Shown: piece after piece, positions 1-32,000 of the stretch
How positions within the stretch are numbered: position 1 is the stretch's first letter
Layout of the letters: each line of letters starts with the position of its first letter
Origin: an uncultured bacterium
GTDB taxonomy: Bacteria; Auribacterota; JACPWU01
Assembly (NCBI GenBank): GCA_964640155.1
Contig: CAZXEQ010000009.1
Coordinates: 7,961-39,960, forward strand
Length of the DNA stretch: 32,000 bases
Direction of reading: 5' to 3'
Program-made: the position numbers and the translations under genes
Notes under the pieces: generated by a model
Database searches by the model: none
Told to the model about the DNA's origin: nothing
Seen by the model: the letters and a program-made list of their open reading frames with translations, nothing else

Positions 1-1
1 T

Positions 2-532
2 GATACACCCTTTGCAACTGATCATTGTGGAACTTGCACCCGATGCTTAGATGCTTGTCCCACTCAAGCCTTCACGGCCCCACGAATTTTAGACGCAAGA
101 AGCTGTATCAGTTATCTTACAATTGAACATCGTGGAGAAATCCCTTTAGAAAAAAGAGAGATGATGGGAAGTCATATCTCGGGTTGTGATATTTGTCAGG
201 ATGTGTGCCCTTATAATCATCAACCTATTCCAACTACTATCAAAGACTTCTACCCCAAAACTGAATTTCAAGAAAACGGATCTGGAAATATTTCTTTAGA
301 GAAAATCTCAAAAATTACACCTGAAGAATTCCAGAAACTTTTTTTTGACAGCCCCATCAAACGGCTTAAATATGAAGGCTTGATGCGAAATGCCATCATC
401 GCTATGGGAAATTCTGGAAACCCTTCCTTTGTTGAAACACTAAAAATCATGAAATCAAAAATTCAAAATCCAATGTTGGAAGAGCATATGGAGTGGGCTC
501 AAGTAAAGTTAGCTTCAAAGGGAAAAGAATAA
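2..532 (+). CDS. queG: Epoxyqueuosine reductase QueG, C-terminal part (5' end lies outside the window)
   Basis: The frame is open from base 2 and in phase with the 161..532 ORF. It has two ferredoxin-type Cys motifs (CGTCTRCLDACP and CDICQDVCPYN), the SYLTIEHRGEIP motif typical of QueG, and a HEAT-like tail. Confidence 0.8.
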   Translation, partial: DTPFATDHCGTCTRCLDACPTQAFTAPRILDARSCISYLTIEHRGEIPLEKREMMGSHISGCDICQDVCPYNHQPIPTTIKDFYPKTEFQENGSGNISLEKISKITPEEFQKLFFDSPIKRLKYEGLMRNAIIAMGNSGNPSFVETLKIMKSKIQNPMLEEHMEWAQVKLASKGKE

Positions 533-587
533 AAATTTTAAATTATACATTGCCTTATATACTTCTATTCTTGTAGATTAGCTAAAT

Positions 588-983
588 ATGAAACCTCAAA
601 ATAAAAACACCAAAAAATATACCATTCACATCGAAACCCTCTTTGAGTCAGCTCACAATTTAAGAGAGTATCATGGAGTACCTGAACCCCTTCATGGACA
701 CACATGGAAGGCAGAAGTCTTTGCCGAGAGATGTGGATTAGATCATGAAGATATGGCCATCGATTTTTTAGAATTAAGATCTGCCTTAGATACGCTTATC
801 AAACCTTTTGAACACAAGTACATCAACGACATTGCCCCTTTTGACAAGATTAATCCCTCTACTGAAAATATTGCCACTTGGATTTTCGAAGAATTAAAAA
901 AGAAATTTGAAGGGCATCCTGCTCAAATTAAAAGAGTAAGAATTTGGGAAGGGCCTCAGTATTCAGCAAGTGTGGAAGATTAA
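588..983 (+). CDS. queD: 6-carboxy-5,6,7,8-tetrahydropterin synthase (QueD / PTPS family)
   Basis: 131 aa. It has the PLHGHTW zinc-binding His motif and the small PTPS-fold size, and it is adjacent to queG. Confidence 0.85.
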   Translation: MKPQNKNTKKYTIHIETLFESAHNLREYHGVPEPLHGHTWKAEVFAERCGLDHEDMAIDFLELRSALDTLIKPFEHKYINDIAPFDKINPSTENIATWIFEELKKKFEGHPAQIKRVRIWEGPQYSASVED

Positions 984-998
984 AAAATTAATCGAAGT

Positions 999-3040
<2,042 letters not shown>

Positions 3041-3071
3041 TGAATTATTCACACAATGTGTGAATAATTCA
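3041..3071. repeat. 31-bp perfect palindrome overlapping the stop codon of the 3069..3632 gene
   Basis: TGAATTATTCACACA-a-TGTGTGAATAATTCA. The arms are 3041-3055 and 3057-3071. Confidence 0.8.
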
Positions 3072-3632
3072 GGGTTTAGCAATTCCTGCAATAGCAAATC
3101 CAGCTAAAATCCATCCCATCACGAGATCTGCACACGTAACCAATGTATATTTGATTTCAAAACCCCACCAATTCCAATAAGGAATATGCCCTACAATCGC
3201 TGCTGCCAAACCAAAAAGCGTGACAAACAAAACACGTTTAGAATAGGACAAACCTTTTGTTTGAAGTAAAAGCCATGCCACTAATAAAGAAGCAAGCACT
3301 TGAGTCAAAAATCCTATTCCCATTTGTGGCCCCATTCCTCCCTTACAACCTTTTTGATGAATAGAGGCAAAAATAAAAGGACCTTCTTTCATTTTTTCTT
3401 CCATGTTTTTTGTAGCGCCATCGGTTGTGGATTGTTCGTTGTTATTATGACAAAAAGGATACATATACATTCCATCTTTAGAGACATTATCCAAAACAAC
3501 TTGTGTAACAGATGTTTCATTTCTAAAAGAATTAAGTGTCATCATATGCCATGGTAATACCATCCAGGATAAAGAACCCCAAGCAAAAATAATAACGGCA
3601 CCCGCAATTGCACTAAAGATCAATTTTTTCAT
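3069..3632 (-). CDS. Hypothetical integral membrane protein (last gene of the operon)
   Basis: 187 aa with an N-terminal hydrophobic segment and 3-4 C-terminal TM-like segments. Its ATG overlaps the upstream stop (ATGA overlap at 3629-3632). No family was recognised. Confidence 0.6.
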   Translation of the reverse strand: MKKLIFSAIAGAVIIFAWGSLSWMVLPWHMMTLNSFRNETSVTQVVLDNVSKDGMYMYPFCHNNNEQSTTDGATKNMEEKMKEGPFIFASIHQKGCKGGMGPQMGIGFLTQVLASLLVAWLLLQTKGLSYSKRVLFVTLFGLAAAIVGHIPYWNWWGFEIKYTLVTCADLVMGWILAGFAIAGIAKP

Positions 3633-3985
3633 ATTGTATTTCCCCCATGTTTATCTGTCTTGTTACACTCACAAGCTCCTTTCCCTTCACTACATCCTCC
3701 ATCTTTTGAAAAAGCATTGGTCAATTCAAAAATACCACCTTCTTCATCTTGAATAAAATCTACATTTAATCCTACGACATACTTTAAAGACTGAGGATCA
3801 ATGTAGAGAGAAAAGTTTTCATAATTCAGAACAAGATCTTCCTGAGTTGCTTGATCAATACCTAAAACGTATTTTCCATTTTCAAGAAAAATACGCAAAC
3901 CCTTTCCCTCTTCTTGTAACAAACATTCTTTAATTTTAGAAACAGCGGCTTCACTAAAGTTAACCCTATCGAGCGTACGCTGCAT
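3629..3985 (-). CDS. HesB/IscA-like (A-type Fe-S carrier fold) protein, divergent
   Basis: It has IscA-like N-terminal and central blocks (FSEAAVSKIKE.., LYIDPQSLKYVVGLNVDFIQDEEGGIFELTN). The first conserved Cys is absent and the C-terminal tail is atypical (GGCSEGKGACEC). The ATG at 3985 is preferred over the TTG at 4006. Confidence 0.6.
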   Translation of the reverse strand: MQRTLDRVNFSEAAVSKIKECLLQEEGKGLRIFLENGKYVLGIDQATQEDLVLNYENFSLYIDPQSLKYVVGLNVDFIQDEEGGIFELTNAFSKDGGCSEGKGACECNKTDKHGGNTI

Positions 3986-5000
3986 ATTTTTCTTCCCATT
4001 CTTCAAAATCAGGCGAGAAATATCTCACACGCGTTTTCTTATATTCAGTTGAGCTATAAAGTGCTTTATATTCGTGAAGACCTGTGTCTTGAGAAATGGC
4101 TTCCAAAATTTTTTCGCATTCTTCTTCTGTCTTCCCATGAACCATGGAGAAAAGTGGATATGGCCAATCAGGATAAGTGGGTCGGCGATAACAATGAGAA
4201 ACCGCTTTAAATTGCGCCATCTTTCTCCCAGCTTCATCAACATCTCCAGAAGGAACAGACCAAACACCCATCGCATTAGCCATAAAACCTGCTCGACGAT
4301 GATGAAGAATTGCAGCAAAGCGACGCATTTTACCTCTTCTGACTAAATCTTGAATAATGTGAAAAAGCATTTCTTGAGAAATTTCTAAATTCTGGGCAAG
4401 AGGCTTAAAAGGCTCTAGTGTCAGCTGTATATCTTCTTGAAGCTGACAGATGGCAGTAATATCGGAAGGAGAGAGAATTTCTTTGTTTATTTTTTCTTCA
4501 TTGTAAACCCCATCTCCACTCTTTGCCAAATTGACTTCTGAAGTCATATCCAAGGTAACACCAATTTTATAAAGCTTAAGTGTGGGCATCAAACGAATAG
4601 ATTCAGCCTTTGATAAAATCCCCATCAATTCTACAGTCTTTTCTAAACCCAAACGACTTTTAGGCGAAACGGCTACCGTAAACCAAAGATTAAACTCGTG
4701 ATTGCGACGATAATTATGAGAAACCCCTGGATGTTCATTAATCATTTTTGCTGTTTCAAGAATATGATCAGACGGTGCTTTTGCAGCAACCAAACTGGAT
4801 TGATAACCCATGCTGCGGGTATCAAAAATCGCACTGATTTGACGAATGATATTGGCCTTCTTCATGACCTGAACTCTCTGAAGAGCTTCTTCTTCAGAAA
4901 TTCCAAAAACATCTCCTAAAATTTTAAAAGGTCTTTCATGAAGAGGGAAATCTTCTTGAATTCTCGTCAATATTTGTTTATCGATTGCTGTTAATTCCAT
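3966..5000 (-). CDS. Fused AhbA/AhbB (NirD/L/G/H-like) siroheme decarboxylase family protein, two Lrp/AsnC-like modules
   Basis: It has two tandem HTH plus AsnC-type halves: LTAIDKQILTRIQEDFPL..RPF and SPSDITAICQLQEDIQLTLEPF. The HPGVSHNYRR and AVSHCYRR motifs are typical of the siroheme decarboxylase family. The ATG at 5000 has an AAGGG upstream. The track start at 5048 is TTG. Confidence 0.7.
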   Translation of the reverse strand: MELTAIDKQILTRIQEDFPLHERPFKILGDVFGISEEEALQRVQVMKKANIIRQISAIFDTRSMGYQSSLVAAKAPSDHILETAKMINEHPGVSHNYRRNHEFNLWFTVAVSPKSRLGLEKTVELMGILSKAESIRLMPTLKLYKIGVTLDMTSEVNLAKSGDGVYNEEKINKEILSPSDITAICQLQEDIQLTLEPFKPLAQNLEISQEMLFHIIQDLVRRGKMRRFAAILHHRRAGFMANAMGVWSVPSGDVDEAGRKMAQFKAVSHCYRRPTYPDWPYPLFSMVHGKTEEECEKILEAISQDTGLHEYKALYSSTEYKKTRVRYFSPDFEEWEEKYAAYAR

Positions 5001-5079
5001 TATTACCCTTTCAAGCAGCTGGAAATCAGATGCGTAAAACTTTCTCAAAAAATAAGGATGGTTGTTCTATCTCGATTGA

Positions 5080-6123
5080 TCAACTCTTCAAGTCGTTCAT
5101 TCTACGCAACGCTTCTAATTTCTTCAAGGGTTGTTTTGAATAAAGAGATTCTCTGGATTTTTCGACTGCTTCTAGCCAATTTTTTGAGATTCCAGAGGTA
5201 TAAATCAGAACAGCCGCATTCAAAATCACAAGATGGCTTAAATGATTTTGCTTTGCCTCTAAAAGATTTAACACAAATTCAGCATTCATCCCAGAGTTGA
5301 TTGAATCAAACTCAAGCTCTTCAGTCCGTTCAAGGCCTAATTCTTTGGGTTGAATTAATAAAGGATGTGTTTCATTCAAATCCAATTCAACAGCTTTGGT
5401 TGTTCTACTGATTCGACAGTCAATGGTACCTTCCACTCCCTGAACCACTAAGGCATGTGACATTTTTAGACTTTTTAATATCGCAGGAATTGTTTCTAAA
5501 TAAGGACCATGATAAATAGAAATGATTTGATGAGGAGCATTAAGAGGATTCCATAATTTTTCAATATGATTAAAAACCGTTCTCAGGCCCAATTCTTCAC
5601 GGATTCTTTTAAGCTCAGCAACTCTTGGCGAGATATGCTCAATCGAAACAAATCCGACCCCTATTTCTTTTAATGCATTCTCTGTTTTTTCAAGTGTCCA
5701 ATGAATCGGTAAACCCAAATCACGAAAAACATCTCTGACACTAACACCATATTTAGGAGGAGTTTGAGATTGACCATGGAAAAGAATTTGCGCACCTGCT
5801 GCGGCAGCCACAAAAGCTGCAGCTGGACTAACATGAGGATATTTTACTTTCCCATCATAAGCATTACCACAATCAATCAGATGAGGAAGATCAACTTCAA
5901 GTTGATGGCAGTACTCACGAGTAACTTTTGTAAAAGCAGCAAGCTCCTCAACAGATTCTCCCTTCATTCTTAAAGGAACAAGAAGCGCTCCAATTTGAGC
6001 ATCTGTTGCTTCTCCTTTTAAAAGGAGGCGAAAAGCTGCTTCTGCTTCTTCAACCGTTAAATCTCGCGAAAGTTTAGGCCCAGTTCCAACAGCCTTGATA
6101 TATTTCCTAAATTCTAAATTCAT
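5080..6123 (-). CDS. Anthranilate phosphoribosyltransferase-like (glycosyltransferase family 3 / TrpD2-like) protein
   Basis: It has a TrpD-like N-terminal helical domain (LTVEEAEAAFRLLLKGEATDAQIGALLVPLRMKGESVEELAAF) and ELGLRTVFN. The catalytic GTGGDG motif is replaced by DCGNAYDGK. The ATG at 6123 is preferred. The track start at 6159 is TTG. Confidence 0.65.
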   Translation of the reverse strand: MNLEFRKYIKAVGTGPKLSRDLTVEEAEAAFRLLLKGEATDAQIGALLVPLRMKGESVEELAAFTKVTREYCHQLEVDLPHLIDCGNAYDGKVKYPHVSPAAAFVAAAAGAQILFHGQSQTPPKYGVSVRDVFRDLGLPIHWTLEKTENALKEIGVGFVSIEHISPRVAELKRIREELGLRTVFNHIEKLWNPLNAPHQIISIYHGPYLETIPAILKSLKMSHALVVQGVEGTIDCRISRTTKAVELDLNETHPLLIQPKELGLERTEELEFDSINSGMNAEFVLNLLEAKQNHLSHLVILNAAVLIYTSGISKNWLEAVEKSRESLYSKQPLKKLEALRRMNDLKS

Positions 6124-6133
6124 GGGCGCTATT

Positions 6134-7060
6134 CTACGTCTGATAGGGCCCCAAATCAAGGATCATACATTTAACAGATCCCCCACCCTTTTCAAAAAAC
6201 TCTGAAACATCGACTTCGATCGGGGTTACATCTCTTTCTTTAATCTGTTCTTTTAATTGCATACTCACACCTTTAGGCATGAGTAAAAACTTTCCGGTAT
6301 TCGTTTCTGCATAAAATGAATTCGCCGCATAAGCAATTCCATCTTCTGCGCTGAGTGAAATTAAATTATCATGAAAAGAGGTTTTCAGAAGACCCTGCCC
6401 TTTCTTTGAAATACCAGGTAGATACGCCAACAAAAATTTTAGCGCTGGACCAAAAGCACAAAGCGCTGTATCTCCGTGATAAAAACGTTCATCTATAAGT
6501 TCAATATCCAAAATTTGAAGATTCTTAAACTCTGAACATAATACCTCTAGCATGTGTACATCTGTTCTAAATCCATAAACACGTTTGTAAGGTGGCAACC
6601 CCCATTTGAATTGATAACATTGACGAATAATTTTCCCATAAGTCATCATCCAATAAGGCCCTGCTGGAAAGAAATCAGCTTCTCCTTCAAAAGAAAAAGG
6701 TATTTCTCGAATTTGAAATCCTAAATTTTCAAGGAAAGGGCGATAATAATGTCCTTCTCCAGCGCGGCCAGGAATAAGTCGACTCATAAGAAAAAACTTT
6801 TCGCAAAAGGGTTTGTCGATTTCCCTATCTATGACAACACCTGCATTGGCAGGAAAAACCATGCCTGGCCATTCTTTCTGGGGAGGAATTACAAAAACAT
6901 GAAGCTCCAAATCTTCAAGCTGATCTTTGAATCGTTTCCATTGAGCCAAAGCGCGTGATAAATCAACTCTCTTTCTAAATCCCCAACGATTGCGTGTATG
7001 AGGATTAGAGCCAGATTTAATTCGAAAGAAGGAAGGACAACCTAAAGCAACGGCACGCAT
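6134..7060 (-). CDS. Pentein-fold guanidino-group modifying enzyme (amidinotransferase / DDAH / citrulline-hydrolase-like)
   Basis: 308 aa with C-terminal GGGSVKCM (catalytic Cys motif of the superfamily), FEGEADFF and YHGDTAL blocks. Confidence 0.7.
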   Translation of the reverse strand: MRAVALGCPSFFRIKSGSNPHTRNRWGFRKRVDLSRALAQWKRFKDQLEDLELHVFVIPPQKEWPGMVFPANAGVVIDREIDKPFCEKFFLMSRLIPGRAGEGHYYRPFLENLGFQIREIPFSFEGEADFFPAGPYWMMTYGKIIRQCYQFKWGLPPYKRVYGFRTDVHMLEVLCSEFKNLQILDIELIDERFYHGDTALCAFGPALKFLLAYLPGISKKGQGLLKTSFHDNLISLSAEDGIAYAANSFYAETNTGKFLLMPKGVSMQLKEQIKERDVTPIEVDVSEFFEKGGGSVKCMILDLGPYQT

Positions 7061-7064
7061 CTTC

Positions 7065-7095
7065 GGTCTCCAGTCACCGGTTACCAGTCTCCAGT
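7065..7095. repeat. Direct repeat GTCTCCAGT x2 (21-nt period) with three CCAGT pentamers in the astA-pentein spacer
   Basis: GTCTCCAGT occurs at 7066-7074 and 7087-7095. CCAGT occurs at 7070, 7084 and 7091. ACCGGT and GGTTACC palindromes lie between them. Confidence 0.6.
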
Positions 7096-7119
7096 AAATC
7101 AGTGTCCTTACTTTGTAGC

Positions 7120-8139
7120 CTACCGGCTAGAAGTATAGTACCAAACATGATCTCCCTTCTTTAGCAAAAGGAGTTCCACACTTTTCTGATCTAAATAAAA
7201 GCCCTTCTTTTCTGTCTTCGCATGCACAAGAGTAGCCCGAATCTTGCCTTTTCTCTCAACTAAAGCAAGGCCTGTGGGCTTTTTATTTTCTGAACAAATT
7301 CCCGAAAAAACATAACTCTTTGTTTTCCGAATTAATGAAATCTGATTCGTTCTCGCTCCATACAAAGGTCCCCCATCGAAGGGATCTACTTGATTTAAAT
7401 ATTTAAATCCTATTTTTTCTAAAAGAAGTTTGGCAGGCACAGATTCAGTCCCCGGTTTTTCTAAAATAGCCTGAATTTTTTCTGGCAACAAACATGTATA
7501 AATCTTTTCTGACGGAAAAAGGGAAAGAATAAATTCTTTATTAGAGGAACTTAAATGATCTGCATCATGATAAGAAAGACCCGTAAAATGTTTCCCTAAA
7601 AAATTCCAAAGAGGATTTTCTCCCTTTGCATCCAGATAAGCTAAAAGTTCAGCCAGGATTCTTTTCTGAAAACGCTGGGGATGGGCCTTCATATACATGA
7701 ATCGAATATAGGAAAGGGCTTTCCCAATGCCTGTTCCTTTGCCACGAAAGTGAGGATCTACTACCAATCCACCTACTTCTGTTGCACCATCCTCGGTTGA
7801 ACGAAGTTTGATATAACGATGCGTAACTTCTTTTTTTAAAGTTTTACTCTTCAGACAATCGACACCCACATCACAATAAATAAAAGGTTTTCCAGGCACC
7901 CCTCTTTTGGCAAGCACTTCAGAAGTTCCAACAATTTTTCCGGATTCCACATCTTCAGCCACAAAAACAAAACGCCCATCATGAGGATTTTTAAGAATGT
8001 TTTCGAAAGATTTTCTGGAGATTTCTATCACTTTGGAGAGAAGCTGGCGATCTTTGGGGAGATTATAAGTGTCCAAAATAGACGCCAAACGGAAGAAAGC
8101 ATTAAGATCTTTTTTTTCTATGCTTCGGATGAGAAACAT
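7120..8139 (-). CDS. astA: Arginine N-succinyltransferase family protein (AstA-like)
   Basis: 339 aa, collinear with AstA: the N-terminus is MFLIRSIEKKDL and the C-terminal block is EKIGFKYLNQVDPFDGGP. There is a strong GGAGG SD upstream of the ATG at 8139. Confidence 0.8.
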   Translation of the reverse strand: MFLIRSIEKKDLNAFFRLASILDTYNLPKDRQLLSKVIEISRKSFENILKNPHDGRFVFVAEDVESGKIVGTSEVLAKRGVPGKPFIYCDVGVDCLKSKTLKKEVTHRYIKLRSTEDGATEVGGLVVDPHFRGKGTGIGKALSYIRFMYMKAHPQRFQKRILAELLAYLDAKGENPLWNFLGKHFTGLSYHDADHLSSSNKEFILSLFPSEKIYTCLLPEKIQAILEKPGTESVPAKLLLEKIGFKYLNQVDPFDGGPLYGARTNQISLIRKTKSYVFSGICSENKKPTGLALVERKGKIRATLVHAKTEKKGFYLDQKSVELLLLKKGDHVWYYTSSR

Positions 8140-8293
8140 GGCTTTTCCCTCCCGCTCTTCGTATCTATTATATCAAGGATTACACTTCAGATCGAGGAAA
8201 GGATAGTAATCAGTGATTTAGATTTTGTATATAAACGTATGCATATTTTATAGATGCGGGTGCCACTTAATTATCAAATTATCTCAAAAATTG

Positions 8294-9001
8294 CTAACTA
8301 CTCATAATGAAAGGAAGTATTTCAGACAAGGTCTTTACCGTGTGGACGGGATGTCTTTTTTGACCCGAACGATCCACAAGTACAGCTTCAATGCCTAATT
8401 TTTGAGAACCTTTGACGTCATCTTTAAGACTATCTCCTATGTGAATCGCTTCAGTGGGTTTAACTTTGGAAAGGCGTAAAGCTTCTTCAAAAATACCTGA
8501 ATGAGGCTTTGAAGAACCGACAATACCTGAAGCAAGAATGAAATCAAAAGATTTTCGAATGCTTAAACCTTCACAAAGAGGAATCAGTCTTGCATCCCAA
8601 TTCGATACAATTCCCAAAATAAATTCTCTTTCTTTAAGCTTTTGAATAACACTTTCAACCTCTGGAAAAAGCTTCCAATATTCTGGCCTGGCAAAAACGT
8701 CATAGAGTTCATTAAAAAATGAATCGAACTCACGAATGGGATCATAATTAGAGAAAACATCTCTCACCAATTCATACCACCACACTTTTTCTTCTGGATG
8801 GACATCAGAATGAGGCAAATGATCACGGCGAAGCCACTCTTGTTTAAAACGTTCCTCCACTTCCTGAGGATTCAAAATACATCCATAAGGTCTCGCTATA
8901 TTTGCATAGATTTCTCCAACAGAAGGATGAGGTGTAAAGAGTGTTCCTCCCGCATCAAAAAATATGGCTCTAAAACGAGATTTTTTATTCAATTTAAACA
9001 A
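8294..9001 (-). CDS. HAD-superfamily hydrolase (subfamily IA-like)
   Basis: It has the motifs FFDAGGTLF, VSNWD and GDSLKDD. The start is TTG (9001 or 8992). There is no in-frame ATG before motif I. Confidence 0.8.
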   Translation of the reverse strand: MFKLNKKSRFRAIFFDAGGTLFTPHPSVGEIYANIARPYGCILNPQEVEERFKQEWLRRDHLPHSDVHPEEKVWWYELVRDVFSNYDPIREFDSFFNELYDVFARPEYWKLFPEVESVIQKLKEREFILGIVSNWDARLIPLCEGLSIRKSFDFILASGIVGSSKPHSGIFEEALRLSKVKPTEAIHIGDSLKDDVKGSQKLGIEAVLVDRSGQKRHPVHTVKTLSEILPFIMSS

Positions 9002-9122
9002 CCTTTATAAAATATTCACCCTTTTGAGAACAAAAAAATATCTCAACGTTCATTTTATCATATTTTTAGAGAACTTAACGAAAGCTCTCTCTTTAAAAAT
9101 TCTCCCTCTTCTTGAAGCGAAT

Positions 9123-9131
9123 TGATATAAT
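9123..9131 (+). promoter_or_regulatory. Extended -10 element (TGATATAAT) immediately upstream of the PilZ gene
   Basis: TGnTATAAT is matched perfectly. The ATG at 9140 lies 8 nt after the -10, and no SD is present, which suggests a leaderless mRNA. Confidence 0.3.
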
Positions 9132-9139
9132 TACAAATT

Positions 9140-9547
9140 ATGGGTTATGAAGAGAAGCGTGGTTACGTACGTCGATACTTTGGAGCTGATGAACGCTATT
9201 TTATTGAACATAAAGTTCATGGAAAGTTTTTTCAAAGGCCCGAAGCTGCATTAACCATCAACTTAAGTGCCTCAGGTTTGCTTTTCCGCTCACCCAAAAT
9301 CATTCCTGTTAATACCATTATTGATGTCAGCCTTTCCCTCCCCCACATTAAAAAACCTGTTCAATTAGTCGCTCGTGTCGTTCGTATGGAACCCACTCAG
9401 AGGCAAGGCATGTTTGACATTGCTATTTTTTATACGGAGATTACAGATCAAAATCGAAGCATCATCGATCAATTCTGTATGGACAAAAAAGAGAGCTCAA
9501 AGAATTCTGAATCATCTATTCCTACTGAAGAAAAACCTCCCCTTTAG
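9140..9547 (+). CDS. PilZ domain protein (putative c-di-GMP receptor)
   Basis: It has an N-terminal Arg-rich RGYVRRYF followed by INLSASGLLF (D/NxSxxG), which is the PilZ signature pair. Confidence 0.7.
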   Translation: MGYEEKRGYVRRYFGADERYFIEHKVHGKFFQRPEAALTINLSASGLLFRSPKIIPVNTIIDVSLSLPHIKKPVQLVARVVRMEPTQRQGMFDIAIFYTEITDQNRSIIDQFCMDKKESSKNSESSIPTEEKPPL

Positions 9548-9563
9548 GATACCACTTTTGTTT

Positions 9564-10649
9564 TCAAGTAGAACAGCTCACTAAATCTTCTAACTTTTTT
9601 ATGATTATTTCTTCTTGAACAATGTTAACAGCACTTACCAATTGTTTAATAAGAAACCTCTGTATTGTATCAATTTGACCTAAAACCCTATCGTCTTTAT
9701 CAAGGATTTCCCAAATATGACTAAAATCGACTTTTCCTTTTCCATGACGCCATAATATATAGTTTAAAATGATCTCTGCTTCTCTCAATCTTAAAGCAGC
9801 CTTTCGAAAGTCTAAATGATGTTCACATTCGTCAAGAAATGCTGATAAATAAGCATTTGCAAGAGTAAGAAGATGCGAAAAAGCTGCCATTTCCCCTTCA
9901 AAATAAAAAGGGCCTCGAATTTGAACTCCTCCATAAGCAAGTAACTTCATAAAAGCCATGTCTGGACCTTTCCCTCTCAAAAAGTCAGACTCTTCTACCA
10001 CTTGAACATCTAGAACCTTTTCTTCTCCCAAAACTTCATATGCTAATCTCGCAGCAGAATGAAAAGGCCTTTTTTTAGTAACTATCATAAAATCTATATC
10101 TTCAGAAGCCTCCATTATTTTACGAATATAAGAAGGTTCTAATTTCAAACCAGCCCATAACCAACTGCCATATAAAAAAATGCCTTTGATATCACCTTCA
10201 TCAATCCCAAAAGCATCCGCGATATCCGAAAGAACGAATCCCAATAAATCATCTGCCTCTTCAACTTTATTAAGAACATGTAATTGAAAAACGTCTCGAT
10301 CCTCTGGTCTTAGTAAAATAAATCTCCAGGCTCTTTCATAAAAATTAAAGCAGCAGTGATATAGACTTTCTGGATAGGTTTTAGGAGAAGTTGTATTAAA
10401 ACTTGGGAAACGTTTGGTTAGTATTGAAAAATTAGCCGATTGAAAAACTTCTTCCAAAAGATCTTCAGAAAAACCCGTAAGTTTCGAAGCTTCTCGAGTA
10501 TCTCTTTTTAATAATGCTTGGGCAGCTTTTCGAAAATTTCTTTCAAATTTTCTATTTTCTACTTTAGACCATGGAGCCAGAGCATACAGAGGGAAAGATA
10601 AAGAGAAAAAGAGAACTCCCATTAAAAGGTATCTTAAGAGAGATTTCAT
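9564..10649 (-). CDS. Hypothetical exported protein, weak nucleotidyltransferase-fold hint
   Basis: It has a signal-peptide-like N-terminus (MKSLLRYLLMGVLFFSLSFPLYALA). The LYGS...EDIDFMIV pattern loosely resembles the Pol-beta NTase G[SG]..DxD motif, but the spacing is long. It starts 5 nt after the mqnC stop. Confidence 0.5.
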   Translation of the reverse strand: MKSLLRYLLMGVLFFSLSFPLYALAPWSKVENRKFERNFRKAAQALLKRDTREASKLTGFSEDLLEEVFQSANFSILTKRFPSFNTTSPKTYPESLYHCCFNFYERAWRFILLRPEDRDVFQLHVLNKVEEADDLLGFVLSDIADAFGIDEGDIKGIFLYGSWLWAGLKLEPSYIRKIMEASEDIDFMIVTKKRPFHSAARLAYEVLGEEKVLDVQVVEESDFLRGKGPDMAFMKLLAYGGVQIRGPFYFEGEMAAFSHLLTLANAYLSAFLDECEHHLDFRKAALRLREAEIILNYILWRHGKGKVDFSHIWEILDKDDRVLGQIDTIQRFLIKQLVSAVNIVQEEIIIKKLEDLVSCST

Positions 10650-10654
10650 GCCTA

Positions 10655-11779
10655 TTACGAAGAAACAACCGATAAATCAGAAAGTGTTTTGCTTGTGTTT
10701 TTTTGAAGTCGAAAATACGGATCACCTAAAATTTCGTATTTCATCGTACGCCGTTTGGCCTGATATCCTGCATTTTCAATCAGACGTACCATTTCTTGCT
10801 CAGTCATAAAAAAGACCGTTCCAGCTGCACGAACCACATTTTCCTCAATCATTAAACTTCCTAAATCGTCGACGCCATATTTTAAACTTAACTGGCCAAT
10901 TTTAGGACCTTGTGTTACCCAAGAAGCTTGAAAATGATCAAAATTATCTAAATAAATTCTTGAGATAGCCAATGTCCTCAAATAATCAAAAGAAGAAGTT
11001 TTGCTTCCCCCCATAGGCGTATGGTCCGGCTGAAATGTCCATGTGATAAAAGCGGTAAAACCATGCGTTTCATCCTGAAGTTGACGCAATCGATCTAAAT
11101 GTTCAATACGTTCTTCCAACGTCTCAACATGTCCAAACATCATGGTTGCTGTTGAACGCAAACCCAATCGATGTGCCACGCGCATGACATTCAACCACTC
11201 GTCGGAGTCAATTTTCTTAGGAGCTATGACCTTTCTTGCACGTTCTACCAAAATTTCAGCCCCTGCTCCTGGAACAGAATCTAAACCAGCTTTGATCAAA
11301 CGCTTGAGTGTTTCTTCAAGAGATAATTTTGAAACTTGGGCAATAAATGAAATTTCCGAAGCTGAAAAACCATGAATCCAAATAGGATATTTGGATTTGA
11401 TATGCGTTAGCATGTCTTCATAAAAATCTATTTTTAAATAAGGATGATGTCCGCCCTGAAGAAGAATTTGTGTTCCTCCCAACGCTAATGTTTCTTCAAT
11501 TTTTTTATCTAATTCTTCGTTAGAAAGCACATAACCATCTTTGGAACCTGGACGAACATAAAAAGCACAAAAATGACAATCGGTTACACAAAAATTGGTG
11601 TAATTAATATTACGATCAATAATGTAGGTAATGGTGGAAGGATCTGACTTTCGACAACGAACTCGATTTGCAAGATCACCCAAAAGTGGCAAATCCTGAC
11701 AAGAAAAAAGTTCTAACGCTTCAGAAGGACTGATGCGCGTGCCATCAATAATTTTTGAAAGAATATTTTTCAAGCTCAT
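10655..11779 (-). CDS. mqnC: Radical SAM cyclic dehypoxanthinyl futalosine synthase (MqnC-type)
   Basis: It has YIIDRNINYTNFCVTDCHFCAFY (CxxxCxxC) and belongs to the CofH/MqnC/MqnE family. It has an AAGGTGG SD. The MqnC versus MqnE assignment rests on remembered N-terminal motif differences and could be swapped with 12625..13722. Confidence 0.75.
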   Translation of the reverse strand: MSLKNILSKIIDGTRISPSEALELFSCQDLPLLGDLANRVRCRKSDPSTITYIIDRNINYTNFCVTDCHFCAFYVRPGSKDGYVLSNEELDKKIEETLALGGTQILLQGGHHPYLKIDFYEDMLTHIKSKYPIWIHGFSASEISFIAQVSKLSLEETLKRLIKAGLDSVPGAGAEILVERARKVIAPKKIDSDEWLNVMRVAHRLGLRSTATMMFGHVETLEERIEHLDRLRQLQDETHGFTAFITWTFQPDHTPMGGSKTSSFDYLRTLAISRIYLDNFDHFQASWVTQGPKIGQLSLKYGVDDLGSLMIEENVVRAAGTVFFMTEQEMVRLIENAGYQAKRRTMKYEILGDPYFRLQKNTSKTLSDLSVVSS

Positions 11780-12542
11780 ACCACCTTAAGTCCGGAAGTT
11801 TTGGAATCAAATGTTCGCGAAAAGCCATTTCATAAAAAAGCCTTAAACCTGCTTCATGTTCAGACGTCCAATCATAACAAATATTTTGAGTTAAATAAGA
11901 CAAAACAAAATCTTCATTAATTTCAAGGACACTTTCTCTAGCGATCTTTTGTATATTGGCTTGTCCTCGCTTTTTTGATTTAATCAATCGAATTAAAGAA
12001 GTTTCATCAATATCATCGCTTCGTCCGGCCCAGAAAGCATAAGTGAAAGGAAGATTTGTCAATTCCTGCCAGGCTTGTCCTAAATCAATCACCTGCCCTT
12101 TAAAATTCAAAGATTGCTTTAAAGCCTGGTCTCCTATGAGCAAAACACCATCATAAAGTTCAAGTAGCTTATCAAAACCTTGAGTCGTTACTTCATACTT
12201 AAAAGAACGTTGGAAATAATTTTGTTCCAAGACCTTTAAAAGTGCAAATCCTGTTTTAGATCTAGGATCTACTGCAATCGTCTGAGCTTCTGATAAATTC
12301 CCTTTTAAAAAAAGTAAAACTGATTTTACAGCTCCCTTGGAAGAAATAACTGCGTCAGGAACAATCGATAAATTTTTGATACGGGCATATTCAATAGAAG
12401 GGATCATTGCAATATCTACCTCCCCTTTCGCCAAAGCTTGCGCACAAGCATTGGGAGAAGCAAAAGTCATTACCATGTCCTTATTTGCAAGACCATAAGT
12501 TAATGGCTTTGCATTTAAAAAATCTGATGCTGCTATTTTCAT
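11745..12542 (-). CDS. mqnA: Chorismate dehydratase MqnA
   Basis: It belongs to the PF02621-like periplasmic-binding-fold family. It has the N-terminal IAASDFLNAKPL and the LPFTYAFWAG block typical of MqnA. It overlaps the mqnC start by 35 nt. Confidence 0.8.
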   Translation of the reverse strand: MKIAASDFLNAKPLTYGLANKDMVMTFASPNACAQALAKGEVDIAMIPSIEYARIKNLSIVPDAVISSKGAVKSVLLFLKGNLSEAQTIAVDPRSKTGFALLKVLEQNYFQRSFKYEVTTQGFDKLLELYDGVLLIGDQALKQSLNFKGQVIDLGQAWQELTNLPFTYAFWAGRSDDIDETSLIRLIKSKKRGQANIQKIARESVLEINEDFVLSYLTQNICYDWTSEHEAGLRLFYEMAFREHLIPKLPDLRWYELEKYSFKNY

Positions 12543-12558
12543 TTAAAGACCGTATTTC

Positions 12559-12641
12559 GTAGTTCGTAAATCGTAGTTAGCAAAAACGAAATACGAACTA
12601 CTGTTTTTCACGAATTGCGAATTGCTAACTACGAACTACTG
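12559..12641. repeat. Mosaic inverted repeats built on GTAGTTCGTA / CGTAGTTAG units, spanning the mqnA-mqnE spacer and the mqnE stop codon
   Basis: GTAGTTCGTA occurs forward at 12559-12568. Its reverse complement occurs at 12592-12601 and 12631-12640. CGTAGTTAG at 12572-12580 pairs with CTAACTACG at 12625-12633. Confidence 0.75.
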
Positions 12642-13722
12642 TAGTATAAATTGCATCTCTCTCCACAGGCTCTCGTCCTGCTTCTCGAATAAGCTTGATC
12701 AAATTGTCTCTGGTCAACGCATTATCTGTCTTTGCACCTGCATCATGATAAATTTTTTCTTCAATAACCGTGCCATCAATATCATCCGCTCCATAGGAAA
12801 GAGCAATCTGAGCCAATGCAGGTGTAAGCATAATCCAATAAGCTTTAATATGATTAAAGTTGTCCAACAAGAGTCGTGAAATCGCTAAAGTCTTTAAATC
12901 TTCAACTCCCGTCGTCCATCCCAATTTTCCCATTCGGTTATTTTCAGGATGATAGGCCAAAGGAATAAAACATCGAAAACCGTTGGTTTCGTCTTGAGCC
13001 TCTCGGAGATCCAATAAATGACGCACTCGTGCGTCGTATTTTTCAACATGACCATAAAGCATGGTTGCATTTGTTGGAATACCCAAACGATGCGCTGTTT
13101 TAGCCACTTCAAGCCATCTTGCACCCGTTGCTTTTTCACCACAAATTTTTTTGCGAATTTTCTCATCAAAAACTTCAGCTCCACCCCCTGGCAAAGAATC
13201 AAGCCCGGCTTGTTTAAAATCACTTAAAACTTCATAAGCCGATTTTTTATAAATTTGAGAGAAGAAATCGATCTCAACACAAGTAAAGGCTTTGATATGA
13301 AGACTGGGATAAAACTTTTTAATGGTACTTAACAAATCAATGTAGTACGGATAAGGAAGTTCAGGATGAAGTCCCCCAACCATATGAAGTTCGGTTAAAC
13401 CCTGATTCCAAACCGCTTCAATTTTTTTAAGAATTTGCTCTTTATTAAGCGTATATGCATCTGGATCTTTTAAATCTCTGCGGAATGAGCAAAACAGGCA
13501 ATCCACCGCACAAACATTGGTGTAATCAATATGAAGATTAATCACAAAATAGGTTTTATTACCGTTTTTTCTTTCTCGAACTTGATTGGCAAGCGCACCT
13601 ATTGCATTAACATCATGAGAATGAAACAAAGTCATTCCATCTTCAAAAGAAAGACGTTCGCCTTTTTCAACTTTGATTGCAATAGCTGACAACTCTGATT
13701 TTTGTGTTAGCAGTTCAAGCAT
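12625..13722 (-). CDS. mqnE: Radical SAM aminofutalosine synthase (MqnE-type)
   Basis: It has YFVINLHIDYTNVCAVDCLFCSF (CxxxCxxC), is a paralog of the mqnC-type gene, and has a GAGGA SD. Confidence 0.75.
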   Translation of the reverse strand: MLELLTQKSELSAIAIKVEKGERLSFEDGMTLFHSHDVNAIGALANQVRERKNGNKTYFVINLHIDYTNVCAVDCLFCSFRRDLKDPDAYTLNKEQILKKIEAVWNQGLTELHMVGGLHPELPYPYYIDLLSTIKKFYPSLHIKAFTCVEIDFFSQIYKKSAYEVLSDFKQAGLDSLPGGGAEVFDEKIRKKICGEKATGARWLEVAKTAHRLGIPTNATMLYGHVEKYDARVRHLLDLREAQDETNGFRCFIPLAYHPENNRMGKLGWTTGVEDLKTLAISRLLLDNFNHIKAYWIMLTPALAQIALSYGADDIDGTVIEEKIYHDAGAKTDNALTRDNLIKLIREAGREPVERDAIYTTVVRS

Positions 13723-13740
13723 ATATCCTCACGACAATAT

Positions 13741-13860
13741 TAAAAATCAAGAATCAAATATCAAAACGACAATGTAAAAATTAAGAAGATCCTCTTTTTT
13801 AGATTTTAAAATTTTTGAATTTTAATTTGTCATTTTAATTTTTGATTTTTGATCTTTGAT
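13741..13860. repeat. About 120-bp AT-rich imperfect palindrome between the UbiD-like gene and mqnE
   Basis: AATCAAGAATCAAATATCAAAA (13746-13767) pairs with TTTTGATTTTTGATCTTTGATT (13840-13861) at 19/22. Inner arms GACAATGTAAAAATT / AATTTGTC.. also pair. The centre is near the GATC at 13788-13791. Confidence 0.7.
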
Positions 13861-15306
13861 TTAAAATCCTAATTCTTTCCACATCCCATCTACTTTTGCT
13901 TTTACAGCAGCATCCATCACAATTTCATCAGGCCAATCCCGAGTAAACCCTTCTTCTTTCCACTTGCGTGTGGCATCAATACCCACTTTACTTCCTAAAG
14001 CAGGTAAGCGCGCAGCATGATCTAAAACATCTACCGGCCCATGCGTAAAAAGAAAATCACGTTCTGGATCAATGTGATTTAACGCCTTCCAAGCTACTTC
14101 CTTGACATCATGAACATTCACATCTTTATCTACGATAACAACTACTTTTGCGAAACAAAGTTGATTAAGGCCCCAAACAGCGCTCATCACTTTCTTAGCT
14201 TGCCCCGGATATCGCTTATCAATCGACATGATTAATAAATTATGAAATACGCCTTCTGCTGGCATATTCATGTCCACCAATTCTGGCAATTGCTTTTTAA
14301 GCAAAGGTAAAAAAATACGTTCCGTTGTTTTACCCAGAAAAAAGTCTTCTTGCAAGGGCTTTCCAACAATAATGGTTGGATAAATGGGATTCTCTCTCAT
14401 GGTCATTGCTGTCACATGAAAAACAGGGTATTGATCGGCTAATGAATAAAATCCTGTATGATCTCCAAAAGGTCCTTCTTGTCGCAATTCTGTAGGATCA
14501 ACATAACCTTCCAAAACAATTTGAGAATTGGCTGGAACTTCCAAATCAATCGTCTGACATTTCACCATTTCAACTGGCACATTCCGAATAAAACCTGCCA
14601 ACATCATTTCATCTACACCTTCAGGAAGAGGAGCTGAAGCTGAATAAATCACAGCGGGATCTGGTCCCAAAGCCACCGCCACTTCGACTCGTTTTCCAAG
14701 CGCTTTTGCCTTATGAAAATGAGCGGCGCCTCCCTTGTGAATTTGCCAATGCATTCCAATTGTTTTTTCATCAAAAATTTGAAGTCGATACATGCCATAA
14801 TTTGCAATTCCAGTCTCTGGATCTTTTGTAATCACGACAGGAAGTGTAATGTATCGACCTGCATCTTGAGGCCAACATTTCAAGGCAGGAATTTCAAAAA
14901 GGGAGAATTGATCTTTTTTAATAATTTCCTGGCAGGGACCTCGACGCACTGATTTTGGTTTTAATGCTCTCAAAGTTTGAAGCATGGGAAGCATTTGAAC
15001 CGTTTCCATAAAACCGGAGGGCATTTTGGGTTCCAAAAAAACATTCACACGTTCAGCCAATGCTTCAAGACTTTCAACACCTAAAGCCATTGCCATTCGC
15101 TTTTCTGTGCCAAAGGTATTAATTAAAACCGGAATGTTTGAACCTTTTACTTTTTCAAAAAGAAGCGCAGGTCCACCTGCTTTTGTCACACGATCCGTGA
15201 TCTCAGTAATTTCCAAAATAGGATCCACTTCTTGAGAAATTCTCTTAAGTTCTCCCTGTTTTTCCAAAGCTCTTATAAAATCGTTCAAATCCTGATATGC
15301 ATGCAT
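13861..15306 (-). CDS. UbiD-family decarboxylase (futalosine-pathway menaquinone decarboxylase type)
   Basis: 481 aa with full-length UbiD-like sequence (DLNDFIRALEKQGELKRI.., GPFGDHTGFY). It is the first gene of the mqn operon and has an AGGAGAGG SD. Confidence 0.85.
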   Translation of the reverse strand: MHAYQDLNDFIRALEKQGELKRISQEVDPILEITEITDRVTKAGGPALLFEKVKGSNIPVLINTFGTEKRMAMALGVESLEALAERVNVFLEPKMPSGFMETVQMLPMLQTLRALKPKSVRRGPCQEIIKKDQFSLFEIPALKCWPQDAGRYITLPVVITKDPETGIANYGMYRLQIFDEKTIGMHWQIHKGGAAHFHKAKALGKRVEVAVALGPDPAVIYSASAPLPEGVDEMMLAGFIRNVPVEMVKCQTIDLEVPANSQIVLEGYVDPTELRQEGPFGDHTGFYSLADQYPVFHVTAMTMRENPIYPTIIVGKPLQEDFFLGKTTERIFLPLLKKQLPELVDMNMPAEGVFHNLLIMSIDKRYPGQAKKVMSAVWGLNQLCFAKVVVIVDKDVNVHDVKEVAWKALNHIDPERDFLFTHGPVDVLDHAARLPALGSKVGIDATRKWKEEGFTRDWPDEIVMDAAVKAKVDGMWKELGF

Positions 15307-15437
15307 ACTAAAGCCCTCTCCTGTTTCCCACGAAGCTGTAAGTATGCTTGGTTAATCATAAAAAATCAAATATTAAGAAAGAAAATTTACAGAGATAATC
15401 CCGTATACAAAAGTGTGTTCTTATTAGCTAAGAAACG

Positions 15438-15511
15438 GGTCCTGCCACTCGTCAGCCCCACCGTGCTCACTAAAAGTTGCGCGCGGCGGGGCTCCCCGTC
15501 GAGTGTCACCC
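15438..15511 (-). repeat. GC-rich structured element, copy A (74-nt core, minus orientation)
   Basis: It is the reverse complement of 20776-20849 with one mismatch (73/74). The core is about 69 percent GC by hand count, in an AT-rich context. It is flanked by CAAAAGTGTGT (15408-15418) and ACACACTTTTTTG (15525-15537), which are inverted. Confidence 0.85.
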
Positions 15512-15574
15512 GTATTTGTAAAGGACACACTTTTTTGCACAAGATCCAAGAAATTCTTCATTCAATTCCACAAG

Positions 15575-15735
15575 TGAAAATGGGGTGACCCGACTGGGGG
15601 TTCCCCATCGAGCGCCAGCAAGCGTCGCCTAAAACCTGAGAATCCTCATTAAATGCCCTGCCGACGCTGACCCCACAGGGGCTATAACTACATGTGCCGT
15701 CGATGGGGGTGAGGAGGGGCAGGACCCCATTTTCA
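15575..15735 (+). repeat. GC-rich structured element, copy B (longer family member, plus orientation)
   Basis: It starts GGGGTGACC and ends GGCAGGACCCC, like copy C. About 25 nt at each end are homologous to A/C (22/26 at the 3' end). It is closed by TGAAAATGGGGT / ACCCCATTTTCA (12 bp). Confidence 0.8.
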
Positions 15736-15871
15736 TGAATTTTGGCAATCTCTACCATTGATTCATCTTGCTTTATGGCTCATCTTAACGTATAGAGTAG
15801 GAGTTCAATGCTGTTTTGGGATATAATTTTGTCTCTTTTGAGTCTCTTAACCCAAATTTTATGAGTCAACT

Positions 15872-16852
15872 ATGCATACAGAAATACTGAATGAACTTGA
15901 AGGCTTTATTGAAGAACAACTTCATTTGCTAAAGTCCGTTAAAGACTCTTGGCAGCCCAGCGATATTTTGCCAGACATGAGTGATGAATGCTGGCACGAA
16001 AAAGTTGAAGAATTACGCACAAAAACATCGAATTTATCCGATGAACTTCTCGTCGTCCTTATTGGGAATACCGTTACAGAAGAGGCCTTACCCTCTTATC
16101 AAACCTGGTTAAATCGTTTTGAAGGCATGAGCGATAAAACAGGTGTCAGCTCTAATCCTTGGTCTCTTTGGACAAGGGCTTGGACTGCTGAAGAAAACCG
16201 TCATGGTGAACTTCTTAATAAATACTTATATCTTTCTGGGCGAGTTAACATGCATGCGGTTGAAATCACCACACAAAATCTCATTAGAAATGGCTTTGAT
16301 GTACGATCCGGAGACAGTTTCTATAAAGCCTTGGTTTATGCTGCGTTTCAAGAAAGAGGAACAAAAATTTCTCATCGTAATGTAGGTTTATTGGCTGAAA
16401 AATGTGGTGAAACAACCTTGAGCAAAATGTGCGTTTTGATTGCAGGAGATGAAGCTCGACATGAAGAAGCTTACAAGAGATTTTTCGCCAAAATACTCGA
16501 ACTAGATCCTTCTCGAGCTCTATGTGCTTTTGCAGACATGATGAAACAAAAAGTCATCATGCCAGCCCGTCTCATGTCCGATGAAACAGATCGAGACTTA
16601 TTTAATCAATTCTCTGTCGTTGCACAGAAAATTGGTGTTTATACCATTCATGACTATGTTGAAATCATTGACCACTTGATTAATCTCTGGGGCATTCCAA
16701 CCCTTTCTACTTCTTCCCCAGAAAGTGCGCAAGCACAAGAATATCTTTGCAATTTGCCAGGACGGTATACAGGGAAAATTGAACGACTGGAAGAATCTTT
16801 GGCTAAACAACCCAGCAAATCTTTTCGATGGATATTTGATCGTTGCGCTTAA
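15872..16852 (+). CDS. Soluble acyl-ACP desaturase (stearoyl-ACP delta-9 desaturase family, di-iron)
   Basis: It has the WTAEENRHG and GDEARHEEAY di-iron motifs at the spacing typical of the plant/actinobacterial soluble desaturase family. Confidence 0.9.
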   Translation: MHTEILNELEGFIEEQLHLLKSVKDSWQPSDILPDMSDECWHEKVEELRTKTSNLSDELLVVLIGNTVTEEALPSYQTWLNRFEGMSDKTGVSSNPWSLWTRAWTAEENRHGELLNKYLYLSGRVNMHAVEITTQNLIRNGFDVRSGDSFYKALVYAAFQERGTKISHRNVGLLAEKCGETTLSKMCVLIAGDEARHEEAYKRFFAKILELDPSRALCAFADMMKQKVIMPARLMSDETDRDLFNQFSVVAQKIGVYTIHDYVEIIDHLINLWGIPTLSTSSPESAQAQEYLCNLPGRYTGKIERLEESLAKQPSKSFRWIFDRCA

Positions 16853-16876
16853 ACAATTAAATTTAAAAAATCAAAG

Positions 16877-18910
16877 CTAAGATGTTTTAATATTTATATT
16901 TGATTTTGTTTTTCTCCATCCTTCTTTCCATTTTCTAGGATCCAAACCTAAATCTCGACCCGTCAAACCCATTAAAGCCAAATGAGCATTTTCTCGCACA
17001 GAAGAATCAGGATCTTTTAAAACATCGATCAAAGATGGAACCGCCTTTTCATTTTGAAAAATCCCCAAAAGCAGTACGCAGGTGTATCTTACTTCTGAGT
17101 CAGGATGCTTCAAAAGTTTAAGTATCACATCAAAAGTGGCCTGATCTTTTTCAGTATTAATTTGTCCTAAATATTGCACTATTTTTTTTGCATCACTTTT
17201 AGGATTTTGTAATGTTGCTAAAAGTAGTGGGAGTCGTGCTAACTCACCAAAATTTTCCAAAGCATCTTTAGCGCTCTGCTGAACTTCTAACACAGGATCG
17301 TTCAAGAGTTCTATAAGGCTTGAAATACTGATTGGATCACGAACGGACCCCAAAGAAACGGCTGCATGGCTTCTCACCTTAGGAAATGGATCTTTTAAAG
17401 CTTCTACCAAAGCGCTCACACTGCCTTCTGCTCTTAAAAGACCTAAAGATAAAGCTGCATTCGCACGAACCTCTGCATCTTCATCTTTTAAATGCATCAT
17501 CACTTGAGGAGCAACAGAGGGATCCTGTAAAAGCCCTAAAGCTAACACCACATGTTTTCTGACTTCACTATCTTCATCTTGAATATGCGAAATCAATATT
17601 TCTTTAGCCCGTGTATCCTTTAAAATTCCAAGAAGAATTGCTGCGTGACGTCGGACCAAAGGATGAGCATCATTTAAAGCTTTTAAAGTTAATTCAAAAC
17701 TCTTTTTTTCAAGTTTTCCTTTTAATTCCCGATCACGCAATTTTTGATTTAACGTAATCACCGCTTGAGCCCTGATCAGCGGATCTTTACTCTGCAAAAC
17801 CCGAAAAATAGGATCTTCGGATAATCTCTCCAATAAAATTTCTCTTTCTTGTTGGACTCCTGTTAATTTGACCTGAGCTTCATGCAAAATCTTTTTATAT
17901 TCCTTTTGAGCACGTTGATGCTGAGCGACCAAATAAAGAGTCCAAACAAGACCCATTACAAGCATAATCGCTAAAGCCCAGAGCACCGCCTGATAACGAC
18001 ATAACTTTCGATACAACCTGATCGTCAAGGGCGTGGGGCGTGCCCAAATGGGATCCCCCATTTGAAAACATTTTAAATCTTCTACTAATTTTTGAGCAGA
18101 GGGATATCGATTTTTGGGATTTTTTTCAATGGCCTTGAGAATGATCACTTCTAAATCCTTTGGAATCTTAGAATTAATCAAATGAGGGGCTCGAGGTTCT
18201 TCTTCCAAAACCTTTTTCAATAAAGCCAAATGATTTGCAGCCTGAAAAGGAAGCTCTTTTGTAAACATTTCATACATTAAAATCCCCAGAGAATAAACAT
18301 CAACCAAATTGGTTGATGGCTCGTCGGGGTCCGATCTAGCCTGTTCCGGCGACATATACGCTGGGGTTCCCATGATTGTTCCATCAAGAGTCATAAGCGT
18401 TGCATTTTCTATTTTGGCCAAACCAAAATCCATGATCACAGGGCGACCTGTGGGATCCAGCATGATATTTGAAGCCTTAATATCACGATGAATGGTTCCA
18501 TGTTCATGAGCAAAAGCAAGCGCTTCCGCTAATTTCTCAGAAATTTCAACTGCTTTTGAAAAAGGTAATCCTCCGGCTGAAAAAACTTGTTCCAAAGTTT
18601 GTCCTTCAATATATTCCATGGCAATAAAAGGACCTGTCTGAGTTTCTCCATAGTCATAGACAAGAGCAATATTGGGATGATTCATTCGAGCCGCCGCAGC
18701 AGCTTCATTGCGGAATCTTTTGACAAAGGTATGATCTTGCGCCAAATGCGAGGGAAGCACTTTTAGAGCAACTTTACGTTCCAAGCGAGGATGGTAGGCT
18801 TCGTAAACAAGCCCCATTGCACCCTGGCCAATTTGACGAATGATTTTATAATTTTCGATTTGTTCAATAGAAGGATTTTTATTTTCTTCAGGAGGAGAAG
18901 AATCTGTCAT
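16877..18910 (-). CDS. Ser/Thr protein kinase with a TM segment and C-terminal HEAT (PBS-lyase-type) repeats
   Basis: It has the GQGAMGLVY P-loop, VALKVL, HRDIKASNIML, DFGLAK and GTPAYMSPEQ. A hydrophobic segment (AVLWALAIMLVMGLVWTLYLV) follows. There are at least 8 repeats of the D..VR..AA.ALG type. Confidence 0.9.
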   Translation of the reverse strand: MTDSSPPEENKNPSIEQIENYKIIRQIGQGAMGLVYEAYHPRLERKVALKVLPSHLAQDHTFVKRFRNEAAAAARMNHPNIALVYDYGETQTGPFIAMEYIEGQTLEQVFSAGGLPFSKAVEISEKLAEALAFAHEHGTIHRDIKASNIMLDPTGRPVIMDFGLAKIENATLMTLDGTIMGTPAYMSPEQARSDPDEPSTNLVDVYSLGILMYEMFTKELPFQAANHLALLKKVLEEEPRAPHLINSKIPKDLEVIILKAIEKNPKNRYPSAQKLVEDLKCFQMGDPIWARPTPLTIRLYRKLCRYQAVLWALAIMLVMGLVWTLYLVAQHQRAQKEYKKILHEAQVKLTGVQQEREILLERLSEDPIFRVLQSKDPLIRAQAVITLNQKLRDRELKGKLEKKSFELTLKALNDAHPLVRRHAAILLGILKDTRAKEILISHIQDEDSEVRKHVVLALGLLQDPSVAPQVMMHLKDEDAEVRANAALSLGLLRAEGSVSALVEALKDPFPKVRSHAAVSLGSVRDPISISSLIELLNDPVLEVQQSAKDALENFGELARLPLLLATLQNPKSDAKKIVQYLGQINTEKDQATFDVILKLLKHPDSEVRYTCVLLLGIFQNEKAVPSLIDVLKDPDSSVRENAHLALMGLTGRDLGLDPRKWKEGWRKTKSNINIKTS

Positions 18911-18973
18911 TTCTTCATTCTTTCCAATGTCATTCGTTTTAACTCCAACTTCATCATAACGATGAACTGAATT

Positions 18974-20662
18974 CTATTCTACTTTTATCAATCCCAAAGT
19001 AATGTCATCTGCTTGGGCTTCATTCTGGGCGTGTTCAGTAATTCTATCAAGAATTTTTTCCATAATGATATGTGTTTTTTGATTCCCGATCTGAGTAATG
19101 ATTTCTTTCAAGGCTTCAAGGAATTTTTCTTTTCCATAAGATTGCTGTTTGGAATCTTGGGCTTCCTCCACACCATCTGTATATAAAATAACTTGATCCC
19201 CTTTTTTTAGGGACAAAGTATATTCTTCCGGCATTTCATCATCCGTCCATTTTGAAAAACCCAAAGCAATGCCCTTTGGAGAAAACTCATGCAATTGAAC
19301 GTCTGGACCTCGATATACAATCAAAGGTAAATGTCCTGCCCTAGAAAAAGTAAGGGTATTCTGTTTTACATCGAGAAAAGCCAAAATAGCGCTGATAAAC
19401 ATATCTTGTTTCATATCTGGAACCAAAAGATTGTTCACTTCTTTTAAGAGGCCTGCCGTACTCGTCGCACCCAAGGCTCTGGACTTCAATGTCGAACGAA
19501 ACATCGCCATCACCAAAGCACCTGGAACCCCCTTACCACTTACATCTGCAATCACCAAAGCTAATTTTTCAGGGCTTACCCAAAACCAATCATAATAATC
19601 TCCGCCTACTTCTTGGGCTGGCAAACTTCTAAAAGAGAAATCAAAACCTTCTATTTTTGGAAAAGTACGGGGTAATAAAATCTGCTGAATTTCACGAGCG
19701 ATCTGTAATTCATGTTTGATGCGCTCCTGATCACGAATCTCGCGGTAAAGCCTAGCATTTTCTAATGCAATCGCCGCTTGACTTGCAATCGCTGTTAAAA
19801 GCTTTAGATCGTCTTCTTCAAAATGACTGATTTTAATCAAACTATCACAATAAATAAGTCCTAAAATCTGATTTTTAATAGCAATGGGGACACACATGGC
19901 AGATTTAATCCCATACGCATAAAAACTCTCTGCATTCTTAAAACGATCATCCAAACCTGTATGGGCACAAATCACACCCACGTGTTCTTTCAAAACCGTT
20001 TCAACAATGCTACGACTGATTGCAATGGGAGAATATCCTTTTTTTTGCTCTGAACGTTTTACAATTCGAGGGACTAATTCTTGTGTTTTTTCATCTCGGA
20101 ATAAAATCACGTAGCGATCCGCATGAATCACCTCCATCACCATATCTACAATTTTTACAATTAAATTTTCTTCATTTAAAATCGAATTAAAAACATTTCC
20201 TGATTTATAAAGGATAGAAAGATTTTTTGCCGTTTTCTTAAATTGATCCAATTTCAAACTGCGTCCGTCTATATCTAAAAATGTAGAATGCTTACAATCT
20301 AAAGAGCTCGTGACACGTGTTTGAGGAGCTTCTTCTAACACAATGGAAACTTCTTCTTTAGATAAGGATTCTAAAGAGGAATTTTCCGATACTATTTTCA
20401 AACGTGTGTCTCCTACAACAATTTCATCCCCCTCTTTAATCACACACTGCGTTACCAGCTTCCCATTGACATAGGTACCATTTGAACTATCCAGATCTTG
20501 AAGAAAATATTGATCTTTTTGTTTTTGAATACGCACATGAACCCGAGAAACTCTGGGGTCTTGTAAAGGCAATTGATTGGTAGGATCTCTGCCAATTGAA
20601 AGAGTTTCTCCCAGAGGAAAAACATAATCCTTCTTAAAACCTTGCATGACTAAAACATTCAT
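18974..20662 (-). CDS. FHA-GAF-PP2C (SpoIIE-type) protein phosphatase
   Basis: It has an N-terminal FHA domain (GRDPTNQL..VSRVHVRI..LQDLDSSNGTYVNG), a central GAF-like region, and C-terminal GGDYYDW / ADVSGKGVPGAL / DGVEEA PP2C motifs. The start could instead be the ATG at 20647. Confidence 0.9.
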   Translation of the reverse strand: MNVLVMQGFKKDYVFPLGETLSIGRDPTNQLPLQDPRVSRVHVRIQKQKDQYFLQDLDSSNGTYVNGKLVTQCVIKEGDEIVVGDTRLKIVSENSSLESLSKEEVSIVLEEAPQTRVTSSLDCKHSTFLDIDGRSLKLDQFKKTAKNLSILYKSGNVFNSILNEENLIVKIVDMVMEVIHADRYVILFRDEKTQELVPRIVKRSEQKKGYSPIAISRSIVETVLKEHVGVICAHTGLDDRFKNAESFYAYGIKSAMCVPIAIKNQILGLIYCDSLIKISHFEEDDLKLLTAIASQAAIALENARLYREIRDQERIKHELQIAREIQQILLPRTFPKIEGFDFSFRSLPAQEVGGDYYDWFWVSPEKLALVIADVSGKGVPGALVMAMFRSTLKSRALGATSTAGLLKEVNNLLVPDMKQDMFISAILAFLDVKQNTLTFSRAGHLPLIVYRGPDVQLHEFSPKGIALGFSKWTDDEMPEEYTLSLKKGDQVILYTDGVEEAQDSKQQSYGKEKFLEALKEIITQIGNQKTHIIMEKILDRITEHAQNEAQADDITLGLIKVE

Positions 20663-20666
20663 AGGG

Positions 20667-20696
20667 GAAACTTTCGATATAAAGTTTCTACGAAAC
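20667..20696. promoter_or_regulatory. GAAAC/GTTTC half-site cluster (operator-like palindromes) just upstream of the phosphatase gene
   Basis: GAAACTTT-cgatat-AAAGTTTC (20667-20688) is a perfect 8-bp inverted repeat. It overlaps GTTTC-tac-GAAAC (20684-20696). Confidence 0.35.
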
Positions 20697-20775
20697 CATT
20701 ATAGCGTTTTTAATTCTACTTTACTATCAAAATGGGGATTGTGGATCCTGTTAAGAGTGTGTTTTTTATATATGT

Positions 20776-20849
20776 GGGTGACACTCGACGGGGAGCCCCG
20801 CCGCGCGCAACTTTTAGTGAGCACGGTCGGGCTGACGAGTGGCAGGACC
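20776..20849 (+). repeat. GC-rich structured element, copy C (74-nt core, plus orientation)
   Basis: GGGTGACACTCGACGGGGAGCCCCGCCGCGCGCAACTTTTAGTGAGCACGGTCGGGCTGACGAGTGGCAGGACC. It is flanked by perfect inverted AAGAGTGTGTTTTTT (20753-20767) and AAAAAAACACACTCTT (20861-20876). Confidence 0.85.
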
Positions 20850-21028
20850 TACTACTTTTCAAAAAAACACACTCTTATCTCCAGCACATCAACAATAAAA
20901 AATAAAAATCAGATATGTTTTTAGATTTCAAATCACTGTTTTTAATAGTCAATTTCAAAACATTATCTTACAATTTCTCTAACATCGTGTTACGCACTTC
21001 TCACAACGCATCACACAGAGCGAATTTT

Positions 21029-22993
21029 ATGATCGCATTTCACAACGAAATTCTTAAGAACTACGAACGTGCTTCTCGACGTGAGTGGCTTGTCACCAAC
21101 GGTCTGGGCGGTTATGCTTCCTCTACTCTTTGTGGAGGAAACACACGTCGCTATCATGGGTTACTGGTCTCAAGCATGCATCCCCCACTTGGACGCACGG
21201 TTATCCTTTCTAAAGTTGATGAAACACTTCATATCGATGGGCAATCTTACGATTTAGGATGCAATCGTTTTCCTGGAACAGTTCATCCTAAAGGAAATCA
21301 ATATTTAGATCTTTTTTCTTTTGAGTTTTATCCAAAATTTATTTATTCGGCAGGAGGCGTTAAACTAGAAAAAAATGTTTATATGATTTTTGAAAAAAAT
21401 GCGACCATCATTTTTTATCGGCTCTTGGAAAGCCCCAAGCCCGTTAAACTAAGTCTCATAAGTTTTATTGCATGTCGGAGATTTCATGAACTCACACGCG
21501 AAAATACATTTTTTAATGAAGATATTGAAATCAGTGATGGGCTTTTACGCTTAAAACCTTATAAAAACGCACCCATGATTCACCTTTTTTTCAGCCCTGC
21601 ACAATACGGTGAAAACCCCATGTGGTATCTCAATTTTGAATATACTGAAGAAAAGCGACGTGGGTTAGATTATCGCGAAGATCTTTTTACTCCCGGTGAT
21701 TTAACCTTTGATCTTGTCCCGGGAGGGACTTGCTTTCTGATTGCTTCTACGGATGAGCTCTCCTCTTCCGATCTTCTGCAAGCCGAATTTAAAGAAACAG
21801 AACGCAAAAAACTGGTCCTCAAAAATTGTAAAAAAGAAGATAAACTTTCATTGTCCTTATTTTTAGCAGCAGATCATTTTCTTGTTCAACGAGGAGAAAA
21901 AGGATCTGCATCTATTATTGCAGGTTATCATTGGTTCAGTGATTGGGGCCGAGATACAATGATTAGTCTTCCAGGCCTAACACTCGCCACAGGCCGATAT
22001 AATTTAGCTAAAAGCGTTTTAACCACTTTTTCGAAATATGCTTCTGAAGGCATGCTTCCCAATCGTTTCCCAGATGAAGGTGAACAGCCTGATTACAATA
22101 CAGTCGACGCCACACTTTGGTTTTTTAATGCTGTTTATCAATATTTCCTTTACACCAATGATGACACTTTTATTCGAAACACACTTTTCCCCGTCCTCAA
22201 AGAAATGATCGAATGGCATGAACGAGGCACGCGTTATAACATTCATGTGGATGGGGATGGTCTTCTTTATGCAGGAGAAGAGGGAACACAATTGACATGG
22301 ATGGATGCTAAAATTGGCAACGAAGTTATTACTCCCCGTATAGGGAAACCTGTTGAAGTTAATGCCTTATGGTATAACGCTTTAAAAATTATGGAATTTT
22401 TTGCAGAACGTTTTCGTCAATTTCCAACACGTGATCGTTACGGCGCCATGGCCGAAGCAGCTTCTAAAAGTTTTAATGAAATATTCTGGAACAAAGAAAT
22501 GGGTTGCCTCTATGATTGCATCAATGGAGAAAATTTAGATGCATCGATTCGTCCAAATCAAATTTTTGCCTTGAGTCTGCCCTTCCCTGTTTTAAAATCA
22601 GACCGCTTTCGTTCTGTCATGAAAATCATCGAAAAAGAATTACTCACTCCTTATGGCCTTCGTAGCCTTTCACCTCTAGATCCAAAATATATTGGCAAAT
22701 ATGCGGGAAATGCTTTAGAAAGAGATCGTGCTTATCATCAGGGAACCGTTTGGCCTTGGTTATTAGGTCCTTTCACAACCGCTTATTTTAAAACCTATGG
22801 ACGAACTCCTAAAACGATTGAAAAAGCCAAATCTTTTGTCGAAGCTTTTAGAGATCACATTTATGAAGCAGGATTAGGAACCATCTCTGAATTGTTTGAT
22901 GGAGATCCTCCCCATGAACCCAATGGTACTATTTCACATGCTTGGAATGTGGCAGAGATTTTAAGAATTGTGGTTGAGGAATTGGATAAGTAA
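21029..22993 (+). CDS. Glycogen debranching enzyme (amylo-alpha-1,6-glucosidase, GDE_N plus GDE_C type)
   Basis: It has REWLVTNGLGGYASST..GGNTRRYHGLL at the N-terminus and HWFSDWGRDTMISLPGL and YHQGTVWPWLLG in the (alpha/alpha)6 domain. The ATG at 21029 is preferred. The 38 codons upstream look non-coding. Confidence 0.85.
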   Translation: MIAFHNEILKNYERASRREWLVTNGLGGYASSTLCGGNTRRYHGLLVSSMHPPLGRTVILSKVDETLHIDGQSYDLGCNRFPGTVHPKGNQYLDLFSFEFYPKFIYSAGGVKLEKNVYMIFEKNATIIFYRLLESPKPVKLSLISFIACRRFHELTRENTFFNEDIEISDGLLRLKPYKNAPMIHLFFSPAQYGENPMWYLNFEYTEEKRRGLDYREDLFTPGDLTFDLVPGGTCFLIASTDELSSSDLLQAEFKETERKKLVLKNCKKEDKLSLSLFLAADHFLVQRGEKGSASIIAGYHWFSDWGRDTMISLPGLTLATGRYNLAKSVLTTFSKYASEGMLPNRFPDEGEQPDYNTVDATLWFFNAVYQYFLYTNDDTFIRNTLFPVLKEMIEWHERGTRYNIHVDGDGLLYAGEEGTQLTWMDAKIGNEVITPRIGKPVEVNALWYNALKIMEFFAERFRQFPTRDRYGAMAEAASKSFNEIFWNKEMGCLYDCINGENLDASIRPNQIFALSLPFPVLKSDRFRSVMKIIEKELLTPYGLRSLSPLDPKYIGKYAGNALERDRAYHQGTVWPWLLGPFTTAYFKTYGRTPKTIEKAKSFVEAFRDHIYEAGLGTISELFDGDPPHEPNGTISHAWNVAEILRIVVEELDK

Positions 22994-23022
22994 TAATCTA
23001 GCTCAAGTTTTATCATTCATAA

Positions 23023-24216
23023 TTACTCCACATCAAAATCTACTTGGTTCGATCTAATAACTCCGTGATACTCACCAGCTTTCTTTACAACCCCGTCGGT
23101 ATCTCCATAGATAAACTGAAGCTTATAATGCCCTTTAGAGACGTTGATTTGATCCTTCAGATCCAAATGAGTCTCATAATTGTCATTACGTCCCATGCCA
23201 ACCATGCTCATGCCGCTATAAAATTTCTTTTGAAAACATTCTTTGCCTGAAGGACGGAATAACAAAAAGCTCACTGTATTTTGATTAAGATTTAAACTTA
23301 AACTTGATGCTTCACCAGTTAAAAACTCCAAAGTCACAGGAAAAGACTCGCCTGGTTTGTAAACTTTCTTTTGCAAAGTAATATTGAATACAACTTTAAC
23401 ATCTTTAGGAACACGATTAGAGTCGGATACCTGCTTAGATTGTATATTTTCAATACTTACTTTCGCTTTTTCATCCGCACCTAGTTTCGTGAGCAACTCA
23501 ACCCAATCCTTCTTTCCTTTCTCGATGCAATAACTCAAGGGTGTATAAACACCATCCGAAACGTTTAAATTTGCCTTGGCTGCTGCGAGAATTTTTACCA
23601 TTTCTTTACTCGCTTCACATGCCTCAATAGCCTGTTTTTGTTGATAAAGATAAATCCCTTCCTGATTTGATCTTTCAGAAAAATAAACTCCATTTTGCAC
23701 TAGAGTTAAAATAGGGGGCGTCCCGTTTTTAGGCACAATATTTGGGTCAGAACCTGCGTCAAGGAGCATCTTGAGCAACTTAATGTCATTGCTATCATAA
23801 GGAAGTAATCTATCTTTAGTAACCACTCTAATAATCGGTGTATCAATATTTACATTTGCTTTCGCCTTAATCAAAGACTCGACTGTTTTGACTTTTCTCC
23901 AACCTACGGCCCACGACAATGCAGCTCCTTTGTTTACATTCACATCTGCTCCTGCCTTAATCAATAAGTCGACAATCTCAGCTCCCTCATCTGTATCCTG
24001 CACATGATCTTGCACAGCTGTCTCTAGCATAGAACCAGTCATACGTCTGTAATTAGGATCTGCACCTTTTTCCAGAAGAGACCTCACCTGCTGAACATCC
24101 GTATCCTCAATGGCTTTCTTAAGATATTCGTTCAATTTTTCATTTGCAAAAATGAAACTGGCATGTGCGATAAGAAGAACCGCTACGGTAAAAACATTGA
24201 TTGTTTTATTTTTCAT
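23023..24216 (-). CDS. Secreted ankyrin-repeat protein with a C-terminal beta-rich domain of unknown function
   Basis: It has a signal-like MKNKTINVFTVAVLLIAHASFIFA after a strong AGGAGG SD. There are several LL..GADPN / AGADVN / AKANVN ankyrin signatures. The last ~120 aa were not recognised. Confidence 0.8.
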   Translation of the reverse strand: MKNKTINVFTVAVLLIAHASFIFANEKLNEYLKKAIEDTDVQQVRSLLEKGADPNYRRMTGSMLETAVQDHVQDTDEGAEIVDLLIKAGADVNVNKGAALSWAVGWRKVKTVESLIKAKANVNIDTPIIRVVTKDRLLPYDSNDIKLLKMLLDAGSDPNIVPKNGTPPILTLVQNGVYFSERSNQEGIYLYQQKQAIEACEASKEMVKILAAAKANLNVSDGVYTPLSYCIEKGKKDWVELLTKLGADEKAKVSIENIQSKQVSDSNRVPKDVKVVFNITLQKKVYKPGESFPVTLEFLTGEASSLSLNLNQNTVSFLLFRPSGKECFQKKFYSGMSMVGMGRNDNYETHLDLKDQINVSKGHYKLQFIYGDTDGVVKKAGEYHGVIRSNQVDFDVE

Positions 24217-24277
24217 TCGTTTTATCCTCCTCTGACCCACATCAGATATATTTGTCATAACCACTCAAACATTATTC

Positions 24278-24757
24278 TTATCCTATTATTTTCTTAAGAA
24301 CTGGAAAAGAAATACAGATCAAAAGAATAGCCCAAGTTAAACGAACTGAAATTGGCACAAAAAGTAAAGCAATAGCGGCACAAGTAAAAATACCTGTAGT
24401 TAGCATCAAAGGAAGGGAATAAAAACTTTCTTCTCGAACTATAAATTGTTGATAGTTTTGAATAAGCTTAATGACTGAAAATCCCAGAATACTCATCGCG
24501 GCTATTACGCCTATACTAATAGCAATCGGTGGAAGTTTTGTATCAGTAGGAAAGATAATAAAAAAGCTTAGAAGAGCGATAAATCCAACCCCTAGACCTG
24601 TAAAAAGCATACGCTCTATCCAGATAAGAATATAGCGAGCGAGTTTCGGATAACCTAAGAGCAATAAAACAGGAGAAGTTAAGAAAGAAAAAACAAGACA
24701 AATCACGATTAATACTTGAAAATTTCGAAAGAACCAATTCATGAGAGATGTCATCAT
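24278..24757 (-). CDS. Small multi-pass membrane protein, paralog 2
   Basis: 159 aa with 4-5 hydrophobic segments. It shares KLARY and FSV..L....QQ..VREE blocks with the upstream gene. It has an AAAGGTG SD. Confidence 0.6.
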   Translation of the reverse strand: MMTSLMNWFFRNFQVLIVICLVFSFLTSPVLLLLGYPKLARYILIWIERMLFTGLGVGFIALLSFFIIFPTDTKLPPIAISIGVIAAMSILGFSVIKLIQNYQQFIVREESFYSLPLMLTTGIFTCAAIALLFVPISVRLTWAILLICISFPVLKKIIG

Positions 24758-24773
24758 TAAACACCTTTTTTAG

Positions 24774-25289
24774 TTAGTCGCCTCTACTTTTATTCTTTTC
24801 AGATACATAAACGACTATAAGCATGATAGGAACACCCAAACAGAGAAAAATAATTGTCCATTCCGCACGCATGTTTGAAATAAACATCAGATAAACTGAA
24901 ATACAGATAAGAACCATCATCACAAACATTAAGAGCCATGAAGGGGAATGTTCTTCACGAACGAGAAGCTGCTGACGTTTTACACCCAAACGGAAAACTG
25001 AAAAAGCCAAAATGCCTACCATGGTAATTAAGAATGCACAAGGAACTGAGAAAAAGAAAACAAGCCCTCCCTGCTGTTCCATCTGAGAATACATTAATAT
25101 AAATATCAGAGGAATAGAGATCAAAGCCGCAACTATCCCACCCAGTACCGCACGTAATACCCAGGTAAAAACATATCGAGCAAGTTTTTTATATCTTAAG
25201 AGAGAAAGAATCAAAAAACTTGAGCAGGCTAGGACGAAAAAAGAAAGAACAAATCTATCGATGTTTTGTAAGAGCCACACAATATTCAC
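24774..25289 (-). CDS. Small multi-pass membrane protein, paralog 1
   Basis: 171 aa with a GTG start and the same architecture and conserved blocks as 24278..24757. Confidence 0.55.
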   Translation of the reverse strand: MNIVWLLQNIDRFVLSFFVLACSSFLILSLLRYKKLARYVFTWVLRAVLGGIVAALISIPLIFILMYSQMEQQGGLVFFFSVPCAFLITMVGILAFSVFRLGVKRQQLLVREEHSPSWLLMFVMMVLICISVYLMFISNMRAEWTIIFLCLGVPIMLIVVYVSEKNKSRGD

Positions 25290-25359
25290 GCTTTTTATTT
25301 TAACACAAAATCAGCAGAAAATTTTTGATTTTTGAATTTTATAAGGTATTATCTTTTTC

Positions 25360-26850
25360 ATGTTGAATACCTCACAAAAAGTTCAAACCAGAATTTCTGA
25401 TGAAGCACTAGCTCAAGAAGCCTTGGATGAAGCTTTACGATTGGGTGCATCCTATGCCGATGTCCGGCTTATTGAACTTACTACTCGCAGTTTAGAAACA
25501 AAAAATGGTATTCCCACATCTCTCAACCATTCAGAATCGCAAGGACTCGGCATTCGTGTTATTTGTCAAGGGGCATGGGGTTTTGCAGCAACGCATGATT
25601 TGTCCAAAGAAAATGTGATTCGTACGGCATTCAAAGCGGTAAAAATTGCTAAAGCAAGTGCTTTACTCAAAAGAGAACCTCTTCATTTAGCTGAAGAACC
25701 TATCATTCAAACCGAATGGTCAACTCCTTTTAAAATAGATCCCTTTTTGATTTCTATTGATCAGCAATTAAATTTTTTGCTCAAACTGGATGAAACCCTT
25801 CGCGAAAATAAAAAAATCAGCGTTTCAGAAACTCAAATGCATTTTGAAAAAGAGAAAAAATTATTTATTTCCAGTGAAGGTTCTCGAATTCTACAAAATT
25901 TTATTACCAGCGGAGCAGGTTTCGTTGCTTTAGCTTTTAAAGATGGAGATTTACAAAAAAGATCTTATCCCAATTCATTTGGTGGACAATTCCAAAGAAA
26001 AGGATATGAACTGATTGAGGAATTAAAACTTTTGGAAAATGCGCCTCGCATTGCAGATGAAGCCGTCGCACTCTTAGATGCACCCAGCTGTCCAGTAGGT
26101 GCAAAAGATTTGATTTTGGATAGCTCTCAACTAGGACTTCAAATTCATGAATCGGTTGGCCATCCTATCGAATTGGATCGCGTTCTGGGGAGCGAGGCCA
26201 ATTACGCAGGAAAAAGTTTTTTGACTTTGGAAAAACTGGGCGTTCTTCAATATGGCTCTCCCATTGTCCATGTGGTCGCAGACGCACAAATCTCTCATGG
26301 ACCTGGTTTGGGTACTTTTGGATTTGATGATGAAGGTGTTCAAGCACAAACAACAGATATTATTCGCTCGGGACGCTTTGTAGGATATCTTTCTTCGCGC
26401 GAGACAGCCTCCTCTCTTGGGCAAAAAAGAAGCAATGGGACGATGCGAGCTGAAGGATGGAACAGAATTCCACTCATTCGTATGACCAATATCAGTTTAA
26501 TGCCTGGAGATAAAACCTTCGATGAAATGATTTCTGATACCAAAGATGGGATTTTTCTTGAGACCAATCGAAGCTGGAGCATTGATGATCAAAGGCTCAA
26601 TTTTCAATTCGGGACAGAATTAGGTTGGGAAATTAAACACGGAAAGAAAATCCGCATGGTCAAAAATCCTATTTATTGGGGAATGACTCCTGAATTTTGG
26701 AATGCATGTGATGCTATTTGTGACAAAAATCATTGGACACTTTGGGGCACTCCTAATTGTGGCAAAGGACAACCCTGTCAAACCATGGGAACAGGACATG
26801 GCGCAAGTCCAGCAAGATTTAGAAAGATTCAAGTTGGAGCTAGTCATTAA
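25360..26850 (+). CDS. tldD: Metalloprotease TldD
   Basis: 496 aa with the HESVGHPIELD metal-binding motif and the TldD-like C-terminal GxC..G motif region. Confidence 0.9.
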   Translation: MLNTSQKVQTRISDEALAQEALDEALRLGASYADVRLIELTTRSLETKNGIPTSLNHSESQGLGIRVICQGAWGFAATHDLSKENVIRTAFKAVKIAKASALLKREPLHLAEEPIIQTEWSTPFKIDPFLISIDQQLNFLLKLDETLRENKKISVSETQMHFEKEKKLFISSEGSRILQNFITSGAGFVALAFKDGDLQKRSYPNSFGGQFQRKGYELIEELKLLENAPRIADEAVALLDAPSCPVGAKDLILDSSQLGLQIHESVGHPIELDRVLGSEANYAGKSFLTLEKLGVLQYGSPIVHVVADAQISHGPGLGTFGFDDEGVQAQTTDIIRSGRFVGYLSSRETASSLGQKRSNGTMRAEGWNRIPLIRMTNISLMPGDKTFDEMISDTKDGIFLETNRSWSIDDQRLNFQFGTELGWEIKHGKKIRMVKNPIYWGMTPEFWNACDAICDKNHWTLWGTPNCGKGQPCQTMGTGHGASPARFRKIQVGASH

Positions 26851-26855
26851 AAAAA

Positions 26856-28193
26856 ATGAAAAATTTTAAAGAAAAAACTGAAGAGATTTTCGAAATTATT
26901 TTCAAAGCTAGTCAAGCGGATGAAACCGAAGCTTCTATTTCCTGGAACTCAGATTCTCTAACCCGCTTTGCCAATAATGAAATTCATCAAAATTTATCTG
27001 ATGAAAACTTTGAAATTTCCATTCGCTCAAATCTAGGAAAGAAAACAGCTCGTGTCACAACCAACAAGTCGGATAAAGAATCTCTGGAAACAATCGCATG
27101 TCTTTCTAATCATTTGGCTTCCTTAAATGCAGAAGATCCTGATCTTCTACCCATGCCCGAACCTCAAGAATATACACCGGTCGATCATGCACATGAACGT
27201 ACAGGACAGATTAAAGCTGAAACGCGCGCCCACGCTGTCAAGGTTCCCATTCAAATTGCACAATTGAAAGGTTTAAAAACAGCGGGCATTTTTTCAAATA
27301 GTCTTGAAAAGAACGCTCTTGGAAATTCAAAAGGATTACGTGCTTATTCAGAAGAAACCTATGCTGTTTTTTCTACAACGATGATGGCTGATTCTGGCTC
27401 GGGATGGGCTAAATTTGGACATCCCAATGCAGATAAAATTCCATTAGAAACACTTGCACTTCAAGCTTCTGAAAAAGCCATTTTAAGCAGAGACCCGATT
27501 GAAATAAACCCCGGCCCTTACACCGTTATTCTAGAGCCTTCTGCCGTTTTAGACTTAATGGAATTTATGTTAATGGATTTTGGAGGCTTGGCAGTTCATG
27601 AACAAAGAAGTTGCTTCACAGATTTTGTGGGCAAAAAAGTTTTTGGAGAAAATATTCATATTGAAGATGATGTTTATCATCCCCTGCAAAGTGGAGCAAA
27701 CTTTGATGGAGAAGGCATTCCAAAACAAAAAGTTCAACTCATTGAAAAAGGGATTCTTAAAAATTTAGTTTACAGTCGTGCCAGCGCTCAACAAGCAAAA
27801 ACAAAACCCACAGGACACGGATTTTCTATTCCTAACTCTTGGGGAGAAGCGCCCACGAATATTGTTTTTCATGGCGGGAATGCTTCTATTGAAGAGATGG
27901 TGAAGAGCACCGATCATGGACTTCTCATCACACGATTCTGGTATATTCGTGAAGTGGATTCGATGCAAAAGATTTTGACAGGAATGACCCGAGATGGCAC
28001 ATTTTTAATTGAAAATGGTAAGATTAAAAATGCAGTTAGAAATTTACGATTCAATGAAAGTTTATTTCACTTTCTAAACAATATTGAAATTTTAGGACCT
28101 GCCGTTCGAGCTGGAGGAGAAGAAGGGTTTGACATGGTAGTCCCTGCAGTAAAGGCAAAAGATTTTCATTTTACAAGCGTGACGAAGTATTAG
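26856..28193 (+). CDS. pmbA: TldE/PmbA family protein (TldD partner)
   Basis: 445 aa, in the PmbA_TldD family but lacking the HExxxH motif. It starts 5 nt after tldD. Confidence 0.85.
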   Translation: MKNFKEKTEEIFEIIFKASQADETEASISWNSDSLTRFANNEIHQNLSDENFEISIRSNLGKKTARVTTNKSDKESLETIACLSNHLASLNAEDPDLLPMPEPQEYTPVDHAHERTGQIKAETRAHAVKVPIQIAQLKGLKTAGIFSNSLEKNALGNSKGLRAYSEETYAVFSTTMMADSGSGWAKFGHPNADKIPLETLALQASEKAILSRDPIEINPGPYTVILEPSAVLDLMEFMLMDFGGLAVHEQRSCFTDFVGKKVFGENIHIEDDVYHPLQSGANFDGEGIPKQKVQLIEKGILKNLVYSRASAQQAKTKPTGHGFSIPNSWGEAPTNIVFHGGNASIEEMVKSTDHGLLITRFWYIREVDSMQKILTGMTRDGTFLIENGKIKNAVRNLRFNESLFHFLNNIEILGPAVRAGGEEGFDMVVPAVKAKDFHFTSVTKY

Positions 28194-28197
28194 AAAA

Positions 28198-28260
28198 CGT
28201 AATGCGTGATGCGTTCTGAGTCTTGCGTAAAAACACACAAGCGACGCATCCCGCACAACG
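28198..28260. repeat. GCGT-rich imperfect hairpin just downstream of pmbA
   Basis: CGTAATGCGTGATGCGT (28198-28214) pairs with ACGCATCCCGCACAACG (28244-28260) at 14 of 17 positions. No U-run follows. Confidence 0.55.
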
Positions 28261-28340
28261 CACAACAAAGTACAATTTAGCAATAAGCAACCTTTTATAA
28301 AAAGACCTTTATGAAAACAAAATTAGACTTAAAAAAAATT

Positions 28341-29165
28341 ATGACCCATTTAGCTCACAGTCCTGACGCGGACGATGCTTTTATGTTTTATGGACTGGCA
28401 AAAGGATTTGTAAAATCTGAAATCTTAGAATTCACACATGTTTTAAGTGATATCGAAACTCTCAATCAAAAAGCATTAAAAGGTGTTTATGAAATGTCTG
28501 CCCTTTCTGTTCACGCATATCCTTATGTAAGCGATCAATATGACATTTTAAAATATGGAGCCAGCATTGGAGATCAATACGGACCTATTTTGGTTTCAAA
28601 AAAACCTATATCCATTGAAGAAATTCATAACAAAACCATTGCTGTACCTGGCACAATGACCACAGCTTTTTTAGCCTTAAAACTTTTCACAAAAAAAGCC
28701 AAAACCGTTGTAGTCCCTTTTCAGGAAATTATGGATTTTGTTCAACAGGGAAAAGCAGATTTAGGACTTTTAATTCATGAAGGACAACTTCATTACACAA
28801 ACAGTGGTCTTCATAACATTTTAGATTTAGGAAAGTGGTGGCATGAAGAAACAGGTCTTCCCCTTCCCCTCGGTGTTAACGGCATTCGAAAAAATTTAGC
28901 CCCCCCTGCTCAGAAAGAAATTGCTCGTGCTCTCAAAGAAAGCATTCAATACGGTTTATCCCATCGCAAAGATGCCATTCAACATGCTCTTCAATACGCC
29001 AGAGATCTTGATCCAGCACTTGCAGATCGCTTTATTGGAATGTATGTCAATGAAGAAACTGTAGAAATGTCTGAACGAACTCAAAAAGCGATTGAAATTC
29101 TTTTGACCCGAGGATATGAAGAAGGCTTGATTCCTAAAAAAGTAAAACCCATTTTTGTTTCGTAG
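28341..29165 (+). CDS. mqnD: 1,4-dihydroxy-6-naphthoate synthase family protein (MqnD-like)
   Basis: It is collinear with MqnD (VLSDIETLN, VPGTMTTAFLALKL, GLLIHEGQLHY, DLGKWWHEETGLPLPLG, YVNEET). The usual SPCPND is replaced by SPDADD. The ATG at 28341 is preferred. The track start is 28311. Confidence 0.7.
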   Translation: MTHLAHSPDADDAFMFYGLAKGFVKSEILEFTHVLSDIETLNQKALKGVYEMSALSVHAYPYVSDQYDILKYGASIGDQYGPILVSKKPISIEEIHNKTIAVPGTMTTAFLALKLFTKKAKTVVVPFQEIMDFVQQGKADLGLLIHEGQLHYTNSGLHNILDLGKWWHEETGLPLPLGVNGIRKNLAPPAQKEIARALKESIQYGLSHRKDAIQHALQYARDLDPALADRFIGMYVNEETVEMSERTQKAIEILLTRGYEEGLIPKKVKPIFVS

Positions 29166-29181
29166 TTGATAATAAGATAAA

Positions 29182-29469
29182 TTACTTCTTTTGAAGATGT
29201 TCCTGAATAATCTTTTCTACATCTTCCTTTTGAACATTTCGATACCAAATATAATCCGGGAAAACCATCACATTAGGTCCCTGCGCACAAAAATCAAAAC
29301 AACCTGAACGACTTACTCGAATCTTTCCTTTAAGACCATTTTCATTCACATAAGCCTTTAAACATTCAAAAATCTCTTCTCCTGCTTTAGAACAACAGGC
29401 TTCTCCGTTATCTCGAGTATGGACACATACAAAAAGATGTTTCTGATAGGGATTTTTAGAAATTTGCAT
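29182..29469 (-). CDS. Thioredoxin-like [2Fe-2S] ferredoxin
   Basis: 95 aa. The Cys pattern (C..x9..CC ... C..x3..C, in LFVCVHTRDNGEACC and SGCFDFCAQGPNVMV) is typical of the (2Fe-2S) ferredoxin domain family. Confidence 0.8.
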   Translation of the reverse strand: MQISKNPYQKHLFVCVHTRDNGEACCSKAGEEIFECLKAYVNENGLKGKIRVSRSGCFDFCAQGPNVMVFPDYIWYRNVQKEDVEKIIQEHLQKK

Positions 29470-29490
29470 TGATTTATTTTATCACAAAAA

Positions 29491-31998
29491 TCACGGATTG
29501 GGATCGGAGGATAATGCAGGATCTGCATCAATCGTATTATTGGTAGAGTTAACTAAAGTTCCTCCTGGAGGATTGGCGCCCCCCGTCCAATAGTTATTTT
29601 CTGCATCGATGGTGAAACCTGCAGCAGCACTGGTATCACTCATATCAAATTCACCATTGCTATCTGAATCATTTCCCGTCAGAGAATTATTTCCTGGACT
29701 AGAAAGTCCTCCACCTCCAAAGTCAATCGTGTAAGTTGGAACACTGGCACTCAGTGAAAACAAAACACCATCCCCAACATTGTTTCGAATGATGTTTCCT
29801 TCTCCATATAAAATTAAAGCATCTCCAGCCCCTGTCCCTGCAGTGATGGTATAAGAAAACCCATCTTCTCCATTATTAGTTACAGTATTGGTGATGGCAC
29901 TGACGGTAACATCATCAGGTGCTGTTGTGGTCAAAACAATTCCCGAAAGAGAATTAGCACCTGTAACATTGTCGGTTAAAACGGTACTGACACTTCCACT
30001 GCTGCCAGAAACCAAGTTGTTAATCAGAAGCCCATAACCAGTATCGGCATCATTACCTGTATTCCCTGTCACCGTAATATTGATATTATCATTGAGAGAT
30101 GCATTACCGATATATATGTTATCCCCCGAGTTACTATTAGCAGTATTGGTACTTACAACTCCCACAATGGCACCAGAACCACTGCCAGAAACCGAGTTGC
30201 TGATCAAAAGGCCAAAACCACCCGTACTACCATTTGCTATGTTTCCAGTCACCGTGACATTGATATCATCATTCAAAGATGTATTAACCATAAAGATATT
30301 ATTATCTGCGTTACCCGTAGCCGTATTGGTACTTGTAAAAACCTCAATAGCTCCAGAACCACTCCCCAGAACTGTGTTGCCCATCCCAATCCCCATATAA
30401 CTACCACTATTATTCGCTATATTCCCTGTCACGGTGACATTGATATCATCATTGAGAGATGTATTTATGATAGATATATTCATATTTGCGTTTCCAATAG
30501 CAGTATTAGTACTTATAAAATTTGAAATTGACCCTGCACCACTTCCAGAAACTGTGTTCGTAATCTCAATCCCCAAATTAGACAGACTATTGCTTGCCGT
30601 ATTTCCAGTCACGGTGACATTGATATCACCATTAAGAGATCGATTACGGATAGATAGATTAGTGCCCCCATTATTGCTAGCCCTATTATCACTCATAACT
30701 CCCACAATTGATCCAGAACCACTCCCTGAGACTGTATTAGTGATGGAAAGTCCGAAACCACCTGCATTATTATTATTTAGAAGGTTCCCTGTAGCAGTGA
30801 TAGTGATATTGTCATTAAGCGAATTAAGAAAAACAAAGAAATTACTCGTCCCATTGAGTTCCGATATATTATTACTAATATCAGCATTAATTGCGCCCGA
30901 ACTTGATCCTGAAACTGCCCCTGACACATAAGAACCAAAGCTTGTAGTACTAGAACTCGTTTTATTTCCGGTCACTGTCACATTGAGATCCGCATTCAGA
31001 GAGGTTAAAGTCATAGAAAAGTTACTGGTTACATTGTTACTAAAATTATTCCTATTGATGAGAGCATTCACTTCTCCAGAACCAGTTCCACCCACAACTG
31101 CAGAAATAGCAGCACCATCTGCTAACCCAGTGAGGCCTCTATTGTTATCCATGGTAAGTGTAATATCCGCATCTTGAGAAGTGAGCGTCACAGATAAATT
31201 AGTTAAAGTATTACTTTCCATACGATTGTCACTGATAGTAGCATTGATTGCTCCTATGGTAGTTGCAGCAACTTCGCTATTGATACGAATCCCATATCCT
31301 CCTGAAGTATGGGACTGGTTATCTGTCACATTTAATTCAATATTTCCTCCTGTCGTATCAACATCCAACACCACATTTGAAGAAGTATTGGATTCAAGAA
31401 CATTATCAATAACATTTACAGTAGTGGGTGCACGCGAACCAGAGTTAACCCATATACCACGATTAGCATTGTTTGAAACTGTGTTTCCACGGATGGTTGC
31501 CGTAAAGGAATCATAATCATTTGTACTAATACTAATTCCATCAAATGCATTTCCTGTAGCGGTGTTATCTAAAATAGTTGTGTTAAATGAAGAACTCAGT
31601 GTCCCTAAACTAATAATTCCTATCCCTTCAGCTACATCATTCTGGCTGATGGTATTATCGGAAATTGTTGAAGTAAAATCTGTAACACTATCTGCAGCTA
31701 AAAAAACTCCTATAGAATTAGCATGAATATAATTCTCACAACTGATTTCTAAATTGGTTTTGTTCTCAGCGTAAATACCTATGCGCTTGACGTTAAAAAG
31801 TTGTCCAGCTACAGAACGAAATTGATTAGCACCCCCCATATCCGTATTAATCACTTCCATACCCCAGATCTTGGTATTATCTGCCATGGTAATAGAGGGA
31901 CCATTACTTCTTCCATCTACAATAGGCCTAATCCCACTCTCTATACCATAGTTCACACATCCACTTCCCCATAGAATCACATTCTCTTTGAGGGTCAC
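29491..31998 (-). CDS. Large right-handed beta-helix (PbH1-type) repeat protein, C-terminal 835 aa (N-terminus outside the window)
   Basis: The ORF stays open to the window edge. It has repeated N.T.TGN / N(T/S)VSGSGSGAI units, is rich in Asn/Thr/Ser/Gly, and has a terminal ENNYWTG motif common at the end of PbH1 arrays. Confidence 0.8.
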   Translation of the reverse strand: MTLKENVILWGSGCVNYGIESGIRPIVDGRSNGPSITMADNTKIWGMEVINTDMGGANQFRSVAGQLFNVKRIGIYAENKTNLEISCENYIHANSIGVFLAADSVTDFTSTISDNTISQNDVAEGIGIISLGTLSSSFNTTILDNTATGNAFDGISISTNDYDSFTATIRGNTVSNNANRGIWVNSGSRAPTTVNVIDNVLESNTSSNVVLDVDTTGGNIELNVTDNQSHTSGGYGIRINSEVAATTIGAINATISDNRMESNTLTNLSVTLTSQDADITLTMDNNRGLTGLADGAAISAVVGGTGSGEVNALINRNNFSNNVTSNFSMTLTSLNADLNVTVTGNKTSSSTTSFGSYVSGAVSGSSSGAINADISNNISELNGTSNFFVFLNSLNDNITITATGNLLNNNNAGGFGLSITNTVSGSGSGSIVGVMSDNRASNNGGTNLSIRNRSLNGDINVTVTGNTASNSLSNLGIEITNTVSGSGAGSISNFISTNTAIGNANMNISIINTSLNDDINVTVTGNIANNSGSYMGIGMGNTVLGSGSGAIEVFTSTNTATGNADNNIFMVNTSLNDDINVTVTGNIANGSTGGFGLLISNSVSGSGSGAIVGVVSTNTANSNSGDNIYIGNASLNDNINITVTGNTGNDADTGYGLLINNLVSGSSGSVSTVLTDNVTGANSLSGIVLTTTAPDDVTVSAITNTVTNNGEDGFSYTITAGTGAGDALILYGEGNIIRNNVGDGVLFSLSASVPTYTIDFGGGGLSSPGNNSLTGNDSDSNGEFDMSDTSAAAGFTIDAENNYWTGGANPPGGTLVNSTNNTIDADPALSSDPNP
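30060..31340 (-). repeat. In-frame tandem repeats of about 180 bp (60 aa) inside the beta-helix gene, about 7 units
   Basis: The motif C(C/A)(T/G)GTCAC(C/G)GTGACATTGATATCA.. recurs near 30063, 30245, 30425 and 30605. Degenerate copies occur near 30785, 30968, 31150 and 31325. Confidence 0.8.
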
Positions 31999-32000
31999 AT

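Follow-up and report, generated by a model that had tools for sequence, protein, structure and literature searches.

The Rickettsia palindromic elements (RPEs) are small palindromic repeats of about 150 bp, confined to Rickettsia, which lie between genes and often in frame in unrelated housekeeping genes, to which they add a short peptide, and they encode conserved peptides specific to each family (PMC10969869). Until now, selfish palindromic DNA in frame within essential genes has been regarded as an oddity of that genus. A stretch of 32,000 nucleotides from an uncultured bacterium (contig CAZXEQ010000009.1; hereafter the window) contains three elements, A, B and C, which are probably copies of small, GC-rich, hairpin-forming, non-autonomous mobile palindromic elements, RPE-like and recognised as a folded single strand. 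The family was previously uncatalogued and extends from candidate-phyla-radiation (CPR) bacteria to the lineage of the window's own organism. Compared by description, it resembles the RPEs in being palindromic, in having no coding capacity for a transposase and in lying in frame in unrelated genes. In contrast to the RPEs, its members are 70-190 nt long, GC-rich in AT-rich genomes, read in several frames and in both orientations, and are built on a single core, marked by asymmetric loops and tandem G.A pairs, whether in CPR bacteria or in a PVC-type lineage. The family is unlikely to belong to RPE families 1-10 of the genus Rickettsia, given its CPR and PVC-type hosts. Ogata and co-workers are said to have found, in 2000, that the RPE hairpin is maintained by compensatory changes.

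Like MITEs and the RAYT-mobilised REP/REPIN sequences, the family is short, non-autonomous and hairpin-forming and differs in presence from one relative to the next; REPINs are presumed to be processed as folded single strands. It differs from MITEs and REPINs in that no target-site duplication or long conserved terminal inverted repeat was found, and from REP/REPIN sequences in having no GTAG or CGTC tag (its ends are GGGTGAC and GGCAGGACCC), in lying also inside genes, in its low copy number, and in having a core conserved across phyla rather than specific to a species. Yeast mitochondrial genomes, which are very AT-rich, contain mobile GC-rich palindromes, the GC clusters and 'byp' elements, that vary between strains and now and then lie in coding regions; byps are bypassed by the ribosome. 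The present family is likewise GC-rich, palindromic, mobile in AT-rich genomes and occasionally found in genes, but the yeast elements are organellar and unrelated in sequence, and the in-gene copies described here are open in the host frame. The literature on motifs and in-frame palindromic elements in CPR yielded nothing relevant beyond RPE and MITE reviews.

All three elements in the window (Table 1) share the ends GGGTGAC...GGCAGGACC(C) and a 20-nt 3' motif, which occurs three times against 0.01 expected, even with three mismatches allowed. A is an inverted copy of C, the two forming one 124-nt unit that is 85% complementary (15411-15534 against 20753-20876). A sequence-only reading of this DNA had claimed that the closing stems differ between copies yet stay complementary, and every sequence statement behind that claim was confirmed. 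P1 reads ACGGGT (15513-15508)/ACCCGT (15440-15435) on the minus strand in A and GTGGGT (20774-20779)/ACCTAC (20847-20852), including one G.T, in C. For B, where an extension to 12 bp had been reported, GTGAAAATGGGGT (15574-15586) faces ACCCCATTTTCAT (15724-15736) in 12 Watson-Crick pairs and one G.T. The inverted outer arms of A and C are equally real, those of C (TAAGAGTGTGTTTTTT, 20752-20767; AAAAAACACACTCTTA, 20862-20877) pairing perfectly over 16 bp. In the core of A, P2 is CACUCG/CGAGUG, all Watson-Crick in the A/C subtype, and P3 is GCCCCGCCG/CGGUGGGGC with the apical loop AACUUUUAGUGA. The core of B has a P2 of CCGAC/GGAGG with tandem G.A, then a bulge UGGGGGU and a P3 beginning UCCCCAUCGA/UCGAUGGGGG, with a variable interior of 87 nt; two loci, L005 and L030, of the related MAG JACPWU01 carry homologues of this interior and of the 3' tail (CATGAATTTTGG). 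The predicted folds of A (-53.6 kcal/mol, z -5.4) and C (-52.2 kcal/mol, z -5.1) are unusually stable on either strand (z = -5.1 to -6.5), and that of B as a whole is unexceptional (z = -1.0).

Table 1. Coordinates and strands of the elements, their parts and the neighbouring conserved blocks in the window
Feature	Position	Strand	Remarks
Remnant of a fourth copy, GCGGGTGCCACT (5' end only)	8256-8267	plus	12-nt stump
Conserved block upstream of UbiD-family gene	15307-15378	minus	Between A and start codon
Element A, whole unit	15409-15534	minus	A/C subtype: outer arms, AT-rich spacers, core
3' outer arm of A, ACACACTTTT on element strand	15409-15418	minus	Partner 15525-15534
Core of A, GGGTGAC...GGCAGGACCC	15437-15511	minus	
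5' outer arm of A, AAAAGTGTGT on element strand	15525-15534	minus	Partner 15409-15418
Element B, whole unit	15574-15745	plus	Long subtype: 13-bp closing stem, core, conserved 3' tail to ~15745
Core of B	15583-15727	plus	
Conserved block upstream of desaturase gene	15757-15871	plus	Between B and start codon
Element C, whole unit	20752-20877	plus	A/C subtype with 16-bp perfect outer arms
Core of C, GGGTGAC...GGCAGGACCT	20776-20850	plus	
Promoter-proximal block upstream of GDE gene	20927-21028	plus	Downstream of C; conserved in C-less sister species

About 40 relatives of A, B and C were found in public genomes and metagenomes. A scan with the 20-nt 3' motif gave about 17 true copies, which lie in low-GC genomes of several CPR phyla, of the window's own lineage and of three MAGs, one labelled Eisenbacteria and two labelled Pseudomonadota; metagenomes gave about 27 more. 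The census was anchored on the exact 3' motif and leaves out decayed copies; on that basis copy number looks low, with 1-4 exact-motif matches per MAG. Near-identical cores occur at different loci in one MAG (L007 and L029), and a further locus, L068, holds two copies. A covariance model (CM) seeded with seven trimmed copies, with A and C outside the seed, recovers all copies, including A (57 bits) and C (43 bits); the individual scores are E 2.7e-12 for A with CM R1, 74.7 bits and E 6e-17 for B with CM R1, and 42.6 bits for C. A CM search of the window and of 143 kb of loci revealed no further hidden copies, and no copy was found in viral contigs, plasmids or phages. Rfam 15 gave no match at the gathering threshold anywhere in the window, with only chance matches below 21 bits at A and B, and gathering and permissive scans gave nothing on the CPR-type copies or the sister-species loci. 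Exact look-up returned no record for the window's desaturase, P0125 or P0132.

From 5' to 3' the core consists of P1 (GGGU/ACCC with extensions specific to the copy or subfamily), an asymmetric loop of GA against GCAGG, a 6-bp P2 that usually contains tandem sheared G.A pairs, a second asymmetric loop of UGGGGGN against UGA, and a P3 stem that starts CCCC/GGGG and is variable in its terminal part. Across the family the proportion of paired cells is 83.7%, against 65% in shuffles, and the covariation score of 0.34 compares with 0.089 in shuffles (reached in 0 of 500) and 0.03-0.07 in slid controls. Over the 10 positions outside GGGT/ACCC, the 40 members have 5.25 of 10 paired, against 3.91 +/- 0.22 for permuted flank pairs, the maximum in 2000 permutations being 4.6. 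The outer P2 pair is CG in 27 copies, AU in 9, GU in 3 and GC in 1, the inner one is CG in 30 and GC in 9, and P3 has changes on both sides in 8 of its 10 pairs. Hence the covariation proposed for the closing stems is significant across the family, and a nucleic-acid structure is being maintained. Of 40 copies, 35 retain the tandem G.A. Only the 4 nt of GGGT/ACCC form a universal terminal repeat; subfamily-specific arms, beginning AAAAGTGTGTCC, occur in A, C and the relative L108, and no parent IS element was found for the terminal repeats. Readings of the loops as a K-turn, C/D box, attC, G-quadruplex or triplex were made by eye and rejected as unsupported by conserved positions.

The fold is strand-specific, with 18 G.U/U.G against 5 A.C/C.A, which would suit structured-RNA genes or modules (a protein-bound small RNA or a catalytic RNA) transcribed from the GGGUGAC strand, mobile, and each kept by selection for its usefulness or spreading itself through an RNA intermediate. 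Consistent with this are the tandem sheared G.A pairs and invariant asymmetric loops conserved across phyla, and an apical loop that in Saccharibacteria is conserved even across loci and species. Furthermore, A/C-type copies have in common an AT-rich 5' flank (TTTTAT..ATGC) and a 3' flank YACUU(U), which could be promoter and terminator remnants; promoter and terminator scans nevertheless find nothing at A, B or C. The elements in part resemble the hammerhead and other small self-cleaving RNAs: both are multi-copy and scattered across phyla, and on the 3' strand the sequence (C)UGANGAG pairs through tandem G.A with GA on the opposite strand, as in the hammerhead core. Only this UGANGA/GA half is present, however, with neither stem III nor the GAAA element. 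Most copies have G at position 3, the counterparts of N7 and A14 covary as a Watson-Crick pair, and no ribozyme or other RNA family of Rfam matches even at E <= 10. In-gene copies are mostly antisense, so that the folded strand would have to be transcribed separately, in antisense, and the sister species does without A, B and C. We therefore consider an RNA gene or module of this kind unlikely. An intrinsic terminator, that is a GC-rich hairpin with a U tract, was also rejected, as the scan finds none at A, B or C and the in-gene copies exclude such a role for the family.

The sequence-only reading noted that each element points at the adjacent downstream gene and proposed that A acts as a 5' leader or cis-regulatory RNA for the UbiD/mqn operon, B for the acyl-ACP desaturase gene and C for the glycogen debranching enzyme (GDE) gene, with the long P1 selected as RNA. 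Each element does lie upstream of a gene start on the same strand, and P1 does covary. The orientation, although literally true, is uninformative, because UbiD (minus)/desaturase (plus) and SpoIIE-type phosphatase (minus)/GDE (plus) are divergent pairs and either strand of an element in such a spacer faces a start codon. The three downstream genes are functionally unrelated. The sister species JAYRIK01, at about 90% DNA identity, is without A, B and C in the orthologous spacers, but keeps the genes and blocks of about 70-115 nt that adjoin each start codon, between the elements and the genes. The likely GDE promoter lies downstream of C, as judged by a sigma-70-like site at 20946-20974 within the GDE upstream block. 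Among individual loci, A and B are absent from L049, and C from L106 (the sister species) and L107, both of which share the ancestral spacer. Elsewhere, relatives lie antisense within operons, between nuoE and nuoF, atpA and atpG, and two aaRS genes, or in sense between purA and purB, and others lie inside coding sequences. The adjoining genes are unrelated and follow no rule of gene or orientation, and this occurrence within operons and genes in both orientations is a pattern that the sequence-only reading had itself set against a regulatory role. A, B and C are thus not leaders of the genes they happen to face; a cis-regulatory role is highly improbable, and a tempting but wrong annotation is removed from three genes.

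Copies are present or absent between sister species and occur at unrelated loci in either orientation, which points to mobility. Their arrival looks like segment replacement rather than clean insertion, with 183 nt for 57 nt at C and 378 nt for 132 nt at A and B together. At the few junctions examined, C, A and L108 showed no target-site duplication, and the earlier argument that such duplications do not explain the inverted flanks was right. Insertion into pre-existing palindromes, raised at the same time, is not what we find: no outer arms without a core occur in the DNA examined, and the empty C site lacks the arms too, so that the arms travel with the element. In L108, where a copy lies antisense after the UbiD stop codon, a different core subtype is flanked by the arm sequence of A, here forming a perfect inverted repeat of 21 bp. 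No transposase, reverse transcriptase or other mobilising partner was identified. A cross-phylum transfer of B between 'Chlamydiae' and 'Auribacterota' was considered and rejected, as the window's organism is related to both JACPWU01 and JAYRIK01, whose labels differ.

The copies could instead be chromosomal DNA sites used by the host, few per genome and not primarily mobile, serving folded single-strand recombination, priming or protein loading in the manner of attC or single-strand initiation signals. The architecture indeed recalls attC: the hairpin is strand-specific, its conserved ends pair, a central spacer stays unpaired, the second stem contains non-canonical or extrahelical bases, and the terminal structure varies greatly in length. 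Low copy number, a location independent of gene orientation and reading frame, and high nucleotide conservation also fit. Unlike integron attC sites, however, none of the aligned copies has the RYYYAAC/GTTRRRY boxes, and neither cassette arrays with a copy at the 3' end of each cassette nor an integron integrase occur in their neighbourhood. Given further that the sites are not conserved between sister species and that no partner protein was identified, we regard a host-used site as improbable.

An uninterrupted frame runs through the element in nine host gene families (amidase/GatA, topoisomerase I, LeuRS, MnmA, RNase HII, RrnaAD/KsgA, PfkB, GT4 and PabC-PabB). Copies in coding sequences occur in both orientations and several frames, most of them antisense to the host mRNA; near-identical element peptides are found in GatA (P0128) and a GT4 glycosyltransferase (P0130). 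That every in-gene copy is open in the host frame argues for translation, and an intron or a spliced or bypassed element was rejected on this ground and because most copies are antisense. Orthologous copies in RNase HII of three Saccharibacteria are 95-99% identical, against 68-75% for the flanking coding DNA. Such conservation, also expected of a selected structured RNA, is not predicted by tolerated selfish insertion and points to a nucleotide-level function, gene conversion or homing. It would be explained if the core were a functional RNA or ssDNA module of an undescribed kind, either a small RNA that is catalytic or self-mobilising, or the recognition hairpin of a widely distributed enzyme, which we think quite unlikely. 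Selection would then keep each copy intact, even in CPR housekeeping genes, and the roughly ten-fold better conservation of orthologous copies than of the surrounding coding DNA would follow. The conserved asymmetric loops and G.A pairs resemble an RNA or protein recognition module, a feature that counts against a plain mobile element.

Under the favoured reading, that of RPE-like mobile elements, propagation would pass through a folded single strand, either ssDNA or RNA, with the polarity GGGUGAC-to-GGCAGGACCC. A trans-acting factor may recognise this strand by its shape and conserved loops, and integration would occur without target duplication, perhaps by microhomology. The complementarity of the arms, seen as covariation, would be kept because only foldable copies propagate, with stems probably perfected and lengthened, in addition, by intrastrand templated repair of quasi-palindromes. 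Within genes, the survivors would be those insertions that are in frame and without stop codons. Any effects of A, B and C on neighbouring genes would be by-products of the landing place.

A second family of in-frame selfish palindromic DNA, unrelated in appearance to that of Rickettsia, would make the phenomenon general in small AT-rich genomes. The family provides a defined, searchable model for correcting gene annotation where spurious ORFs or extended N-termini derive from the element, helps explain insertions in CPR housekeeping proteins, and gives a lead to the factor recognising a hairpin with tandem G.A pairs.

Loss of a copy can also be followed within the window. The sister species has a full A/C-type element at window position 8262, which is present in the locus L031 and lost from the window, where 65 nt are missing between two GCCACT repeats. 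In this one filled/empty pair, the 6-nt repeat is best read as deletion microhomology.

The three GC-rich hairpin elements of the window, A, B and C, have common ends (5′ GGGTGAC, 3′ GGCAGGACC), and one 124-nt unit occurs twice, as A and as C. The 20-nt 3′ motif common to all three gives three matches in the window against 0.01 expected, and a covariance model search found no further copies in the 32 kb. A and C fold far more strongly than shuffled sequences on both strands; B, taken whole, does not. The outer arms are AAAAGTGTGT/ACACACTTTT in A and TAAGAGTGTGTTTTTT/AAAAAACACACTCTTA in C. The window sequence bears out the places that the sequence-only reading gave for the three elements, and its statement that the base pairs outside GGGT/ACC vary by copy while staying complementary holds as written. 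Two plus-strand ORFs, one of 118 codons through A (15232-15588) and one of 92 codons through C (20646-20924), are open only because the GC-rich core has no stop codons, and are likely mis-annotated as genes.

Together with their relatives elsewhere these elements form a family with a common fold. The outermost helix P1 is GGGU/ACCC plus extensions, followed by a loop of GA opposite GCAGG. P2 pairs C-N-C-G-A-S with S-G-A-G-K-G, its central GA/GA forming tandem sheared pairs in 35 of 40 copies; the A/C subtype and the L005 copy have U:A plus C:G instead. A bulge, U-GGGG(G)-N opposite UGA, leads to P3, which starts CCCC(C)/GGGG(G) and has a terminal part of 20 to >130 nt. Among 42 distinct copies, 83.7% of cells are paired compared with 65% in shuffles, and the covariation score is 0.34, compared with 0.089 in shuffles (none of 500 reaches 0.34) and 0.03-0.07 in slid controls. 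G.U pairs outnumber A.C pairs by 18 to 5 across the family, and this excess together with the G.A pairs identifies the GGGUGAC strand as the folding strand. Furthermore, pairing extends past P1 into the copy-specific flanks above the level of permuted flanks. The covariation of the closing stems noted earlier is thus real and family-wide. Two structural variants (L084 579-686 and L094 1136-1171) were also seen: an extra hairpin between the P2 5′ strand and the G-run, and a 35-nt derivative with P3 deleted (GACUG-AGGGUGAGGAG).

The family has no match in Rfam 15 at gathering or permissive thresholds. A scan of one genome per species with GGSTGASGAGKGGCAGGACC returned 48 loci. Its high-GC matches, in which the 5′ motif is absent, were set aside as chance or coding; all low-GC matches have GGGTGAC upstream. 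The low-GC hosts, whose MAG labels may be wrong, are Saccharibacteria, Gottesmanbacteria, Levyibacteriota and other Patescibacteria, one Eisenbacteria-labelled and two Pseudomonadota-labelled MAGs, the 'Chlamydiae' MAG JACPWU01 and the 'Auribacterota' MAG JAYRIK01. The same motif scan gave about 27 more copies in metagenomes, mostly compact (70-81 nt), and zero in viral contigs, plasmids and phages. This census is keyed to the exact 3′ motif and so covers only undecayed copies that keep it. A covariance model built from seven trimmed copies recovered every known copy and two extra ones without the exact motif (L068 1310-1397 and L108 215-346).

The sequence-only reading took the orientation of each element towards its downstream gene as a hint of cis-regulation. 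Because of the strands of the flanking genes both element-bearing spacers are divergent, and in a divergent spacer an element on either strand must face a start codon; the argument therefore has no weight. Placement elsewhere was judged from an ORF census, translations and Pfam scans (gene calls are simple ORFs, with a Pfam check only for the cited cases). Many copies lie within conserved genes, with the host frame uninterrupted through the element. Neither an orientation rule nor an association with a gene family was found among the copies placed, and the cis-regulatory reading fails on copies within genes, between operon genes and in both orientations, a pattern that the sequence-only reading had itself named as refuting.

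Elements and flanking genes of the window, and placed copies at loci (L) fetched from public genomes and metagenomes
Feature	Position or locus	Strand or orientation
Core of A	15437-15511	minus
Core of B	15583-15727	plus
Core of C	20776-20850	plus
UbiD-family gene, first of futalosine-type menaquinone (mqn) cluster		minus
Acyl-ACP desaturase		plus
Ser/Thr kinase + FHA-GAF-SpoIIE phosphatase		minus
Amylo-1,6-glucosidase (GDE)		plus
Within GatA / amidase	L036, L053, L103	antisense
Within topoisomerase I	L018	antisense
Within LeuRS, one common site	L068, L035	antisense
Within MnmA	L059	antisense
Within RNase HII, one common site	L016, L070, L072	antisense
Within 16S rRNA dimethylase	L009	antisense
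Within PfkB kinase	L064	antisense
Within GT4 glycosyltransferase	L063, L088	sense
Within PabC-PabB protein	L104	sense
Between nuoE and nuoF	L015	antisense
Between atpA and atpG	L029	antisense
Between two aaRS genes	L101	antisense
Between two HhH-GPD genes	L100	antisense
Between TPP enzyme and SDR genes	L060	antisense
Between purA and purB	L012	sense
After pheS	L007	sense

With concatenated element peptides as query, 5.8 billion proteins yielded only 11 carriers. In one of these, the GatA P0128, the element occupies the same GatA site in sense orientation; another, the public GT2 protein P0125, has an annotated N-terminus that is a translated A/C-type element and is probably a mis-called 5′ region. 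L068 has a pair of copies from one subfamily (1310-1397, minus; 1863-1940, plus), oppositely oriented and separated by about 470 nt; one lies within LeuRS and the other directly after its stop codon, a layout resembling the inverted A/B pair of the window.

JAYRIK01 is a sister species of the window's organism, with BLAST segments 87-93% identical and 97% protein identity for the desaturase and GDE. Its UbiD/desaturase spacer is 323 bp long and lacks both A and B. An unrelated GC-rich double hairpin of 132 nt (L049 4339-4470; -62 kcal/mol, z -7.8) occupies their position, one hairpin being an 18-bp perfect stem, CCCGCUACGAGGUAAUCC/GGAUUACCUCGUAGCGGG; Rfam gives no match to it, and the fetched DNA has no other copy. 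This spacer seems to take up structured inserts of different kinds. In the phosphatase/GDE spacer, 57 nt of JAYRIK01 stand in place of 183 nt of the window, which comprise C with about 9 and 50 nt of flanking sequence. The more distantly related L107 (85% protein identity) has the JAYRIK01-like state, so that C, arms included, is derived. Conversely, an A/C-type element lies antisense between two minus-strand genes of JAYRIK01, and of this the window retains only GCGGGTGCCACT (8256-8267); the missing 65 nt are bounded by a GCCACT repeat, which is the signature of hairpin deletion. The window and JAYRIK01 share conserved blocks of 70-115 nt adjoining each start codon; these promoter-proximal blocks lie between elements and genes, and a sigma-70-like site (20946-20974) lies downstream of C. 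The UbiD, desaturase and GDE genes would evidently be expressed without the elements.

JACPWU01, with a GDE 78% identical, is also a relative, which explains the B-likeness of its copies L005 and L030. Its L108 copy lies past the UbiD stop codon in antisense orientation; the core is of the long type, with loop variants GGGTGGC and GGACAGG, and sits inside the outer arms of A, a 21-bp perfect repeat. Searches of the available DNA found no outer arms without a core. Between GDE, PmbA and TldD the relatives have small extra genes that are absent from the window (L107 7680-8036; L108 12080-13402 and 15127-15528), namely a 23S_rRNA_IVP/bAvd-type four-helix protein, PDDEXK_3 and AAA_14/DUF4143; the set of genes around this locus varies.

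Collectively, the family is most likely a non-autonomous mobile palindromic element. Like the RPEs of Rickettsia (review PMC10969869), it is multi-copy, differs between sister species, has no preference for gene, frame or strand, and survives within genes only when open. The strand-specific pairing and conserved non-canonical positions suggest that the folded single strand is the recognised form. No target duplication was found at the junctions examined, and the GCCACT junction, possibly with an A-rich match at the right arm of C, suggests microhomology-mediated events. Stem complementarity could persist through propagation of foldable copies alone, to which intrastrand templated repair mending quasi-palindromes may add. 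In a 14-bp perfect extension at L036, the conserved GatA codons for LYGIP lie on one side, facing their complement on the poorly conserved side.

Four observations are not explained by a mobile element. The 83-nt element within RNase HII shows 95-99% identity among three Saccharibacteria, compared with 68-75% for flanking coding DNA, identity falling at the element edges. Orthologous GatA copies show compensatory changes and a frame change within the element, so the conserved thing is the nucleic acid and not the peptide. One GatA site has both element orientations, and one arm set has two core types. All four keep two alternatives in play: a core that is a functional RNA or single-stranded DNA site, or copies that are continually homogenised.

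Within the window, the two element-bearing spacers flank a minus-strand pair (16877-20662) in which a Ser/Thr protein kinase with HEAT repeats adjoins the FHA-GAF-SpoIIE (PP2C-type) phosphatase. Short intergenic spacers of the mqn cluster hold palindromes of a different type from the GC-rich elements, AT-rich inverted repeats with 47-nt arms at 70% (13736-13856) and 38-nt arms at 74% (12549-12642). Four tandem 180-nt (60-codon) repeats of 68-72% identity (30059-30774) belong to a repeat-domain protein encoded by a minus-strand 835-codon ORF (29491-31998).

Follow-up and report, generated by a model that had tools for sequence, protein, structure and literature searches.

The paired GC-rich elements A and A' and a third copy, B, are most probably members of one family of selfish DNA repeats, non-autonomous and hairpin-forming, that resemble the Rickettsia palindromic elements (RPEs) in behaviour and are not cis-regulatory RNAs. 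All three lie in the window, the whole 32-kb stretch of DNA that was analysed. The family is dispersed at unrelated loci across several bacterial phyla and is present or absent among close relatives. Literature searches found no description of it, and this family of GC-rich hairpin repeats is apparently undescribed so far.

Copies in the window and the family core

A and A' are the pair that the initial annotation singled out as near-identical inverted elements, one in each of two divergent promoter regions. Direct comparison bears this out exactly: 15438-15511 and 20776-20849 are reverse complements along all 74 nt apart from a single mismatch at 15459 (C vs G), a match that rules out chance within 32 kb. 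Both copies lie between divergent genes, A between UbiD (-) and acyl-ACP desaturase (+), and A' between an FHA-GAF-PP2C phosphatase (-) and a glycogen debranching enzyme (+). The core, put at about 69 percent GC in an AT-rich window, is 68.9% GC compared with 38.3% for the window as a whole. The self-complementarity that had been pointed out is equally real, since folding of the 91-nt A and A' segments gives -43 kcal/mol, and their z values relative to dinucleotide shuffles are -5.2 (+ strand) and -4.0 (- strand). As had also been noted, the one difference adds or removes a base pair: C15459:G15488 in A becomes G.G in A'.

The inverted repeat delimited by a repeat finder spans 124 nt (15411-15534 and 20753-20876) at 85% identity. 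By arithmetic from this figure and the direct comparison, the AT-rich arms are only about two-thirds identical, whereas the core is identical at 73 of 74 positions, so that the flanks are, as described, only loosely similar. As DNA, the whole copy A unit forms one long hairpin with an outer stem of ~14 bp (z = -5.7), and the outer stems of A and A' differ in a compensatory way (AAAAGTGTGT/ACACACTTTT vs AAGAGTGTGT/ACACACTCTT). A short-read contig terminates within copy A.

The A-type copies in the window are recent duplicates of one 124-nt unit. The diverged arms, the nearly unchanged core and the empty orthologous spacer of a relative, described below, agree with the earlier proposal of recent copying, by mobility or gene conversion, together with constraint on the core. 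As 124-nt inverted repeats, A and A' could mediate inversion of the intervening 5.2 kb. They were also considered as the ends of a composite transposon carrying this segment; the idea was rejected because this UbiD/desaturase junction also occurs, free of the elements, in the sister MAG.

Copy B, overlooked in the initial annotation, sits 70 nt from copy A. It differs from A in subfamily, being of the CGACGGC...GGCGCTCG type with an insertion of ~88 nt in the apical domain, and it has the ends GGGTCCTGCC...GTCACCC in common with A. The window thus holds three copies from two subfamilies, none of them intragenic.

Table 1. Positions of the three copies and of the structural parts of the copy A core, numbered along the window.
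Feature	Position	Strand	Details
Copy A, whole palindromic unit	15409..15534	+	GC-rich core and AT-rich outer arms (AAAAGTGTGTTCTT... / ...AAGGACACACTTTT)
Copy A, family core	15432..15517	+	Covariance model R1: 78.9 bits, E = 2e-17
P1, 5' strand (CGGGT)	15436..15440	+	Pairs with 15508-15512 (ACCCG); alignment A3 columns 5-9 with 96-100
3-nt bulge (CCT)	15441..15443	+	Invariant in 43/43 aligned members, an ascertainment-biased figure because the bulge fell within the search pattern
P2, 5' strand (GCCACTCG)	15444..15451	+	Pairs with 15500-15507 (CGAGTGTC)
P3 hairpin	15455..15492	+	GCCCCACCGTGC (15455-15466), apical loop (15467-15480), GCGCGCGGCGGGGC (15481-15492, read 5' to 3')
Unpaired 3' C-run (TCCCCGT)	15493..15499	+	Faces the 3-nt TCA at 15452-15454
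Copy B, family member	15580..15730	-	Model R1: 56.6 bits, E = 6e-12
Copy A', whole palindromic unit, inverted orientation	20753..20876	-	Inverted-repeat arm; long DNA hairpin, z = -5.0
Copy A', family core	20770..20855	-	Model R1: 69.7 bits, E = 4e-15

A scan of metagenomes with the 5' motif yielded ~45 low-GC contigs with a full element, and altogether 47 distinct members, all of them hairpin-forming, were recovered from metagenome contigs and the window. The 3' half is conserved in those ~45 contigs though absent from the 5' search pattern; the invariance of the 5' half is partly an artefact of that pattern (ascertainment bias). The family consensus, GGGTCCTGCC-N-CTC-N-TCA-NCCCC...GGGG-N-CCCC(C)A-N-TCG-N-GTCACCC, is strand-asymmetric, and the opposite strand of the copy A core scores merely 11.7 bits with model R1. 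The core measures 72-146 nt across the family, and the elements end in (N)GGGTCC...GTCACCC(N).

Helices P1, P2 and P3 (Table 1) have strong backing from covariation. The outermost pair of P1 covaries (GC 20, CG 14, UA 7), N1:N1' and N2:N2' in P2 have 22 and 14 double changes, and both-sided changes are found at 9 of the 12 pairs of P3, the helix in which the A/A' difference at 15459 falls. The CTC/TCG positions of P2 form conserved T.C and C.T mismatches in 38 of 43 members and are Watson-Crick in A, A' and the A-type copy at locus L003. Columns 82-84 of the C-run, a region outside the search pattern, are C in 42 of 43 members; the 3' C-run matches the 5' C-run in length (4 with 4, 5 with 5), and a local GGGGG-N-CCCCC palindrome is kept in the core. 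In an unfitted MAFFT alignment, 87% of cells are paired. The covariation score was 0.377, compared with 0.105 in shuffles (0/500 as high) and at most 0.10 in slid controls, and RNAalifold independently gave the same three helices, but P2 and P3 in part only.

Is this pairing a property of RNA or of DNA? Counts of G.U and A.C pairs across the family are equal, at 32 each, and there is thus no RNA-strand signal, which favours DNA over RNA. Compensatory changes maintain base pairing even within coding sequence: the orthologous GatA inserts L055 and L049 differ by a C:G to T:A replacement that alters the peptide on both sides.

Locations in genes and genomes

Nearly half of the family (22/47) is intragenic: these members lie within long ORFs, invariably in frame and free of stops, and they occur in both orientations and in four different reading frames. 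Host ORFs checked with Pfam encode LeuRS (two loci), TopA, Mfd, GatA (three loci), MnmA, a glycosyltransferase and an aminotransferase-IV/anthranilate-synthase-I-N-domain protein. The predicted translations are Gly/Pro/Ser/His/Arg-rich segments such as GPAPPHPHSAQS... and GVTRLG...GGEEGQDP, and in the three proteins compared (GatA, MnmA and TopA) the insert falls where solved homologues fail to align. An AlphaFold model of GatA P0121 (17-sequence alignment) had a mean pLDDT of 47.5 and, being uninformative for that reason, was not used. A concatenated 78-aa peptide query from in-frame copies had no match in an index of 5.8 billion proteins. Other copies are squeezed between closely spaced, unrelated genes. 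Copies are retained only at harmless positions, in spacers or in frame and stop-free in genes; since they are found both between genes and in frame inside essential ones, they behave as selfish DNA and not as regulatory RNAs of promoter regions.

By the names given in the sequence sources, the hosts are Patescibacteria (Parcubacteria, Gottesmanbacteria), Candidatus Auribacterota, the lineage of the window, and Candidatus Eisenbacteria. The initial annotation had allowed that the core might lack conservation elsewhere; it is in fact conserved across several phyla. Occupancy varies even at short evolutionary distance. In the sister MAG GCA_041906865.1, with a desaturase 97% identical, the UbiD/desaturase spacer is also present but lacks both A and B, and an A-type copy is found at another locus, L003. 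A covariance-model search of its spacer found no significant relic, and a resemblance seen by eye at L002 4345-4425 is at most tentative. All three A-type copies in Auribacterota lie between divergent genes. Among GatA orthologues (~75% identity), the same loop contains the element in sense or antisense orientation, in degenerate form or not at all, and both eroded-looking and degenerate copies exist in the family.

Copies are sparse beyond the window: 272 kb of member loci contained a single additional copy, and 68 kb of Parcubacteria contigs contained none apart from that in GatA. A strict A-type pattern had a single match in 185,579 species genomes, in the sister MAG. In viral contigs, the 5' motif had 0 matches and the 3' motif 3, all of them rejected by the covariance model; plasmid and phage collections gave no blastn match.

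Alternative explanations and a possible mode of movement

Could the family be an ordinary TIR-type MITE, that is, an internally deleted insertion sequence that is cut and pasted by the transposase of its parent and leaves target-site duplications? The element is small, palindromic, multicopy and presence-polymorphic, and MITEs are known to fuse in frame with host ORFs (PMC10969869). The explanation is nevertheless improbable, since the interior core is conserved and the outermost ends vary by locus, which is the reverse of what a TIR-MITE would show. No consistent direct repeat was found beside the copies. One subfamily has TC on either side, which might be a 2-bp duplication or a part of the element. 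Neither a target-site duplication nor a clean empty site could be defined, and transposition is accordingly putative. Searches of the 32-kb window found no transposase, recombinase, RAYT, RT, TnpB or autonomous parent element, in line with the initial annotation, and the fetched loci likewise contained no parent IS. It had also been suggested that the core might match the termini of a known IS or MITE; no known family was found, and the elements behave as non-autonomous mobile repeats do.

A second alternative, and a decidedly improbable one, is that the core is a domesticated or host-beneficial nucleic-acid module, such as a site recognised by a conserved host machine, and is retained by selection for the host and not for its own spread. 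Conservation of the core across phyla, including its unpaired positions and the GGGGG-N-CCCCC palindrome, would fit such a role, as would the pairing kept within coding regions and the low copy density of most host contigs. Conserved unpaired nucleotides and cross-phylum sequence conservation are unusual for junk repeats, and the core could have a function. On the other hand, the same sites are empty in close relatives, the locations are haphazard, with both orientations found in genes, and there are degenerate, apparently eroded copies.

The initial annotation leaned towards a novel structured RNA tied to divergent promoters, either cis-regulatory or a small RNA gene. The stable fold (z = -4 to -5), the covarying helices with their conserved unpaired nucleotides and the divergent-gene setting of all three Auribacterota A-type copies are consistent with this, but it is highly improbable in view of the family as a whole: the neighbouring genes are unrelated between loci, about half of the members lie within ORFs in both orientations, the orthologous spacer of the 97%-identical relative is without the elements, and G.U pairs are in no excess over A.C. 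Promoter and terminator scans gave nothing exceeding shuffled expectation, and no site like an intrinsic terminator (GC-rich hairpin, short loop and T-run) was found in either spacer. The initial annotation could match the sequence to no known RNA family, and Rfam agrees, as no match in the window reached the gathering threshold (the highest score near A and B was 20 bits vs a 93.5-bit threshold) and seven canonical member loci gave nothing at E <= 1. Relaxed thresholds on the window spacer and on these seven loci gave chance-level matches only. A tRNA/tmRNA scan of the window found none. Readings as hammerhead, HDV-like, K-turn, BHB-intron or attC elements were rejected by eye, the needed motifs being absent or on the wrong strand. 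A and A' have no demonstrated regulatory role.

An RNA-level intervening sequence (mini-intron, RNase-excised hairpin or translational bypass element), removed or skipped and thus untranslated, has next to no probability: GC-rich hairpins in AT-rich coding sequence do recall the bypass elements and GC clusters of yeast mitochondria, but all 22 intragenic copies are in frame and stop-free, compared with ~18% by chance (one third in frame, times the mere 53% of the elements' frames that are open), a preservation that would be needless if the element were removed, and some copies are antisense to the host gene.

How would selfish, hairpin-forming repeats of this kind move? Each copy is an imperfect palindrome with a conserved asymmetric GC-rich core, a variable apical domain and locus-specific outer arms, the core comprising helices P1-P2-P3, the CCT bulge, pyrimidine-pyrimidine mismatches and the unpaired C-run. 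Movement would probably be as a folded single-stranded DNA hairpin or a cruciform, and the asymmetric core would be the feature that a structure-specific enzyme recognises, a nuclease or recombinase putatively of HUH/Y1 or tyrosine-recombinase type and encoded at another place in the genome. No target-site duplication would result from the action of such an enzyme. Once a copy is inserted, gene conversion or quasi-palindrome templated repair would probably preserve its stems and lengthen them into the flanks, and a copy may also flip in place.

A bolder reading, which is rather unlikely, makes the family a new cross-phylum class of hairpin mobile element, the core of which would either serve a dedicated structure-specific recombinase or nuclease as its substrate or have catalytic activity of its own. 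Such elements would colonise essential genes of the ultra-small Patescibacteria and pass by horizontal transfer to co-resident bacteria, for instance Auribacterota. The substrate features proposed for the core are the CCT bulge, the fixed pyrimidine mismatches and the C-run/G-run/C-run.

Rickettsia provides the main known case of palindromic repeats that settle in frame in housekeeping genes. The presence of one conserved core in LeuRS, topoisomerase I, Mfd, GatA and MnmA of candidate-phyla-radiation bacteria, as well as in unrelated phyla from the same habitats, would be noteworthy if true. Some odd protein insertions in these tiny genomes would then be selfish DNA, and the core would serve both as a sequence marker for tracing horizontal exchange of Patescibacteria with the bacteria found alongside them and as a well-defined hairpin substrate with which to seek the mobilising enzyme. 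In practical terms, such repeats break short-read assemblies and inflate predicted proteins, and inverted pairs such as A and A' are potential inversion sites.

Relation to known repeats

Integron attC sites resemble the family in being imperfect palindromes, with a conserved basal part that carries unpaired or extrahelical strand-marking bases and a variable terminal structure of widely differing length (72-146 nt here). However, there are no RYYYAAC/GTTRRRY boxes in the present elements, which are dispersed singly, including inside genes, and the window is without an integrase or cassette array. The GC clusters of yeast mitochondria are GC-rich palindromic insertions in AT-rich genomes, found in spacers and occasionally in frame (VAR1), and are strain-optional. 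The present family likewise consists of GC-rich palindromes in AT-rich genomes, both in spacers and in frame, but the yeast clusters are organellar, much shorter (~30-50 bp) and unrelated in sequence. Bacterial MITEs (Correia, ERIC, Nezha and others) are similarly small, non-autonomous, dispersed, strain-polymorphic and capable of in-frame fusion; they conserve their terminal inverted repeats and duplicate the target site, whereas here the interior is conserved, the ends vary and no duplication is detectable.

REPINs, as Bertels and Rainey reportedly proposed in 2011, would travel in the form of single-stranded DNA hairpins, mobilised in trans by an enzyme present in single copy and leaving the target unduplicated. 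Both they and the present elements are hairpin-forming repeats of ~70-110 nt in which structure matters. REPs, on the other hand, are extragenic units of 20-40 nt that form near-symmetric doublets in REPINs; the present elements have two conserved halves that lack such symmetry, the core is 72-146 nt long, half of the copies are intragenic and the window has no RAYT gene. REP tags are GTAG or CGTC (PMC3733652), and the family has no conserved tag of this sort, CGTC arising only when N2 = G.

RPEs are short, palindromic, non-autonomous repeats found in spacers and, unusually often, in frame in unrelated housekeeping genes, the products of which thereby gain additional peptide segments; their mobilising mechanism is not known (PMC10969869), a point in common with the present family. 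The present hosts are Patescibacteria, Auribacterota and Eisenbacteria, not Rickettsia, and the elements are GC-rich in AT-rich genomes. Each RPE encodes one conserved peptide, whereas here four frames and both orientations are used, and the core is asymmetric and conserved across phyla. Because the hosts belong to other phyla, and the two are likened by description and not by sequence, the family is not filed as RPE. The likeness is one of behaviour, both being short, palindromic and non-autonomous, at home in spacers and unusually often in frame in unrelated housekeeping genes.

Copies in the window and turnover between close relatives

The two inverted GC-rich elements, A and A', are indeed nearly identical, as the initial annotation had reported from the sequence: the 74-nt core of A equals the reverse complement of that of A' except for a single mismatch at 15459. 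The core GC content is 68.9% (about 69% had been claimed), compared to 38.3% for the window, and each copy does lie between divergently oriented genes, A between UbiD(-) and an acyl-ACP desaturase(+), and A' between an FHA-GAF-PP2C phosphatase(-) and a glycogen debranching enzyme(+). A repeat finder puts the full length of the inverted repeat at 124 nt (85%). The added outer sequence is AT-rich and far less conserved than the core; nonetheless, an outer stem is formed in both copies, with a compensatory difference between them (AAAAGTGTGT/ACACACTTTT vs. AAGAGTGTGT/ACACACTCTT). Both copies fold far better than shuffled controls. A third copy, B, had been overlooked; this GC-rich island, 70 nt from A, has A's ends (GGGTCCTGCC...GTCACCC) and a longer interior, and shares 22 of the first 26 nt with A. 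With the family's covariance model (R1), the window yields these three copies and no others. Of the three, A and A' are recent duplicates of a single 124-nt family unit, and B is an older copy or one from a different subfamily.

Coordinates of the repeat copies and of other features in the window and comparison loci
Feature	Locus	Coordinates	Strand
Copy A, 74-nt core	window	15438-15511	+
Copy A, 124-nt repeat	window	15411-15534	+
Copy B	window	15580-15730	-
Copy A', 74-nt core	window	20776-20849	-
Copy A', 124-nt repeat	window	20753-20876	-
Debranching-enzyme ORF call (692 aa), start	window	20915	+
Promoter-like site inside this ORF	window	20946-20974	
28-nt inverted repeat	window	20990-21017 / 28203-28230	
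ATG of the debranching-enzyme gene (probable start)	window	21030	+
MqnA/MqnD-like gene	window	28311	
Beta-helix ORF (835 aa)	window	29491-31998	-
Four tandem 180-nt repeats	window	30059-30774	
A-type copy, sister MAG	L003	570-642	
Stretch resembling an eroded member, sister MAG	L002 (JAYRIK010000112)	4345-4425	
19-bp hairpin, sister MAG	L002 (JAYRIK010000112)	4429-4473	
Weaker copy (52 bits)	L060	1304-1402	+
In-frame LeuRS copy	L060	1862-1940	
GyrB with intein (1090 aa)	L127	15815-19087	
GyrB without intein (652 aa)	L125	17613-19571	

The window ORFs scanned against Pfam encode the futalosine/menaquinone pathway, ThiC, arginine catabolism, a kinase/phosphatase pair, TldD/PmbA and similar functions; among them is no mobilising enzyme, whether transposase, recombinase, reverse transcriptase or HUH protein, in agreement with what had been noted. 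Nor does the window contain tRNA or tmRNA genes, or any Rfam family at the gathering threshold (relaxed thresholds on the spacer gave chance-level matches only), which upholds the earlier failure to recognise an RNA family. No promoter-like or terminator-like sites accompany the elements, nothing indicates that A, A' or B regulate the flanking genes, and their location in divergent spacers probably reflects tolerance of insertions there. A and A', being inverted and separated by 5.2 kb, could invert the desaturase-kinase-phosphatase segment; the sister MAG described below has the same left junction, so there is no sign of such an inversion.

Other features of the window were noted in passing. 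The debranching-enzyme ORF call probably begins too early, given the promoter-like site inside it and the ATG that follows; with this ATG as the true start, A' would lie ~180 nt, not 65 nt, from the gene. The 28-nt inverted repeat (82% complementary; TTACGCACTTCTCACAACGCATCACACA), with one arm just upstream of this probable start and the other upstream of the MqnA/MqnD-like gene, could be a coincidence or a shared operator. The tandem repeats, 68-72% identical to the reference copy, lie within the beta-helix ORF and look like a repeat protein rather than a non-coding array.

How stable are these insertions? Desaturase homologues carry the label Candidatus Omnitrophica/Omnitrophota, and the closest (97% identity) is found in MAG GCA_041906865.1, another contig of which is titled Candidatus Auribacterota bacterium. 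This sister MAG has the same UbiD/desaturase arrangement, with a spacer of 323 nt vs. 565 nt that lacks A and B, and spacer homology stops, then resumes, around a variable block with other palindromes. A strict A-type pattern, applied to 185,579 species genomes, matched only this same MAG at a different locus (L003), also between divergent ORFs and with four substitutions relative to A. Thus, elements have been gained and lost over a short timescale, at non-orthologous sites, which accords with the recent copying first proposed.

At the place of A and B, the sister MAG has a hairpin of 19 perfect base pairs around a 5-nt loop (TCCCGCTACGAGGTAATCC ACGCA GGATTACCTCGTAGCGGGA), seemingly a palindromic element of another kind within this variable spacer. 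Another stretch there resembles, by eye, an eroded family member (ACTCACACCCATAGGTACT...TGCGTTCATGGGTTC...CCGACTGACG, compared with member L076); the covariance model finds no family member in it. A Logan contig (SRR8893623_178714) with an identical UbiD ends 152 nt upstream of UbiD, within copy A, consistent with an assembly broken by the repeat.

A dispersed family with a conserved fold

Because A and B agree so closely at their starts, metagenome contigs were scanned for the shared 5' motif GGTCCTGCCNCTCNTCANCCC. Among the 120 matches listed, about 45 contigs of 36-50% GC hold a complete element; those of high GC are fortuitous and lie in coding DNA. Adding the window copies and L003 brings the family to at least 47 distinct members (cores of 72-146 nt, mean GC 67%), so the core is conserved elsewhere, and the possibility that it exists only as the copies first seen is removed. 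Invariance of the 5' half is inflated, since this half was the search key; the conserved 3' half, GGGG-N-CCCC(C)A-N-TCG-N-GTCACCC, lay outside the search pattern.

In a MAFFT alignment of the 43 shorter members, not fitted to structure, the core forms three helices: P1 (GGGT/ACCC plus flanking pairs), P2 (GCC-N1-CTC-N2 with N2'-TCG-N1'-GTC) and P3 (a C-run with a G-run, plus a variable stem). Standard pairs occupy 87% of cells. Covariation, a check suggested at the outset, scores 0.377, whereas column shuffles give 0.105, with none of 500 attaining the observed value, and slid partners give no more than 0.10; double changes number 22 for N1:N1', 14 for N2:N2' and 5-25 for most P3 pairs. RNAalifold independently gives the same three helices, P2 and P3 only in part. 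Also conserved are an unpaired CCT bulge, fixed C.T, T.C and C.T oppositions in P2, and a TCA facing the N-CCCC(C)-A loop, while the length of the 3' C-run follows that of the 5' C-run. In the Auribacterota copies (A, A' and L003), the two P2 mismatches have become Watson-Crick pairs. The apical domain distinguishes three subfamilies, A and A' being of G-type and B of the CGACGKC...GGCGCTC type with an ~88-nt apical insertion.

The element is strand-asymmetric, A scoring 78.9 bits with R1 and its complement 11.7 bits. G.U and A.C oppositions are equally frequent across family pairs (32 each), a balance that gives no hint of selection on one RNA strand and is compatible with base pairing in DNA. 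Read on the complement, the conserved pyrimidine mismatches are G.A/A.G oppositions, and the reverse strand folds slightly better in 30 of the 47 listed members.

Source labels assign host contigs to Patescibacteria/Parcubacteria (GatA-bearing contig), Patescibacteria (L074), Candidatus Gottesmanbacteria (L010, L086), Candidatus Eisenbacteria (L107; HYK08190.1) and Candidatus Auribacterota (the window lineage, L003). One host contig encodes NuoL/NuoM, which are atypical of Patescibacteria. No members were found in IMG/VR viral contigs, PLSDB plasmids or GenBank phages. Copy density is low outside the window, and in many hosts the family may by now have become largely inactive. Spread across phyla is plausible, because Patescibacteria and Omnitrophota are reported to exchange genes in groundwater (PMC12455944).

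Copies inside genes

Nearly half of the listed members (22/47) are intragenic, with an ORF that continues without interruption through the element and for 40 or more codons beyond it in either direction. Fourteen are in sense and nine in antisense orientation, exceeding 22 because one locus, L035, is open on both strands. Ten host ORFs scanned against Pfam encode leucyl-tRNA synthetase (two loci), GatA (three loci), topoisomerase I, Mfd/TRCF, MnmA (the sense-strand ORF of L035), a GT4 glycosyltransferase, and a protein combining an aminotransferase class IV domain with an anthranilate synthase I N-terminal domain; in several of these ORFs (GatA, TopA, LeuRS), Pfam matches flank the insert on both sides. 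Four reading frames are used, sense copies encoding GPAPPHPH... or GSCPSSPH... and antisense copies GVTRLG...GGEEGQDP or AGDA...GEERQDP. Stop codons are absent from only 53% of the elements' six frames, and we estimate that ~18% of random insertions would be both in frame and open; that all 22 are so argues for purifying selection for read-through. Judging from the DNA, such read-through implies that the copies would be translated, not excised. In alignments to solved structures the extra residues fall where homologues do not align: ~24 residues between residues 136 and 149 of 2hma in MnmA, a variable region in topoisomerase I, and the helical linker before the L-x-G-I-P motif of 3h0l in GatA. 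Other copies occupy spacers, often very tight, between unrelated genes (LysRS-type/SerRS, two transketolase halves, NuoL/NuoM, DUF192/TsaD), and in 20 loci scanned no member of the family overlaps an rRNA or tRNA gene. One LeuRS ORF (L060) has an in-frame copy and a second, weaker copy overlapping its 3' end, the sole two-copy locus besides the window.

One loop varies among GatA proteins of 74-79% identity: it holds a sense element (P0121-P0124), an antisense element (P0125, P0136), a degenerate one (P0130), a larger insert (P0140) or none (P0126, P0127, P0134, P0141, P0189). Syntenic contigs confirm this in the DNA (L127 sense, L124 antisense, L125 empty). The native linker is gone from both filled alleles, replaced by the element-encoded peptide. 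The antisense copies would reflect either a flip in place or an independent insertion. The sense copies at L055 and L049, which are orthologous, are distinguished by a compensatory change in P2, from C:G to T:A, that alters the peptide on both strands (P to S and G to S); it is the pairing, rather than the peptide, that is conserved. Flanks often lengthen the hairpin with locus-specific sequence (14 bp from GatA codons in L055, GGTATTCCGTAAAG / CTTTACGGAATACC; 16 bp in L076; 8 bp in L121 and B). Templated correction of quasi-palindromes, an established mutational mechanism, would explain these extended stems.

Four more short inserts occur in the alignment of Parcubacteria GatA (columns 267-283, 310-320, 385-405 and 524-550), present in some close relatives and not in others (e.g., AVPSEASGEGG, INKLKAPIGKANRGS, SEGTSLRSPPSDLARDARKSSLLAPASPE), which hints that these genes carry further in-frame insertion elements. 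A GyrB intein (PF14890) is present in the Parcubacteria contig L127 and absent from its syntenic relative L125.

Likely mode of spread and relation to known systems

What kind of element is this? The family sequence is dispersed, structure-constrained, strand-asymmetric, presence-polymorphic and tolerated only where harmless. No flanking duplication is evident at the copies, and the TC that flanks one subfamily at either end is ambiguous. Our best guess is that the element moved as a single-stranded DNA hairpin, its conserved asymmetric core being recognised by a structure-specific enzyme acting in trans, in a mode resembling REP/REPIN-RAYT, IS200/IS605 or attC-integrase systems. Copies would then be kept up through gene conversion and templated repair.

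The family fits no Rfam family, and no description of it was found in the part of the journal literature searched. MITEs with terminal inverted repeats have conserved ends, whereas this family conserves its interior; it departs from REPs in size, tag and their extragenic location, and it lacks the core boxes and context of attC sites. Its closest counterparts are the Rickettsia palindromic elements in behaviour and REPINs in likely mechanism, and with attC sites it shares a layout of conserved base and variable tip.

Follow-up and report, generated by a model that had tools for sequence, protein, structure and literature searches.

Introduction

Palindromic repeats that colonise the coding sequence of housekeeping genes have, to our knowledge, been treated as a curiosity of Rickettsia, their mobility unexplained for 25 years. 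These Rickettsia palindromic elements (RPEs) have an AT-rich composition and have been described from Rickettsia alone. The GC clusters of yeast and other mitochondria are mobile GC-rich palindromes in AT-rich genomes that occasionally lie in frame in a gene, and we know of no mobilising enzyme for them. RPEs are hairpin repeats, roughly half of which sit in frame in unrelated housekeeping genes and are translated (Ogata et al. 2000; summarised in PMC10969869). REPs (20–40 nt) are species-specific extragenic repeats marked by a GTAG or CGTC tag (PMC3733652).

Here we analyse a 32,000-nt stretch of DNA (the window) that holds three copies, A, B and C, and one remnant of a GC-rich hairpin family. 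The copies are probably those of a widespread, non-autonomous, GC-rich palindromic insertion element that is RPE-like in behaviour.

Results

Three related copies and a remnant in a housekeeping region

The window has a G+C content of about 38%, and its gene content is housekeeping and typical of a PVC-group bacterium. Its ORFs comprise futalosine-pathway menaquinone genes, UbiD, an acyl-ACP desaturase, a Pkn-type kinase with HEAT repeats, an FHA-GAF-SpoIIE phosphatase, and glycogen debranching enzyme, ankyrin, TldD/PmbA and ThiC proteins; nothing that encodes a transposase, an integrase or a reverse transcriptase was found within the window. Of the relatives on record, the Candidatus Auribacterota MAG GCA_041906865.1 is the nearest, with 96–97% amino-acid identity. 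A large beta-helix ORF on the minus strand (29491–31998) contains four tandem 180-nt repeats, 68–72% identical, at 30059–30774. In a 78%-identical relative, a bAvd / 23S-rRNA-IVS-protein gene lies between the TldD and PmbA genes (L106:3828–4184), and the TldD/PmbA region of the window (25360–28193) is without it.

A covariance model (R1), built from homologs in other organisms, scores all three copies (Table 1) with E-values of 1e-12 to 5e-15, so that their kinship is not a matter of chance. A filters-off search of the window with the model returned no match beyond A, B and C. A and C are 85% identical across 124 nt, AT-rich arms included, and have fold z-scores of −4.6 to −5.1. The proposal of a first-pass annotation that B is a third member of the A/C family is confirmed by the model scores, and the 3' end of B does resemble those of A and C, with an 85% match to A over 27 nt. 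A (minus) and B (plus) stand head to head with a spacing of 71 nt, in agreement with the divergent arrangement about 70 nt apart described before. The motifs and complementary stretches quoted for B were all found in place (GGGGTGACC starts at 15582). The centre of B is indeed longer, but its size had been overestimated at about 90 nt extra; the core is 145 nt as against 75 nt in A and C, a difference of 70 nt.

Table 1. Positions of the element copies in the window and of the structural parts of copy B
Feature	Position	Strand	Description	Score or basis
Copy B core	15583..15727	+	GGGUGAC to GGCAGGACCC; long-apical-domain ('CAGCA') subfamily	CM R1 72.6 bits, E 5e-15
Copy A core	15437..15511	-	Whole unit with AT-rich arms ~15403-15545	CM 70.8 bits
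Copy C core	20776..20850	+	Whole unit with AT-rich arms ~20743-20882	CM 62.6 bits
Fourth-copy remnant GGGTGCCACT	8258..8267	+	Full copy at the orthologous site L079:1753-1827	
B basal stem, 5' strand	15575..15586	+	P1 GGGU 15583-86 extended by UGAAAAUG; partner 15724-15735	Folds
B loop GA (15587-88) and P2 5' strand	15587..15595	+	CCC 15589-91, tandem G.A 15592-93, CU 15594-95	
B G-rich bulge	15596..15601	+	GGGGG plus U, opposite U15710-G15711	
B P3 5' strand	15602..15611	+	U.G pair plus CCCCAUCGA; partner 15700-15709	
B junction strand CGCCAGCA	15613..15620	+	Faces GA 15669-70 and UGCCG 15695-99; C.C and G.A mismatches	
B P4	15621..15668	+	AGCGUCG 15621-27 / CGACGCU 15662-68; encloses apical region including hairpin UGAG-AAUC-CUCA	
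B-specific 24-nt insertion	15671..15694	+	Hairpin CCCC-ACA-GGGG 15671-81; splits the junction strand into GA and UGCCG	
B basal stem, 3' strand	15724..15757	+	ACCC plus CAUUUUCA, then long-right-arm remnant ATTTTCATGAATTTTGGCAATCTCTACC	

The family shares one irregular rod

The structure was derived from alignments, RNAalifold, covariance model R1 and pair counts. The family fold is a single irregular rod supported by covariation. At its base, P1 (GGGU/ACCC) consists of GC, GC, GC and UA pairs that are invariant in 44 sequences, and it is nearly always lengthened by at least one C–G or G–C pair, plus an arm of 0–28 bp. Above P1, an asymmetric loop sets GA against GCAGG. P2 (CNC/GN'G) follows, with a middle pair, 8/206, that covaries (GC 23, CG 9, AU 7, UA 1), and its tandem G·A is replaced by Watson–Crick UC/GA in seven sequences (A, C, Auribacterota copies and L010). 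Beyond the tandem G·A comes CU/AG or GUC/GAC, pair 12/201 being CG in 25 cases and GC in 17. A G-rich bulge of four to five G plus one nucleotide, whose G-run is invariant in alignments A1 and A2, then faces a single invariant U (plus G). P3 is composed of a C-run and four to six variable pairs, such as 27/191 (UA 14, AU 12, CG 9, GC 6), and shows both-sided changes at 7 of 10 pairs. The covariation score reaches 0.336, compared with 0.087 for shuffled alignments, none of the 500 scoring as high, and no more than 0.064 when the partners were slid. The apical domain is free in sequence and in length, from 10 to ~90 nt. Homologs therefore bear out the earlier description of strongly conserved ends around a variable, modular interior, and the structure goes far beyond a simple REP hairpin in complexity, as had also been supposed. 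In repeats of the REP or MITE type it is unusual for unpaired nucleotides to stay conserved from phylum to phylum, a point against an insertion element.

Among well-aligned pairs, G·U outnumbers A·C by 17 to 5. This excess, together with the tandem G·A, identifies the GGGUGAC...GGACCC strand as the folded one; the same evidence fits RNA and single-stranded DNA alike.

Copy B is a member whose apical domain is enlarged by P4 and an extra hairpin. Its P2 3' strand occupies 15712–15718 and the facing GCAGG loop 15719–23. Members of its subfamily occur in a Chlamydiae MAG (L010, L045, L096), in a Pseudomonadota MAG and at L099. In a block alignment with L010, L045, L096, L015, L049 and others, the junction CGCCAGCA/GAUGCCG was present in nine relatives, L045 having UGCCAGCA/GAUGCCA, in which a C–G junction pair becomes U–A. 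P4 keeps its position, its sequence being unrelated from copy to copy (GGCGUCG/CGACGCC, GUCCCGC/GCGGGAC, GGCC/GGCC, GC-GAA-GC), and the apical sequence of B is homologous to that of L010. The 24-nt insertion is absent from all other members of the subfamily in this alignment. The right arm of B, to ~15757, matches the 28-bp perfect arm of the Chlamydiae MAG copy L010 at ~22 of 28 positions, and its left arm is decayed.

Competing helices are a quirk of copy B

The first-pass annotation had viewed B as a switch-like modular RNA on the strength of mutually exclusive pairings. TGGGG (15595–99) and CCCCA (15603–07) are complementary as claimed, and CCCCATCGA (15603–11) is the perfect 9-bp complement of TCGATGGGG (15700–08), a helix that is the covariation-supported P3 of the family. 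CGACG (15662–66) is likewise complementary to CGTCG (15698–702), but this pairing is not the conserved one, since homology pairs CGACG with CGUCG at 15623–27 in P4. CCTGCC (15657–62) can pair with GGCAGG (15718–23), but the complementarity is not conserved either, the closest relative, L010, having CUUUCC. RNAfold on B as RNA gave probabilities of 0.9 for the local hairpin, 0.93 for CCUGCC/GGCAGG and 0.01 for the 9-bp helix. With DNA parameters the ranking was reversed, the 9-bp helix rising to 0.85, and the family fold was the optimum. The RNA fold energy was −66.6 kcal/mol with the local hairpin and CCUGCC/GGCAGG, compared with −63.4 when P1, P3 and P4 were enforced. This preference of the RNA energy model holds for B only. 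Across 42 family members the G-run/C-run local hairpin has a mean predicted probability of 0.01 (RNA) or 0.03 (DNA), being improbable because the linker is usually 0–2 nt, so that outside B the conserved G-run does not depend on such a hairpin, and P3 exceeds a probability of 0.5 in 33 of the 42 with RNA and in 36 with DNA parameters. Competing pairings thus exist for B as RNA but not for the family, to which the alternatives are foreign; the helix competition is a quirk of copy B, and no switch is supported.

The wider idea of a structured non-coding RNA, either a 5'-UTR cis-regulatory element or a small RNA gene, modular and possibly a conformational switch, is improbable. Strong covariation, conserved unpaired nucleotides, the excess of G·U over A·C and two B RNA conformers within 3.2 kcal/mol would all suit such an RNA, as would the location of A, B and C, each 65–145 nt upstream of a same-strand gene (UbiD, acyl-ACP desaturase and GDE). 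This uniform placement of the three window copies, each ahead of the next gene and in its direction, is also a counter-point to an insertion element. However, the genes downstream have no function in common, conservation does not extend to the alternative helices, the spacer between A and B contains no promoter-like or terminator-like consensus, and covariation in a DNA palindrome could also arise by template switching. A hammerhead was rejected by a hand check of the core CUGANGA ... GAAA, with no GAAA and no stem III.

The element occurs in at least six phyla

One genome per species was scanned with the shared 3' motif GGGNTGANGAGNGGCAGGACC, which retrieved 103 loci. About 60 of these are chance matches in high-GC genomes; 42, all in low-GC MAGs, have GGGUGAC, the G-run and the C-run upstream at the proper distance. 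A reciprocal scan of metagenomes with the 5' motif added at least 21 copies, most of which retain GGCAGGACCC, with variants including GACAGGACCC and GGCAGGAGCC. Each end of the element is therefore conserved, as it is seen in copies retrieved via the opposite end. The family amounts to at least ~60 further copies in MAGs and metagenomes and extends over at least six bacterial phyla. According to the labels of the source MAGs, the hosts are Auribacterota, Chlamydiae, Omnitrophota and Eisenbacteria, the Patescibacteria (Levyi-, Gottesman- and Saccharibacteria, Parcubacteria and others), and, among Proteobacteria, a 'Deltaproteobacteria' MAG and several Gammaproteobacteria and Pseudomonadota MAGs. 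One Gammaproteobacteria/Pseudomonadota MAG has seven loci, and the maximum per MAG is seven exact-motif copies.

Two unusual derivatives, both in frame within an ORF, are a divergent copy recognisable only by its GGGTGAC and GGCAGGACCC ends (L184:4242–4338) and a 36-nt form that has lost everything between its two G-runs (L164:12086–12121). Chance 3'-motif matches at L008, L020, L027, L041 and L071 come from the lytic-transglycosylase coding motif WVDERQDP in unrelated genomes; WVDERQDP is also the peptide encoded by the 3' end of the element in one frame.

Rfam 15, with its self-cleaving ribozymes, contains no matching family: the window had no gathering-score match, the A/B region gave only noise at E up to 10, and 15 further loci yielded tRNAs and an SRP RNA only, with no family for the element. 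ARAGORN found nothing in the window. In the literature, the motif string retrieved primers only, and keyword searches gave no description of this family. A phage origin was dismissed after a scan of viral contigs returned 0 copies, and likenesses to Tn3-type inverted repeats, KOPS and dif proved superficial only. The GC-rich hairpin family is previously uncatalogued and has a cross-phylum core.

It is hard to credit that these are ordinary species-specific REP-type extragenic palindromes, terminators or chance GC-rich hairpins. They are GC-rich, hairpin-forming, multi-copy and, in the window, intergenic, as such sequences would be, but the same core in at least six phyla contradicts this explanation, as do copies within genes, the lack of a U/T tract, the elaborate asymmetric structure with its conserved loops, and the E-values from the covariance model.

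Most listed copies lie in open frames of conserved genes

Among the matches listed, 38 of 64 copies (~60%) lie within long ORFs of conserved proteins. The host proteins include HemH (ferrochelatase), a ThiL-like protein, QueA, GatA, DUF2298, a carbamoyltransferase, MutY, RadA and glycosyltransferases, and two are hit twice: topoisomerase I (TopA, at different sites) and RNase HII. Of these 38 listed genic copies, 18 share the strand of the gene and 20 lie on the opposite one. The reading frame is open in all genic copies, and peptides derived from the element recur (GDATGGPP..GVRSGRTR, VTRVG..DERQDP and GPAxPHP..PPVASP). Two apparent frame breaks are explained by a scaffold gap (L093) and by an unrelated frameshift 150 nt away (L034). 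If removal took place at the RNA level, most genic copies would be expected out of frame, which they are not; this indicates that the element is read through, as in RPEs. The genic copies are thus predicted to be translated in frame, and the element would be a source of 25–30-residue Gly/Pro/Ala/Arg-rich insertions in annotated proteins of Patescibacteria and Chlamydiae-like bacteria.

Other explanations of the genic copies were examined. A SECIS was excluded, as the conserved GGG-UGA-C never falls in the frame used. An intron or translational bypass was also rejected, given that the genic copies are all open-frame and that copies squeezed between ORFs separate complete genes (tgt and yajC, purA and purB, nuoE and nuoF). 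A role inside the host mRNA is argued against by the random orientation. The fixed position and orientation upstream of functionally related genes that mark a riboswitch were not found either, the contexts being unrelated and including ORF interiors. The 64 copies listed show no orientation preference with respect to genes, ~60% of them are within ORFs on either strand, and copies are gained and lost between genomes 96–97% identical; together these features make an RNA gene or riboswitch unlikely, and the switch-like modular RNA was not upheld. A GC-rich intergenic island can show strong covariation and conserved loops without being a riboswitch, a practical warning when such regions are searched for non-coding RNAs.

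Among the 64 copies listed (L001–L215 plus the window; a small, non-independent sample), the plus (G-rich) strand of the element coincides with the locally C-rich DNA strand 38 times and with the G-rich one 17 times. This skew may reflect a bias relative to replication.

Turnover of copies and conservation in place

Near-identical copies are present at unrelated sites inside one MAG (L049, L052, L078, L091; L014, L087). Copy A is absent from the orthologous UbiD–desaturase spacer of a relative 96–97% identical (L104). Copy C is absent from the spacer between the debranching enzyme and the FHA phosphatase in L105 (96% amino-acid identity) and in L106 (78%). The covariance model detected no copy in 29 kb of orthologous DNA of the relatives. 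The near-identical Auribacterota MAG that carries the fourth copy in full has a 75-nt element there, while in the window the segment between two GCCACT 6-bp direct repeats is missing at the remnant; the fourth copy was deleted between the repeats. A clean filled/empty site with boundaries or a target-site duplication was not found: the A, B and C spacers of the relatives are replaced or diverged, not merely shorter, the GatA linker is too variable as an empty site for the boundaries to be read, and seven recent copies in one MAG, inspected by eye, show no consistent direct repeat.

At the B and C sites the relatives' spacers contain other palindromes. At the B-orthologous site, L104:4400–4470 has a B-like 5' half (GGGTTC..CCGACTG..GAGCGCCAG) without the 3' half, joined to an unrelated 18-bp perfect hairpin, CCCGCTACGAGGTAATCC/GGATTACCTCGTAGCGGG. 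At the C site, L105:7760–8000 and L106:7800–8000 have an AT-rich 13-bp inverted repeat, GGATTGTGAATAG/CTATTCACAATCC, around ~47 nt, and the window retains both arms of this repeat outside C.

A linker of GatA (LNAYLxVF to GIPCAIKDN) in a Parcubacteria clade occurs in five forms. It carries the element in minus orientation in P0131–P0134, L137 and L199 and in plus orientation in P0135, P0146, P0150 and L124; the remaining forms are frame-hybrids, a different palindromic insert and no insert. The different insert (L227:301–1743; also P0141, P0143, P0145, P0155 and P0160) is translated as SPAxxDR..AGQV and has the hairpins GTCCTGC-TTT-GCAGGAC and CCCCGCACC..GGTGCGGGG. The GatA linker is a hot spot for several hairpin elements. 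One site in a GT-like protein also has both orientations (L200 versus L210 and L114). At the GatA and GT-like sites alike, the two orientations belong to one subfamily and come from related species.

At these orthologous sites (GatA, GT-like) the element is 85–99% identical, compared with 57–82% for 150 nt of flanking coding DNA, and this applies to flipped copies too. Moreover, P2 changes from CCC/GGG to CUC/GAG between L089 and L056, a compensatory change that costs two amino-acid changes. The identity of flipped copies and this costly compensation imply that what is conserved is the nucleotide sequence or the fold and not the peptide. Selfish DNA that is inert would not be expected to stay at 85–99% identity in place, which hints at a local function or continual homogenisation.

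Such conservation above that of the host gene is what a domesticated motif acting at the DNA level, or independently of orientation, would display. Here a conserved host protein would bind the hairpin or cruciform, in a process such as replication, recombination or nucleoid organisation, and selection would keep the motif in place, with mobility secondary. The compensation despite two amino-acid changes, a terminal module conserved across phyla and the strand skew of 38 versus 17 point the same way, although the skew comes from a small, non-independent sample. We nevertheless regard a domesticated motif as unlikely: we know of no partner protein, close relatives can do without individual copies, copies decay by deletion, and the similarity in place could come from re-invasion or gene conversion.

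The arms offer a further view of how copies change. In the minus-orientation GatA copies the left arm, TTCCGTAAAG, encodes FRK in place of the usual acidic residues and is the reverse complement of the native downstream LYGI codons. This sequence comparison suggests that arms may be extended by copying of the flanking DNA. Quasi-palindromes are known to mutate by template switching.

Discussion

The surprising features of this family are its cross-phylum core, its conservation above the host gene and its flipping in place. We favour an RPE-like insertion element whose mobility is inferred from the distribution of its copies. The unit folds on one strand as one long irregular hairpin, with the GGGUGAC and GGCAGGACCC ends paired as a basal stem. 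Copies occupy short spacers between genes as well as housekeeping genes themselves, and they are gained, lost, truncated and apparently flipped in place. The conserved terminal module may be the site recognised by an activity, supplied in trans, through which the element is copied or maintained, and the recognised form would most likely be folded single-stranded DNA. The flank-ward extension of the stem and part of the 'compensatory' change could stem from quasi-palindrome template switching during replication, without selection on an RNA. No mobilising enzyme is encoded in or beside any copy examined, all-against-all clustering of 305 neighbouring ORFs (40 loci) found no recurrent family except host genes, and an autonomous version with an ORF in the apical domain does not occur among the ~60 copies in the matches listed.

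A bolder proposal, which we put forward tentatively, is that the family is a new class of hairpin element common to Patescibacteria, PVC phyla and Proteobacteria, and that purifying selection acts on its nucleotides even within essential genes. At orthologous sites it surpasses GatA itself in conservation, it flips in place, and it has protein-linker hot spots in common with other palindromic elements. If the proposal holds, it would imply either a universal single-strand-based mechanism of copying or homing that needs no enzyme of the element's own, or that the folded DNA serves the host; an element better conserved than an essential host gene raises the possibility of such a function. Either way, one conserved core colonises housekeeping coding sequence across many phyla of small-genome, AT-rich, mostly uncultured bacteria, and its copies provide a large comparative data set for tracing the mobilising or binding machinery by phylogenetic profiling.

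Several known systems resemble the element in part. Like REP/BIME/REPIN repeats (RAYT, Y1 HUH) and IS200/IS605-derived elements, it is a short imperfect palindrome with one functional strand, has no target-site duplication and, as proposed above, may be recognised in trans as folded single-stranded DNA. It differs from REP/RAYT systems in that its units are 60–180 nt long, often within genes and cross-phylum. They carry neither a tag nor a conserved tetranucleotide in the flank, and no RAYT gene was seen beside copies at 40 loci. It is not a classical MITE (DDE) by its ends, which share GGGT/ACCC only (left GGGTGAC versus GGGTCCTGCC, the reverse complement of the right end). With attC sites it shares a hairpin recognised by its structure on one strand, in which the base is conserved, some nucleotides are extrahelical or unpaired and the terminal structure varies (a few to >80 nt); the RYYYAAC/GTTRRRY core sites are absent from its conserved ends, and its copies are dispersed or within genes with no cassette arrays. 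Mitochondrial GC clusters are organellar, shorter and unrelated in sequence.

The closest likeness is to RPEs. Both are hairpin-forming repeats of ~100–150 bp, multi-copy, without coding capacity of their own and with no known transposase, and in both many copies lie in unrelated genes with the frame kept open (here 38 of the 64 copies listed). In contrast to RPEs, the present family is GC-rich although its host genomes are AT-rich, and its hosts range across Patescibacteria, PVC phyla, Eisenbacteria and Proteobacteria. Its terminal module is asymmetric and conserved, and one and the same site is found occupied in both orientations. The relation to RPEs is thus best taken as a working analogy and not as family membership, the element being set apart by its composition and host range.
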